DNA from: Mycobacteriales bacterium
GTDB taxonomy: Bacteria > Actinomycetota > Actinomycetes > Mycobacteriales > QHCA01
Length of the DNA: 45,432 nucleotides
NCBI GenBank assembly: GCA_049698415.1
Contig: JBAVXU010000110.1
Span: 1 to 45,432 of the forward strand
Direction of reading: 5' to 3'
Positions 1 through 45,432 of the stretch are shown here, piece after piece (the first letter of the stretch is position 1; the number at the start of each line of letters is the position of its first letter). A program made the position numbers and the translations under genes. The notes under the pieces are model-generated. The model was not told the origin of the DNA. It did not search any database and saw nothing but the letters and a program-made list of their open reading frames with translations.

Positions 1-159
1 GTCGGCTTGTCACTCGGAGGTGCGCTGTCCTTCGTGGACGCCATGTATGCCTTCTCGACGGGACGATTGACTGACGATGTGATGGCCCTGGCGACCGGAG
101 AGATCGCGGACCTGCCGTCAAGCCTAACGGTGGCGCTCGCGAGCGCTGCGCCGCGATAG
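1..159 (+). CDS. 3' end of an upstream CDS entering the window (product unknown)
   Basis: Frame +1 is open from base 1 to TAG at 157-159 (..VGLSLGGALSFVDAMYAFSTGRLTDDVMALATGEIADLPSSLTVALASAAPR*). Third-position G/C bias matches neighbouring genes. No family recognised. Confidence 0.35.
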   Translation, partial: VGLSLGGALSFVDAMYAFSTGRLTDDVMALATGEIADLPSSLTVALASAAPR

Positions 160-162
160 CCT

Positions 163-1821
163 TTGCGCGTGACCCCAGACGACCTCGCCGAGGTCATCCT
201 CGGCGCGGTACGCGACTGTGTGGAGTCCGGATCGCTGTCCGTTGATGTTCCCGCGCGGGTGAGCGTCGAAAGGCCCAAGGTCAGGGCGCACGGAGACTAC
301 GCCACGAATGTCGCGCTTGTGCTGGCCAAGGCGGCGGGTCGGCCCCCGCGGGAGGTCGCCGAGCTCATCGCCGAACGGTTGCGGACCCGCGACGGCATCA
401 GCGGCGTCGACGTCGCCGGCCCCGGATTCCTCAACCTCACCCTGGCCGACCAGGCGCTCGGGCTCATCGCCCGCACCGCAGTGACCGCAGGCGCCGAGTA
501 CGGCCGGACAAGCCTGCTGGCCGGCCAGCGGATCAACCTGGAGTTCGTCTCCGCCAACCCGACCGGCCCCCTGCACCTTGGCCACACCCGATGGGCCGCC
601 GTCGGAGACGCCTTGGGCCGCCTGCTCACCGCGACCGGCGCGGATGTCACCCGGGAGTACTACGTCAACGACGCCGGCGGCCAGATCCCCAGGTTCGCCA
701 ACTCGCTGTACGCCGCCGCGACCGGAGCGCCCGCCCCGACCGACGGCTACGCCGGCGCCTACATCGCCGAAGTGGCCACCCAGGTCGTCGCCAACGAGCC
801 CGACGTGCTCTCCCGTACGCCAGAGGAGGCGACCGAGGTCTTCCGCAGCGAGGGCGTCGCGCTGATGCTCGAGGAGATCAAGCGGACGCTGGCGGACTTC
901 GGCGTGGCCTTCGACGTCTATTTCAGCGAGAAGGCGCTGCACGACAAGGGCGAGTTGGAGGCGGCGCTCAAGCGGCTGCGCGACCAGGGCCGGGTCTTCG
1001 AGGCCGACGGTGCCGTGTGGCTGCGCACGACCGACTTCGGTGACGACAAGGACCGCCCGTTGCTCAAGGCCAACGGCGAGTGGACGTACTTCGCCGCCGA
1101 TGCCGCCTACTACCTCGACAAGCGCGAGCGCGGCTTCGACAAGGTCGTCATCATGCTGGGCTCGGACCACCACGGCTACATCGGCCGCTATCGCGCCCTG
1201 GTCGCGGCCTACGGCGACCCACCCGAGACGCTGGAGATCCAGATCGGCCAGATGGTCAACCTGTTCCGCAACGGCGAGCCGGTGCGCATGAGCAAGCGCG
1301 CGGGCAACATCATCGCGCTGGAAGACCTGGTCGAGGCGATCGGCGTCGACGCGGCGAGGTACGCGCTGACCCGCTCCTCGACCGACTCCCAGCTCGACAT
1401 CGACCTGGACCTGTGGGCCAGCAGGACGAGTGACAATCCGGTGTTCTACGTGCAGTACGCCCACGCACGGATCGCCTCGCTGCTGCGCAATGCCGGCGAG
1501 CTCGGTCTGAGCCACGATCCCGAGGCCGACCTCGGCCTGCTCTCCACCGACCGCGAGGGTGACCTGCTCAGAGCGGTGGGGGAGTTCCCCCGGGTCGTCT
1601 CCAGCGCTGCAGAGCTTCGTGCCCCGCACCGGGTGGCCCGCTATCTCGAGGAGCTTGCCGGGGTCTATCACCGGTTCTACGACGACTGCCGCGTGCTGCC
1701 GCACGGTGACCAGCCCGCGGACGCACTCACCTTCGCCCGCCTCGAGCTGGTCGAGGCCACCAGGGTCGTGCTTGCCAACGGGCTCGCTCTGCTCGGGGTG
1801 AGTGCCCCGGAGCGAATGTGA
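163..1821 (+). CDS. argS: arginine--tRNA ligase
   Basis: 552-aa ORF with the class I HIGH-type motif [12 protein letters not shown] and the KMSKS-like [11 protein letters not shown] start at 163 (alternative GTG at 169). The stop overlaps the lysA start. Confidence 0.95.
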
Positions 1822-3200
1822 GGGCGCATCCCGCCGGTCCACTGCACGCGGATCTGGTGCGTGCCTCGCCGGCCATGCCGGCCGAGGCCGATCTCAACGC
1901 GTTGCACCCGCAGCTGTGGCCACGATCGGCGGTCCGGGTCGACGGCGTGCTGATGCTGGGCGGTGTCGACGTACGCGACCTTGCCGCCAAGCACGGCACG
2001 CCGGCCTTCATCCTCGACGAGGACGACTTCAGGTCGCGCTGCCACGACTACCGCGCGGCGTTCGGTCAGGGAGCCGACGTCTACTACGCCGGCAAGGCGT
2101 TCCTGTGCGCCGAGGTGGCCCGCTGGGTGCGCGACGAGGGCTTGCGGCTCGACGTGTGTTCCGGCGGAGAGCTCGCGCTGGCGCTGCGGGCCGGCTTTCC
2201 GCCGGAGCGGATCGCCTTCCACGGCAACAACAAGACGTCGGCCGAGCTCAGCGCCGCCCTCGATGCCGACGTGGGCCGGATCGTCGTCGACTCCTACGAA
2301 GAGATCACCCGGCTGGCCGACATCGCCGTGCGCACCGGGCAGCGCCCCAAGGTGCAGATCCGGGCCACCGTCGGGGTGGAGGCGCACACCCACGAGTACA
2401 TCGCCACGGCCCACGAGGACCAGAAGTTCGGCTTCTCGATGACGGCCGGTGCCGTGCTCGAGGCGGTGCGCCGGATCCGGATGCTGCCGCTGCTCGACCT
2501 GCTGGGCCTGCACAGCCATATCGGCTCCCAGATCTTCGACACCGCCGGCTTCGAGGTGTCGGCGCACCGGGTCGTCGAGTTGCTTGCCGCGGTTCGCGAC
2601 GAGCACGGGATCGAGTTGCCCGAGATCGGCCTCGGCGGCGGCCTGGGGATTGCCTACACAGCGCAGGACGACCCGCTCGATCCGCGTCAGGTGGCCGATT
2701 CGCTGCGCGAGATCGTCGCGCGGGAGTGCGCTGCGGTCGGCCTCGCGGTGCCTCGGCTCTCCGTCGAGCCCGGGCGGGCGATCGCCGGACCCGGCACGGT
2801 CACGTTGTACGAAGTCGGCACGGTCAAGAACGTCGACGGGATCCGCACCTACATCAGCGTCGGCGGCGGGATGAGCGACAACATCCGCACCGCGCTGTAC
2901 GACGCGGAGTACACCTGCGCCCTGGTCTCGCGGGCCAGCCCAGCCCGGCCGATGCTGACCCGGATCGTCGGCTCGCACTGCGAGTCCGGAGACGTGGTCG
3001 TACGAGACGCCTGGCTGCCGTCAGACATCGTGCCGGGCGACCTCATCGCCGTCGCGGCGACCGGTGCCTACTGCCGGTCGATGGCCAGCAACTACAACGT
3101 CGTGGGCCGTCCGCCGGTCGTCGCGGTCCGTGGCGGGGTGTCGCGTGAGGTGGTCCGGCGGGAGACCATCGACGACCTGCTCCGGCTGGATGTCGGATGA
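1818..3200 (+). CDS. lysA: diaminopimelate decarboxylase
   Basis: 460-aa ORF with PLP-lysine context YYAGKAF plus [18 protein letters not shown] and CESGD motifs. GTG start overlaps the argS stop (GTGA-type overlap). Confidence 0.95.
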
Positions 3201-4498
3201 GATCCGAACCATTGCGGATCGCTCTGCTGGGCTGCGGCACCGTCGGATCGCAGGTGGTGCGCCTGCTCCAGGAGCACTCCGCCGACCTCGCCAGCCGGGT
3301 GGGCGCCCCGCTTGAGATAGCCGGCATCGCCGTCCGCCGCCCGGACCGGGAGCGCAACCTGGCTCTGGACCCGGGGCTGATCACCACGGACGCGGCCGGG
3401 CTGGTGTCGCGTGAGGACATCGACGTCGTCGTCGAGGTGATCGGTGGCATCGAGCCGGCCCGGTCGCTGCTGCTGGCGGCCTTCAAGTCCGGCAAGTCGG
3501 TGGTGACCGCCAACAAGGCACTGCTCGCCGCAGATGGTGCGACCCTTCATGCCGCCGCCCGCGAACACCATGCCGATCTGTACTTCGAGGCGTCGGTGGC
3601 CGGCGCCATCCCGCTGCTGCGCCCGTTGCTGGAGTCGATGGCCGGCGACCGACTGGTCCGGGTGCTGGGCATCGTCAACGGCACGACCAACTACATCCTG
3701 TCCAAGATGGACGAGACCGGCGCCGGATTCGCCGAGGCGCTCGACGAGGCCACCTCACTGGGCTACGCCGAGGCCGACCCGACGGCCGACGTCGAGGGGT
3801 TCGACGCCGCCGCCAAGGCGGCCATCCTGGCCAGCCTCGCCTTCCACTCCCAGGTCACCGTCGCCGACGTTCACCGCGAGGGCATCACCGAGGTGACCTC
3901 GACCGACGTGGCCAGTGCACGAGCGGTCGGGTGCGTCGTGAAGTTGCTGGCGATCTGCGAAAAGACCGGGCAGGACGAGGGAATCGGCGTTCGCGTGCAT
4001 CCGGCGATGATCCCGCGCACGCATCCGTTGGCGGCGGTCGGCGGCGCCTTCAACGCCGTCTTCGTCGAGGGGGAGGCATCCGGGCCGCTGATGTTCTACG
4101 GCCAGGGCGCCGGTGGCGCACCCACCGCCAGTGCGGTGCTCGGCGACCTGGTCGCCGTCTGCCGCAATCGCATCAGTGGCGCACGTGGCGTGGGCGAGTC
4201 CTCCTATGCCGATCTGCCCGTCCGGCCGATGGGTGAGGCGCAGACCCGCTATCACGTCAGCCTCGAAGTCGCCGACGAGGCCGGCGTTCTGGCCGCGGTC
4301 GCGCTCGCCTTCGCCGCCCATGACGTCTCGATCGAGACCGTCCGCCAGGAGGGCCGCGGCGCGGCGGCGTCGCTGGTGCTGGTCACCCACGTCGCCTCCG
4401 ATGCTGCGCTGTCGGCGACGGTCGAGGACCTGCGGGAGCTCCCGGCCGTACGCGGCGTCGCCAGCGTCATGCGGGTGGAGGGGATGGACGCTCGATGA
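3197..4498 (+). CDS. hom: homoserine dehydrogenase
   Basis: 433-aa ORF with N-terminal NAD-binding [18 protein letters not shown], and a C-terminal ACT-like domain. ATGA overlap with lysA. Confidence 0.95.
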
Positions 4499-5550
4499 CG
4501 AACTGGCGGGGGGTGATCGAGGAGTACCGCGACTGGCTTCCGGTGTCGCCGGCAACCGATGTGATCACGCTGTTCGAAGGCGGGACCGCGTTGCTGCCCG
4601 CGCCGGAGTTGTCCCGGCGCACCGGCTGCGAGGTCCATCTCAAGGTCGAGGGCGCCAACCCGACCGGGTCGTTCAAGGACCGGGGGATGACCCTGGCGAT
4701 CACCAAGGCCAAGGAAGAAGGCTCGGTCGCGGTCATCTGCGCCTCGACCGGCAACACCAGCGCCAGCGCCGCGGCCTACGCCGTGCGTGCCGGCATGACG
4801 TGCGCGGTGCTGGTCCCTCAGGGCCGCATAGCGATGGGCAAGATGGCGCAGGCGCTCGTACACGGCGCGCGGTTGCTCGAGGTCGAGGGCGGCTTCGACG
4901 AGTGCCTCGGGGTGGCGCGTGAGTTGTCGGACTCCTATCCGGTGTCGCTGGTCAACTCGGTCAACGAATACCGCATCGAGGGTCAGAAGACCGCGGCGTT
5001 CGAGGTGGTCGACACGCTTGGCCGGGCTCCCGACGTGCACTGCCTGCCGGTCGGCAACGCCGGCAACATCACGGCCTACTGGCGCGGATATCGCGAGTAC
5101 GCCGAGAAGGGCGTGGCGGATTCGCTGCCCAAGATGTGGGGTTTTCAGGCCGCCGGAGCGGCACCGATCGTCCTCGGTCACACCGTCGCGACGCCGACCA
5201 CGGTCGCGACAGCCATCCGGATCGGCAATCCGGCCTCCTGGAAGCAGGCGCTGGCCGCACGTGACGAGTCCGGCGGCGCGATCGAGTCGGTGACCGACCG
5301 GCAGATCCTCGCGGCCTACCGGATCCTGGCCCAGAAGGAAGGCGTGTTCGTCGAGCCGGCATCTGCGGCCGGGGTGGCCGGACTGCTGCAGGCCGCGGAG
5401 CAACGGACACTCCAGACCGGGCAGGTCGTCGTCTGCACAGTGACCGGGCACGGGCTCAAGGACCCCGAGTGGGCGATCTCGGCCGCTCCAGAACCGGTCG
5501 TCATCCGCCCCGACGCAGAGTCGGCGGCCACAGCATTGGGGCTGATCTGA
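4495..5550 (+). CDS. thrC: threonine synthase
   Basis: 351-aa ORF with PLP-lysine motif [15 protein letters not shown] overlap with hom. Confidence 0.95.
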
Positions 5551-6461
5551 TGGCGCGCCTGTCGTTTCGCGCCGCTCCCGTACGCGTACGCGTGCCGGCC
5601 ACCAGCGCCAACCTCGGCCCGGGCTTCGATGCCTTCGGCCTGGCCCTCTCGCTCTACGACGACGTCGTGGTGCGCGTCGCCGACTCCGGCCTCGAGGTGG
5701 ATGTCGCAGGTGAGGGCGCCGACGTGGTCCCCCGCAATGCGCGCAACCTCGTCGTCAAGGCACTGCGTACGACGTTCGCCGAACTCGGCGGCCATCCGCG
5801 AGGCCTGGAAGTGGTGTGCGCCAACCGGATCCCGCAGTCACGCGGGCTCGGCTCGTCGGCGGCCGCGATCGTCGCCGGCGTCGTCGCCGCGCGTGCTCTG
5901 GTCCTCGGCGGTGAGGAGTTGCTCGATCAGCAGGGGGCGCTCTCGCTGGCGGCGCGGATCGAGGGACATCCCGACAACGTGGCCGCCTGCCTGCTCGGCG
6001 GTCTCACCATCGCCTGGACCGAGAGCGGGGTCGCCCGGGCGATCTCTCTCGACCCCTCGGCGACCCTGCGACCGGTGCTGTTCGTTCCCACGACCAAGTC
6101 ATCGACGGCCCGCGCCCGCAAGGTCCTGCCGGAGACGGTGCCGCACGCCGATGCCGCCGCCAACGCCGCCCGCGCGGCCCTGCTCATACCCGCGCTCACC
6201 GACCGGCCCGACCTCCTGATGGCCGCCACCGAGGATCGCCTGCACCAGGACGCGCGGGCGCCGTCGATGCCTCGTACCACCTCATTGCTACGCAAGTTGC
6301 GGGCCGATTCGATCCCGGCCGTGGTCTCGGGCGCCGGACCGGCCGTGCTAGCCCTCGTCACGCCCGACCAGGACCTCACCGGCTATGCCGGAAAGGTGTG
6401 GGAACACCTGCCGGTCGAGATCGATCGGGAGGGCGCGTCGCTGCGGCCGTTGCACACCTGA
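5550..6461 (+). CDS. thrB: homoserine kinase
   Basis: GHMP-kinase motifs PATSANLGPGFD and IPQSRGLGSSAA. The computed ORF starts at 5469; I place the start at the ATG at 5550, which overlaps the thrC TGA (ATGA) and gives [10 protein letters not shown]. Confidence 0.92.
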   Translation: MARLSFRAAPVRVRVPATSANLGPGFDAFGLALSLYDDVVVRVADSGLEVDVAGEGADVVPRNARNLVVKALRTTFAELGGHPRGLEVVCANRIPQSRGLGSSAAAIVAGVVAARALVLGGEELLDQQGALSLAARIEGHPDNVAACLLGGLTIAWTESGVARAISLDPSATLRPVLFVPTTKSSTARARKVLPETVPHADAAANAARAALLIPALTDRPDLLMAATEDRLHQDARAPSMPRTTSLLRKLRADSIPAVVSGAGPAVLALVTPDQDLTGYAGKVWEHLPVEIDREGASLRPLHT

Positions 6462-6761
6462 ACTGCCAGATCACAGGGTGTATCGGGAACACGCCAGGCG
6501 CGCCTAATGTTGCCTAATACGTCGGGCCTGCTCTACTGTCTGACTACAGCCGTTTCAGGGCGTGCCGATTGAACACCTAGCAACCTGCCCACGGCCCAAT
6601 CAAGTTTTGTGGGTCTAGCGGGTCGCGTGGTCGCCTCGGCGGTTGACTCAACACATATGTCCCTCGCAATGACGCGAGGGCCACAACCCGGTCATGTTGG
6701 CTGGGCGCAGAACAACGGTCGCGGAGCCAAATTGCCCCGACCACGTAGGGGAAGGACCCCA
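6462..6761 (+). promoter_or_regulatory. long rho 5' leader / promoter region
   Basis: 300-bp non-coding gap, visibly less GC-rich than its flanks. Contains the direct repeat GCCTAAT at 6502-6508 and 6512-6518, a perfect 7-bp hairpin CCCTCGC-aatgac-GCGAGGG at 6661-6680, and the RBS GGGGAAGGA at 6748-6756. Its function is inferred from the known autoregulation of rho via its leader. Confidence 0.35.
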
Positions 6762-8786
6762 TTGAACAACACCTCAGACATCCTCGCTGATGGGCGCACG
6801 AGCGCCGGGTCATCGGATGTCTCAACGTCCTCGTCAGACGCGGCACCAGCCGCTGCGGCCGGGGCGTCAGACGACTCCAAGCCACGTCGCCGTACCACCG
6901 GGCTCTCCGGCATGGTGCTGCCCGAGTTGCAGGCCCTCGCGGCCGGTCTCGGCATCCCGAGTACGGGACGGATGCGCAAGAGTGACCTCATCTCAGCTAT
7001 TCAGGCTCGCCAGTCCGGCTCGTCGTCGCCGGGCAACGGCGCGAGTACGCCATCGACCGACAGCGTGCCGGTCAGCGCCGATGCGGCGTCCGCGCCGTCC
7101 AACGGCCAGCAGGGCGAAGCCCGCGACTCCGGCCGTCCGGCCGACCAGTCGGGCGACCAGGCGCGTTCGCGTACGCGTCGCGGCGCCAGCAGACCGGCCG
7201 GCGCGCCGAGCGGCGACAGCGACGGTGGCCAGGATTCATCCGGCGCGACCGACTCGTCCGTCGCGACCTCGCAGCGCAACGACCAGCCTCGCGGCGATTC
7301 GCAGCAGAACGCCGACGGCGAAGGACAGGCCGGCGGACGCCCGCCCAGGGATCGCCAGCGCGAGCCGCGTCAGCGCGACCGGCAGGGCGGCAACCAAGGC
7401 AATCAGGACCGCCAGGGCGGTTCGCAGGGCGGCCAGCGCAACCAGGGCAACCAGGACCGGCAAGGCGGCCAGCAGGGCAATCAAGGCAGTCGCGATCGCA
7501 ACGACAATGCCGATCGCGGTCCCGATCGCGACGAGGACGACAGCGATGGCGGCGGTCGTAGCCGGCGTCGTGGCCGGTTCAGGGAGCGCAACCGCAACCG
7601 CAGCGGCCGCGACCGGTTCGGCAACGAGCCAGATCCCGTGGTCAGCGAGGACGACGTCCTGATCCCGGTCGCGGGCATCGTCGACGTTCTCGACAACTAC
7701 AGCTTCATCCGCACCTCCGGCTACCTGCCGGGATCCAACGACGTCTACGTCTCGATGTCGCAGGTGCGCAAGTACGCCATGCGCCGCGGCGACGCGGTCA
7801 CCGGTGCCGTCCGGCAGCCGAAGGAAGGCGAGCGGCGCGACAAGTTCAACGCGCTGGTCCGTCTCGACACGGTCAACGGGATGGATCCCGAGGAGGCCAA
7901 GAAGCGGCCGGAGTTCCACAAGCTCACGCCGCTGTACCCCCAGGAGCGGCTGCGCCTGGAGACCGAGCCGAACATGCTCACGACGCGCGTGATCGACCTG
8001 GTCATGCCGATCGGCAAGGGCCAGCGTGCGCTGATCGTCAGCCCACCCAAGGCGGGCAAGACGATGGTGCTGCAGGCCATCGCCAACGCGATCACCACGA
8101 ACAACCCCGAGTGCCACCTGATGGTCGTGCTGGTCGACGAGCGACCTGAAGAGGTCACGGACATGCAGCGATCGGTCAAGGGTGAGGTCATCGCCTCGAC
8201 CTTCGACCGCCCGCCGACAGACCACACCACCGTCGCCGAGCTCTCCATCGAGCGGGCCAAGCGGCTGGTGGAGCTGGGTCACGATGTCGTCGTGCTGCTC
8301 GACTCGATCACCCGTCTGGGCCGTGCCTACAACCTGGCTGCCCCTGCCAGCGGCCGGATCCTCTCCGGTGGCGTCGACTCGACGGCGCTCTATCCGCCCA
8401 AGCGTTTCCTCGGCGCGGCCCGAAACATCGAGAACGGTGGGTCGCTGACCATCATGGCGACCGCGCTGGTCGAGACCGGGTCGACGATGGACACGGTCAT
8501 CTTCGAGGAGTTCAAGGGCACCGGCAACGCCGAGCTGAAGCTCGACCGCAAGATCGCCGACAAGCGGGTCTTCCCCGCGATCGACGTCGATCCGTCCGGC
8601 ACCCGTAAGGAGGAGCTGCTGCTGTCACCCGAGGAGCTCTCGATCGTGATCAAGTTGCGCCGGGTGCTGCACGCGCTCGACCCGCAGCAGGCTCTCGAGC
8701 TGCTGCTGGATCGGATGCGCAAGACACCGACCAACGCCGAGTTCCTGATGCAGATCCAGAAGACGACGGTCAACCCCGAGTCGTGA
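6762..8786 (+). CDS. rho: transcription termination factor Rho with a large actinobacterial N-terminal insertion
   Basis: RNA-binding core [20 protein letters not shown], Walker [17 protein letters not shown] and RLGRAYN. The ORF is open from 6609. I prefer the TTG at 6762 (in frame, 5 nt after GGGGAAGGA), giving LNNTSDIL..; the start is uncertain. Confidence 0.92.
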
Positions 8787-8861
8787 CAGGGCGGTCCTGA
8801 GCCAGGACTGTCGGGGGTCGATGCTTGGCTGGACCGCCACCGCAACGACCTGGAGGTTGAC

Positions 8862-9647
8862 ATGCCCACCCGAAGCGAGTCCTGGCCCGCCGGCACGCCG
8901 TCCTGGATCGACCTCACGGTCCCTGACCTCGAGGCGGCCAAGACGTTCTACGGCGACGTTGCCGGCTGGACCTTCGTCGACACCGGCGCTGATTTCGGCC
9001 ACTACACGCTGTGCCAGGCCGGTGGCCGCAACGCCGCGGCCCTCAGCCCGCCGCAGGGTCCGGAGCAACCGTCGGCCTGGACCGTCTACCTCGCCACCGA
9101 CGACACCGACGCGAGCGCCAAGCAGGTTGTCGCCAACGGTGGCTCGATCATCGTCGACCCGATGGATATCCCGGGCACCGGCAAGATGGCCATCGCACGC
9201 GATCCGCAAGGCGCGTCTTTCGGTCTCTGGCAGTCGGCCGGAATGATCGGCACCGAGGTCTATTCCGAGCCAGGTGCGCTGGTCTGGACAGATCTGCGCA
9301 CGAGCGATCCCGACGCGGCTCGCAGCTTCTACGCCGCCCTGTTCGGCTACCACTACAAACCGATGGAGGGTGCACCCGACGCCTATCAGGTCTTCGGCTT
9401 CGACGGAGCCCGCGACGGCGAGACGGTCGGCGGAATCGGCCCGATGATGCACGCTGGCGACACCTCACCGCCGCACTGGATCGCCTACGTGATCGTGACC
9501 GATGCCGAGGCTTCCGCGGCGGCCGCACGCTCGGGCGGCGGCAGCGTGGCGACCGAGCCGTTCGACACCCCGTTCGGCAAGATGGCCGAGCTGGTCGACC
9601 CCTTCGGAGCGAAGCTCGCCATCATGGGAGTTCCGCCCTCGAGCTGA
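8862..9647 (+). CDS. two-domain VOC/glyoxalase-family protein
   Basis: 261 aa with two tandem halves, each carrying a VOC-like W.DL..D...A..FY...GW/Y signature ([26 protein letters not shown] and [26 protein letters not shown]). GGAGG RBS upstream of the ATG. Confidence 0.85.
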
Positions 9648-9760
9648 GCGCGAGACTGCGGGAATCCTGCCGGGTCACGCAGCGTTTTCACGGAAGTACG
9701 CCACGCCTGGCACACTGGTGGGCGACATCCGGCTCCGGTTCACGGCATTGGGCGCATTTC

Positions 9761-9782
9761 TGGCGACCCGGTGGCGACCCGG
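9761..9782 (+). repeat. perfect tandem 11-bp direct repeat TGGCGACCCGG x2, just upstream of the rpmE RBS
   Basis: Read directly: 9761-9771 and 9772-9782 are identical. The RBS AGGAGAGG follows at 9791-9798. Confidence 0.9.
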
Positions 9783-9805
9783 CGGCCACTAGGAGAGGAA
9801 CACTC

Positions 9806-10018
9806 GTGAAAACCGGCATTCACCCCGACTACGTCGAAACGACGGTCAGCTGCAGCTGCGGGAGCACCTTCACCACGCGCAGCACGGCCAAGAGCGGCAC
9901 CATCCACGCCGACGTCTGCTCGCAGTGCCACCCGTTCTACACCGGCAAGCAGAAGATTCTGGACACCGGCGGCCGGGTCGCCCGCTTCGAGAAGCGATTC
10001 GGAAAGCGCGCCAAGTAG
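9806..10018 (+). CDS. rpmE: 50S ribosomal protein L31 (Cys-containing, Zn-ribbon type)
   Basis: [22 protein letters not shown]...[16 protein letters not shown] at 9806 lies after AGGAGAGG. The computed ORF (9011-) is a spurious 5' extension. Confidence 0.93.
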
Positions 10019-10024
10019 CTACGC

Positions 10025-10061
10025 CGACGGCGCCCGTCCCCTCCGGGGCTGGGCGCCGTCG
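10025..10061 (+). terminator. GC-rich hairpin after rpmE (candidate intrinsic terminator)
   Basis: Perfect 11-bp stem, CGACGGCGCCC (10025-10035) pairing with GGGCGCCGTCG (10051-10061), with an inner CCCC/GGGG helix. Starts 7 nt after the rpmE TAG. No U-tract. Confidence 0.5.
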
Positions 10062-10106
10062 CCATGTTCGCCCCACCGATCGCGACCCGCACCCGACGCC
10101 CCACTG

Positions 10107-11192
10107 GTGAGAACCGAGACGATGACCGAGTCCCCGCCCAGCAGCCTGGCAGCGATGCTCGCGGAGCACGCCGAGCTCGAGCAGCAGTTGGCGGACCCGG
10201 CCGTGCACGCCGACCAGTCCCGGGCGCGTGAGCTGGCCAAGCGCTATGCCGAGCTCGGCCCGGTCGTGGACACCGTGCGCGAGCTGGAGACCGTACGCGC
10301 CGACCTGCAGGCGGCCGCGGAGCTGGGCGCGGACGACGCCAGCTTCGCCGCGGAGGCGGAGTCGCTGGCCGTACGGGTGACCGCGCTCGAGGACCGGTTG
10401 CGGGCGTTGTTGCTGCCGCGCGACCCCAACGACGGCAAGGACGTCATCCTGGAGATCAAGGCGGGGGAGGGCGGAGAGGAGTCGGCGCTGTTCGCCGGCG
10501 ACCTGCTGCGGATGTACCTCCGCTACGCCGAGCGCCAGCGCTGGCGGGCCGAGATCCTCGATGCGGTCGAGAGCGATCTCGGCGGCTACAAAGGCGTATC
10601 GGTCGCCATCAAGGCGCGCGGAGGTGTCTGGCAGCGGCTGAAGTACGAAGGCGGCGTCCACCGGGTGCAACGGGTGCCGGTGACCGAGTCGCAGGGCCGC
10701 ATCCACACCTCCGCCGCCGGAGTGCTCGTCCTTCCCGAGGCCGAGGACATCGACGTCACCATCGACCCCAACGACCTGCGGATCGACGTCTACCGTTCCT
10801 CCGGCCCGGGCGGGCAGTCGGTCAACACGACCGACTCGGCCGTACGCATCACGCATGTGCCCACCGGCACTGTGGTGTCGATGCAGAACGAGAAGAGCCA
10901 ACTGCAGAACCGCGAGGCCGGCCTGCGGGTGCTGCGAGCGCGACTGCTTGCCCTGGCTCAGGAGGAGGCCGCCGAGGTGGCCTCGGACGCCCGCCGCAGC
11001 CAGGTGCGCACTGTCGACCGCAGCGAGCGGGTCCGCACGTACAACTTCGCCGAGAACCGCATCTCCGACCACCGGGTCAACTTCAAGGCCTACAACCTCG
11101 ACCAGGTCCTCGACGGTGAGCTCGATGCCGTGATCGACGCGCTCGTCGCAGGTGACACGGCCGCCGCACTCTCCGGGGCCCAGGACTCATGA
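10107..11192 (+). CDS. prfA: peptide chain release factor 1
   Basis: GGQ motif [11 protein letters not shown] and RF1-type PVT tripeptide ([14 protein letters not shown]). GTG at 10107, alternative ATG at 10122. Confidence 0.95.
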
Positions 11193-12037
11193 CGCTCATC
11201 GCCGGCGTACACGCGGCCATCGCCGAGGCGACCCAACGCCTTGCCGCCGCCGGCGTGCCCAGCCCGCGGCATGACGCCGAGGCGCTGGCGGCCCACGTGC
11301 TCGGCCGGTCCCGGTCCGACCTGTTCCTCGCCGCGTGGCGGCCCGAGCAGGTGGAGGCCTACGACGATCTGGTGGCCGAGCGAGTGCGCCGGGTCCCGTT
11401 GCAGCACCTGACCGGCGTGGCCGCGTTCCGCCATCTCGATCTCGCCGTCGGCCCCGGCGTCTTCGTCCCCCGGCCGGAGACCGAGGTGCTCGTCTCGTGG
11501 GGGCTCGAGCACCTTGCCGGGCAGGTGGCCCCGGTGGTGGTCGACCTGGGAGCCGGCTCTGGCGCGATCGCGCTGTCCGTGGCCGCCGAATCCCCCGGGG
11601 CGACCGTCTACGCCGTCGAGCGCGAAGCGGAGGCGCTCGCCTGGCTACACCGCAATGCCGCCGGCAGCGCGGTGCACATCGTGGCCGGCGACGCCACGGA
11701 CCCCGCCGTTCTGGCCGAACTCCACGGCCGGGTCGACCTGGTCCTCGCCAATCCGCCCTACATCCCGATCGGCGCCCAGGTCGATCCCGAAGTCGCCCGG
11801 CATGACCCGCCCGCGGCGCTGTGGGGTGGAGCGGACGGGCTCGACGTCGTACGCGCGATGGCGCATCGCGCTCGCGATCTGCTGCGCGCCGGGGGAGCGG
11901 TCGGCATCGAACACGCCGATCTGCAGGGGCGTTCGGTGCCGGCGATTCTGCGCTCGGCCGGGGGCTGGGAAGATGTCACAGACCATCCCGACCTCGCGGG
12001 CCGGGACCGATTCACGACAGCCCGGAGGTCGGTTTGA
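11189..12037 (+). CDS. prmC: release-factor glutamine N5-methyltransferase
   Basis: SAM motif [13 protein letters not shown] and catalytic NPPY (ANPPYIP). ATGA overlap with prfA. Confidence 0.92.
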
Positions 12038-12678
12038 GCAGCGTCTTTGACTGCCGATTGCCAGAGGAGCGCGCGGCCGGCCGGGCAGCGGCTGTCGAAG
12101 CGCTCAGGCGCGGTGACCTCGTCGTGCTGCCGACCGACACTGTCTACGGTGTGGCCGCCGACGCCTTCTCCGGTCCTGCTGTCGACGCACTGCTCTCCGC
12201 CAAGGAGCGCGGGCGCGACATGCCGGTCGGTGTGCTGGTGGGTTCCTGGCGTGGCCTCGACGGGTTGGTCCTGTCAGTGCCCTCCAACGTGCGCGACCTC
12301 GTCGAGGCCTTCTGGCCCGGCGGCCTCAGCCTCGTCGTCCAGCAGGCGCCATCGCTGTCCTGGGACCTCGGCGACAGCCGGGGCACGGTCATGGTCCGGA
12401 TGCCGCTACACCCGGTGGCACTCGAAGTCCTGGCCGAGACCGGACCGCTGGCCGTGTCGAGTGCGAATGTGAGCGGCAAGCCGCCGGCCACGTCGGCCGA
12501 TGAGGCGCAGGCCCAACTCGGCGGTGCCGTGGACGTCTATCTCGAGTCCGGCAGCTGTGGTGAGCCCGTGGCGTCGACGATCGTTGATGTGACCGGTCCG
12601 GTGCCGCGGATGTTGCGGGCCGGTGCGGTCACGATCGAGGCACTGCGCGAAGTCGTTCCCGACCTCGAGGACAGCTAG
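12034..12678 (+). CDS. tsaC: L-threonylcarbamoyladenylate synthase (YrdC/Sua5 family, single-domain)
   Basis: VVLPTDTVYGVAADA and SSANVSGKPPAT motifs. Start trimmed to the TTG at 12034 (TTGA overlap with the prmC stop, GGAGG at 12024-12028). The computed ORF from 11821 lies inside prmC. Confidence 0.87.
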   Translation: MSSVFDCRLPEERAAGRAAAVEALRRGDLVVLPTDTVYGVAADAFSGPAVDALLSAKERGRDMPVGVLVGSWRGLDGLVLSVPSNVRDLVEAFWPGGLSLVVQQAPSLSWDLGDSRGTVMVRMPLHPVALEVLAETGPLAVSSANVSGKPPATSADEAQAQLGGAVDVYLESGSCGEPVASTIVDVTGPVPRMLRAGAVTIEALREVVPDLEDS

Positions 12679-13067
12679 CCCGGTGCGGCGCTGGGTGACT
12701 GGTCGGCACTGGCACTGGGCGGCGCGGACGTGGGCGGCGGCGCCGCCGCCGGCGACTTGGTGGGCGGAGGCGTGGGCGAGAGGGTCGGCAGCGGAACGCC
12801 GGCCGTCGGGGATGTGCTGGCCTGTGGCGCGGACGAAGTGGACTGCACCGGACCCGGCGTCGGAGACGACGACGATGTTCCGGTCGGCGACGCAGTGGGC
12901 GAGGCTGACGGCTGCTTGAGGTTGCCCGCCGCTCCGGCGGCGTTGGAGCTCAGAATGCCGGTCACCACACCTGTCACAGAGCCCAGGATCGCGCCGACAA
13001 GCAGTGCGGTCGCGATCATCGGGGCGGCACGTGAGGACGCGGAAGGTTCCTGACCGAGTGATGACAC
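12675..13067 (-). CDS. single-pass membrane protein with a Pro/Ser/Thr-rich tail (unknown function)
   Basis: Strong third-position G/C bias on the minus strand. One hydrophobic helix (MIATALLVGAILGSVTGVVTGIL) followed by a P/S/T/A low-complexity region. GTG at 13067 follows AGGGGAGAG; other possible starts are 13085 and 13019. Confidence 0.5.
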   Translation of the reverse strand: MSSLGQEPSASSRAAPMIATALLVGAILGSVTGVVTGILSSNAAGAAGNLKQPSASPTASPTGTSSSSPTPGPVQSTSSAPQASTSPTAGVPLPTLSPTPPPTKSPAAAPPPTSAPPSASADQSPSAAPG

Positions 13068-13119
13068 GCGCTCTCCCCTACCCACTGGCTAGCGGGCCAT
13101 GCCGCCCATCCGTCATCGC

Positions 13120-13125
13120 TAGACT
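13120..13125 (+). promoter_or_regulatory. candidate -10 element (TAGACT) for glyA
   Basis: TANNNT-type hexamer 36 nt upstream of the glyA ATG, in a short divergent gap. No clear -35 element. Confidence 0.3.
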
Positions 13126-13160
13126 AGTCACTTCTCCGCCGCACACGAGGAGTCGCCGGC

Positions 13161-14423
13161 ATGAGCACACCTTTCTGGGGCCCTGACTTCGACGCCCTCC
13201 AGCACGAGGATCCCGAGATCGCCGACGTGGTGCTCGGAGAACTCGACCGCTTGCGCGGTGGCCTGCAACTGATCGCGAGCGAGAACTTCACCTCGCCGTC
13301 GGTGCTGGCGGCGCTGGGCTCGACCCTGTCGAACAAGTACGCCGAGGGCTATCCCGGCCGGCGTTACTACGGCGGCTGCCAGGAGGTCGACAAGGCCGAG
13401 GAGATCGGGATCGCCCGCGCCAAGGAACTCTTCGGCGCCGAGCATGCCAACCTCCAGCCGCACTCGGGCGCATCGGCAAATCTCGCGGCCTATGCCGCCC
13501 TGCTCGACCCCGGCGACACCGTGCTGGCCATGTCGCTGCCGCACGGCGGCCACCTCACCCACGGCAGCAAGGTGAACTTCTCGGGCAAGTGGTTCAACAC
13601 CATCGGCTACTCCGTCACCAAGGACAGTGAGCTGATCGACTACGACGAGGTACGCGACCTGGCCCGCGAGCACCGGCCCAAGATGATCATCTGCGGGGCG
13701 ACCGCCTATCCCCGGTTGATCGACTTCGCCGCGTTCCGCGAGATCGCCGACGAGGTCGGCGCCCGGTTGATGGTCGACGCCGCGCACTTCATCGGTCTGG
13801 TGGCCGGCAAGGCGATCCCGTCCCCGGTCCCCTACGCCGACGTGGTGACCTTCACGACGCACAAGGTCCTGCGCGGCCCGCGCGGCGGCATGATCGTGTG
13901 CAAGGAAGAGTTGGCCAAGGCCATCGACAAGGCGGTCTTCCCGTTCAGCCAGGGCGGTCCGCTGATGCACGCCGTGGCCGCCAAGGCCGTCGCGCTCAAG
14001 GAGGCGCTCCAGCCGGAGTATCAGACCTACGCCCGGCAGGTCATCGCCAACGCCCAGGCACTCGCCGACGGCCTCGCCGCCGATGGCATGAGGCCGGTCT
14101 CCGGCGGCACCGACACACACCTCGCCCTGATCGACCTGCGCGGGCTGGGCGTGACCGGCAAGGACGCCGAGGCTCGCTGCGACGCCGCCCGGATCACCCT
14201 CAACAAGAACGCCATCCCGTACGACCCCGAGAAGCCGATGGTGGCATCCGGCATCAGGGTGGGCACGCCGTCGGTGACGACGCAGGGGATGACCGAGGGT
14301 GAGATGAAAGAGGTCGCATCGTTCATCGGCCGGGCCATCCGCGATGCCGACGGCTCGGCTGCCGCCGAACTCGCCGAGGCCGTCACCGCACTGGTATCCA
14401 CGCACCCCGCATACCCCCGCTGA
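13161..14423 (+). CDS. glyA: serine hydroxymethyltransferase
   Basis: [11 protein letters not shown] and PLP-lysine motif [23 protein letters not shown]. Confidence 0.96.
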
Positions 14424-14475
14424 CAAGGCTTTCTACGCCGGACCCGGTGCTCAGCCAGGCCTGTCCCATGTGATA

Positions 14476-14514
14476 GAAATTGCCCATGCGAAAGCGGCTG
14501 CCGAGGGCAATTTT
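14476..14514 (+). promoter_or_regulatory. inverted repeat between glyA and the atp operon (candidate terminator or operator)
   Basis: AAATTGCCC (14477-14485) pairs with GGGCAATTT (14505-14513) across a 19-nt loop containing GC-GAAA-GC, followed by T. Its role was not determined. Confidence 0.3.
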
Positions 14515-14542
14515 GCCTCTGTTGCCGCGCTAGGAAGGCGAG

Positions 14543-14749
14543 GTGGCCGGGCGGGGGCTGGGCGTCTGGGACCTGGTCACTCTGGGCGCGACGCTCGTCG
14601 GCTGTCTTGTCGGTGGGCTTGTCATCGGCTTGTTGCTCGACCATCGGTTCGATGCCCTGCCGTTGTACACGTTGGTCGGTATTGCGGTCGGAATCGTGAG
14701 CGGTGCAGCCATCACGTACCTTCGAATCCGCGAGTTCCTGCGCGACTGA
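14543..14749 (+). CDS. small AtpZ/AtpI-family membrane protein
   Basis: 68 aa with two predicted TM helices, located directly upstream of the atp genes. GTG after GGAAGG. Confidence 0.6.
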   Translation: MAGRGLGVWDLVTLGATLVGCLVGGLVIGLLLDHRFDALPLYTLVGIAVGIVSGAAITYLRIREFLRD

Positions 14750-14758
14750 GAGGATGGG

Positions 14759-15195
14759 TTGATGACACCGGAGGGCGAGGCCGTGGACACCGCCGGCCCG
14801 CAGGAGAACATCGGCGTGCCGCGGCACACCGCTGCGAACCTTCGGCGTTGCGCGATCATCTCGATACCTCTCGGTCTGGTCGCCGTGGGCCTGCTGGCAC
14901 TGGTCGGGCACCCACTTGCCGGGGTGCTGGTCTGCCTGGGGCTGGCCATGGGCGCGGGCAACACCTACCTCGTGCAGCGTTCGGTGGTGAAGTACGCATC
15001 CTCCGATGCCGGTGACGCCAAGCGCCGGTTCATCGGGGGCGTGTTCGTCCGCCTGGCCGTGATCTCCGTCGTCGCGCTGACGATCTGCCTGCTGTTGCTC
15101 CCGGATGGCCTGGGCATCCTCGGCGGCCTCGCCGCCTTCCAGATCCTGATGCTGGCCTCTGCGTCCATGCCGCTGCTCAGGGAACTGCGCCAGGC

Positions 15196-15199
<4 letters not shown>
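14759..15199 (+). CDS. atpI: ATP synthase protein I-like membrane protein
   Basis: 146 aa with about 4 hydrophobic segments. ATGA overlap with atpB. The call rests on position and topology only. Confidence 0.6.
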
Positions 15200-16291
<1,092 letters not shown>

Positions 16292-16298
16292 CCACTGC

Positions 16299-16841
16299 AT
16301 GTCAACGACCGTGATCGCCGCCGGGAGCAACTTCCTGGTGCCCAACGCGACCTTCCTGGTCGAGTTGGTGGCTTTCTTGATCCTGCTCTCGGTCCTCGGG
16401 CGCTACATCGTGCCGCCGCTCCAACGTGCGGTCATGGAGCGCCAGGAGTTGATCCGCAAGCAGTTCGAGGAGGCGCGCGAGGCCAAGGAACGCGCTGAGG
16501 CGGCCGAGGCGGCGTACAAAGCCTCGCTGGAGCGGGCTCGGGCCGAAGGCAGTCAGATTCGCGAGGAAGCTCGTACGCAGGGTCGCGAGATCATCGAGGC
16601 GGCACAGGCCAAGGCGCAGGAGGATGCCGACCGCGAGTTGGTGCACGGCCGGCAGCACCTCACCACAGAGCGCGACGCCCTCGCCCGCGAGCTTCGGGCC
16701 GGTGTCGGCCAGTTGGCGACCGACCTCGCCGGCCGCATCGTCGGTGAGTCGCTGGCCGACGACGCGCGCGTGGGTGAGCTGGTCGAGGAGTTCCAGGCCG
16801 AGGAGACCACCGCGGCCGTCGCCGGCGAGAGCGCCCTCTGA
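16299..16841 (+). CDS. atpF: F0F1 ATP synthase subunit b
   Basis: N-terminal TM helix followed by a long A/E/R-rich helix. Standard operon position. Confidence 0.9.
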   Translation: MSTTVIAAGSNFLVPNATFLVELVAFLILLSVLGRYIVPPLQRAVMERQELIRKQFEEAREAKERAEAAEAAYKASLERARAEGSQIREEARTQGREIIEAAQAKAQEDADRELVHGRQHLTTERDALARELRAGVGQLATDLAGRIVGESLADDARVGELVEEFQAEETTAAVAGESAL

Positions 16842-17371
16842 TGAACTCCGCGATCGCCAAGTTCGCCGCCGAGGTCTTCGGCTTCTTCGTCGTCGCCGCA
16901 GTGCTGTGGCGCTACGTCCTGCCGTTCGCCCGCACCGCGATGACGGCCCGGCAGAAGTTGATCCAAGGGCAGTTCGACGACGCCCGCGAAGCCAAGGAGC
17001 AGGCGGAGGCCGCCGAGGCCGAGTTCAAGAGCTCCATCGACGACGCCGACACCGAGACCGCTCAGATCATCGAGAGCGCCCGCTCCCAGGCCAGGGCCAT
17101 CGTCGAGGAGTCGAGGGTCAAGGCCGAGCAGGAGGCCGAGCGCATCGCCGAACGCGGCCGCCAGCAACTCACCGCGGAGCGCGACTCACTCGTACGCGAG
17201 CTGCGGGCGCAGACGGGAGCGCAGGTCGCCGCACTGGCCAGCCGGATCGCCATGGAGCTGCTGGCCGATGATGCGCGCCGGGCTGCCACCGTCGAGCGGT
17301 TCCTGACCGATCTTGACGAGCGGGCCACGGCCGACAGCGCAGCGAGCGGTAGCTCGAAGGGGAGCAGCTGA
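16841..17371 (+). CDS. second b-type (b'-like) ATP synthase stalk subunit
   Basis: 176 aa with the same architecture and clear similarity to atpF (..QFEEAREAKERAEAAEA.. versus ..QFDDAREAKEQAEAAEA..). TGATG overlaps at both ends. Confidence 0.85.
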   Translation: MNSAIAKFAAEVFGFFVVAAVLWRYVLPFARTAMTARQKLIQGQFDDAREAKEQAEAAEAEFKSSIDDADTETAQIIESARSQARAIVEESRVKAEQEAERIAERGRQQLTAERDSLVRELRAQTGAQVAALASRIAMELLADDARRAATVERFLTDLDERATADSAASGSSKGSS

Positions 17372-18189
17372 TGCAGGTAGCCAGCCGCGAAGCGCTCGCC
17401 CAGGGACGCACTCGCCTCGACGAGCGGGAAGCCCGCTCGGGCAGCACCCGGCTCAGCACGCTGGCCGGTGACCTGCTGGCCGTGGGCCGGCTGCTCGCCC
17501 GTGAGCCGGTGCTCCGTCGGTCCCTGTCGGACCCGGCGGCACCCGAAGACGTCCGGCGCGAGCTTCTCGACGCCGTCGCGGGCAAGCAGGTCGGCAAGCC
17601 GGCAACCGAGTTGCTGCACGATCTGGTCTCTAGCCGGTGGTCGTCCCCGGCCGACCTCGTCGACGCCTGCGAACTTCTCGCCGTGCAGGCACTGCTGGCC
17701 GCCGCGGAAGCCGACGACGCGCTGCCCGATGTCGAGGACCAGCTCTTCCGCTTCCTGAGAGTCTGTGCTGGCGACGCCGAGCTGCGCGCGACGCTGGCCG
17801 ACTCGACTGCAGCCGTCGACCGGCGCGAACGCCTGGTCGACGACCTCCTCAAGGGCAACGCGCACGCTGTCACCCAGACCCTGGTCAAGCTCGCGCTCGG
17901 CGGGCTGAGTGGACGTGGCTTCGAGGCATCGCTGGAGCGGATGGTCGAGCTGGCCGCGCAACGCCGAGACCATGCGGCGGCCTACGTCACCGTGGCGACG
18001 GGGCTGACCCGCAAGCAGGAGAGCGAGCTCGAGGCGACCCTGGCCCGGATCTACGGACGCAAGATGTCGCTGCTCATCGTCGTCGACCCGTCGATCCTCG
18101 GCGGGATGACGGTGCGCGTCGGTGACGAGTTGTACGACGGCAGTGTTGCGAGACGACTGGCCCAGGTGCGTTCCGGACTGGCCGGCTAG
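17371..18189 (+). CDS. atpH: F0F1 ATP synthase subunit delta (long, 272 aa)
   Basis: OSCP-type C-terminus GGMTVRVGDELYDGSVARRL. About 90 aa longer than delta in most bacteria. Confidence 0.9.
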   Translation: MQVASREALAQGRTRLDEREARSGSTRLSTLAGDLLAVGRLLAREPVLRRSLSDPAAPEDVRRELLDAVAGKQVGKPATELLHDLVSSRWSSPADLVDACELLAVQALLAAAEADDALPDVEDQLFRFLRVCAGDAELRATLADSTAAVDRRERLVDDLLKGNAHAVTQTLVKLALGGLSGRGFEASLERMVELAAQRRDHAAAYVTVATGLTRKQESELEATLARIYGRKMSLLIVVDPSILGGMTVRVGDELYDGSVARRLAQVRSGLAG

Positions 18190-18243
18190 GGCGAGCCACG
18201 ACATCACATGCAGACCACCAATAGAGATTGAGGACACAGGACC

Positions 18244-19905
18244 ATGGCGGAGTTGACCATCTCCTCTGAGGAGATCCGCAGCGCGATCGAGCGCTACGTC
18301 TCCTCGTACACGCCAGAGACCTCCAAGGAGGAGGTCGGTCTGGTGACCGAGGTCGGCGACGGGATCGCCCGCGTGGAGGGCCTGCCCTCGACAATGACCA
18401 ACGAGCTGCTCGAGTTCGAAGGCGGTCTGCTCGGCATCGCGCTGAACCTCGACGTACGCGAGATCGGCACCGTGCTGCTGGGCAACTACGAGAACATCGA
18501 GGAGGGCCAGCAGGTCCGGCGTACCGGCCGGGTCCTGTCCGTGCCGGTCGGCGACGCCTTCCTCGGCCGGGTGGTCGACGCGCTGGGCACCCCGATCGAC
18601 GGCAAGGGCGAGATCGACACGACCGAGCGGCGCGCCCTGGAGCTTCAGGCGCCCTCCGTCGTGATGCGCCAGCCGGTCAAGGAGCCCATGCAGACCGGGA
18701 TCAAGTCCATCGACGCCATGACGGCCATCGGCCGCGGCCAGCGCCAGCTGATCATCGGTGACCGGCAGACCGGCAAGACCGCGGTCGCGATCGACACGAT
18801 CATCAACCAGAAGGACAACTGGGACAGCGGCGATCCCAAGCTGCAGGTCAAGTGCATCTACGTCGCGATCGGGCAGAAGGGCTCGACCATCGCGGCCATC
18901 CGCGGTGCGCTCGAGGACGCCGGAGCGATGGAGTACACCACCATCGTGGCTGCACCGGCCTCCGATGCGGCCGGCTTCAAGTACGTCGCGCCCTACACCG
19001 GATCGGCGATCGGCCAGCACTGGATGTACGACGGCCAGCACGTGCTGATCGTCTTCGACGACTTGTCCAAGCAGGCCGAGGCCTATCGCGCCGTTTCGTT
19101 GCTGCTGCGCCGTCCGCCGGGCCGCGAGGCATACCCCGGTGACGTCTTCTACCTTCACTCCCGCCTGTTGGAGCGGTGCGCGAAGCTCTCCGACGAGCTG
19201 GGCGGCGGCTCGATGACCGGCCTGCCGATCATCGAGACCAAGGGCAACGACATCTCGGCCTACATCCCGACCAACGTCATCTCGATCACCGACGGCCAGA
19301 TCTTCCTCGAGACCGACCTGTTCAACTCCGGCGTCCGGCCCGCGATCAACGTCGGCGTCTCGGTCTCCCGGGTCGGCGGCAACGCCCAGATCAAGGCGAT
19401 GAAGTCGGTGTCGGGTCGGCTGCGTCTCGACCTGGCGCAGTACCGCGAGCTCGAAGCGTTCTCCGCCTTCGGCTCCGACCTCGATCCTGCCTCCAAGGCT
19501 TCGCTGGCCCGGGGAGAGCGCCTGGTCGAACTGCTCAAGCAGCCGCAGTACTCCCCGTTCTCGGTGGAGCGTGAGGTCGTGGCGCTGTGGGCGGGCACGA
19601 CCGGCGAGCTCGACGTCGTCCCGGTCAGCGACATCCGGCGGTTCGAATCGGAGTTCCTCGACTACGTCGGTCGCGAGCACAAGGGCATCTACGACTCGAT
19701 CGTGGAGACCGGCAAGCTCGAGGACGACACCGTCGAGTCCCTCAAGAAGGCGATCGAGTCCTTCAAGAAGGAGTTCGAGACCGGCTCCGGGGACTCGCTG
19801 AAGCTCAACGAGGCCGAGGCGGAGGCGATGAATCCCGACGACGAGGGCAAGGAGTCGGTCAAGAAGTACACCAAGAAGCCCAAGCCGCCAGAGAAGAAGT
19901 CATAG
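18244..19905 (+). CDS. atpA: F0F1 ATP synthase subunit alpha with a C-terminal extension
   Basis: Walker A GDRQTGKT and conserved alpha-subunit sequence throughout. About 40 extra C-terminal residues. Confidence 0.97.
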
Positions 19906-19908
19906 CGC

Positions 19909-22313
<2,405 letters not shown>

Positions 22314-22435
22314 GGTCAGGGCCGGCGGGCGGGATCGACGAAGCTCAGCGCCCACCGGCCAGGCTCAGCTGACGGCGGCCTGGTCATCACCTCCGACGTG
22401 TTGCCCGTGCGCGGCACGGCAAGGATTATCAGGTT

Positions 22436-23143
22436 GTGGACGACGCCAACACGTGGGAGACCTATGAGCTCCCGCCGCTGACCGACGCGCCGCCCGAGGA
22501 CATGTTCACCCCGCTCGAGGACCAGTTGGCCAGCGTCCGGGAGTGGAACGAGACCCGCCGGTGGGGCTTCACCCCGGCCGACTTCGCGGCCATCGACCTC
22601 ACCCCCCGCCTGCACGCGAGCCCGCTCGTCGTCGATGTGATCGCGGTCTACCTCCACGGCAAGGGCGAGCTCGACGCCGTACGACACACCGCAGATGACC
22701 TGTGGCTGCTCGCGGCCGTACAACAGCCCAACGCCTGGTGCTGGGACGACTGGTACTGGAACCAGCCCGGCAGCGGGCTGAAGCCGCTGCGGCTGGCCAA
22801 GGGGCTTGAGCACCGCCCCGGGGTGCGGCGGGTGACCCTCGACCTGGGTGCACACTGGCAGCCGGGCCGACACGTCAGCGCGCTGCAGGTGATGAGCCAG
22901 AACTCCGCTCACGCCGAAGTGCTCGCCGCGGCCGCACACTTCCCCAACTGGGTACGCGCCATGGACGGCCGAACCGTCCCCTACACCTGGCTGGCCGGAT
23001 ATCAGGTGACCATCCCGCCGTACTCCCGGCACTACCGGCTGCCGTGCCTGACGTGGACGAGGTACCGGCAGATGCTCAGCCTCACCAGTCACGAGGCGGC
23101 CTACACGCAGTTCGGCTGGGCCGCCCCGGTCTGCCTCGCCTGA
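22436..23143 (+). CDS. hypothetical Trp-rich soluble protein inserted between atpD and atpC
   Basis: 235-aa ORF with strong plus-strand third-position G/C bias (GTG GAC GAC GCC AAC ACG TGG GAG ACC..). AAGGA lies upstream of the GTG. No TM segment or signal peptide and no recognised family. About 13 Trp residues, including [11 protein letters not shown]. Confidence 0.7.
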
Positions 23144-23220
23144 GCCGCGCGCCGGGCCACCTGCAGGTCACGCGCGGTGGTTGCTGTGGGTGACCTCGCC
23201 GGAGCGTGGAGGCCGGTGGG

Positions 23221-23226
23221 TAGACT
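23221..23226 (+). promoter_or_regulatory. candidate -10 element (TAGACT) upstream of atpC
   Basis: Same hexamer as upstream of glyA, 36 nt before the atpC GTG. Speculative. Confidence 0.25.
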
Positions 23227-23261
23227 CGCGAAATCCCATTCTGGACCGTGAGGAGTTGCAG

Positions 23262-23657
23262 GTGGCAGAGCCGCTACAGGTCGAGCTCGTCTCTGTGGAG
23301 CGGCCGATCTGGTCTGGCGAGGCGACCATGGTCCGCGCCCGGACCACGGAGGGTGAGCTGGGCATCCTTCCCGGTCATGCGCCCTTGCTCGGCGAGCTCG
23401 CCGAGGGCTGGGTCGTGCGCATCAAGCAGGACGCCGGCTCCGAGCTGGTGGCCGCGGTGCACGGCGGCTTCCTCTCGGTCACCCCGGAGGGTGTTTCGAT
23501 CCTGGCCGAGATCGCGGAGTTGGCTGACGACATCGACGTCGGCCGCGCCCGCCAAGCCTACGAACGCACCGACAACGCCGATCGCGACGACGAAGATGCG
23601 CAGGCCGCACGACAGCGTGCGATGAGCCGCCTGCGCGCCGTCGGCGAGCCGGTCTGA
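23262..23657 (+). CDS. atpC: F0F1 ATP synthase subunit epsilon
   Basis: [37 protein letters not shown]. Start trimmed to the GTG at 23262 after GAGGAG; the computed ORF starts at 23181. Confidence 0.92.
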
Positions 23658-23682
23658 TCCCGGCGATCCGGGGGCGCAGCGC

Positions 23683-24117
23683 GTGCCCACGATCCTGCTC
23701 GACACCGTCGCCATCGTCGTCGTCGGCTCGGTCTGGCTCGTTGTCGCGTTCGCGTTCCGCCGCTGGCTGCTAGCCCGCGGCGGCGGCACGGTCGAGATGT
23801 GCCTGCGGCTACGCCTGGGCAAGCGCGGCCGCGGGTGGGTCCTGGGCACCGGGAGGTACGTCGGTGACGACCTGCAGTGGTTCCGGGTGTTCAGCCTCGC
23901 CCCTCACCCGCGGCGCACCCTCTCGCGCCGGGGGCTGCGCGTCGGGCAGCGACGCACGCCCTCGGGTCAGGAGCGGTTGGCCTTGCAGTCGGGCATGGTC
24001 ATCCTCGAGTGCGAGGCGACGGACGGCCCGGTGCAGATCGCGATCGGTCAGGTCGCCCTGAACGGATTCCTGTCCTGGCTCGAAGCCGCCGCCTCCGGCC
24101 CGGTGGTCGGCGACTGA
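23683..24117 (+). CDS. DUF2550-family membrane-anchored protein
   Basis: N-terminal TM helix. It occupies the conserved position immediately after atpC, as in other Actinomycetota (the Rv1312 position in M. tuberculosis). Confidence 0.8.
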   Translation: MPTILLDTVAIVVVGSVWLVVAFAFRRWLLARGGGTVEMCLRLRLGKRGRGWVLGTGRYVGDDLQWFRVFSLAPHPRRTLSRRGLRVGQRRTPSGQERLALQSGMVILECEATDGPVQIAIGQVALNGFLSWLEAAASGPVVGD

Positions 24118-24127
24118 TCGCATAGAG

Positions 24128-24150
24128 CGCCCGACGTCAGCCCTCGGGCG
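24128..24150. terminator. hairpin between convergent genes (candidate bidirectional terminator)
   Basis: CGCCCGA (24128-24134) pairs with TCGGGCG (24144-24150) across a 9-nt loop, between the stops at 24117 and 24154. Confidence 0.35.
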
Positions 24151-24153
24151 TCG

Positions 24154-24738
24154 TCAGCCTTGCGTCGCGTCGGCCCCGCCCGGGCGCCACAGGACATCGC
24201 CGCCGGGGTTGGCCACCCGCGCCAGGATGAACAGCAGGTCCGAGAGCCGGTTGAGATAGAGCAGCGCAGTGCGGTTGGTGTGCGCCGCATCCGCCTCGAA
24301 CAGCGCCCAGGTGCTGCGCTCGGCGCGACGGGCGACGGTGCGTGCGACATGCAGCAGAGCCGCACCGGGGGTGCCCCCGGGCAGGATGAAGCTGTCGAGC
24401 TTGGTCAGTCGCTCGTTGAAGCGATCACATGCCTGCTCGAGCCGCTCGACGTACTCGTCGGTGATCCGCAGCGGTTGGTAGGGCGGGTTCTCGACGACCG
24501 GGGTGCACAGGTCGGCGCCCACGTCGAACAGGTCGTTCTGCACCTGACGGAGCACGGCGGCCACGTCCGGTGGCAGCTGGCCCAGTGCGATGGCCACGCC
24601 GACTGCCGCGTTGGTCTCATCGACGTCGGCGAAGGCGCCGATCCGTGGGTGGGTCTTGTCCACCCGGCTCATGTCGCCGAGGGCGGTTGTCCCGTCATCG
24701 CCGGTTTTGGTGTAGATCCGAGTCAGGTGAACGGCCAT
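24154..24738 (-). CDS. PduO-type ATP:cob(I)alamin adenosyltransferase
   Basis: N-terminal [11 protein letters not shown] motif. Divergent from murA, as in mycobacteria. Confidence 0.92.
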
Positions 24739-24776
24739 GGGCTCAGCCTACGGGGAGCGCCCCGTACGATTCCCTG

Positions 24777-26063
24777 GTGGAGCTCTTCCGGATCGCCGGC
24801 GGCACTCGCCTGGTCGGAGACATCCCCGTCACCGGCGCCAAGAACAGCGTTCTCAAGTTGATGGCCGCGGCCCTTCTCGCCGAAGGTCGCACGGTCCTCA
24901 CCAGCGCGCCGCAGATCCTCGACGTCGCGATCATGGCCGAGGTGCTGCGGCGGCTCGGCTGTGACGTGACCATGGACGGCGGCACGGTCACCATCGACTG
25001 TCCGGAGAAGCTGGGCTCCGAGGCGGACTACGACCTCGTCCGCCGGATGCGCGCGTCGATCTGCGTGCTCGGCCCGCTGCTCGCACGTACCGGCGAGGCC
25101 AAGGTCGCGCTGCCGGGTGGTGACAACATCGGGTCCCGCGGGCTCGACATGCACATCTTCGGGCTGACCCGGCTGGGCGCGGATGTGACCAGCGAGCACG
25201 GGTTCGTGATCGCCCGGGCCGGCCAGTTGACCGGTACGACCGTCTGGCTCGACTTCCCGAGCGTCGGCGCCACCGAGCAGATCCTGATGGCCTCGGTGCT
25301 CGCCAAGGGCACCACGGTCATCGACAACGCGGCCCGCGAGCCCGAGATCGTCGACATCTGCACCCTGCTCACCGAGATGGGGGCGCAGATCTCCGGCGCG
25401 GGCACATCGACCCTCGAGATCGAGGGCGTCGAGTCCCTGCACCCCGCAACCCACGAGACGATGCCCGACCGCATTGTTGCCGGCACCTGGGCGATCGCCG
25501 CGGTGATGACACAGGGCGACATCACGGTCCGCGGCGCGCAGATGCGGCACCTGGAGATCACCCTCGACAAGCTGGTCACAACCGGCGCCTCCGTCGAGCC
25601 GTTGCTGGGAGCCCCGGGCTTCCGGGTCACGATGGACCGGCGCCCCCGGGCGGTGGACGTGGTGACCCTGCCCTATCCGGGATTCCCGTCCGACCTGCTG
25701 CCGATGGCGATCGCGCTGGGCGCCGTGTCCGACGGCGCCTCGATGGTCACCGAGAACGTCTTCGACAGCCGGTTCATGTTCGTCAACGAGTTGACCAGGC
25801 TGGGTGCCGACGTGCGCACCGACGGCCATCACGCGGTCGTACGAGGACGCGAGCGCCTCTCGGGTGCGCCGGTGCGCGCCACCGACATCCGAGCCGGAGC
25901 AGGCCTGGTCCTTGCCGCGCTGTGTGCCGACGGGCAGACCGACATCTCCGACGTCGCGCACATCGACCGCGGATATCCGAACTTCGTCGAGAGCCTGCGC
26001 CGGCTGAGCGCCGACATCAGCCGCCTCGATGTGCCGGAGTTCGACTTCCCCCTCTCGTTCTAG
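24777..26063 (+). CDS. murA: UDP-N-acetylglucosamine 1-carboxyvinyltransferase (Asp-type active-site loop)
   Basis: [12 protein letters not shown]. The loop [13 protein letters not shown] has Asp where E. coli has Cys115. Start trimmed to the GTG at 24777; the computed ORF from 24570 overlaps the divergent gene. Confidence 0.95.
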
Positions 26064-26095
26064 AACATCCACCAGCAGGTCGACGAAGGAGCAAC

Positions 26096-26950
26096 GTGGC
26101 AGGAAAACTCGCGGTCATCGGTGCCGGGCTGATGGGCTCCGGCATTGCCCAGGTCGCCGCCGCGGCGGGCTGGCAGGTGACGTTGCGCGACCTCGACGAC
26201 GCAGCGGTGCAACGCGGCATGAACTCGATCGGGCATTCCTTCGGCCGTTTCGTCGCCAAGGACAGGATGACGGCTGCCGACGTCGAGGCGGCCATGGCGC
26301 GGATCACCCCGACCACCGACCTGCTCGCCGCGGCCGATGCCGATGTCGTGGTCGAGGCGGTGTTCGAGTCGATCGACGTCAAGCACGAACTCTTCGCCTC
26401 GCTGGACAAGATCTGCCGAGGTGACGCGGTCCTGGCGACCAACACCAGTGCCATCCCGATCACGGCGATCGCCGCTGTGACCTCACGCCCGGAGAGCGTC
26501 GTGGGCACCCACTTCTTCTCGCCGGTGCCGATGATGAAGCTGTGCGAGCTCGTACGTGGCTACAAGACCTCTGACGAGACCCTCGCCACCGCCAGGCAGT
26601 TCGCCGAGAGCATCGGCAAGACCTGCATCGTGGTCAACCGCGACGTCGCCGGTTTCGTGACCACCCGGCTGGTGGCCGCGATGGCCAACGAAGCGGCTCG
26701 GCTGGTCGAGAGCGGGGTCGCCACCGCGGAGGACGTCGACACCGCCTGTCAGCTCGGTTTCGGCCATCCGATGGGGCCGCTGCGGACCATGGATCTCACC
26801 GGCATCGACGTCATGGTCAACGCGACCAACAACATCTACGCCGACACCCGCGAAGCGAAGTTCGCACCTCCGGAGTTGTTGGTCCGGATGGTCGCCGCCG
26901 GGGAGTTGGGACGGAAGTCCGGCAAGGGGTTCTACGACTACGACAACTGA
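26096..26950 (+). CDS. 3-hydroxybutyryl/3-hydroxyacyl-CoA dehydrogenase
   Basis: Rossmann motif AVIGAGLMGSGIAQ, NTSAIPIT, and C-terminal GRKSGKGFYDY. GTG at 26096 after GAAGGA. Confidence 0.9.
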   Translation: MAGKLAVIGAGLMGSGIAQVAAAAGWQVTLRDLDDAAVQRGMNSIGHSFGRFVAKDRMTAADVEAAMARITPTTDLLAAADADVVVEAVFESIDVKHELFASLDKICRGDAVLATNTSAIPITAIAAVTSRPESVVGTHFFSPVPMMKLCELVRGYKTSDETLATARQFAESIGKTCIVVNRDVAGFVTTRLVAAMANEAARLVESGVATAEDVDTACQLGFGHPMGPLRTMDLTGIDVMVNATNNIYADTREAKFAPPELLVRMVAAGELGRKSGKGFYDYDN

Positions 26951-26961
26951 CGGCGCGCGGC

Positions 26962-27600
26962 TCAGCGGCCGGGGGAGGGCAGCACACCGCGCTCCATGGC
27001 CACGGTGACCGCGGCCGTACGATCGTCGACCCCGAGCTTGGCGAAGATGCGCAGCAGGTGGGTCTTGACCGTCGCCTCGCCGATATAGAGCGCCTGGCCG
27101 ACCTCGGCGTTGGTCCGGCCGCGCGCCACCTCGGCGAGCACCTGGACCTCACGGGCGGTGAGTGACTCCACCGGCCCGCTGCGCATGCTGGTGAACAACC
27201 GTGCCGCCACCGGCGGGGCTAGCACGGTCTCACCGCGCGCCGCCGCGCGTAGCGCTGCCGCCAACTCCTCCCGCGGGGTGTCCTTGAGCAGGTAACCCGC
27301 GGCTCCGGCCTCGACGGCGCGCAGGATGTCGGCGTCGCGGTCGTAGGTCGTGAGGATCACGACGCGGACCTCCGGGTGCTCGCTGGTGATCCGCCCGGTC
27401 GAGGCCGCGCCGTCGAGTCCGGGCATCTGCAGGTCCATCAGCACCACGTCGGGGTTCACCTGGCTGATGAGTTCGAGCGCTTCCTCACCTGAGGCCGCCT
27501 CACCGACCACCTCGAGGGTCGGGTCCGTCGACAGCATGCCGCGCAGGCCTTCGCGCACGACCGGGTGGTCGTCGACGATCAGCACCCGTACGACGCTCAC
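26962..27600 (-). CDS. NarL/LuxR-family response regulator
   Basis: Receiver domain LIVDDHPVV...DVVLMDLQMPGLDG. C-terminal HTH LTAREVQVLAEVARGRTNAEVGQALYIGEATVKTHL. GTGA overlap with the kinase. Confidence 0.92.
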   Translation of the reverse strand: MSVVRVLIVDDHPVVREGLRGMLSTDPTLEVVGEAASGEEALELISQVNPDVVLMDLQMPGLDGAASTGRITSEHPEVRVVILTTYDRDADILRAVEAGAAGYLLKDTPREELAAALRAAARGETVLAPPVAARLFTSMRSGPVESLTAREVQVLAEVARGRTNAEVGQALYIGEATVKTHLLRIFAKLGVDDRTAAVTVAMERGVLPSPGR

Positions 27601-28775
27601 GGCAGAGTCACCCCCACCAGGGTGCCCTGGCCCGGGGCACTCTCCAGCAGGACGTCCCCGCCCGCCTGTTCGACCCTGGCTCTGATGCCCTGCAGCCCGA
27701 AGCCTTCGGCGGTGGCAGGCACGAAGCCACGGCCATCATCACGTACTCGCACCGACACGCTCTCGTCCACAAACGACAAGCTAACCGTGACCTCACTGGC
27801 CTGCGCATGCTTGCGTACGTTGTTGAGCGCCTCCTGCGCGACCCGCAGCAGCACGACTTCGGTGCCGCGGGGCAGTGGGCGCGACTCACCGGTCACGCTC
27901 AGGCTGCACGAGACACCTGTCTCGGCACCGAAGTTGTCGGTGAGCCGGGTCAGAGCCTCGACCAGCGGCGCAGACTGGAGTGAGGTGGGCCCGAGCTCGG
28001 TGACCAGCGAGCGTGCCTCGTCGAGGTTCTCGCGGGCGGTGCGCTCGATCGAGTCCAGGGACCGACGGAGTTCGTCGTCGGACCGGCCCACCTGGGCGGC
28101 GGCTGCCTGGCCGAGCATGACGATGCTGGTGAACCCCTGGGCCAACGTGTCGTGGATCTCGAGCGCCAGTCGTTGCCGCTCGGCGGCAGCACCTGCGGCG
28201 TGGTGCGCGATCGCGAGTTCCTCGCGGGCCGAGCGCAACTCCTCGATGAGCTGCCGGCGGTTCTTGCTCTGCCTGATGATTCCGCTGATCCAGGCGCCGA
28301 AGACGCCGGCGAACACCAGCGAGACAAGTCCGCCGCCCAGAGCCGCAGCACTGCCCGCTGTGCTCCAGTGGCTCTGTGCGGCGTTGATCACGCCGATGCC
28401 CAGCGACAGCACCGCCGCGGCGAATATCGCCAGGCGCAGGTCATCGAGGTAGGTGAACATCTGCGGATAGACGATGAACAACAGGAGTGCCATAGCCGGG
28501 TGCGCGGCGAAGCCGGCCAGGACGAGCACTACGGTGACGGTCGCCGCAAGCATTGCGCGGTGCCGGTTCTGGGCGCCGAGATGGCGAGCGCCGAACCCGG
28601 CGTACCACGCCGCGAGGGCCAACACGCAAGCGCCGGCGACTAGGCGTCTACTGGTGCTCGGGCCGGTGCTGTCGAACGCGATCCCGGTGAGGGCGAGCAC
28701 GGCGAGCACGCCGAAAAAGATGTGCCATCCGCTGCGATAACGCTCCCAGACGTCCTGCTCGGTAGCCGGTGTCAT
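27597..28775 (-). CDS. HisKA_3-type sensor histidine kinase (polytopic, no large extracytoplasmic domain)
   Basis: H-box LALEIHDTLAQG, N-box EALNNVRKHA, DDGRGF and GFGLQGI. Start set at the ATG at 28775 (ATGA overlap with the permease stop); the longer computed ORF overlaps the permease. Confidence 0.9.
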   Translation of the reverse strand: MTPATEQDVWERYRSGWHIFFGVLAVLALTGIAFDSTGPSTSRRLVAGACVLALAAWYAGFGARHLGAQNRHRAMLAATVTVVLVLAGFAAHPAMALLLFIVYPQMFTYLDDLRLAIFAAAVLSLGIGVINAAQSHWSTAGSAAALGGGLVSLVFAGVFGAWISGIIRQSKNRRQLIEELRSAREELAIAHHAAGAAAERQRLALEIHDTLAQGFTSIVMLGQAAAAQVGRSDDELRRSLDSIERTARENLDEARSLVTELGPTSLQSAPLVEALTRLTDNFGAETGVSCSLSVTGESRPLPRGTEVVLLRVAQEALNNVRKHAQASEVTVSLSFVDESVSVRVRDDGRGFVPATAEGFGLQGIRARVEQAGGDVLLESAPGQGTLVGVTLP

Positions 28776-29617
28776 CCGTCGCGCCGGCCCCGCCACCGGA
28801 ACGTGCGCAGGCACAGCGCCAAGCCTCCGATGCACCACGCCGCCAGCACAATGGCGATCATCCCGTGCTCCCAGGACCCGGCCGGCTCCTGGCTGACGAA
28901 CGTGTCGGGCAGGAACACCGAGCGCAGCCCTTGGCACATCCACTTCAGCGGGAACACCGAGGAGATCTGCTGCAAACCGGCCGGGAGTTGGCTGAACGGG
29001 ATGTACACCCCGGAGATGAACTGCAGCAGGATGAACGGCGGGGTCACCACCGCCGCTGCGGCCCGGCCGCTGCGTGGCACGCTCGCCATCGCGATCCCGA
29101 GCAGCGAGCAGGCGACCAGCGCCAGCACGAACACCCAGCCGAAGGTGACCCACCGGGCAGCGCTGCTCGGCAGCTTGAGGCCGAAGGCCAGCGTGCCGAT
29201 CGTCAGCAGCAGGATCGTCTCGATCACGCCGGTCACGACCACGAGGACGACCTTGCCGACGAAGTACGAAGCGCGCGGCATCGGAGTCCCGGCCAGTCGC
29301 TTGAGGGTGCCGTCGTCGCGCTCGATCGCGATGCTGATGGCCAGGCTCTGGAAGCTGGTCGACATGATTCCGGACGCGATCATCCCGGCGATGAACACCT
29401 GGCGGACGTCGACGCCGGTGTTGCCGATCTCGCCGTGGAAGATCGAGGCGAACAGCACCATCAGGCCCACCGGGAACAGCAGGCTGAACACCACGGCGTC
29501 GCGTTCGCGCATGAACTGCCGGATCTCGATCGAACCGCGCCGCAAGCCGACCCCCACTACCGACGGCGCCCTCGGCGCCACCCTGGGCGCCCCCGCGACC
29601 GGTGTCGCGGCCGTCAC
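28772..29617 (-). CDS. ABC-2 type transporter permease
   Basis: 281 aa with about 6 TM segments. GTGA overlap with the ATPase gene. Confidence 0.87.
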   Translation of the reverse strand: MTAATPVAGAPRVAPRAPSVVGVGLRRGSIEIRQFMRERDAVVFSLLFPVGLMVLFASIFHGEIGNTGVDVRQVFIAGMIASGIMSTSFQSLAISIAIERDDGTLKRLAGTPMPRASYFVGKVVLVVVTGVIETILLLTIGTLAFGLKLPSSAARWVTFGWVFVLALVACSLLGIAMASVPRSGRAAAAVVTPPFILLQFISGVYIPFSQLPAGLQQISSVFPLKWMCQGLRSVFLPDTFVSQEPAGSWEHGMIAIVLAAWCIGGLALCLRTFRWRGRRDG

Positions 29618-30459
29618 GCCCGCTCTCCGATCATGTCCAAGTAGACGTCTTCGAGGGTCGGCCGCCGGACTATCAGGTCGGGGATCTCGCCGTCGAACCT
29701 GCCGGCCAGATCGGTGACCACCTGGGTGGGAGATACGGTCTGCACGGATTCGGTGCCCTGCGGACCGGTCCAGCTGACCGTTGCCCTGGCGCGATCGCGT
29801 CCGCCCAGGTGCGCGGGCGGTCCGACCGCCAGGATCTGCCCGTCCTTGACGACGCCGACCCGGTCGGCCAGGGCCTCCGCCTCCTCGAGGTAGTGCGTGG
29901 TCAGCACGATGGTGGTGTCCTCGTCGTTGAGCAACCGGATCAGCGACCAGAACTGCCGCCGGGCGGCGGGGTCGAATCCGGTGGTCGGCTCGTCGAGGAA
30001 GAGCAACTCGGGGCGGCCGAGGATGCCGAGGGCGACGTCGAGTCGCCGGCGCTGTCCGCCGGACAGTTGGCGGGTGCGCGCCTTGCGCTTCGCTGTCAGG
30101 CCGACCAGGTCGATCACCTCATCGGGATCGCGCGGGTCGGGGTAGTAGTGCGTGAAGTGCGCGACCATCTCCGCGACGGTGAGTTCGGCGGCGTCGTTGA
30201 CGCTCTGCAGCACGATGCCGATGCGGGCTCGCCAGGCGGCGCTGGGGTGACCGGGATCTGCTCCCAACACCGCCACCTCGCCCTGGTCGCGCGAGCGGTA
30301 GCCCTCGAGGATTTCCACGGTGGTGGTCTTGCCGGCCCCGTTCGGACCCAGAAGTGCAAAGACCTCGCCCCGCCGTACCTGCAGGTCGAGTCCGTCGACC
30401 GCGACCGTTTCGCGGTAGCTCTTGCGCAGCCCCCGCACCTCGATCGCGACGTCATCCAT
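29614..30459 (-). CDS. ABC transporter ATP-binding protein (DrrA-like)
   Basis: Walker A GPNGAGKTT, signature LSGGQRRR, Walker B LLFLDEPT. Confidence 0.93.
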   Translation of the reverse strand: MDDVAIEVRGLRKSYRETVAVDGLDLQVRRGEVFALLGPNGAGKTTTVEILEGYRSRDQGEVAVLGADPGHPSAAWRARIGIVLQSVNDAAELTVAEMVAHFTHYYPDPRDPDEVIDLVGLTAKRKARTRQLSGGQRRRLDVALGILGRPELLFLDEPTTGFDPAARRQFWSLIRLLNDEDTTIVLTTHYLEEAEALADRVGVVKDGQILAVGPPAHLGGRDRARATVSWTGPQGTESVQTVSPTQVVTDLAGRFDGEIPDLIVRRPTLEDVYLDMIGERA

Positions 30460-30656
30460 GGTTCGTACGGTGCCAGCCGAGATGAGAGCGCGCCAGAACT
30501 GCTCGGTTTAGGTGGTTATCCATCCTTCGGTGGACGACCCGGGACGTTCCCCTTGGCCAGGCCGCCGGTCGCCAGAAATTCGGTCGTTCCTCGGGTGCAA
30601 CCGTTCGTAGGCTTCTAGCGTCTATAGGTACGGGGAAGCGAACCCGGAGGTGGGCG

Positions 30657-30989
30657 ATGCGTCAGGCGACGGCACGGCGGCCCATCTGCGACGACGTCCT
30701 TGTCGTGGTGACCGGTCGCATCGACGGGTCCACGGTCTCTGCGTTGCGCGAAATCCTGCATGCAGCCGTCGACCGCGCCGAGGGACGCGTCGTGATCGAC
30801 GTGTCCGGAGTGGACACCATCGACGCCACGGGGCTCGGCATGCTGGTGGGCACCCACCGCCGGGCCGACGCCCTCGGTCACGTGGTGGTCCTGCGGGATG
30901 TGCCCGTACGCATGGCCAAGCTGCTTCGCGTCACCAAGGTCGATCGCGTCCTGCGCTCAGAGGTGCGGCTGCCCGTGGGCGCTGCCTGA
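30657..30989 (+). CDS. STAS-domain protein (anti-sigma-factor antagonist family)
   Basis: 110 aa with VVIDVSGVDTIDATGLGMLV (SpoIIAA-like D-x-[ST]-G-L-G, with Thr at the phosphorylatable position). GGAGG RBS. Confidence 0.85.
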   Translation: MRQATARRPICDDVLVVVTGRIDGSTVSALREILHAAVDRAEGRVVIDVSGVDTIDATGLGMLVGTHRRADALGHVVVLRDVPVRMAKLLRVTKVDRVLRSEVRLPVGAA

Positions 30990-31052
30990 GCGTATTACCC
31001 GCCGGTAGGCTCTGAGCCGTCGTCGTTGACGGGCGGCCCGAAGGAGGCTCCG

Positions 31053-33053
31053 GTGCCCTACCCATCTGCTCCCGGTGATCACGACCCGCCGTGGGTGATG
31101 CGCACCTACGCCGGTCACTCCTCCGCCCGGGAGTCCAACGAGTTGTTCCGGCGCAACATCGCCAAGGGCCAGACCGGCCTGTCGGTGGCCTTCGACCTGC
31201 CCACTCAGACGGGCTACGACCCGGACCACGAACTCGCCCGCGGTGAGGTGGGCAAGGTCGGAGTGCCGATCGCCCACGTCGGTGACCTGCGCGCGCTCTT
31301 CGACGAGATCCCGCTGGCCGAGACCAACACCTCGATGACGATCAACGCGACGGCGATGTGGCTGCTCGCGCTATATCAGGTGGTGGCGCAGGAGCAGGGT
31401 GCCGACGTCGCGGCGCTGACCGGCACCACCCAGAACGACATCATCAAGGAGTACCTCTCCCGGGGAACCTACGTCTTCCCGCCCGCGGCCTCGCTGCGCC
31501 TGGTCACCGACATGGTCGTGCACACGGTGACGCGGATACCGAAATGGAGCCCGATCAACATCTGCTCGTACCACCTGCAGGAGGCCGGCGCCACGCCGGT
31601 TCAGGAGGTGGCGTTCTCGCTGTGCAACGCGATGGCCGTGCTCGACTCGGTGCGCGACAGCGGCCAGATCGGCCCCGACGCGATGGGCGGGGTCGTCGCC
31701 CGCATCTCGTTCTTCGTCAACGCCGGGGTGCGTTTCGTCGAAGAGATGTGCAAGATGCGCGCCTTCGTCGAGTTGTGGGACGAGATCACCCAGCAGCGCT
31801 ACGGCGTCACCGACCCGCGGCAGCGCCGGTTCCGCTACGGCGTGCAGGTCAACTCCCTGGGGCTGACCGCCGCCCAGCCCGAGAACAACATCCAGCGCAT
31901 CGTGCTCGAGATGCTCGCGGTCACCCTCTCCCGCGACGCCCGGGCGCGGGCGGTGCAGCTGCCGGCATGGAACGAAGCGCTCGGGCTGCCCCGGCCCTGG
32001 GACCAGCAGTGGTCGTTGCGGCTGCAGCAGGTGCTCGCCTACGAAAGCGACCTGTTGGAATACGACGACCTGTTCACGGGATCGCCGGTCGTCGAGGCCA
32101 AGGTCGCCTCCATCGTCGAGGGCTCCCGGGCCGAGATCGACCGGGTGCAGGCGCTCGGTGGCGCGGTGCCGGCCGTCGAGAGCGGCTACATGAAGACCGA
32201 GTTGGTGCGCTCGCTCGCCGAGCGGCACCGCCGGATCGAGTCCGGCGAGGATGTCGTGATCGGCGTCAACAAGTTCACGACCTCCGAGCCCAACCCGCTG
32301 CTGGCCGACCTCGATGCCGCGATCCAGACCGTCGACCCGGCCGGTGAGCAGGCGGCGATCGACGCACTCGAGCGCTGGCGCGCAGAGCGCGACGCCACCG
32401 AGGTCGATGCCGCGCTCGGGGCGTTGCGCGATGCGGCCAAGACCGAGGGCAACCTGATGGAGGTGACGCTTCGGTGCGCTCGCGCCGGCGTCACGACGGG
32501 GGAGTGGGCGGGAGTCCTCCGCGACGTCTTCGGTGAGTACCGCGCCCCGACCGGAGTGTCCGGCACCGCCGTCGTCGGCGGTGACCCCGGTGAGCAGATC
32601 GCGGCCGTACGCCGGCGGGTCGCCGCGACCGGGCGTGACCTGGGCGTACGACTGAAGATGCTGGTGGGCAAGCCGGGCCTCGACGGGCATTCCAACGGTG
32701 CCGAGCAGGTCGCCGTCCGGGCCCGTGACGTCGGCTTCGAGGTGGTCTATCAGGGGATCCGGCTGACCCCGGCGGAGATCGTGGCCGCCGCGGTTCAGGA
32801 GGACGTGCACGTGGTGGGGCTCTCGGTGCTGTCCGGGTCGCACCTGGGCGTCGTCCCGGACGTGATCGACGGCCTACGCGCCGCCGGGATGGCTGACGTG
32901 CCGGTGATCGTCGGCGGCATCATCCCCGACCGCGATGCCGAGGTGCTGCGCGGACTCGGCGTGGCCCGGGTGTTCACCCCCAAGGACTACGAACTGACCG
33001 AGATCATGGACGACATCGTCGGTGTGATCCGCCAGGTGCACGGCCTCGATTGA
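31053..33053 (+). CDS. fused B12-dependent acyl-CoA mutase (methylmalonyl-CoA mutase family; MeaA/ethylmalonyl-CoA-mutase-like by motif)
   Basis: RTYAGHSS, GLSVAFDLPTQTGYD and TGTTQNDIIKEYLSRGTY motifs. C-terminal cobalamin-binding DxHxxG (LDGHSNG). GTG at 31053, 5 nt after AAGGAGG (the ORF is open from 31026). Confidence 0.92.
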   Translation: MPYPSAPGDHDPPWVMRTYAGHSSARESNELFRRNIAKGQTGLSVAFDLPTQTGYDPDHELARGEVGKVGVPIAHVGDLRALFDEIPLAETNTSMTINATAMWLLALYQVVAQEQGADVAALTGTTQNDIIKEYLSRGTYVFPPAASLRLVTDMVVHTVTRIPKWSPINICSYHLQEAGATPVQEVAFSLCNAMAVLDSVRDSGQIGPDAMGGVVARISFFVNAGVRFVEEMCKMRAFVELWDEITQQRYGVTDPRQRRFRYGVQVNSLGLTAAQPENNIQRIVLEMLAVTLSRDARARAVQLPAWNEALGLPRPWDQQWSLRLQQVLAYESDLLEYDDLFTGSPVVEAKVASIVEGSRAEIDRVQALGGAVPAVESGYMKTELVRSLAERHRRIESGEDVVIGVNKFTTSEPNPLLADLDAAIQTVDPAGEQAAIDALERWRAERDATEVDAALGALRDAAKTEGNLMEVTLRCARAGVTTGEWAGVLRDVFGEYRAPTGVSGTAVVGGDPGEQIAAVRRRVAATGRDLGVRLKMLVGKPGLDGHSNGAEQVAVRARDVGFEVVYQGIRLTPAEIVAAAVQEDVHVVGLSVLSGSHLGVVPDVIDGLRAAGMADVPVIVGGIIPDRDAEVLRGLGVARVFTPKDYELTEIMDDIVGVIRQVHGLD

Positions 33054-33080
33054 CCCAGCCGTGGTGGGCAGCCCGGCGGG

Positions 33081-33287
33081 TCAGCCGCCGCGCGAGTTGG
33101 TCAGCCGGAGCGCCATCGTCGGGCAGGCGGCGACGCTCGCCCGCGCGGCCGGCACGAGATCGGGGGGAAGTTCGGCGCCGTCGACGATGGGGAACCCCCA
33201 CTCGTCCGGCGATATCCGCTCGGGCAGCAACTCGCTGCACAGCCCCCGCCCGTCGCAGGCCACCCAGTTGACGCTGACGCTGCTCAT
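33081..33287 (-). CDS. small ferredoxin (3-Cys, 3Fe-4S-type pattern)
   Basis: 68 aa with ACDGRGLC...AACP (C-x2-R-x2-C...CP). ATGA overlap with the upstream gene. The computed ORF from 33560 is a 5' extension. Confidence 0.75.
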   Translation of the reverse strand: MSSVSVNWVACDGRGLCSELLPERISPDEWGFPIVDGAELPPDLVPAARASVAACPTMALRLTNSRGG

Positions 33288-34585
33288 CGCGGCGTCCTCT
33301 CGCTCGGCACCGGCAGGATGGCCCTGCGATCGGTCGCCGTGCAGCGCCCGTCGAGGTGCTGCCGGACTTCGGCCGCGAACACCTGCATGGCGCTGCGTAC
33401 GAACCGTGTGGTGCCGTCCGGGTGATGGCAGCTCCCACGTCCCTGGACGACCGACATCAGTTGGGCGATGCGGGGTGGGCCACCGCCGGTGGACCTGCCG
33501 GCCGCGAGCGACCGCAGTTCGGCCGCGAGCATCGGCAGTCCGTTGAGGCAGGGGCCGCACTGACCAGCGACCTCACCGGCGAGGTAGGTCGCCGCGCGCG
33601 AGGTCTCGACCACTCCGCAGGCCGCCGCCGGCAGAGCCACCAGCACGCCGGCACCTGGCCTGGACTGCACCGCTTGCAGCCCGGCCACCGACAGCGGCAG
33701 GTCGGGAGCGCCTTCGGCACCGATCCACGAGCCGTGGTAACCGCCCACGAGCAGCGCCCGGACCGGGTCGGAGACCCCACCGGCCAGCGCGAGTGCGTCG
33801 ATCAGCCTGGTGCCGAGGGGGACCTCGACCACGCCGGGGTTGCGGACCGCACCGCTGACGGTGAGCAGCATCGTGCCCGGCTCGTCCGGGGTTCCCAGGG
33901 CGCGGAACCACGCGGCGCCATGCCGTGCGATCAGGGCCAGGTGCGCCAGCGTCTCGACGTTATGCACCAGTGTCGGACGTCCTCGTACCCCCTTCTGGAA
34001 CACCGGCGGGGGAGTGTGCCGCGGCTTCGCGGCGCCGCCGCTCAGCCGGGCGACGACCGCGCTCTCCTGACCGGAGATGAACCGCGCGGGTGCCTCGACG
34101 ACCGCGACGCTGATCGCATCCAGACCGGCCGGCGCGCGGGTGTCGACCAGCCCGCGCATCATCGGCACCAGCGGGCCTTCGTGCACGTAGATGAAGGCGT
34201 CACGTGCGCCGACGGCGCGCGCAGCCAGTTGCAGGCCGTCGAGGACGAGGTGCGGGGCGAGGCTCAGCAGCAGCCGGTCCTTGCCACTGGCCGGCTCGCC
34301 CTCGGCGCCGTTGGCGACCACCACCGGGTTCCGGCCGGCCGCGACCGCCGAGAGCTTGCGGTGCACCGGGAAGCCGGCGCCCCCTCTGCCCGTGAGCCCG
34401 GACTCCGCAATCTCGAAGAGCAACTCGCGAGCCGTCAGGTCGTACGGCAGGGGTCCATGCGTCTGCTGGTGCGTCGCGATGTCGCGCAGCCGTCCGTCGG
34501 CACCGGATGCGGGCAGGACACGATCCCAACCGAGAGGGCCGGCCCAGGTCGCGGGCGCGGTCCCGGGCTGTGCGAGCGTGCTCAT
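33284..34585 (-). CDS. NuoF-like (Complex I 51-kDa family) flavo-iron-sulfur protein
   Basis: GLTGRGGAGFP, ANGAEGEPASGKDR and VHNVETL motifs, plus a C-terminal Cys cluster GQCGPC...GSCHH. ATG at 34585, 6 nt after GGAGG; ATGA overlap with the upstream gene. Confidence 0.85.
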   Translation of the reverse strand: MSTLAQPGTAPATWAGPLGWDRVLPASGADGRLRDIATHQQTHGPLPYDLTARELLFEIAESGLTGRGGAGFPVHRKLSAVAAGRNPVVVANGAEGEPASGKDRLLLSLAPHLVLDGLQLAARAVGARDAFIYVHEGPLVPMMRGLVDTRAPAGLDAISVAVVEAPARFISGQESAVVARLSGGAAKPRHTPPPVFQKGVRGRPTLVHNVETLAHLALIARHGAAWFRALGTPDEPGTMLLTVSGAVRNPGVVEVPLGTRLIDALALAGGVSDPVRALLVGGYHGSWIGAEGAPDLPLSVAGLQAVQSRPGAGVLVALPAAACGVVETSRAATYLAGEVAGQCGPCLNGLPMLAAELRSLAAGRSTGGGPPRIAQLMSVVQGRGSCHHPDGTTRFVRSAMQVFAAEVRQHLDGRCTATDRRAILPVPSERTPR

Positions 34586-35169
34586 CTGGTGCCTCCGGAT
34601 CGGGCCGCGACGAGGCGGCGATTCGACGTACGTTCCTTCGAGCCCGTGATGGTTGCCACCCGCCAGGCTGCGGCGACCACGGTCACTCCTACGCACGCGA
34701 GGGCCAGCCACAACAAGCCACCGTGCCGGATATCGGGTCCCAGCGCGATGCTGTGTGCGACCGCGATCGGCCACGCGGCGTACACCGACAGGTGCACGAC
34801 CTTCCATGCCCGCCGGCCGAGGAACCCGCGCAGCAGGCTGGTGATCACGACGGCGACGAACAGGTCGAGCGACACAGCGCCGAGGCCGATGCTCAGCGGG
34901 TGATAGCTGGCCGTGAAGGGCACCACCGCGTCGACGATCCGCAGCGGCACGTACGGATCAGCGATTGCCGTGCCGACGTGGGTGCCGAGCAGCGCCACCG
35001 ACAGCAGTGCCGCGTTGCGGTGCAGGGCGGTGACCGCGAAGCGCGGCAGGCCGGGAAGCGGCCGCCCACCTCTGGTCAGGATGCCGAGCACCACGACCAG
35101 CGTGAAGGTCACCAGGAGGACCACTCCGGTGCCCCGGCTGAGGTACCACAACGGGCTCCCGGCGCTCAC
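34582..35169 (-). CDS. ferric-reductase-domain (MsrQ/NOX-like) bis-haem membrane protein
   Basis: 195 aa and polytopic. H-x13-H (LHRNAALLSVALLGTH) and H-x12-H (VHLSVYAAWPIAVAH) pairs. GTGA overlap with the apbE stop. Confidence 0.75.
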   Translation of the reverse strand: MSAGSPLWYLSRGTGVVLLVTFTLVVVLGILTRGGRPLPGLPRFAVTALHRNAALLSVALLGTHVGTAIADPYVPLRIVDAVVPFTASYHPLSIGLGAVSLDLFVAVVITSLLRGFLGRRAWKVVHLSVYAAWPIAVAHSIALGPDIRHGGLLWLALACVGVTVVAAAWRVATITGSKERTSNRRLVAARSGGTR

Positions 35170-36101
35170 GCCGACTCCGGGGGCCAGCCGTTGATCGTGA
35201 TCACATCGCCCTGCTGGTCGACCAGACGAGCCGGTAGGCGGCGGTCGGCCAGTTCCTTGAGCCCGCGTCGTCCGCTCACGATGGCCGATGTGCTGGCGGT
35301 GTTGGCCGCCAGGCAGGTCCCTGCGGCGACGGTGATGGTTCGCCAGGGTGAGACGGCGGGCATCCCTGTGTGTGGGTCGAGGAGGTGATGGAGTTCGACC
35401 CCTCCGCGGCGCCAGCGTCGGGCCTTCATGCTCGAGGTGGCCAGACCACCGGATTGCACGCTCACCGTGCTCACCCGCCCGACCGCATCCGTTGGCCGCT
35501 CCTGGACGCGCACCGCCCACCCGCCCTCCGGCGGCCCACCGGCAGTCGCGATGTCGCCGCCGAGGCTGACCAGCACCCCACAGCCGAGCTCGGTGGCGAT
35601 CTGGTCAGCGAGCCGGTCGGCACACCACGCCTTGGCGGTGGCGCCGAGGTCGAGTCCGACCCCAGCTGGCAACAGGACGGTGTCCATGGTCCGGTCCAGC
35701 TGAACCCGCGACCAGTGCGACACCCGGTGCGCGGTGAACGCGACCGGAGCGGCGTCGTCGGGGAGCCGGTCGAAGTCCTGGTCGTAGCCGAGCCGGGTCA
35801 TCGATCCGCCCAGGGTCGGATCCACCATTCCGCCGGTCTGCCGGGCAGCGGTGAGCGCGACGGCGATGGCCGCGGACAGCAGCGGACTGACGGCGACCCG
35901 TCGACCGGCCGACCTGTTCACTGCGGACAGCTCGGAGTCGGCCCGGAACCTGCTGCATGCCAGATCGAGTGCGGCCAGTTCGGTCTGGAGGATGTCACTG
36001 GCCCGCGGCAGGCATGCGGCGTCGGTGACGACCAACCTCACCCGGACGCCGAGCGCACGGCGGTCGACCGCCGCTAGCCGCTCCCGAGTTGCAGTCGTCA
36101 T
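35166..36101 (-). CDS. apbE: FAD:protein FMN transferase (ApbE family), no signal peptide
   Basis: LDLGATAKAWCADR, VLVSLGGDIA and GGLATSS motifs. The N-terminus runs straight into the catalytic domain. Confidence 0.87.
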   Translation of the reverse strand: MTTATRERLAAVDRRALGVRVRLVVTDAACLPRASDILQTELAALDLACSRFRADSELSAVNRSAGRRVAVSPLLSAAIAVALTAARQTGGMVDPTLGGSMTRLGYDQDFDRLPDDAAPVAFTAHRVSHWSRVQLDRTMDTVLLPAGVGLDLGATAKAWCADRLADQIATELGCGVLVSLGGDIATAGGPPEGGWAVRVQERPTDAVGRVSTVSVQSGGLATSSMKARRWRRGGVELHHLLDPHTGMPAVSPWRTITVAAGTCLAANTASTSAIVSGRRGLKELADRRLPARLVDQQGDVITINGWPPESA

Positions 36102-36367
36102 GACGCGCTCGTAGTGGCGTCCGGAGCCGACGAGGTCGAGCTCGGCGCCTGTACGGTGCCGCCGTTGGTCGAGGACTGGTTGCCGCTCGACGTCGTCGAC
36201 GTCGAGGTGGAGCCGCTGGTCGCGGTCGATGCCGCCGCGTGCTGAGTGGCGTACGCGAAGGCGCCTGCGCCGACGCTGCTGGCCACGGCGATCCCGACGG
36301 TCAGGGCGGTGATCCGGCGCCGTCCGCGCTCGGCGGCACCCCGGCGGGCTGCGTTGGAGTCGTTCAT
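36098..36367 (-). CDS. small Ser/Thr-rich exported or membrane-anchored protein (possible Tat-type signal)
   Basis: 89 aa: [40 protein letters not shown], then an S/T-rich tail. GGAGGA RBS before the ATG at 36367. ATGA overlap with apbE. The computed ORF from 36631 is a 5' extension. Confidence 0.5.
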
Positions 36368-36422
36368 CGTTCCTCCTGGTCGACGCTCGTCAGGCCTTGA
36401 GAACCGACTACACATCGGCAAC

Positions 36423-36458
36423 CTGGGAAGTCCCTGGGTATCTGCTGAGAGCTGGGTA
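36423..36458. promoter_or_regulatory. three direct CTGGG(A/T)A repeats in a divergent promoter region
   Basis: CTGGGAA at 36423-36429, CTGGGTA at 36434-36440 and at 36452-36458, inside the 151-bp gap between the redox operon and the AhpD-like gene. Confidence 0.3.
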
Positions 36459-36518
36459 GGGATCGTCGGCTCATACGCGATCGTCCGGCCGCACATGAGC
36501 GCCGGGTACCGTGCCCGC

Positions 36519-37097
36519 ATGTCACACGATGAGGTGGGCAGCTGGTTTCCGGTGCCGGCCGAAACGGACCTGCCCGAGGATCTGCAGAAGCTCTTCGCCA
36601 AGGCGCGAGAGAACATCGGCTTCGTCCCCAACGTCTTCCGTACCTACTCCTTCCGGCCGGAGCGGCTGCGCACGTGGTTCGCGCATTTCAAGGCCCTGCA
36701 CGTCCCGACCGAGCATCTCGACGCGGCCGACCGCGAGATGATCGCCGTCGTCGTGTCGATGGCCAACGGCTGCCTGTACTGCCTGGTGGCCCATGGCGCC
36801 GCGCTGCGGGAGTTTCTCGGCGATCCGGTGCTCGGCGACCGGATTACCCTCGACTGGCGGCGGGCCGGCCTCGACCGGCGGCGGGCAGCGATCTGCGGCT
36901 ATGCCGAGAAGCTGACGCTGACCCCGCGGGCGCTGACCGAGGGAGATCTCGATGCGCTGCGTGAGGTGGGGCTCAGCGACGAAGAGGTCTGGGACGTCGC
37001 CGAGGTGGCCGCGATGTACAACCTGACCAACCGGATGGCAATGGCAACGAACATGCTCCCGAACGAGGAGTACCACCGGCTGGCCCGAACCTCCTGA
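36519..37097 (+). CDS. peroxidase-related (AhpD/carboxymuconolactone decarboxylase family) CxxC protein
   Basis: [13 protein letters not shown].. and CxxC in [15 protein letters not shown] at 36519 (alternative at 36495); the ORF is open from 36246. Confidence 0.87.
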
Positions 37098-37166
37098 CCC
37101 GGCACGCCCAGCGGGCTACCGGCACGAACCCGGGTCGATCGACGACCTCGGAGCCAGTTCTCGGAG

Positions 37167-39572
37167 ATGGCTGGGACGGCAGGTACGGGCCTAAAGTGCC
37201 AAAGTATGCGGGAGCCCGTCGTTTCGCCGCGCGAACATGAGGTGCTCAGCGCGTTGGCTGACCGGCTCACCAACGCCGAGATCGCCGACCGCCTGTTCAT
37301 CTCGGTACGAACGGTCGAGAACCATGTGTCCGCGTTGCTGCGCAAGCTCGACGCCAAGAACCGTCGCGCACTTGCAGAGATTGCCCGCCAGCCGCGAGGC
37401 GCGGTCGACACCGAGATCCGCCGCCTCCCAGCAACCCGTGGCCGCCTCGTAGGTCGTGAGGAGGAGCTGGCGAAGGTTGCGGCGGCGCTTGAGACCTCGC
37501 GCTGGGTGACGATCGTGGGTCCCGCAGGGGTCGGAAAGACAAGGCTCGCGCTCGAGGCCGCTGGTTGCTTCGCCGACGATGCCAGCGTGGTGTTCGTCGA
37601 TCTGACGGCGACCCGCGACGACTCCACAGCGTTGTCCGCCCTGTTGGGCGCGGCTCTGGTCGGTGACGAGCCGCGGTCATCTTGGCAGGCGGCTTTCAGC
37701 AGGCGGTTCGGTACGCGGTCGACGCTGGTCGTGATCGACAACTGTGAGCACGTGGTCGAGGTCGCTGCTGACCTCGCTGTTGGACTGATGGACGTCGGGC
37801 CAACGTTGCGGGTGCTGGCAACCAGCCGTGAGCCTTTTGCGGTAGCAGCGGAGCGCGTGGTGCTGCTCACACCCCTGCCGATACCGAACGAGGGGGCGAC
37901 CACCGACAGCCTTTACTCGAACCCGTCGGTGGAACTGTTCATCGACCGTGCGGCCGCACTGGGTCAGGACGTCGTCGTCGACGAGACAACCGGTCCGTAC
38001 CTCGGCTCCATCTGTCGACGGCTCGACGGGATCCCGTTGGCCCTCGAGTTGGCCGCGGCGCAGCTCCCCGCCCTGTCACCCAAGCAGATAGATGATCGGC
38101 TCAGCGACCGATTCGCCCTGCTGCGCGGACCGTTCGGAGCTCGTTCCCCTCGGCATGCCACGCTGGAAACGGCCCTTGCCTGGAGCTACGACCTCCTCGA
38201 TGTTCACGAGCGTGCATTGATGGACCGGCTAGCCGTGTTCCGCGGGACCTTCGCACTGGAAGCCGTCGAGGAAGTCGCTACCGGGCCGCCGATAGCCGCT
38301 GCCGATGTTGTCGTTCTTCTCGTCCGGCTGGTCCGCAAGTCGCTGGTTGTTGCCGAGCAGGTCGGGGCCGACAAGAGGTATCGGTTGCTGGAGACGATGC
38401 GTGAGTTCGGCTGGCAACGGCTCACCGACGCCGGGGAGCTGTCCCAGTGGCGGGAGCGTCACAGGCAATGGATCTTTGGCCTCATGCGGGCAGCATCGGA
38501 GGGGCTTTCCTGCGGTGTCGTCCCGACCTGGCTGGACTACCTGGACGTCGAGCTCGACAACATCGAGGTTGCGCTCGGCTGGAGCATGAGCTCACCGGAG
38601 CGCGCGGCCGAGGCCATGCCGGTCATCCGCGGGCTGGAGCGCTACTGGATGGCGCGCGGTGTCCGCCGCGCGCACGGCGTTCGCTGGTCCACCGCTGCTG
38701 CTGAACGGGCGACCGGGCTGCCTGTCGTGGCCCGAGTCGAGGCACTCCTCGGCGCCACACTTCTCGTCATGTGGAGCGACCTCAGTGCCGCGCGAGCTCT
38801 CACTGACATGGCGAAGCGGCTGGCGGGACCGGCAGGTGACCCGGTCGCCATGGGCTACGCAGCGCTCGCAGATGCGTGGGTGCACTTGTTCGCCGGACCG
38901 ACCGAGGACGTCGCACGGCTCGCGGCAACAGCTGGCGACCTGATCCAGGAAGATGATCCGGTTCATCCGTGGGCGGCTGTCGCCACGGCGACGCTGCACG
39001 GCTACGACGGTGACCACGCGCGTGCGGGGTCGCAGATCGCCGAAATCGGGAAAGCCTTCCTCGGCAATGACGACCGTCACCTGTACGGCGCCTGGCTGAG
39101 CTGGAGCGCCGACTTCCTGGTCGCGGGAGGCGAGCTTGCATCGGCACGGATGCAGCTCGACGCGTCGCTGCGTGAGGCGCAGGTCGCAGACTGCGCGTCC
39201 TGTGAGTCCCAGGCGCTGGCGTCTCTCGCATTGCTCGAAGATGATGCGGCAAACCGGCTCCGAACCGGCAGGTCGGCGCTGCGCCTCGCCCGCGACATCG
39301 GTGAACCATGGGGTGTCTTCTGTGCGCTTGAGGTAGTGGTCGGCGCCCTCGCTGCGGGGGGGTGGCCGGAGGATGCCGCACTGCTTGCGGGGGCGACCCG
39401 AGCGGCCAGGGCGCAGAGCGGACTTGTGTCGATCTTGCCGGGTCGCGCGGCCGCCCTGACCGACGGCGAGGCGCGGGCCCTTGCGGAGCTGGGCACTTCT
39501 GCCTTCGACGAGCTTGCCCGCGACGGTGCGCGGCTCGATCTGCCGTCTGCGGTCGTACACGCACTCGGCTGA
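37167..39572 (+). CDS. STAND-type regulator: N-terminal LuxR HTH + NB-ARC-like ATPase + helical-repeat C-terminus
   Basis: HTH LSPREHEVLSALADRLTNAEIADRLFISVRTVENHV. Walker A GPAGVGKTRLA, Walker B LVVIDNCEH, GxP-like DGIPLALELAA. Long Ala/Leu-rich repeat region. Alternative start at the ATG at 37206. Confidence 0.85.
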   Translation: MAGTAGTGLKCQSMREPVVSPREHEVLSALADRLTNAEIADRLFISVRTVENHVSALLRKLDAKNRRALAEIARQPRGAVDTEIRRLPATRGRLVGREEELAKVAAALETSRWVTIVGPAGVGKTRLALEAAGCFADDASVVFVDLTATRDDSTALSALLGAALVGDEPRSSWQAAFSRRFGTRSTLVVIDNCEHVVEVAADLAVGLMDVGPTLRVLATSREPFAVAAERVVLLTPLPIPNEGATTDSLYSNPSVELFIDRAAALGQDVVVDETTGPYLGSICRRLDGIPLALELAAAQLPALSPKQIDDRLSDRFALLRGPFGARSPRHATLETALAWSYDLLDVHERALMDRLAVFRGTFALEAVEEVATGPPIAAADVVVLLVRLVRKSLVVAEQVGADKRYRLLETMREFGWQRLTDAGELSQWRERHRQWIFGLMRAASEGLSCGVVPTWLDYLDVELDNIEVALGWSMSSPERAAEAMPVIRGLERYWMARGVRRAHGVRWSTAAAERATGLPVVARVEALLGATLLVMWSDLSAARALTDMAKRLAGPAGDPVAMGYAALADAWVHLFAGPTEDVARLAATAGDLIQEDDPVHPWAAVATATLHGYDGDHARAGSQIAEIGKAFLGNDDRHLYGAWLSWSADFLVAGGELASARMQLDASLREAQVADCASCESQALASLALLEDDAANRLRTGRSALRLARDIGEPWGVFCALEVVVGALAAGGWPEDAALLAGATRAARAQSGLVSILPGRAAALTDGEARALAELGTSAFDELARDGARLDLPSAVVHALG

Positions 39573-39578
39573 CGGCCC

Positions 39579-39606
39579 GCACATTGCGTGGTTTCCACGG
39601 ATGTGC
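39579..39606 (+). terminator. hairpin after the STAND regulator gene
   Basis: GCACAT..CGTGG-ttt-CCACG..ATGTGC, about 11 bp with a small internal loop, starting 7 nt after the stop. Confidence 0.35.
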
Positions 39607-39672
39607 CCACGCCTCCCAAGGCCCATGCTCAGCCCAGGGCGAAGCACGCCGCGCAAGTGCCTGGGAGGGCTC

Positions 39673-40803
39673 ATGACGACAACTGAAATCGCAGCGAATC
39701 CGGTGGACTTGCTTGCCGATCGTCTGTTCGGCGAGGGAATCGGGGCGTTCCATCTGTTCACCGTCTACCTGGGTGTCCGGTTGGGACTGTTCCGGGCGCT
39801 GGCGCAGACGCCGGGGCTGACGGCCGAGGAGCTCGCGGCGAGGACCTCGATCGACGAGCGCTACGCGCTCGAGTGGCTGCAGGCCGAGACGATCGCCGAA
39901 CTGATCATCGCGGACGGGATGGATTACGCCAGTGCGCGCTTCACTCTGGCGGACGGCGTGGTCGAGACACTCGTCGACGAGGTCGGTCCGGCGTACGTAG
40001 GCGGCATCGCCCTCGCAGCGTCGGCCGTCGGCGTCGCGACACCCCACCTGGTTGACGCATACCGAAGCGGATCCGGCCTGTCATTTGCGGCGTACGGCCC
40101 GGACATGGTCGACGCGCAGGCTGCTTTCAACCGGCCGGCCTACGTGAACGAGCTTGCCTCGGCGTGGCTCCCACAGATTCCGGAGGTTCTCCGGCGGCTG
40201 CAGAACAGCGTCGAACCGGCGCGGGTGGCCGACATCGGCTGCGGGTGCGGATGGGCGAGCATCGAGCTGGCAAAGGCCTTTCCCAGGATCACGGTCGACG
40301 GGTTCGATTCCGACGCGGATTCGATCGAGTCCGCACGACGCAACGCCAAGGAGCACGGCGTCGACGAACGTGTGCGCTTCGAGGTTGTCGACGCGACGAG
40401 CACGGGATATGGCTCGGGCAACTACGACGTCATCTTCTTGTTCGAATGTGTGCACGACTTCGGCAGGCCGGTGGAGGCACTTGCGGCAGCCCGAACCGCA
40501 GTCGCGGATACCGGACATGTCATCGTCATGGACGAGCGCACCGCGGACCATCCGCTGATCGGCGACCCGGTCGAGACCTTCTTCGCCGCCGTCAGTGCCA
40601 CGTGGTGCCTGCCGCAAAGTCGAGTCGTTCCGGATTGCGAGGCTCCCGGAACGTTGATGCGTCCAGCGATGTTCGAGGCACTTGCGAGGCGTGCTGGCTG
40701 GGCCGGCGTCGACGTGCTGCCGATCGACAATGCATTCTTCCGCTTCTATCGGCTGGTGAGGGAGAGCACCGGGGGGCACGGCAGCAGACCGAATCTGCGC
40801 TGA
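39673..40803 (+). CDS. class I SAM-dependent methyltransferase with an N-terminal winged-helix-like domain
   Basis: Motif I VADIGCGCGWASI with an acidic loop FDSDADS. ATG at 39673 after GGGAGGG; the computed ORF from 39481 overlaps the upstream gene. Confidence 0.85.
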   Translation: MTTTEIAANPVDLLADRLFGEGIGAFHLFTVYLGVRLGLFRALAQTPGLTAEELAARTSIDERYALEWLQAETIAELIIADGMDYASARFTLADGVVETLVDEVGPAYVGGIALAASAVGVATPHLVDAYRSGSGLSFAAYGPDMVDAQAAFNRPAYVNELASAWLPQIPEVLRRLQNSVEPARVADIGCGCGWASIELAKAFPRITVDGFDSDADSIESARRNAKEHGVDERVRFEVVDATSTGYGSGNYDVIFLFECVHDFGRPVEALAAARTAVADTGHVIVMDERTADHPLIGDPVETFFAAVSATWCLPQSRVVPDCEAPGTLMRPAMFEALARRAGWAGVDVLPIDNAFFRFYRLVRESTGGHGSRPNLR

Positions 40804-40833
40804 GAGTGCAGCCTGAAGAGGTTGGCAGCTCCT

Positions 40834-40857
40834 GACGCTGTTTGGGAGCGCAGCGTC
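40834..40857 (+). terminator. hairpin after the methyltransferase gene
   Basis: GACGCTG (40834-40840) pairs with CAGCGTC (40851-40857) across a 10-nt loop. Confidence 0.3.
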
Positions 40858-40865
40858 TGGATGGC

Positions 40866-40917
40866 TTGACGCAACCGATTGGTTGCTATAACTTGGGTCG
40901 CAACCGAATAGTTGCGA
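40866..40917 (+). promoter_or_regulatory. sigma-70-like promoter with two GCAAC-N6-GTTGC operators (probable ArsR autoregulatory site)
   Basis: TTGACG at 40866-40871 and TATAAC at 40887-40892. IR1 is GCAACcgattgGTTGC at 40871-40886, between the -35 and -10. IR2 is tcGCAACcgaataGTTGCga at 40898-40917. RBS AAGGAG at 40919-40924. This is an AT-rich patch in a GC-rich genome. Confidence 0.5.
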
Positions 40918-40933
40918 CAAGGAGTTCACCAAG

Positions 40934-41362
40934 ATGCCAATCCCCAACACCATCAGCCGGACCGTCGAGCTGTCCCACCCGCAGGAGAAGGTGTGGTCCG
41001 CGCTGACGACCAATGCCGGCCTGTCCGGCTGGTTCGGCAACACCGTGGACGGTGATCTGACCCCAGGGTCTGACGTTGTCATGAAATGGGACGAGGGCCA
41101 TGTGGCACACCTTGCGGTCAAGGTCGTCGACCCGATGTCGGTCTTCGCCTACTGCTGGCGCATCCACGGAGTGCCGGAGGACGACCCGCGCCGCACCTAC
41201 GTCGAGTTCACGCTGGTCCCGACCGGCGGAGGCACCGAGCTCACCGTGACGGAGAGCGGCTTCGCGCAGATGCCCGACGAGTGGCTCACTAGCTACGAAG
41301 GCAACGTCGATGGCTGGGCCTCCGAGTTGGGTGAGCTCGCCACGTACCTCGATGCTGCCTGA
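40934..41362 (+). CDS. SRPBCC (Aha1/START-like) domain protein
   Basis: 142 aa with ISRTVELSHPQEKVWSALT...GWFG, the typical AHSA1-like N-terminus. First gene of the ArsR cassette. Confidence 0.85.
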   Translation: MPIPNTISRTVELSHPQEKVWSALTTNAGLSGWFGNTVDGDLTPGSDVVMKWDEGHVAHLAVKVVDPMSVFAYCWRIHGVPEDDPRRTYVEFTLVPTGGGTELTVTESGFAQMPDEWLTSYEGNVDGWASELGELATYLDAA

Positions 41363-41690
41363 TCCCGAGGTGGTCTCGGCCAGCGTCTTCGCGGCGCTGG
41401 CCGACCCCAACCGGCGAGCGATCCTGTCCTCGCTCGCCGAGCACGGACCGAGCACCGCCACGGACCTCTCCCGTCGGCTGTCCATCACCCGCCAGGGCAT
41501 CGCGAAGCACCTCGGGCTCCTCGCCGATGCCGGCCTGGTGACCCACGACGCCGGTGAGGGCCGGCGGGTGCTCTACCTGCACCGCACCGAACCCATCAGG
41601 GTCGCGCAGTCGTACCTCGCGGCTCTCGCTGCCGACTGGGACGGCTCCCTCGACCGACTCGCTGCCTACCTCCAAGGAGAAACGTCATGA
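41352..41690 (+). CDS. ArsR/SmtB-family transcriptional regulator
   Basis: FAALADPNRRAILSSL and HTH TATDLSRRLSITRQGIAKHLGLLADAGLV. ATG at 41352 overlaps the upstream gene by 11 nt. Confidence 0.9.
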   Translation: MLPDPEVVSASVFAALADPNRRAILSSLAEHGPSTATDLSRRLSITRQGIAKHLGLLADAGLVTHDAGEGRRVLYLHRTEPIRVAQSYLAALAADWDGSLDRLAAYLQGETS

Positions 41691-42115
41691 GCAGTTTCAC
41701 GACCAGCTTCGTCGTCGACAGGACCCCCGACGAGGTGTACGCCGCGATCAACGACGTCCCCGGCTGGTGGACGGGCGAAGTCCTCGGCACCACCGACGTG
41801 CTCGGCGAGGAGTTCAGCTATCGCCAGACGGAATTCCACTACAGCAAGCAGAGAGTCGTCGACCTGGTCCCTGGCCAGCGGATCGCCTGGCGCGTCGTCG
41901 AGGCGCACCTCTCCTTCGCGCCTGACCCGCACGAGTGGCAGGGGACCGAGATCGCTTTCGATCTCAAGCCGCATGGTGAGGGGACCGAGGTGGTGTTCAC
42001 TCACCACGGTCTCGGGCCGGAGCTCGCCTGCTACGACGACTGCTCGAGTGGCTGGCGGTTCTACGTCGACGGCAGCCTGCGCGAACGCCTGGTGGCTGAG
42101 GCTCTGCCGAGATAG
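41687..42115 (+). CDS. SRPBCC domain protein (second copy)
   Basis: 142 aa with FVVDRTPDEVYAAINDVPGWW. ATGA overlap with arsR. Confidence 0.85.
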   Translation: MSSFTTSFVVDRTPDEVYAAINDVPGWWTGEVLGTTDVLGEEFSYRQTEFHYSKQRVVDLVPGQRIAWRVVEAHLSFAPDPHEWQGTEIAFDLKPHGEGTEVVFTHHGLGPELACYDDCSSGWRFYVDGSLRERLVAEALPR

Positions 42116-42161
42116 CTCGCGAGGCTCGTGGCGCTGCGCACCCCGCCGATGACCTGACCCG

Positions 42162-42431
42162 TCAGTCCGGAGTGATGTTCTGGTTGAGCCGGAAGAGATT
42201 GGCGGGGTCGTAGCGCCGCTTCAGTGCGCGCAGCTTTTGGAGCTTGTCGCCACCGTACGACGACGTCACCAGCTCGGCGCCGACCTCGGACTGCTCGTTG
42301 ACGTAGTTGCCGGCGCGGGAAGGGGCTTTGAAGGGCCACCAGCGCTCCGGTCCACCAACGCCCCGCCGAAGCCGGCGCTCGCCAGCTCGTGCTGCAGCGT
42401 CATCCCGCCCCCAGAGCCCATCAGCGCGCAG
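42162..42431 (-). pseudogene. relic of the C-terminus of a BBE-domain FAD-linked oxidase
   Basis: My own minus-strand translation gives ..FKAPSRAGNYVNEQSEVGAELVTSSYGGDKLQKLRALKRRYDPANLFRLNQNITPD*, with the stop at 42164-42162. This matches the BBE-domain tail (YvN...yG.N..RL..iK..YDP.N.F..nqnI.P). The frame is closed by a stop at 42434-42432. No start codon, and no FAD-binding domain upstream. Confidence 0.55.
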
Positions 42432-42807
42432 TCAGCGCGGTACAGCCGATGGAGAGCAGAAGCCCTCGGGGCAGCGACACCTGCATGGTCATCCGCGCGG
42501 GTGGCTCGACCGGGAAGAACTCGGCGAACAGCGCGTTGAGCTCAGCGAAGTCGCCCTGGTCGGCGACGAGCACCGTGGTGCTCACGACGAGGTCGAGGCG
42601 GCTGTCCGCTTCGGCAAGAACGGCCTCGAGGTTGCGGAAGACCTGATGGGCCTGCTCGGCGAAGGTCGGCCCCACCACCGATCCAGTGGCGGGGTCGACG
42701 CCCGGCTGGCCGGAGACGAACACGAAGTCGCCGGCCCGAACCGCCTGGGAGTACGGGCCGATCCCCACGGGCACACCGGGACCCGCCACCACCTCCTTGC
42801 GGGTCAC
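42421..42807 (-). CDS. ridA: RidA/YjgF-family reactive-intermediate deaminase
   Basis: GIGPYSQAVRAGDFVFVSGQ. GTG at 42807 forms a GTGA overlap with the upstream gene (alternative GTG at 42819). Confidence 0.9.
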   Translation of the reverse strand: MTRKEVVAGPGVPVGIGPYSQAVRAGDFVFVSGQPGVDPATGSVVGPTFAEQAHQVFRNLEAVLAEADSRLDLVVSTTVLVADQGDFAELNALFAEFFPVEPPARMTMQVSLPRGLLLSIGCTALTAR

Positions 42808-43157
42808 GTCCGCGCCCACAGCGCGTTGAGGATGCGCCAGTGACCGTCCACCTCGACGAGCTGCAGATAGTCGACGAACACAGGTCCGGTCACGTGCGCG
42901 GTGGCGATGGTGAAGTGCACGTGGTCCACGGAGATCTCGATCCGGCGCTGCTCCGGGTCATCACGCTTGCCAAGGCCTTGTGCGCTGCCATCGATCATCT
43001 GCCGTGCCGAGAGGTCGTCGATGCCGCCGTTCTCGAGCGAGCGCTTCACCAGCGCGGGGTGCAGGGCTCGCTCCATCCGCTCCGGGTCCCCGTCGAACCA
43101 CCCCTCGTAGTAGTCGCGGGCAGTGGCCTCGATGGCTGCGTGCGCAGTCCCTGTCAT
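42804..43157 (-). CDS. NTF2-like (SnoaL/putative lumazine-binding-like) protein
   Basis: 117 aa with ATARDYYEGWFDGDPERMERALHPALV. ATG at 43157 forms an ATGA overlap with the hydrolase stop. Confidence 0.72.
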   Translation of the reverse strand: MTGTAHAAIEATARDYYEGWFDGDPERMERALHPALVKRSLENGGIDDLSARQMIDGSAQGLGKRDDPEQRRIEISVDHVHFTIATAHVTGPVFVDYLQLVEVDGHWRILNALWART

Positions 43158-44050
43158 GTGCTGGCTCCTGTCCTCGGGAACACCTGCTGGAGAAAGCGGT
43201 CGAGCAGCGTGTTGACCACCTCGGGGCTGCGGCACTGCGGTTCGTGGCCGCTTCCCGGCAGCACCTCGAGGTCTGCACCGGCCAGCCGTGCCAACTCCGT
43301 CCCGCGAGCCAACGGCGTGATGGCGTCGTCGGTGCCGTGGATGACGAGGCTGGGGCAGCGCAACCCCGAGGCGAGTTCGGCTGCCCGCTCCGGGGTCAGG
43401 TTATGAGCCTCCGTACCACCGCTGGCAAGCAGCACCTCTGGCGTCGTCTGCAGGCCCATCTCGAGGAAGTGTGCGATCTGAGCATCTGACCCGGGCTCGG
43501 TGAAGCACTGCGAGAAGAAGAACTCCAGGAAGTCCGGGAAGTCGCTCATCCAATAGTGCTGGTTCCATTTTGCCCAGCCCTCGTGCTCGCCGAGGACCTC
43601 GCCGAACCGGGCGTTGGCCGCGACCCGCGCGGGATGCCCAGGCGCGAGCGGCACGTTGGGGGCGATGAAGACTGCGCCCTCGACGCGCTCAGGGTGGAGA
43701 CCGGCCAGCGAGAGCGCCCAAGGCCCTCCCTGCGACACGGCGAGGACGGCCGCCCGTTGGATTCCGCAGGCGTCGAGGACCGCCACTGCGTCTTCGGCCA
43801 CGAGCAGGTCGCCGTAGAAGGCCGGGTCTTCGGGGCGGTCGGAGGAGCCGTTGCCGAGTCCGTCGAACGTGACCACGCGGTAGTGCGCAGCGAGGTGCGG
43901 GACCTGATGACGCCAGAAGTCGCTGTGCACGATCGTCCAGGTCGGCAGCAGCAGGACGGCATGCTCGCCGGTCCCGAACTGCTGCCAGCCGATCCGTTGC
44001 CCGGACCGCAGGACCGTGCCCTGCGCTGCAGGCTCTGCGTCTACGAGCAC
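43154..44050 (-). CDS. alpha/beta-fold hydrolase
   Basis: Nucleophile elbow AVSQGG and C-terminal GSGHEP His motif. GTG at 44050 after GGGAGGA. Confidence 0.88.
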
Positions 44051-44115
44051 TAGTCCTCCCAGAGAACTGTCCGCTGAGCCTAGCCAACCAACGGCAATCG
44101 CATAGCCTGTCCGCC

Positions 44116-44778
44116 GTGCGCCTCGTCATCGCCCGCTGCTCGGTCGACTACGTCGGCCGGCTGACCGCGCATCTGCCGATGGCGCCGCGGCTGATCCTGG
44201 TCAAGGCAGACGGGTCGGTCGCGGTGCACGCCGACGACCGGGCGTACAAACCGCTGAACTGGATGAGCCCACCGTGCGCGCTCCTCGAGGCCGACGGCGT
44301 GTGGCGGGTGACCAACCGCACCGGGGACCAACTCGTGATCACCATCGACGAGGTGCTGCACGATTCCGCCCACGAACTCGGGATCGACCCCGGCCTGCAG
44401 AAGGACGGGGTCGAGACGCACCTGCAGGAACTGCTGGCCGAGCAGGTCGAGGCGGTGCTCGGCGCCGGCTGGCGGGTGGTGCGCCGGGAGTGGCCCACCG
44501 ACATCGGGCCCGTCGACCTGCTGTGCAGGGACCCGGACGGGGTGTCCGTCGCCATCGAGGTTAAACGTCGAGGAGAGATCGATGGCGTGGAGCAGTTGAC
44601 CCGCTACCTCCAACGGCTCGGGCGTGATCCGCTGCTCGCGCCGGTACGCGGGCTCTTCGCCGCGCAGCAGATCACCCCGCAGGCCAGGGTGCTGGCCGCC
44701 GACCGTGGCATCGATTGCCTGGTGCTGGACTACAACGGCATGCGTGGCCTCGAGCCGGTCAATCCGACACTGTTCTGA
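44116..44778 (+). CDS. nucS: endonuclease NucS (EndoMS, non-canonical mismatch repair)
   Basis: [21 protein letters not shown]..., C-terminal [18 protein letters not shown] nuclease core. 220 aa, typical length. Confidence 0.95.
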
Positions 44779-44791
44779 GGAGGGGGACGAC

Positions 44792-45121
44792 ATGGCTGAG
44801 GTCTACGAATCGGCGGCGATCGGCGGCGAGCTCATCGCGGCGGGCTGGCACTTCGGTGAGTTCGTCCGGTGCCCGGGTCTGTCCGGCGGGGTCTACCGGC
44901 TCGCGGCCGGCGAGCCGGACCCGCAGTCAGCGCACACCGAGGACGAGGTCTACGTCGTCGTCGCCGGCGCTGCGACCTTGCGCGCGGGTGACAAGGAGGT
45001 GCCGGTCTCGGCGGGCTCGATCGCCTACGTCCCGGCCGGCGAGGAGCACACGTTCCACACCGTCACCGAGGACCTGCTGGTGGTCGTGGTGTTCGGACCG
45101 GCCGAGGGCACTGGCGGCTAG
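44792..45121 (+). CDS. cupin-domain protein
   Basis: 109 aa with HTEDEVYVVVAG and VPAGEEHTF cupin motifs. ATG at 44792 after GAGGAGGGGG. Confidence 0.85.
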   Translation: MAEVYESAAIGGELIAAGWHFGEFVRCPGLSGGVYRLAAGEPDPQSAHTEDEVYVVVAGAATLRAGDKEVPVSAGSIAYVPAGEEHTFHTVTEDLLVVVVFGPAEGTGG

Positions 45122-45142
45122 CCCCGCAGGTACCGTCGCGCC

Positions 45143-45432
45143 ATGTACGACTTCGTGATCGTCGGCGCAGGAAGTGCAGGTTGCGTCCTCGCCGGAAGGC
45201 TCACCGAAGACCCAGGCACCACCGTGCTGTTGCTGGAGGCCGGTGGTCGCGACGACGCCGACGAGGTGCGCATCCCGCTCGCGTTCTCGCAACTGTTCAA
45301 GACGAGGTTCGACTGGGCGTTCACCACGGTGCCGCAGAAGCATGCGCAGGGTCGCTCGCTGTACTGGCCGCGCGGGAAGGTGCTGGGCGGCAGTTCCTCG
45401 ATCAACGCCATGATCTACATCCGCGGCAACCG
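45143..45432 (+). CDS. GMC-family FAD oxidoreductase (choline-dehydrogenase-like), 5' part running off the window
   Basis: My translation from the ATG at 45143 gives [23 protein letters not shown]...[19 protein letters not shown] (FAD GxGxxG plus GMC signature 1). No stop before the window end. Confidence 0.9.

Follow-up and report, generated by a model that had tools for sequence, protein, structure and literature searches.

A gene of an uncharacterised protein family between atpD and atpC of a Mycobacteriales bacterium, probably relocated from a nearby site

Does a gene that lies between atpD and atpC, inside the ATP synthase operon, work with the enzyme, or does it only occupy the site? 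The question is raised by a contig of 45,432 bp (hereafter the window), which is the whole contig JBAVXU010000110.1 of a MAG labelled Mycobacteriales bacterium. A first-pass annotation, which had wrongly placed the DNA near Nocardioidaceae/Propionibacteriales, gave exactly the coordinates of a 708-nt open reading frame (here called X) between the end of atpD at 22313 and the start of atpC at 23262, and offered two explanations, namely a neutral insertion that forced atpC onto its own promoter, or an operon-embedded accessory or regulatory factor of the ATP synthase. From the analysis described below, we consider it likely that X is a stand-alone accessory gene which, in one lineage, was carried over a distance of about 7.5 kb to the spacer between atpD and atpC, together with a putative transcription signal of its own.

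Gene X and its protein family

On the plus strand of the window, atpD (20853..22313; F1 beta subunit, 486 aa) was assigned from the open reading frame listing and its translation and is 94-99% identical to the atpD of relatives. It is followed by a spacer of 122 bp (22314-22435), by X (22436..23143), by a second spacer of 118 bp (23144-23261) and by atpC (23262..23657; F1 epsilon subunit, 131 aa, with a GTG start at 23262), which was taken from the same listing and whose copy in the related locus L008 matches ATP-synt_DE_N. X starts with GTG and encodes a Trp-rich, cytosolic alpha/beta protein of 235 aa, deposited at NCBI as MGB9376728.1 (‘hypothetical protein’). The translation contains 13 Trp (5.5%) and has a pI of ~5.9, the net charge over its first 30 residues is -9, and since its highest Kyte-Doolittle value over a 19-residue window is only 1.2, it has neither a transmembrane segment nor a signal peptide, all in agreement with how the protein had first been described. 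The host-like codon bias also held, with a GC3 of 0.91 compared with 0.84-0.93 in the neighbouring genes.

High-GC DNA yields many long artefactual reading frames, several of which overlap the X region on other frames, so X itself might be a spurious frame in GC-rich intergenic DNA. We regard the chance of this as negligible, and the idea is refuted by the codon-position pattern (GC3 of 0.91 and GC2 of 0.50, as in coding DNA), by the purifying selection on X (dN/dS of 0.11-0.24), by hundreds of full-length homologs and by a confident fold prediction, with pLDDT of 91.9 and pTM of 0.89 for one AF2 model and pLDDT of 95.0 for a second, independent one. X is a real, functional gene of a large uncharacterised family. 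Homology searches returned 255 matches at E<=1e-3, and clustering at 50% identity divides the family into at least 444 clusters, the majority from uncultured Actinomycetota and others from some CPR-like bacteria. Its members are homologous over the full length and share Q30, N38, T85, W90, G129, D136, P170, P182, G188 and P231, and most Trp residues of X occupy conserved core positions. The conserved polar residues Q30, N38, T85, R119, H126, R131, D136, H159, D177 and Y189 suggest a putative ligand-binding or catalytic site. In longer members, the added length is either an N-terminal helical segment of ~50 residues (in distant members) or an overcalled start codon, and ten of these proteins revealed no informative extra domain.

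The homology search, structure prediction and Foldseek comparison that the first-pass annotation had proposed thus gave a confident model and no characterised relative. Searches of X against Pfam, NCBIfam, PADLOC and PHROG produced zero matches, as did Pfam and NCBIfam searches with 75 members of the family, and a sequence and profile search of the PDB returned noise alone (a nanobody, an armadillo-repeat protein, HA2, and Nif11 at E=1.2). When the two models were compared with the PDB by Foldseek, the best E-values were 0.98 and 0.74 and no TM-score exceeded 0.14, one model had no neighbour in BFVD, and nothing fell below E of ~0.7 across the Foldseek runs.

Location of X in related genomes

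Comparison of the junction in related genomes, which had also been proposed, found the order atpD-X-atpC solely in the window and in its two closest metagenomic relatives, L008 and L089. The order is lacking in L173, L011, L010/L006, L001/L009, L005, L007 and about 78 more distant loci. In relatives that are ~80% identical (L173, L011, L010 and L001), X is located directly upstream of a pair of STAS and acyl-CoA mutase genes, which places it ~3.6-6.4 kb beyond atpC in those loci that have both genes on one contig. In L173, atpD is followed, after an uninterrupted junction of 110 bp, by atpC, DUF2550, PduO (on the opposite strand), murA, FMO, 3HCDH, YbjQ, h133, X, STAS and the mutase, and its identity to the window is 80% for X, 94% for atpD, 81% for atpC and 83% for the mutase. 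The order X-STAS-mutase is also found in L011 and L010/L006, while in L001/L009 X runs straight into the mutase.

The window itself continues beyond the atp operon with the DUF2550 gene (PF10739; 23683-24117), murA and 3HCDH, then with a response regulator, a histidine kinase and an ABC transporter on the minus strand, and then with STAS (30657-30989; a Pfam STAS match) and the fused acyl-CoA mutase (31026-33053), the pair spanning 30657..33053 on the plus strand; X is absent upstream of this pair. Because the window retains STAS and the mutase with no X at that site, we propose that X moved by ~7.5 kb, and because close relatives keep X ~6 kb away, with a junction that is either empty or filled with unrelated genes, we read the move as a local gene relocation. 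The earlier site of X would have been immediately upstream of the STAS-mutase pair, which the atp operon precedes; this direction of movement is suggested by the phylogenetic distribution of the arrangements across a handful of metagenomic contigs. In three genome pairs, the dS of X and that of atpC were 0.84 vs 0.81, 0.67 vs 0.72 and 0.81 vs 0.85, and this near-equality implies vertical descent of X. There is no GC anomaly at X.

X could still be a minimal, self-contained ‘nomadic’ cassette of promoter and reading frame, moron-like and actively mobile by an unrecognised mechanism, with the atp junction as one landing site. Copies that are 77-88% identical do occur in at least six neighbourhoods (between atpD and atpC, between h133 or 3HCDH and STAS, between PadR and STAS, next to TetR, and between SpoIIE and VapB), the homology among close copies is confined to the segment from about -38 to 2-14 nt beyond the stop codon, several MAGs hold two or more members of the family, and in distant CPR-like genomes family members are found between housekeeping genes. 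Most of the ‘different’ contexts, however, amount to one STAS-mutase site at which the genes upstream vary, and since neutral flanks are saturated at a dS of ~0.8, the loss of flanking homology is expected without mobility; the tight limits of homology around X would reflect selection and define no mobile unit. Terminal inverted repeats are absent, no transposase or integrase adjoins any close copy of X, collections of plasmids, phages and IMG/VR sequences gave no matches to X, and both its host-like composition and a dS equal to that of atpC argue against a mobile history. The first-pass annotation had likewise seen no mobile-element hallmarks, and neither target-site duplication nor flanking direct repeats are present. 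One flanking inverted repeat of 10 nt (22351/23211) was found; it is missing from L008 and L089, and 4% of shuffles yielded one at least as long. We therefore consider active mobility quite unlikely.

The STAS-mutase neighbourhood invites a further explanation, in which the partner of X is the STAS protein, the acyl-CoA mutase or a partner-switching network, and X came to lie in the atp operon incidentally, through a rearrangement in which a two-component and ABC transporter module took the place of the FMO/YbjQ/h133/X segment. X adjoins STAS in L173, L011 and L010/L006 and precedes the mutase in L001/L009, a SpoIIE-type PP2C phosphatase gene is immediately upstream of X in L007, and the window retains STAS and the mutase behind a different block of upstream genes. 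The adjacency, however, represents one inherited site and not a repeated, independent association, and the lineage of the window tolerates X apart from the pair. X also has its own promoter-like block and is not translationally coupled to its neighbours. Distant paralogs have other company: mshC-like, SixA, X and beta-helix lipoprotein genes are syntenic in ~12 Pseudonocardiaceae MAGs, hpt/ftsH are the neighbours in others, or a DsbA-like gene is, with the STAS-mutase arrangement belonging to the subfamily of the window. Across 90 X loci, no conserved functional partner emerged beyond such lineage-restricted synteny, and we judge a partnership with STAS or the mutase to be unlikely.

Upstream elements of X and atpC

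Immediately upstream of X, the block at 22401..22435 (plus strand) consists of TTGCCC (22401-22406), a spacer of 17 nt, GATTAT (22424-22429), six further nucleotides and the GTG start codon. The general form, TTGCCC, N17-18, nAYyAT, N6-7 and start codon, is present upstream of X in 12 of 12 close copies (eleven and that of L173), in at least six contexts, and in 0 of 78 more distant paralogs. We interpret the block, from its sequence pattern, as a candidate sigma-A-type promoter that would give a leaderless mRNA, and this is the simplest reading of the transcription signal that X appears to carry with it. In Mycobacterium, TANNNT-type -10 elements lie 7-12 bp upstream of transcription starts and leaderless mRNAs are abundant (PMC3898074). 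X resembles such leaderless sigma-A units of Actinobacteria, which have TANNNT with the start codon at +1, in its -35-like TTGCCC, in a spacing of 17-18 nt, in a hexamer that has A at -11 as well as T at -7, and in a distance of 6-7 nt from this hexamer to the GTG that contains no Shine-Dalgarno sequence. It departs from them at -12, where the hexamer carries G, A or C in place of T, and for this reason it is not a strict TANNNT. A simple promoter consensus scanner did not call the block, because it matches 8 of 12 consensus positions. Within the conserved block there is also a purine-rich stretch, AAGGA/AGGGA, at 10-12 nt from the start codon, which could be a long-spaced Shine-Dalgarno sequence and not part of a promoter. 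No recognisable terminator flanks X on either side, and as there is none between atpD and X, transcription from the atp promoter probably continues into X as well.

The bulged hairpin at 22401-22422, which overlaps the promoter-like block, and the palindrome ACCTGCAGGT at 23159-23168, nested in CCGCGCG/CGCGCGG arms, had been pointed out in the two spacers. Both are present, but neither exceeds chance: the fold z-scores against dinucleotide shuffles were -0.41, -1.00, -0.57 and +0.07 for both spacers and both sub-elements, with -1.00 and +0.07 belonging to the 3’ spacer and the palindrome. Neither structure is conserved in L008 and L089, which share the insertion, and an Rfam search of the spacers gave no match. 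The remainder of the 5’ spacer (22314..22400, plus strand; fold z-score of -0.41) cannot be aligned with uninterrupted junctions and has no terminator-like site, and the part of the 3’ spacer that holds the palindrome (23144..23216, plus strand) is not conserved and has no U-tract terminator.

The last part of the 3’ spacer is the native upstream region of atpC (23217..23261, plus strand), which contains a -10-like TAGACT (23221-23226) and a GAGGAG Shine-Dalgarno sequence (23250-23255) and is conserved in relatives. TAGACT precedes atpC by 33-41 nt in the window, L008, L089, L011, L090, L163, L173, L130, L133, L135 and L161, and other lineages with a spacer have TAGAAT, TAGGCT or TACACT in its place. 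The arrangement of TAGACT, N~20, AGGAG and start codon also occurs in the uninterrupted junctions of L163 and L173, and the atpC block is thus older than the insertion of X. The hexamer had been noticed in the first-pass annotation and is conserved in seven related junctions; the idea that the insertion forced it on atpC does not hold. From its conservation, we infer that it is a candidate independent promoter of atpC, insertion or not.

This block is also the apparent reason for the tolerance of the junction: an interruption seems possible because atpC in this clade already has TAGACT and AGGAG upstream, and since X landed upstream of the block, expression of epsilon would be undisturbed. In 67 related junctions, the gap between atpD and atpC has a median of 47 bp; in 8 of the 67, three of which have X, it reaches at least 600 bp and accommodates gene-sized inserts. 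The inserts besides X are an unmatched ORF of 171 aa in L011, an FG-GAP protein in L090, a GNAT gene in L109, a Y_phosphatase3 gene in L114 and an unmatched ORF of 230 aa in L160, and the L089 junction contains YunG and an FR47-like gene in addition to X. A HIT-like identity considered for the 171-aa ORF of L011 was unsupported by Pfam. The junction is a hotspot whose cargo varies by lineage. A search of the literature for atpD-atpC insertions and internal promoters of atpC found nothing relevant.

X and the ATP synthase

Actinobacterial ATP synthases carry lineage-specific regulatory additions, and X could be another, an accessory or regulatory F1Fo subunit such as an inhibitor of ATP hydrolysis or an assembly factor, whose placement between beta and epsilon ensures stoichiometric co-expression. 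X shares its strand with the operon that encloses it and is flanked by no recognisable terminator, the gene order is kept in the two closest relatives, and X is under purifying selection. Yet X is between atpD and atpC in only 3 of 90 loci; relatives that are ~80% identical hold it 3.6-6.4 kb away beside STAS and the mutase, L173 has an intact junction, and in L011 atpD and atpC are within 5 kb of X, which is nevertheless outside the junction. The absence of X from the junction in close relatives and the recurrence of unrelated cargo there both speak against the operon-embedded factor first proposed, as does the lack of any sequence or fold match to a known protein. Neither epsilon, zeta, IF1 and AtpI nor any PDB chain is similar to X, which keeps its own conserved promoter-like block at every site. 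We consider this explanation very improbable and infer that X has no ATP synthase role. It is a comparably long shot that X founds a new fold as well as a family and that its relocation was no accident, such that read-through from the atp promoter couples the dosage of X to the ATP synthase and X modulates F1 (for example, a latent ATPase) or energy-linked metabolism in a lineage-specific way. Co-transcription with the atp genes could nonetheless have gained a functional meaning in the lineage of the window. As for the alternative of a neutral insertion, its core, an insertion unrelated to the ATP synthase, is supported by the location of X elsewhere in L173, L011, L010/L006 and L001/L009, but ‘neutral’ does not fit a gene with a dN/dS of 0.11-0.24.

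DUF2550 (of the Rv1312 type) resembles X in being a small, uncharacterised protein whose gene is attached to the actinobacterial atp operon; it differs in that its position behind atpC is constant in the window and in L011 and L173 (the relatives where it was detected), whereas X shifts place, and the two share no sequence similarity, X having no Pfam family. With the ATP synthase regulators (the C-terminal domain of epsilon, zeta, IF1 and AtpI), X shares only the location in the atp operon; it resembles none of them by Pfam, PDB sequence or Foldseek comparison, and its atp synteny is limited to one small lineage. Phage morons are autonomous transcription units that have been inserted into conserved, operon-like clusters, between genes that are themselves conserved. 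By analogy, X would be a single reading frame with its own promoter-like signal between strongly conserved genes, in a gap that holds varying cargo among relatives; unlike morons, X is in chromosomal housekeeping DNA, has host-like composition and vertical divergence, and no terminator is evident.

That X does not stand up as a part of the ATP synthase closes off an attractive but misleading idea. Unrelated genes repeatedly split the ‘inviolable’ atpD-atpC junction in soil Actinomycetota, and these inserts are a caution against inferring function from operon context. The X locus offers a clean natural example of a gene, bearing what appears to be its own promoter, that was probably shifted by a few kilobases without horizontal transfer, and because the X family is large and strongly constrained and has neither a Pfam or NCBIfam model nor a Foldseek neighbour in the PDB or BFVD, it is a reasonable target for experimental structures and for defining a new domain family.

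A Trp-rich orphan protein in the atp operon

The window spans an entire 45,432-bp contig of an NCBI MAG that bears the label 'Mycobacteriales bacterium'. Its atp region has the usual actinobacterial content (atpB, atpE, two atpF, atpH, atpA, atpG and atpD); X, the ORF under study, comes next, and beyond it lie atpC, DUF2550, a gene for a PduO-type adenosyltransferase on the minus strand and murA. The ORF listing reproduced exactly the coordinates of the first-pass annotation: atpD (+) ends at 22313, X (+; GTG start, 708 nt, 235 aa) occupies 22436-23143 after a 122-bp spacer, and a 118-bp spacer separates it from the GTG start of atpC (+) at 23262, which has a GAGGAG Shine-Dalgarno ahead of it. 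Further upstream, at 16299-18189, two separate ATP-synt_B genes (180 and 176 aa) precede a 272-aa delta subunit whose OSCP domain begins only from residue 106, with a one-base overlap between the second b gene and delta at 17371; the arrangement resembles the mycobacterial b-delta fusion in unfused form. The 553-aa alpha subunit (atpA, 18244-19905) ends in a Lys/Pro/Glu-rich tail of ~40 residues. The C-terminal extension of mycobacterial alpha suppresses ATP hydrolysis, and the tail in the window may be analogous to it.

X was described as Trp-rich with an acidic N-terminus, no TM segment or signal peptide and host-like codon bias, and this holds (13 Trp; net charge -9 over 30 residues; GC3 0.91, similar to the neighbours). 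A 90%-clustered collection yielded 255 homologs and an exhaustive HMMER search at least 444 clusters (50% identity), nearly all from uncultured Actinomycetota (Pseudonocardiales, Mycobacteriales, Geodermatophilaceae, Acidimicrobiia), with a few distant members from CPR-like or unclassified MAGs, and every match bearing a name is a 'hypothetical protein'. The dN/dS of X against seven relatives was 0.11-0.24, comparable to that of atpC (0.07-0.14). X is a real gene of an uncharacterised family. No characterised relative emerged from the databases searched: Pfam, NCBIfam, PADLOC and PHROG contain no model matching X, Pfam and NCBIfam searches of 75 aligned members gave no match, and PDB sequence and profile searches returned noise only. 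The AlphaFold2 models of X (pLDDT 91.9, pTM 0.89) and of a distant 266-aa member (pLDDT 95.0) are confident, and neither has a Foldseek neighbour in the PDB (best E 0.98 and 0.74, TM ≤0.14), nor does X have one in BFVD; compared with these two collections, X may have a new fold. Eight of the 13 Trp are conserved across the family, and the conserved polar residues are Q30, N38, T85, R119, H126, R131, D136, H159, D177 and Y189. Going by conservation alone, we expect X to be soluble and either to bind a ligand or to act as an enzyme, with the conserved D136/H159/H126/T85/R131 cluster at its centre. Distant members have an extra N-terminal helical segment of ~50 residues, which is missing from the window's subfamily. 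At two loci, L170 and L171, X-family genes have rpsP, trmD and a gene for a KH-domain protein as neighbours at up to ~4 kb. In L170 (6001-8847), from a CPR-like MAG that goes under the name Candidatus Methylomirabilis, the X homolog is also followed, ~1 kb downstream, by the gene of a 325-aa reverse transcriptase (RVT_1).

Probable relocation of X into an insertion hotspot

The atpD-atpC pair had been taken as highly conserved, which is broadly true, although here interruption recurs with unrelated cargo. Among 67 junctions surveyed from relatives, the gap has a median of 47 bp and is ≤250 bp in 57, while eight gaps reach ≥600 bp, three of these containing X. Other junction cargo comprises unmatched ORFs of 171 aa (L011) and 230 aa (L160), a 706-aa FG-GAP/DUF5122 protein (L090, 1331-3451), a GNAT acetyltransferase (L109, 288-1376, minus strand) and a Y_phosphatase3 tyrosine phosphatase (L114, 767-1474). 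The junction is an insertion hotspot in this soil Actinomycetota group.

The window's atpD-X-atpC order recurs in just two metagenomic relatives, L008 (X 86%, atpD 96% identical) and L089 (X 88%, atpD 99%), the latter with YunG and FR47-like genes (975-2311, minus strand) also between atpD and X. The decisive locus for the history of X is L173 (X 80%, atpD 94%, atpC 81%, mutase 83%), in which atpD is followed after 110 bp by atpC, DUF2550, PduO (minus strand), murA, FMO, 3HCDH, YbjQ, a 133-aa ORF, X, STAS and an acyl-CoA mutase. The same X-STAS-mutase site occurs in L011 and, with PadR upstream, in L010 and L006, and in L001 and L009 the mutase directly follows X. In the window, murA and 3HCDH are retained, as are STAS (30657-30989) and the mutase (31026-33053), with no X between 3HCDH and STAS; the slot of FMO, YbjQ, the 133-aa ORF and X is occupied by a minus-strand block (26962-30459) of a LuxR-type response regulator, a HisKA_3 histidine kinase and an ABC transporter, which is the other end of the rearrangement. 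Since relatives have X at the STAS-mutase site and the window has that site without X, we infer that X moved ~7.5 kb in the lineage of the window, L008 and L089. For the same pairs of genomes, X and atpC have about equal dS (0.84 vs 0.81, 0.67 vs 0.72, 0.81 vs 0.85), the composition of X is unremarkable, and plasmid, phage and IMG/VR collections contain no match, which together argue that X was inherited vertically and moved within the chromosome rather than being acquired horizontally. The more divergent paralogs (52-66% identity) lie in other housekeeping neighbourhoods, none near atp genes: about a dozen Pseudonocardiaceae MAGs have the order mshC-like, SixA, X, beta-helix lipoprotein, others adjoin hpt/ftsH or a DsbA-like gene, and some MAGs have two family copies.

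Promoter-like signals before X and atpC

Homology between X copies in different contexts starts at about -38 and ends a few nt beyond the stop codon. In each of the 11 close copies and in L173, the upstream part of this stretch contains TTGCCC (TTGCTC in two copies), 17-18 nt, nAYyAT, 6-7 nt and a GTG or ATG start (TTGCCC 22401-22406, GATTAT 22424-22429 and GTG 22436 on the window's plus strand), a pattern matched by none of 78 more distant paralogs. The block is conserved despite near-saturated neutral sites (dS about 0.8), which implies that it is under selection. Its geometry fits a sigma-A-type promoter whose mRNA would be leaderless, as is common in Mycobacteriales (PMC3898074). Position -12 of the -10-like hexamer is not T, and a simple promoter scanner did not call the block; alternatively, the purine-rich AAGGA/AGGGA 10-12 nt before the start could be a long-spaced ribosome-binding site. 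The hairpin noticed earlier at 22401-22422, which shares sequence with the -35-like hexamer and the spacer after it, was confirmed, as was the ACCTGCAGGT palindrome, but these elements and both whole spacers fold no better than dinucleotide shuffles (z -1.0 to +0.07), neither element is kept in the relatives that also carry X at this junction, and Rfam matches neither spacer. A perfect 10-nt inverted repeat, CCCACCGGCC / GGCCGGTGGG (22351-22360 / 23211-23220), brackets X, its right arm abutting TAGACT; it is probably chance, because repeats of at least 10 nt arise in 4% of shuffles and it is not in L008 or L089.

Before atpC, TAGACT (23221-23226), ~20 nt, AGGAG and ~6 nt to the start codon are kept in the window, L008, L089, L011, L090, L163 and L173, and extend to the more distant L130, L133 and L135/L161. 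The first-pass annotation suggested that insertion forced atpC onto its own promoter; this is contradicted by L163 and L173, in which the same block precedes atpC although the junction (105 and 110 bp, respectively) is uninterrupted. The block, a putative promoter, is older than the insertion, and the causal order would be reversed: atpC was likely autonomous first, and such a junction would then tolerate insertions upstream of the block. Other spacer-bearing lineages have differing -10-like hexamers (TAGAAT 6-7 nt before GTG, TAGGCT, TACACT), and lineages with abutting atpD and atpC have none before atpC. In a different actinobacterial lineage (L131, L150, L148, L143, L162, L157, L145, L168), a conserved gTAGAATTCnnTGnGTG, a -10-like TAGAAT 6-7 nt from the start codon, directly precedes atpC, which suggests that atpC is leaderless and independently transcribed there.

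A probable accessory gene and its neighbours

X is probably a functional accessory gene driven by its own promoter; a recent local rearrangement into a permissive spacer would have brought it to its atp position, and it has no demonstrated tie to ATP synthase. Of the earlier reading as a neutral insertion, the insertion stands, but neutrality conflicts with the dN/dS of 0.11-0.24 and the atpC promoter-like block was not its product. The other early proposal, an ATP synthase accessory factor suggested by the position inside the operon, is very improbable, as both synteny with atp genes and similarity fail to support it. An actively mobile cassette is unlikely, all hallmarks tested for being missing. 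Also unlikely, and a weak lead, is that X works with its ancestral neighbours STAS and the mutase, or in partner switching, for which a SpoIIE phosphatase gene preceding X in L007 speaks; the STAS/mutase association rests on one inherited site. In L007 (1917-5187) a 77%-identical X lies between the SpoIIE-type PP2C phosphatase gene and VapB / PhdYeFM-PIN toxin-antitoxin genes, and together with STAS elsewhere this weakly hints at a partner-switching context.

The locus is a variant operon architecture, and the protein family represented in it has neither a name nor a structural match. Its interest lies mainly in this orphan family, and it demonstrates that operon embedding can mislead the inference of function.

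Follow-up and report, generated by a model that had tools for sequence, protein, structure and literature searches.

A conserved actinobacterial redox operon whose membrane-anchored mini-protein is a probable flavinylation acceptor

Flavin transferases of the ApbE family recognize a seven-residue motif, D-x-x-[S/T]-G-A-[S/T], which is sufficient for modification and works best at a protein terminus (PMC12052999). Some departures are tolerated, since changing D to A has only a minor effect and changing G to A or A to V reduces flavinylation but does not abolish it (PMC12052999). Cytosolic ApbEs also exist (PMC12052999). The gene sets closest to the one described here are flavinylation clusters of the MsrQ-like type with a NuoF-like protein (PF10589), of which 31 were catalogued (Meheust et al., 2021, eLife; PMC8238504). 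This catalogue is bioinformatic only, and its count of NuoF-like clusters is as low as 31 because ApbE genes without signal peptides were filtered out (PMC8238504). According to the same authors, some ApbE substrates remain unidentified.

The window analysed here is the whole stretch of 45,432 nucleotides. Between positions 33081 and 36367, it carries five minus-strand genes linked by four 4-nt start/stop overlaps (ATGA at 36098-36101, GTGA at 35166-35169, ATGA at 34582-34585, and ATGA at 33284-33287). ORF inspection found all five genes and all four overlaps as a first-pass annotation of this DNA had described them. The first gene to be transcribed encodes an S/T-rich mini-protein, and its ATG at 36367 is preceded, at a distance of 3 nt, by a GGAGGA Shine-Dalgarno sequence. 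It is followed by the genes for an ApbE without a leader, a membrane protein with a bis-haem ferric-reductase domain, a NuoF-like protein, and, last, a ferredoxin with three Cys. The features are as follows:

36098..36367, minus strand: mini-protein gene, 89 aa (ORF), proposed flavinylation acceptor
36248..36328, minus strand: mini-protein signal-anchor region, residues 14-40 (basic pairs and hydrophobic core in relatives)
36101..36121, minus strand: C-terminal seven residues DATTSAS, then stop (logo of 70 relatives), proposed natural flavin tag, Ser89
35166..36101, minus strand: ApbE-family FAD:protein FMN transferase, 311 aa (PF02424, E 4e-49, domain from residue 18)
34582..35169, minus strand: ferric-reductase-domain (MsrQ/NOX/STEAP-like) bis-haem b membrane protein, 195 aa (PF01794)
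33284..34585, minus strand: NuoF-like NAD(P)H-oxidising flavoprotein with modified Fe-S site, 433 aa (PF01512, PF10531, PF10589)
33081..33287, minus strand: small 3-Cys single-cluster ferredoxin, 68 aa (PF13459 Fer4_15, E 2e-10)

The locus was compared with 80 related loci of 12 kb each. The membrane protein, NuoF-like, and ferredoxin genes occur together in essentially all of them, the ferredoxin gene immediately following the NuoF-like gene in 80/80; apbE lies directly upstream of the three in 59 and is not adjacent in about 10. Because of this co-occurrence, the five-gene arrangement is, by sequence comparison, far beyond chance, and the five genes make up one conserved unit. A census of co-occurrence had been proposed in the first-pass annotation, and the cluster of apbE, membrane protein, NuoF-like, and ferredoxin genes indeed proves to be kept across Actinomycetota, including Streptomyces, Actinoplanes, Frankia, Nocardia, Amycolatopsis, Nanopelagicales, and Gaiellales. 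Among the 600 pattern matches listed (species genomes), at least 565 encode a NuoF-like relative. The same annotation held that the gene set could not be mapped to a characterised system. We likewise found no experimental characterisation of this gene set in the literature, and no member of its class is characterised, but the class itself had already been catalogued (Meheust et al., 2021).

The motifs originally pointed out in the five proteins are all present (H-x13-H, H-x12-H, GLTGRGGAGFP, ANGAEGEPASGKDR, VHNVETL, GQCGPC, and C-x2-R-x2-C...CP). Pfam searches assigned PF01794, PF02424, PF01512/SLBB/PF10589, and Fer4_15, and bore out the earlier view that none of the five ORFs encodes an FMN_bind domain. 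The membrane protein scores 28.3 bits against Ferric_reduct (PF01794; cut-off 28) and has five predicted transmembrane helices. Its haem pairs are H50-x13-H64 and H126-x12-H139, and each of 31 homologues has all four His. In the AF2 model (pLDDT 81), helices span residues 6-32, 43-70, 91-112, 119-143, and 151-191; the best Foldseek matches are to the SpNOX transmembrane domain (8qta/8qq7, prob 1.0, TMq 0.54), followed by STEAP2, STEAP1, and NOX5, and as modelled the protein has a NOX/STEAP-type fold. The NuoF-like protein contains Complex1_51K, SLBB, and NADH_4Fe-4S domains (Pfam) and matches Thermus thermophilus Nqo1 with an E-value of 6.5e-49, while scoring 215.8 bits against the NuoF equivalog cut-off of 558.65. 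It keeps three of the four N3 cysteines (C343, C346, and C386), the first being replaced by Ala340, and has further invariant residues at C323, C415, H388, and H410. These features support the initial proposal of a cytoplasmic NAD(P)H-oxidising module, made up of the NuoF-like protein and the ferredoxin, coupled to the bis-haem membrane protein and ApbE.

The ApbE was correctly described as leaderless: it has neither a signal peptide nor a lipobox, and, as no longer ORF is possible, an in-frame leader cannot be added. Its orthologues also have short, non-hydrophobic N-termini. Relatives in the PDB are 1vrm, 4xdt, and 6nxi. The motifs DPTxG, DLGATAK, and HHxxDP have been conserved. In A-D-A-L-S-T, the canonical Asp, a Mg2+ ligand in T. 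pallidum Ftp, is replaced by Asn267 here and by Asn in 57 of 58 ApbE orthologues. Mg2+ ligands are reported to be critical for transferase activity (PMC4767422). The Ftp/ApbE proteins fall into two enzymatic classes, FAD-binding transferases and FAD pyrophosphatases (PMC4767422), and the Asn as well as the leaderless N-terminus would suit a homologue that is not a protein flavin transferase, but a cytoplasmic FAD-binding or FAD-hydrolysing (Ftp-like) protein supplying or inserting FMN for the NuoF-like protein, no covalent flavin being formed. We consider such a role quite unlikely, since it leaves unexplained the ApbE-type motif that ends the coupled upstream gene; moreover, the other FAD-binding and catalytic motifs are all conserved, including the HHxxDP His pair, and Asn should still be able to ligate Mg2+.

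The mini-protein is composed of a basic N-terminus, a single Ala/Gly-rich hydrophobic helix, an S/T-rich linker, and a C-terminal tag. It had been taken as a bystander in the first-pass annotation. No Pfam family was assigned to it, and no FMN_bind domain was found by Pfam in 31 of its relatives. By position and architecture, relatives are present in at least 67 of the 80 loci across Actinomycetota, and most of the remaining loci are truncated or N-masked upstream. In L081, L083, and L085, the gene was called independently as a 91-112 aa product. Among relatives, the linker varies in length from 34 to 94 residues and is hypervariable in sequence, unlike the tag.

The end of the mini ORF coincides exactly with the apbE start, and purines predominate in its last codons (GGAG/GGGG in many loci), as might be seen if it were a frameshifted signal-anchor of a secreted ApbE, or if its end merely mirrored the apbE Shine-Dalgarno sequence. 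We give such an origin hardly any credence, and comparative data refute it. A separate ORF with its own stop is found in 56 of the 59 apbE-adjacent loci, in many families, and in L067 the order is apbE, mini-protein gene, membrane protein gene. Positions -5 to -7 of the C-terminus are conserved as well, and so is an L/V some 22 residues upstream; all of these lie beyond any Shine-Dalgarno sequence. Furthermore, the tag is retained in ten loci where apbE is not adjacent (L002, L003, L017, L024, L026, L030, L034, L036, L057, and L075), in four of which the next start is about 80-160 nt away (L017, L026, L030, and L034); judged by these loci, it is independent of apbE adjacency. Finally, tag codons vary synonymously (GGA/GGC/GGG/GGT, GCG/GCC/GCA, TCG/TCA/TCC), which indicates that selection acts on the tag at the protein level.

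In the first-pass annotation, the operon was thought to have no recognisable flavinylation acceptor. This view does not hold, since the mini-protein ends in DATTSAS and the conserved C-terminus of its relatives, [D/Q/H]-[A/S]-T-[S/T]-[G/S]-[G/A]-S-COOH, fits the seven-residue ApbE motif; hence, on sequence grounds, the mini-protein itself is most likely the acceptor. In the logo of 70 relatives, position -7 is D, Q, or H, -6 is A or S, -5 is T (57/70), -4 is S or T (70/70), -3 is G (53) or S (12), -2 is G (41) or A (27), and -1 is S (70/70). Only 74 of the 5619 ORFs of the loci have such an ending, and nearly all of these 74 are mini-proteins. In Streptomyces mini-proteins, the ending is DSTSGAS, which agrees with D-x-x-[S/T]-G-A-[S/T] at every position. 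The window tag has Ser in place of the canonical Gly, and many relatives have Gly in place of Ala, or Q or H in place of Asp; within the 45-kb window, no ORF with 50 or more aa contains the canonical D..[ST]GA[ST] motif. The published F1 flavin tag has three residues after the Thr, whereas the window tag ends at the presumed modified residue itself, and in the ApbE literature consulted we found no documented use of an acceptor residue bearing a free alpha-carboxylate.

The mini-protein could also serve the cytochrome only in its structure or assembly, for instance as the missing sixth helix, with ApbE flavinylating an FMN_bind, DUF2271, or similar protein elsewhere in the genome, which would be the true acceptor; the conserved C-terminus would then have a different function, such as docking or processing. 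This is a possible, though rather doubtful, explanation. The membrane protein has five helices, as compared with six in NOX, STEAP, and MsrQ-like proteins (PMC8238504), and the mini-protein helix is rich in small-xxx-small packing motifs (53 of 70 relatives). The loci without adjacent apbE, the non-canonical window tag, and the predicted location of the tail on the side opposite to the leaderless ApbE point the same way. However, the conserved C-terminus follows the ApbE motif position by position up to an invariant final Ser, the 4-nt overlap between the mini-protein gene and apbE is seen in most loci, and no alternative acceptor was found in the 45-kb window or in the 12-kb loci. Besides, a structural role and flavinylation of the mini-protein can both hold.

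The topology of the mini-protein bears on where its flavin would act. The N-terminus carries 4-7 Arg, with RR in 50 of 70 relatives and RxR or RK-type basic pairs in a further 12, and the tail has almost no basic residues; the RR is a poor Tat consensus. Because the basic residues sit on the N-side of the helix only, we infer an N-in/C-out orientation from the positive-inside rule. If the mini-protein were instead C-in or not inserted in the membrane, the flavinylated tail would be a tethered cytoplasmic carrier from the NuoF-like protein and ferredoxin to the inner haem, and the outer haem would, like that of NOX or STEAP, pass electrons straight to an external acceptor. Such an arrangement would remove the topological conflict with a cytoplasmic ApbE, and the NOX and STEAP enzymes, to which the fold is matched, work without an extracytosolic flavin. 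We see little likelihood in it: the positive-inside rule strongly predicts the opposite orientation, the ferredoxin already has the role of cytoplasmic carrier, and related MsrQ-like systems have their flavinylated partner outside (PMC8238504).

We are therefore inclined, somewhat more than evenly, to see the operon as a self-contained outward electron conduit ending in FMN on the leash of an exported mini-protein. In the cytoplasm, the NuoF-like protein would oxidise NAD(P)H on a non-covalent FMN and pass electrons through its modified Fe-S site to the small ferredoxin, from which they would cross the membrane via the two b haems of the five-helix protein. The terminal carrier would be a single FMN, phosphoester-linked to Ser89, the last residue of the mini-protein. 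The latter, devoid of a flavin-binding fold, would act as an N-in/C-out membrane anchor with a flexible S/T-rich leash and a seven-residue ApbE tag. The translationally coupled ApbE would use the FAD of the cytoplasm to attach FMN there, ahead of export of the tail; a tag at the very C-terminus, which leaves last, is consistent with this. Outside, Fe(III), O2, a quinone, or a wall-bound enzyme are candidate acceptors. As the tag is predicted outside and ApbE inside, the model needs export of an already flavinylated tail, which to our knowledge has been shown for no system. The Asn-for-Asp replacement in the ApbE clade, the non-canonical window tag, and the loci without adjacent apbE also count against it. 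A flavin-tagged mini-protein would account for the "missing" acceptor and would represent a new, domain-less kind of flavin-carrying protein.

Compared with known systems, the operon shares with the NuoF-like MsrQ class a PF01794 cytochrome, apbE, and a NuoF-like protein (PF10589) that presumably oxidises NAD(P)H and acts as the donor, in a class found mainly in Actinobacteria and proposed to transfer electrons outward (Meheust et al., 2021). That class, however, "typically" has an FMN-binding-domain protein and components with signal peptides, whereas the present operon encodes no FMN_bind domain and its ApbE lacks a leader; the NuoF-like subtype is treated in one sentence, without ferredoxin, mini-protein, or acceptor. 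The bis-haem b core, with H-x13-H and H-x12-H on two helices and driven by cytoplasmic NAD(P)H, is that of SpNOX (8qq7/8qta), NOX5, STEAP1/2, and MsrQ. These have six helices and not five, and NOX-type enzymes have a fused FNR-type FAD/NADPH domain in place of a separate NuoF-like flavo-Fe-S protein and ferredoxin; ApbE and the tagged peptide are additions of the present system. Like NuoF/Nqo1 (complex I 51-kDa) and HydB/HoxF, the NuoF-like protein has a Rossmann-like NADH/FMN domain, SLBB, and a C-terminal Fe-S four-helix domain, but it has no NuoE partner in the cluster, Ala for the first Cys of the N3 CxxCxxC, and extra invariant Cys and His residues.

The ApbE of the Klebsiella pneumoniae fumarate reductase system also lacks an export signal and works in the cytoplasm (cited in PMC12052999), on a soluble cytoplasmic FMN_bind enzyme, whereas the presumed substrate here has an export/anchor signal. 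In ApbE-associated FMN_red proteins of Firmicutes (Huang et al., 2024; PMC11334425), the flavinylation motif likewise lies on a disordered C-terminal tail, outside an FMN_bind fold, but this tail folds back on a flavin-binding site that the globular FMN reductase already has. As the mini-protein has no globular domain, its isoalloxazine would need a partner protein as host or stay exposed to solvent. The nearest parallel to its tail is the engineered Flavin-tag, a short unstructured terminal D-x-x-[S/T]-G-A-[S/T] that needs no flavin-binding fold (Tong et al., 2021; PMC12052999; PMC9400968). The Flavin-tag was derived from NqrC for laboratory use, whereas the tag described here has apparently evolved naturally on a membrane-anchored leash, with a looser consensus (G/S at -3, G/A at -2, D/Q/H at -7) and a modified residue that would be the last of the protein.

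Five consecutive minus-strand ORFs fill positions 33081-36367 of the window and encode, in order, an 89-residue mini-protein, a predicted flavin transferase of the ApbE family, a membrane protein, a NuoF-like protein and a ferredoxin. They are chained by 4-nt stop/start overlaps (ATGA at 36098-36101, GTGA at 35166-35169, ATGA at 34582-34585 and ATGA at 33284-33287), at the very positions given by the first-pass annotation, all of whose quoted motifs were also found. A GGAGGA sequence lies 5' of the first ATG at 36367. Pfam families were assigned to four of the five proteins, the mini-protein being without family. The earlier reading also held that the operon encodes no FMN_bind domain. Indeed, in a Pfam search with E-values up to 0.1, the five proteins matched neither FMN_bind (PF04205) nor the DUF2271, DUF3570 and NqrB-RnfD domains. 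The features of the region used here are as follows.

33284-34585, minus strand, NuoF-like protein gene
34582-35169, minus strand, membrane protein gene
36098-36367, minus strand, mini-protein gene
31026-33053, plus strand, fused methylmalonyl-CoA-mutase/B12-binding protein gene, convergent, 27 nt from the ferredoxin stop
36516-37097, plus strand, CMD/AhpD-like protein gene, divergent from the operon
37167-39572, plus strand, LuxR-family STAND regulator gene, on the operon flank

None of these three neighbouring genes is conserved beside the operon in the other loci. Scans for promoter and terminator consensus sequences found none, and an Rfam scan of 32800-37300 found no FMN riboswitch, the sole match being a sub-threshold Guanidine-III (19 bits vs. 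36).

The NuoF-like protein has thousands of relatives in databases. In a scan with each species represented by a single genome, at least 565 relatives were confirmed among the 600 pattern matches listed, and the best 80 of their loci (designated by L numbers, with their own coordinates) were compared. These include Streptomyces, Actinoplanes, Frankia, Nocardia, Amycolatopsis, Nocardiopsis and Catenulispora, as well as Trebonia, Blastococcus, Nanopelagicales, Acidothermaceae, Dermatophilaceae and Gaiellales. Membrane protein, NuoF-like protein and ferredoxin genes are adjacent and in this order in essentially all of the best 80 loci with enough flank, and apbE lies immediately 5' of the triad in 59 of the best 80. 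In closer metagenomic relatives (59-65% identity), the same five genes are called, with the same 4-nt overlaps. Among the best 80 loci, no FMN_bind protein takes the place of the mini-protein. The only recurring neighbours, in about 28 of the best 80 loci, are an OmpR-type response regulator and a HAMP histidine kinase, of which three examples adjoining the operon are listed here.

L020, 2995-3759
L024, 8314-9855
L081, 1-1640

No subtype of two-component system could be identified in these approximately 28 loci, and no two-component genes were found flanking the operon in the window. In Streptomyces, the operon occupies a fixed housekeeping site between proS and the rimP-nusA region (L069:1986-3692, L051:10234-11232), which points to a core function that is old and has been inherited vertically in the genus. 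As a clue to what that function is, the proS/nusA neighbourhood was set aside, a housekeeping context being uninformative.

Of the 59 loci with adjacent apbE, 56 have a small ORF whose end falls exactly on the apbE start, and at least 67 of the best 80 contain a mini-protein gene if those where it lies 5' of the membrane protein gene are counted. Loci without a detected mini-protein are mostly incomplete upstream, N-masked or missed by the composition filter (e.g., L075). Despite sequence drift (mean column identity 23%), the architecture of the mini-protein is constant. An Arg-rich N-terminus (RR in 50 of 70 mini-proteins, and RxR or RK-type basic pairs in a further 12) is followed by one Ala/Gly-rich hydrophobic helix with abundant small-xxx-small spacings, by a linker of 34-94 residues made up of 54% Ser+Thr, and by a seven-residue C-terminal tag. 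A Pfam search of 31 relatives (E up to 0.01) found neither FMN_bind nor any other domain.

Composition of the C-terminal tag in 70 mini-proteins, by position from the C-terminus
Position -7: D/Q/H
Position -6: A/S
Position -5: T in 57/70
Position -4: S/T in 70/70
Position -3: G in 53, S in 12
Position -2: G in 41, A in 27
Position -1: S in 70/70, stop codon next

The resulting consensus, [D/Q/H]-[A/S]-T-[S/T]-[G/S]-[G/A]-S, takes the form DSTSGAS in Streptomyces, ATSGGS in many others, ATSSGS or ATTSGS in the nearest relatives and DATTSAS (36101-36121) in the window. Termini of the type [ST][GSAN][GA]S are found in 74 of the 5619 ORFs of at least 60 residues in the compared loci, and nearly all of these are mini-proteins.

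The motif used by ApbE is D-x-x-[S/T]-G-A-[S/T], with FMN joined to the final residue. A seven-residue tag is sufficient and works best at a protein terminus; replacement of D by A has a minor effect, and the G-to-A and A-to-V changes lower the yield without abolishing modification (PMC12052999). Moreover, ApbE-associated FMN_red proteins are flavinylated on an unstructured C-terminal extension (PMC11334425). The end of the mini-protein and the ApbE motif coincide position by position, and the mini-protein gene is translationally coupled to apbE. The Streptomyces DSTSGAS is an exact match; the window DATTSAS agrees at D, [S/T], A and the terminal S, and has S where the motif has G. The canonical motif is absent from all other ORFs of at least 50 residues in the 45-kb window.

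An ORF that ends at the apbE start might also be read as a split ApbE leader, or as the shadow of a Shine-Dalgarno sequence. Both origins were rejected on comparative data, because the tag codons differ synonymously from locus to locus, because the tag is retained in about 10 loci without adjacent apbE and in four loci where the next start is about 80-160 nt away, because in L067 (4584-5381) the order is apbE, mini-protein gene, membrane protein gene instead of mini-protein gene, apbE, membrane protein gene, and because conservation reaches past the Shine-Dalgarno footprint, taking in positions -5 to -7 and also an isolated L/V some 22 residues upstream. On balance, these sequence comparisons lean towards flavinylation of the mini-protein, which would most likely be the acceptor that seemed to be missing. 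The first-pass annotation had recognised no flavinylation acceptor in the operon, a statement that gives way to a candidate tag resembling the ApbE motif and conserved over 70 relatives.

Many mini-proteins have a second shared motif, an isolated L/V and then Q/S-[AS]-[PSG], at a distance of 18-29 residues from the C-terminus; the window copy is the following.

36137-36154, minus strand, VQAPSS, mini-protein residues 72-77

With this motif added to the seven-residue tag, the C-terminal module under conservation may comprise about 23 residues, possibly as a docking segment. Some loci have two mini-protein genes: L032 (313-2124, 2845-3519) and L063 (864-2036, ~2954-3322). In two others, a PMT_2/YkcB_C glycosyltransferase gene lies directly 5' of the mini-protein gene (L083:849-3053, L084:942-3053); this could be a link to O-glycosylation of the S/T linker, or a coincidence. 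The mini-protein with its start at 36367 is absent from a 15-billion-protein collection in which the ApbE, membrane protein and ferredoxin of the same NCBI MAG contig, from a Mycobacteriales bacterium, are present; it is probably unannotated, or called with another start.

The window ApbE matches PF02424 (E 4.3e-49, residues 18-288 vs. profile positions 2-258 of 266) and PDB ApbE structures (E 1e-20 to 1e-11). Its motifs D94-P-T-L-G, D151-L-G-A-T-A-K157 and H238-H239-L-L-D-P are at least 95% conserved in 58 orthologues. As first described, the protein is leaderless: its ORF is already the longest possible, the domain starts at residue 18 and the N-terminal stretch is not hydrophobic. Neither a signal peptide nor a lipobox, which are typical of ApbE without being universal, was found in it or in its orthologues. 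Cytosolic ApbEs are known (PMC12052999). In the window ApbE, the sequence is A-N267-T-A-S-T (N267 at 35301-35303) where the T. maritima and T. pallidum proteins have the Asp of A-D-A-L-[SA]-T, and Asn267 is kept in 57 of the 58 orthologues. In T. pallidum Ftp, this Asp is a Mg2+ ligand. Mg2+ ligands are reported to be critical for the transfer activity of ApbE/Ftp (PMC4767422). Asn267 possibly corresponds to a changed metal site specific to the leaderless ApbE clade, and it is a real caveat for the transferase activity of the predicted ApbE.

The membrane protein matches Ferric_reduct (PF01794) with 28.3 bits, barely over the cut-off of 28. In 31 sequences, H50/H64 and H126/H139 never vary and form bis-haem-type His pairs. 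A PDB sequence search with the protein gave no meaningful match, so structure prediction and Foldseek were used. The AF2 model (pLDDT 81) consists of five long helices, of which helices 2 (43-70) and 4 (119-143) carry the His pairs. In Foldseek, the top match was the transmembrane domain of SpNOX (prob 1.0, TMq 0.54, rmsd 4.0, ~161 columns), ahead of STEAP2, STEAP1 and NOX5; although the E-values are weak (0.015 to 2), the matches consistently indicate this family. Six transmembrane helices are present in NOX-type and MsrQ-like proteins, against five in the model. Purely as a hypothesis, the mini-protein could supply a sixth helix; its only helix, predicted to be N-in/C-out, is oriented as the absent first helix would be.

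The NuoF-like protein carries Complex1_51K (PF01512, E 2.5e-32), SLBB and NADH_4Fe-4S domains according to Pfam, and its NADH/FMN-binding domain has the GxGGAGFP motif. It aligns with Nqo1 (E 6.5e-49), and in this alignment the first Cys of the N3 site is Ala340, with C343, C346 and C386 retained.

33548-33568, minus strand, NuoF-like residues 340-346, N3 CxxCxxC with first Cys replaced by Ala

C323, C415, H388 and H410 are also invariant in 24 homologues. Because of Ala340 and these extra invariant Cys and His residues, the Fe-S site appears to be altered and may have a different fourth ligand or a different cluster. Against NCBIfam TIGR01959, the protein scores 215.8 bits vs. an equivalog cut-off of 558.65, and the operon contains neither nuoE nor nuoG. 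Finally, the ferredoxin matches Fer4_15 (PF13459, E 2e-10) and has three Cys in the pattern C11-x2-R-x2-C17...C55-P.

These components can be arranged in an outward electron route. Electrons from NAD(P)H would enter the FMN of the NuoF-like protein and pass via its Fe-S site to the 3-Cys ferredoxin. They would then cross the membrane through the inner and the outer b haem and reach an FMN carried by the terminal mini-protein residue, Ser89, which would deliver them to an outside acceptor. The basic N-terminus of the mini-protein and its near charge-free or acidic tail predict an N-in/C-out topology. Because the ApbE is cytoplasmic and the tail predicted to be outside, the tag would be flavinylated before export, in the cytoplasm, where FAD is available. 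The extreme C-terminal tag of a short protein stays cytoplasmic longest, which would fit such a pre-export modification. With regard to export, RR is present in 50 of 70 mini-proteins and the h-region is Ala/Gly-rich, though the window RRRITAL is a poor fit to the Tat consensus [ST]-R-R-x-F-L-K; because of this poor fit, Sec, Tat or YidC may each be involved. Assignment of the mini-protein to TatB_1 was rejected as a low-complexity/TM artefact (17.8 bits vs. an NCBIfam cut-off of 100). The extended linkers would span about 12-33 nm and the median one, of 66 residues, about 24 nm, values obtained by arithmetic and not measured; this median is comparable to the Gram-positive wall. The complete scheme, in which a domain-less anchored peptide receives FMN on its last residue in the cytoplasm, is exported and delivers electrons wall-ward, is put forward tentatively and may well prove wrong. 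Were it true, it would represent an ApbE substrate class and a flavoprotein biogenesis route previously unrecognised in Actinomycetota, a prospect that we regard as rather doubtful.

In about half of bacteria, extracytosolic electron transfer has covalent flavinylation by ApbE as its hallmark. To our knowledge, every accepted ApbE substrate is a folded domain in which the flavin is cradled. In the open-access literature, including the 2021 census, its 2024 follow-up from the same Light laboratory and the 2025 review and tag papers of the Fraaije laboratory, we found no description of an acceptor made of a transmembrane helix, a linker and a C-terminal tag, nor of an exported substrate served by a leaderless ApbE. 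If true, the proposed scheme would reveal a natural use of the minimal "Flavin-tag" that engineers derived artificially, would explain some "orphan" ApbE genes of the 2021 census and would identify the last carrier in an outward electron conduit driven by NAD(P)H. It would also raise the question of how a cytoplasmically flavinylated tail is exported. The proposed conduit is found in hundreds of Actinomycetota, Streptomyces, Frankia and Nocardia among them. Its possible roles are iron reduction, redox repair and extracellular electron transfer.

The first-pass annotation could not map this gene set to a characterised system. However, the class is already catalogued, since the MsrQ-like flavinylation clusters of Meheust et al. 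(2021) include 31 with a NuoF-like protein (PMC8238504). The earlier interpretation thus stands for the conserved operon, the leaderless ApbE and the absence of FMN_bind, has to be abandoned for the unmapped gene set and probably also for the unrecognisable acceptor. The pipeline of that census dropped those ApbE and FMN_bind genes that lack signal peptides, and some ApbE substrates were stated to remain unidentified (PMC8238504). The operon belongs to this known, uncharacterised class: as in the MsrQ-like definition, a PF01794 gene lies in a flavinylation cluster, here adjacent to and overlapping the PF02424 gene. In contrast, the MsrQ-like systems of Meheust et al. (2021) have a signal-peptide ApbE or a protein with an FMN-binding domain, whereas the window operon has neither, and the mini-protein as acceptor would be a new variant of ApbE substrate.
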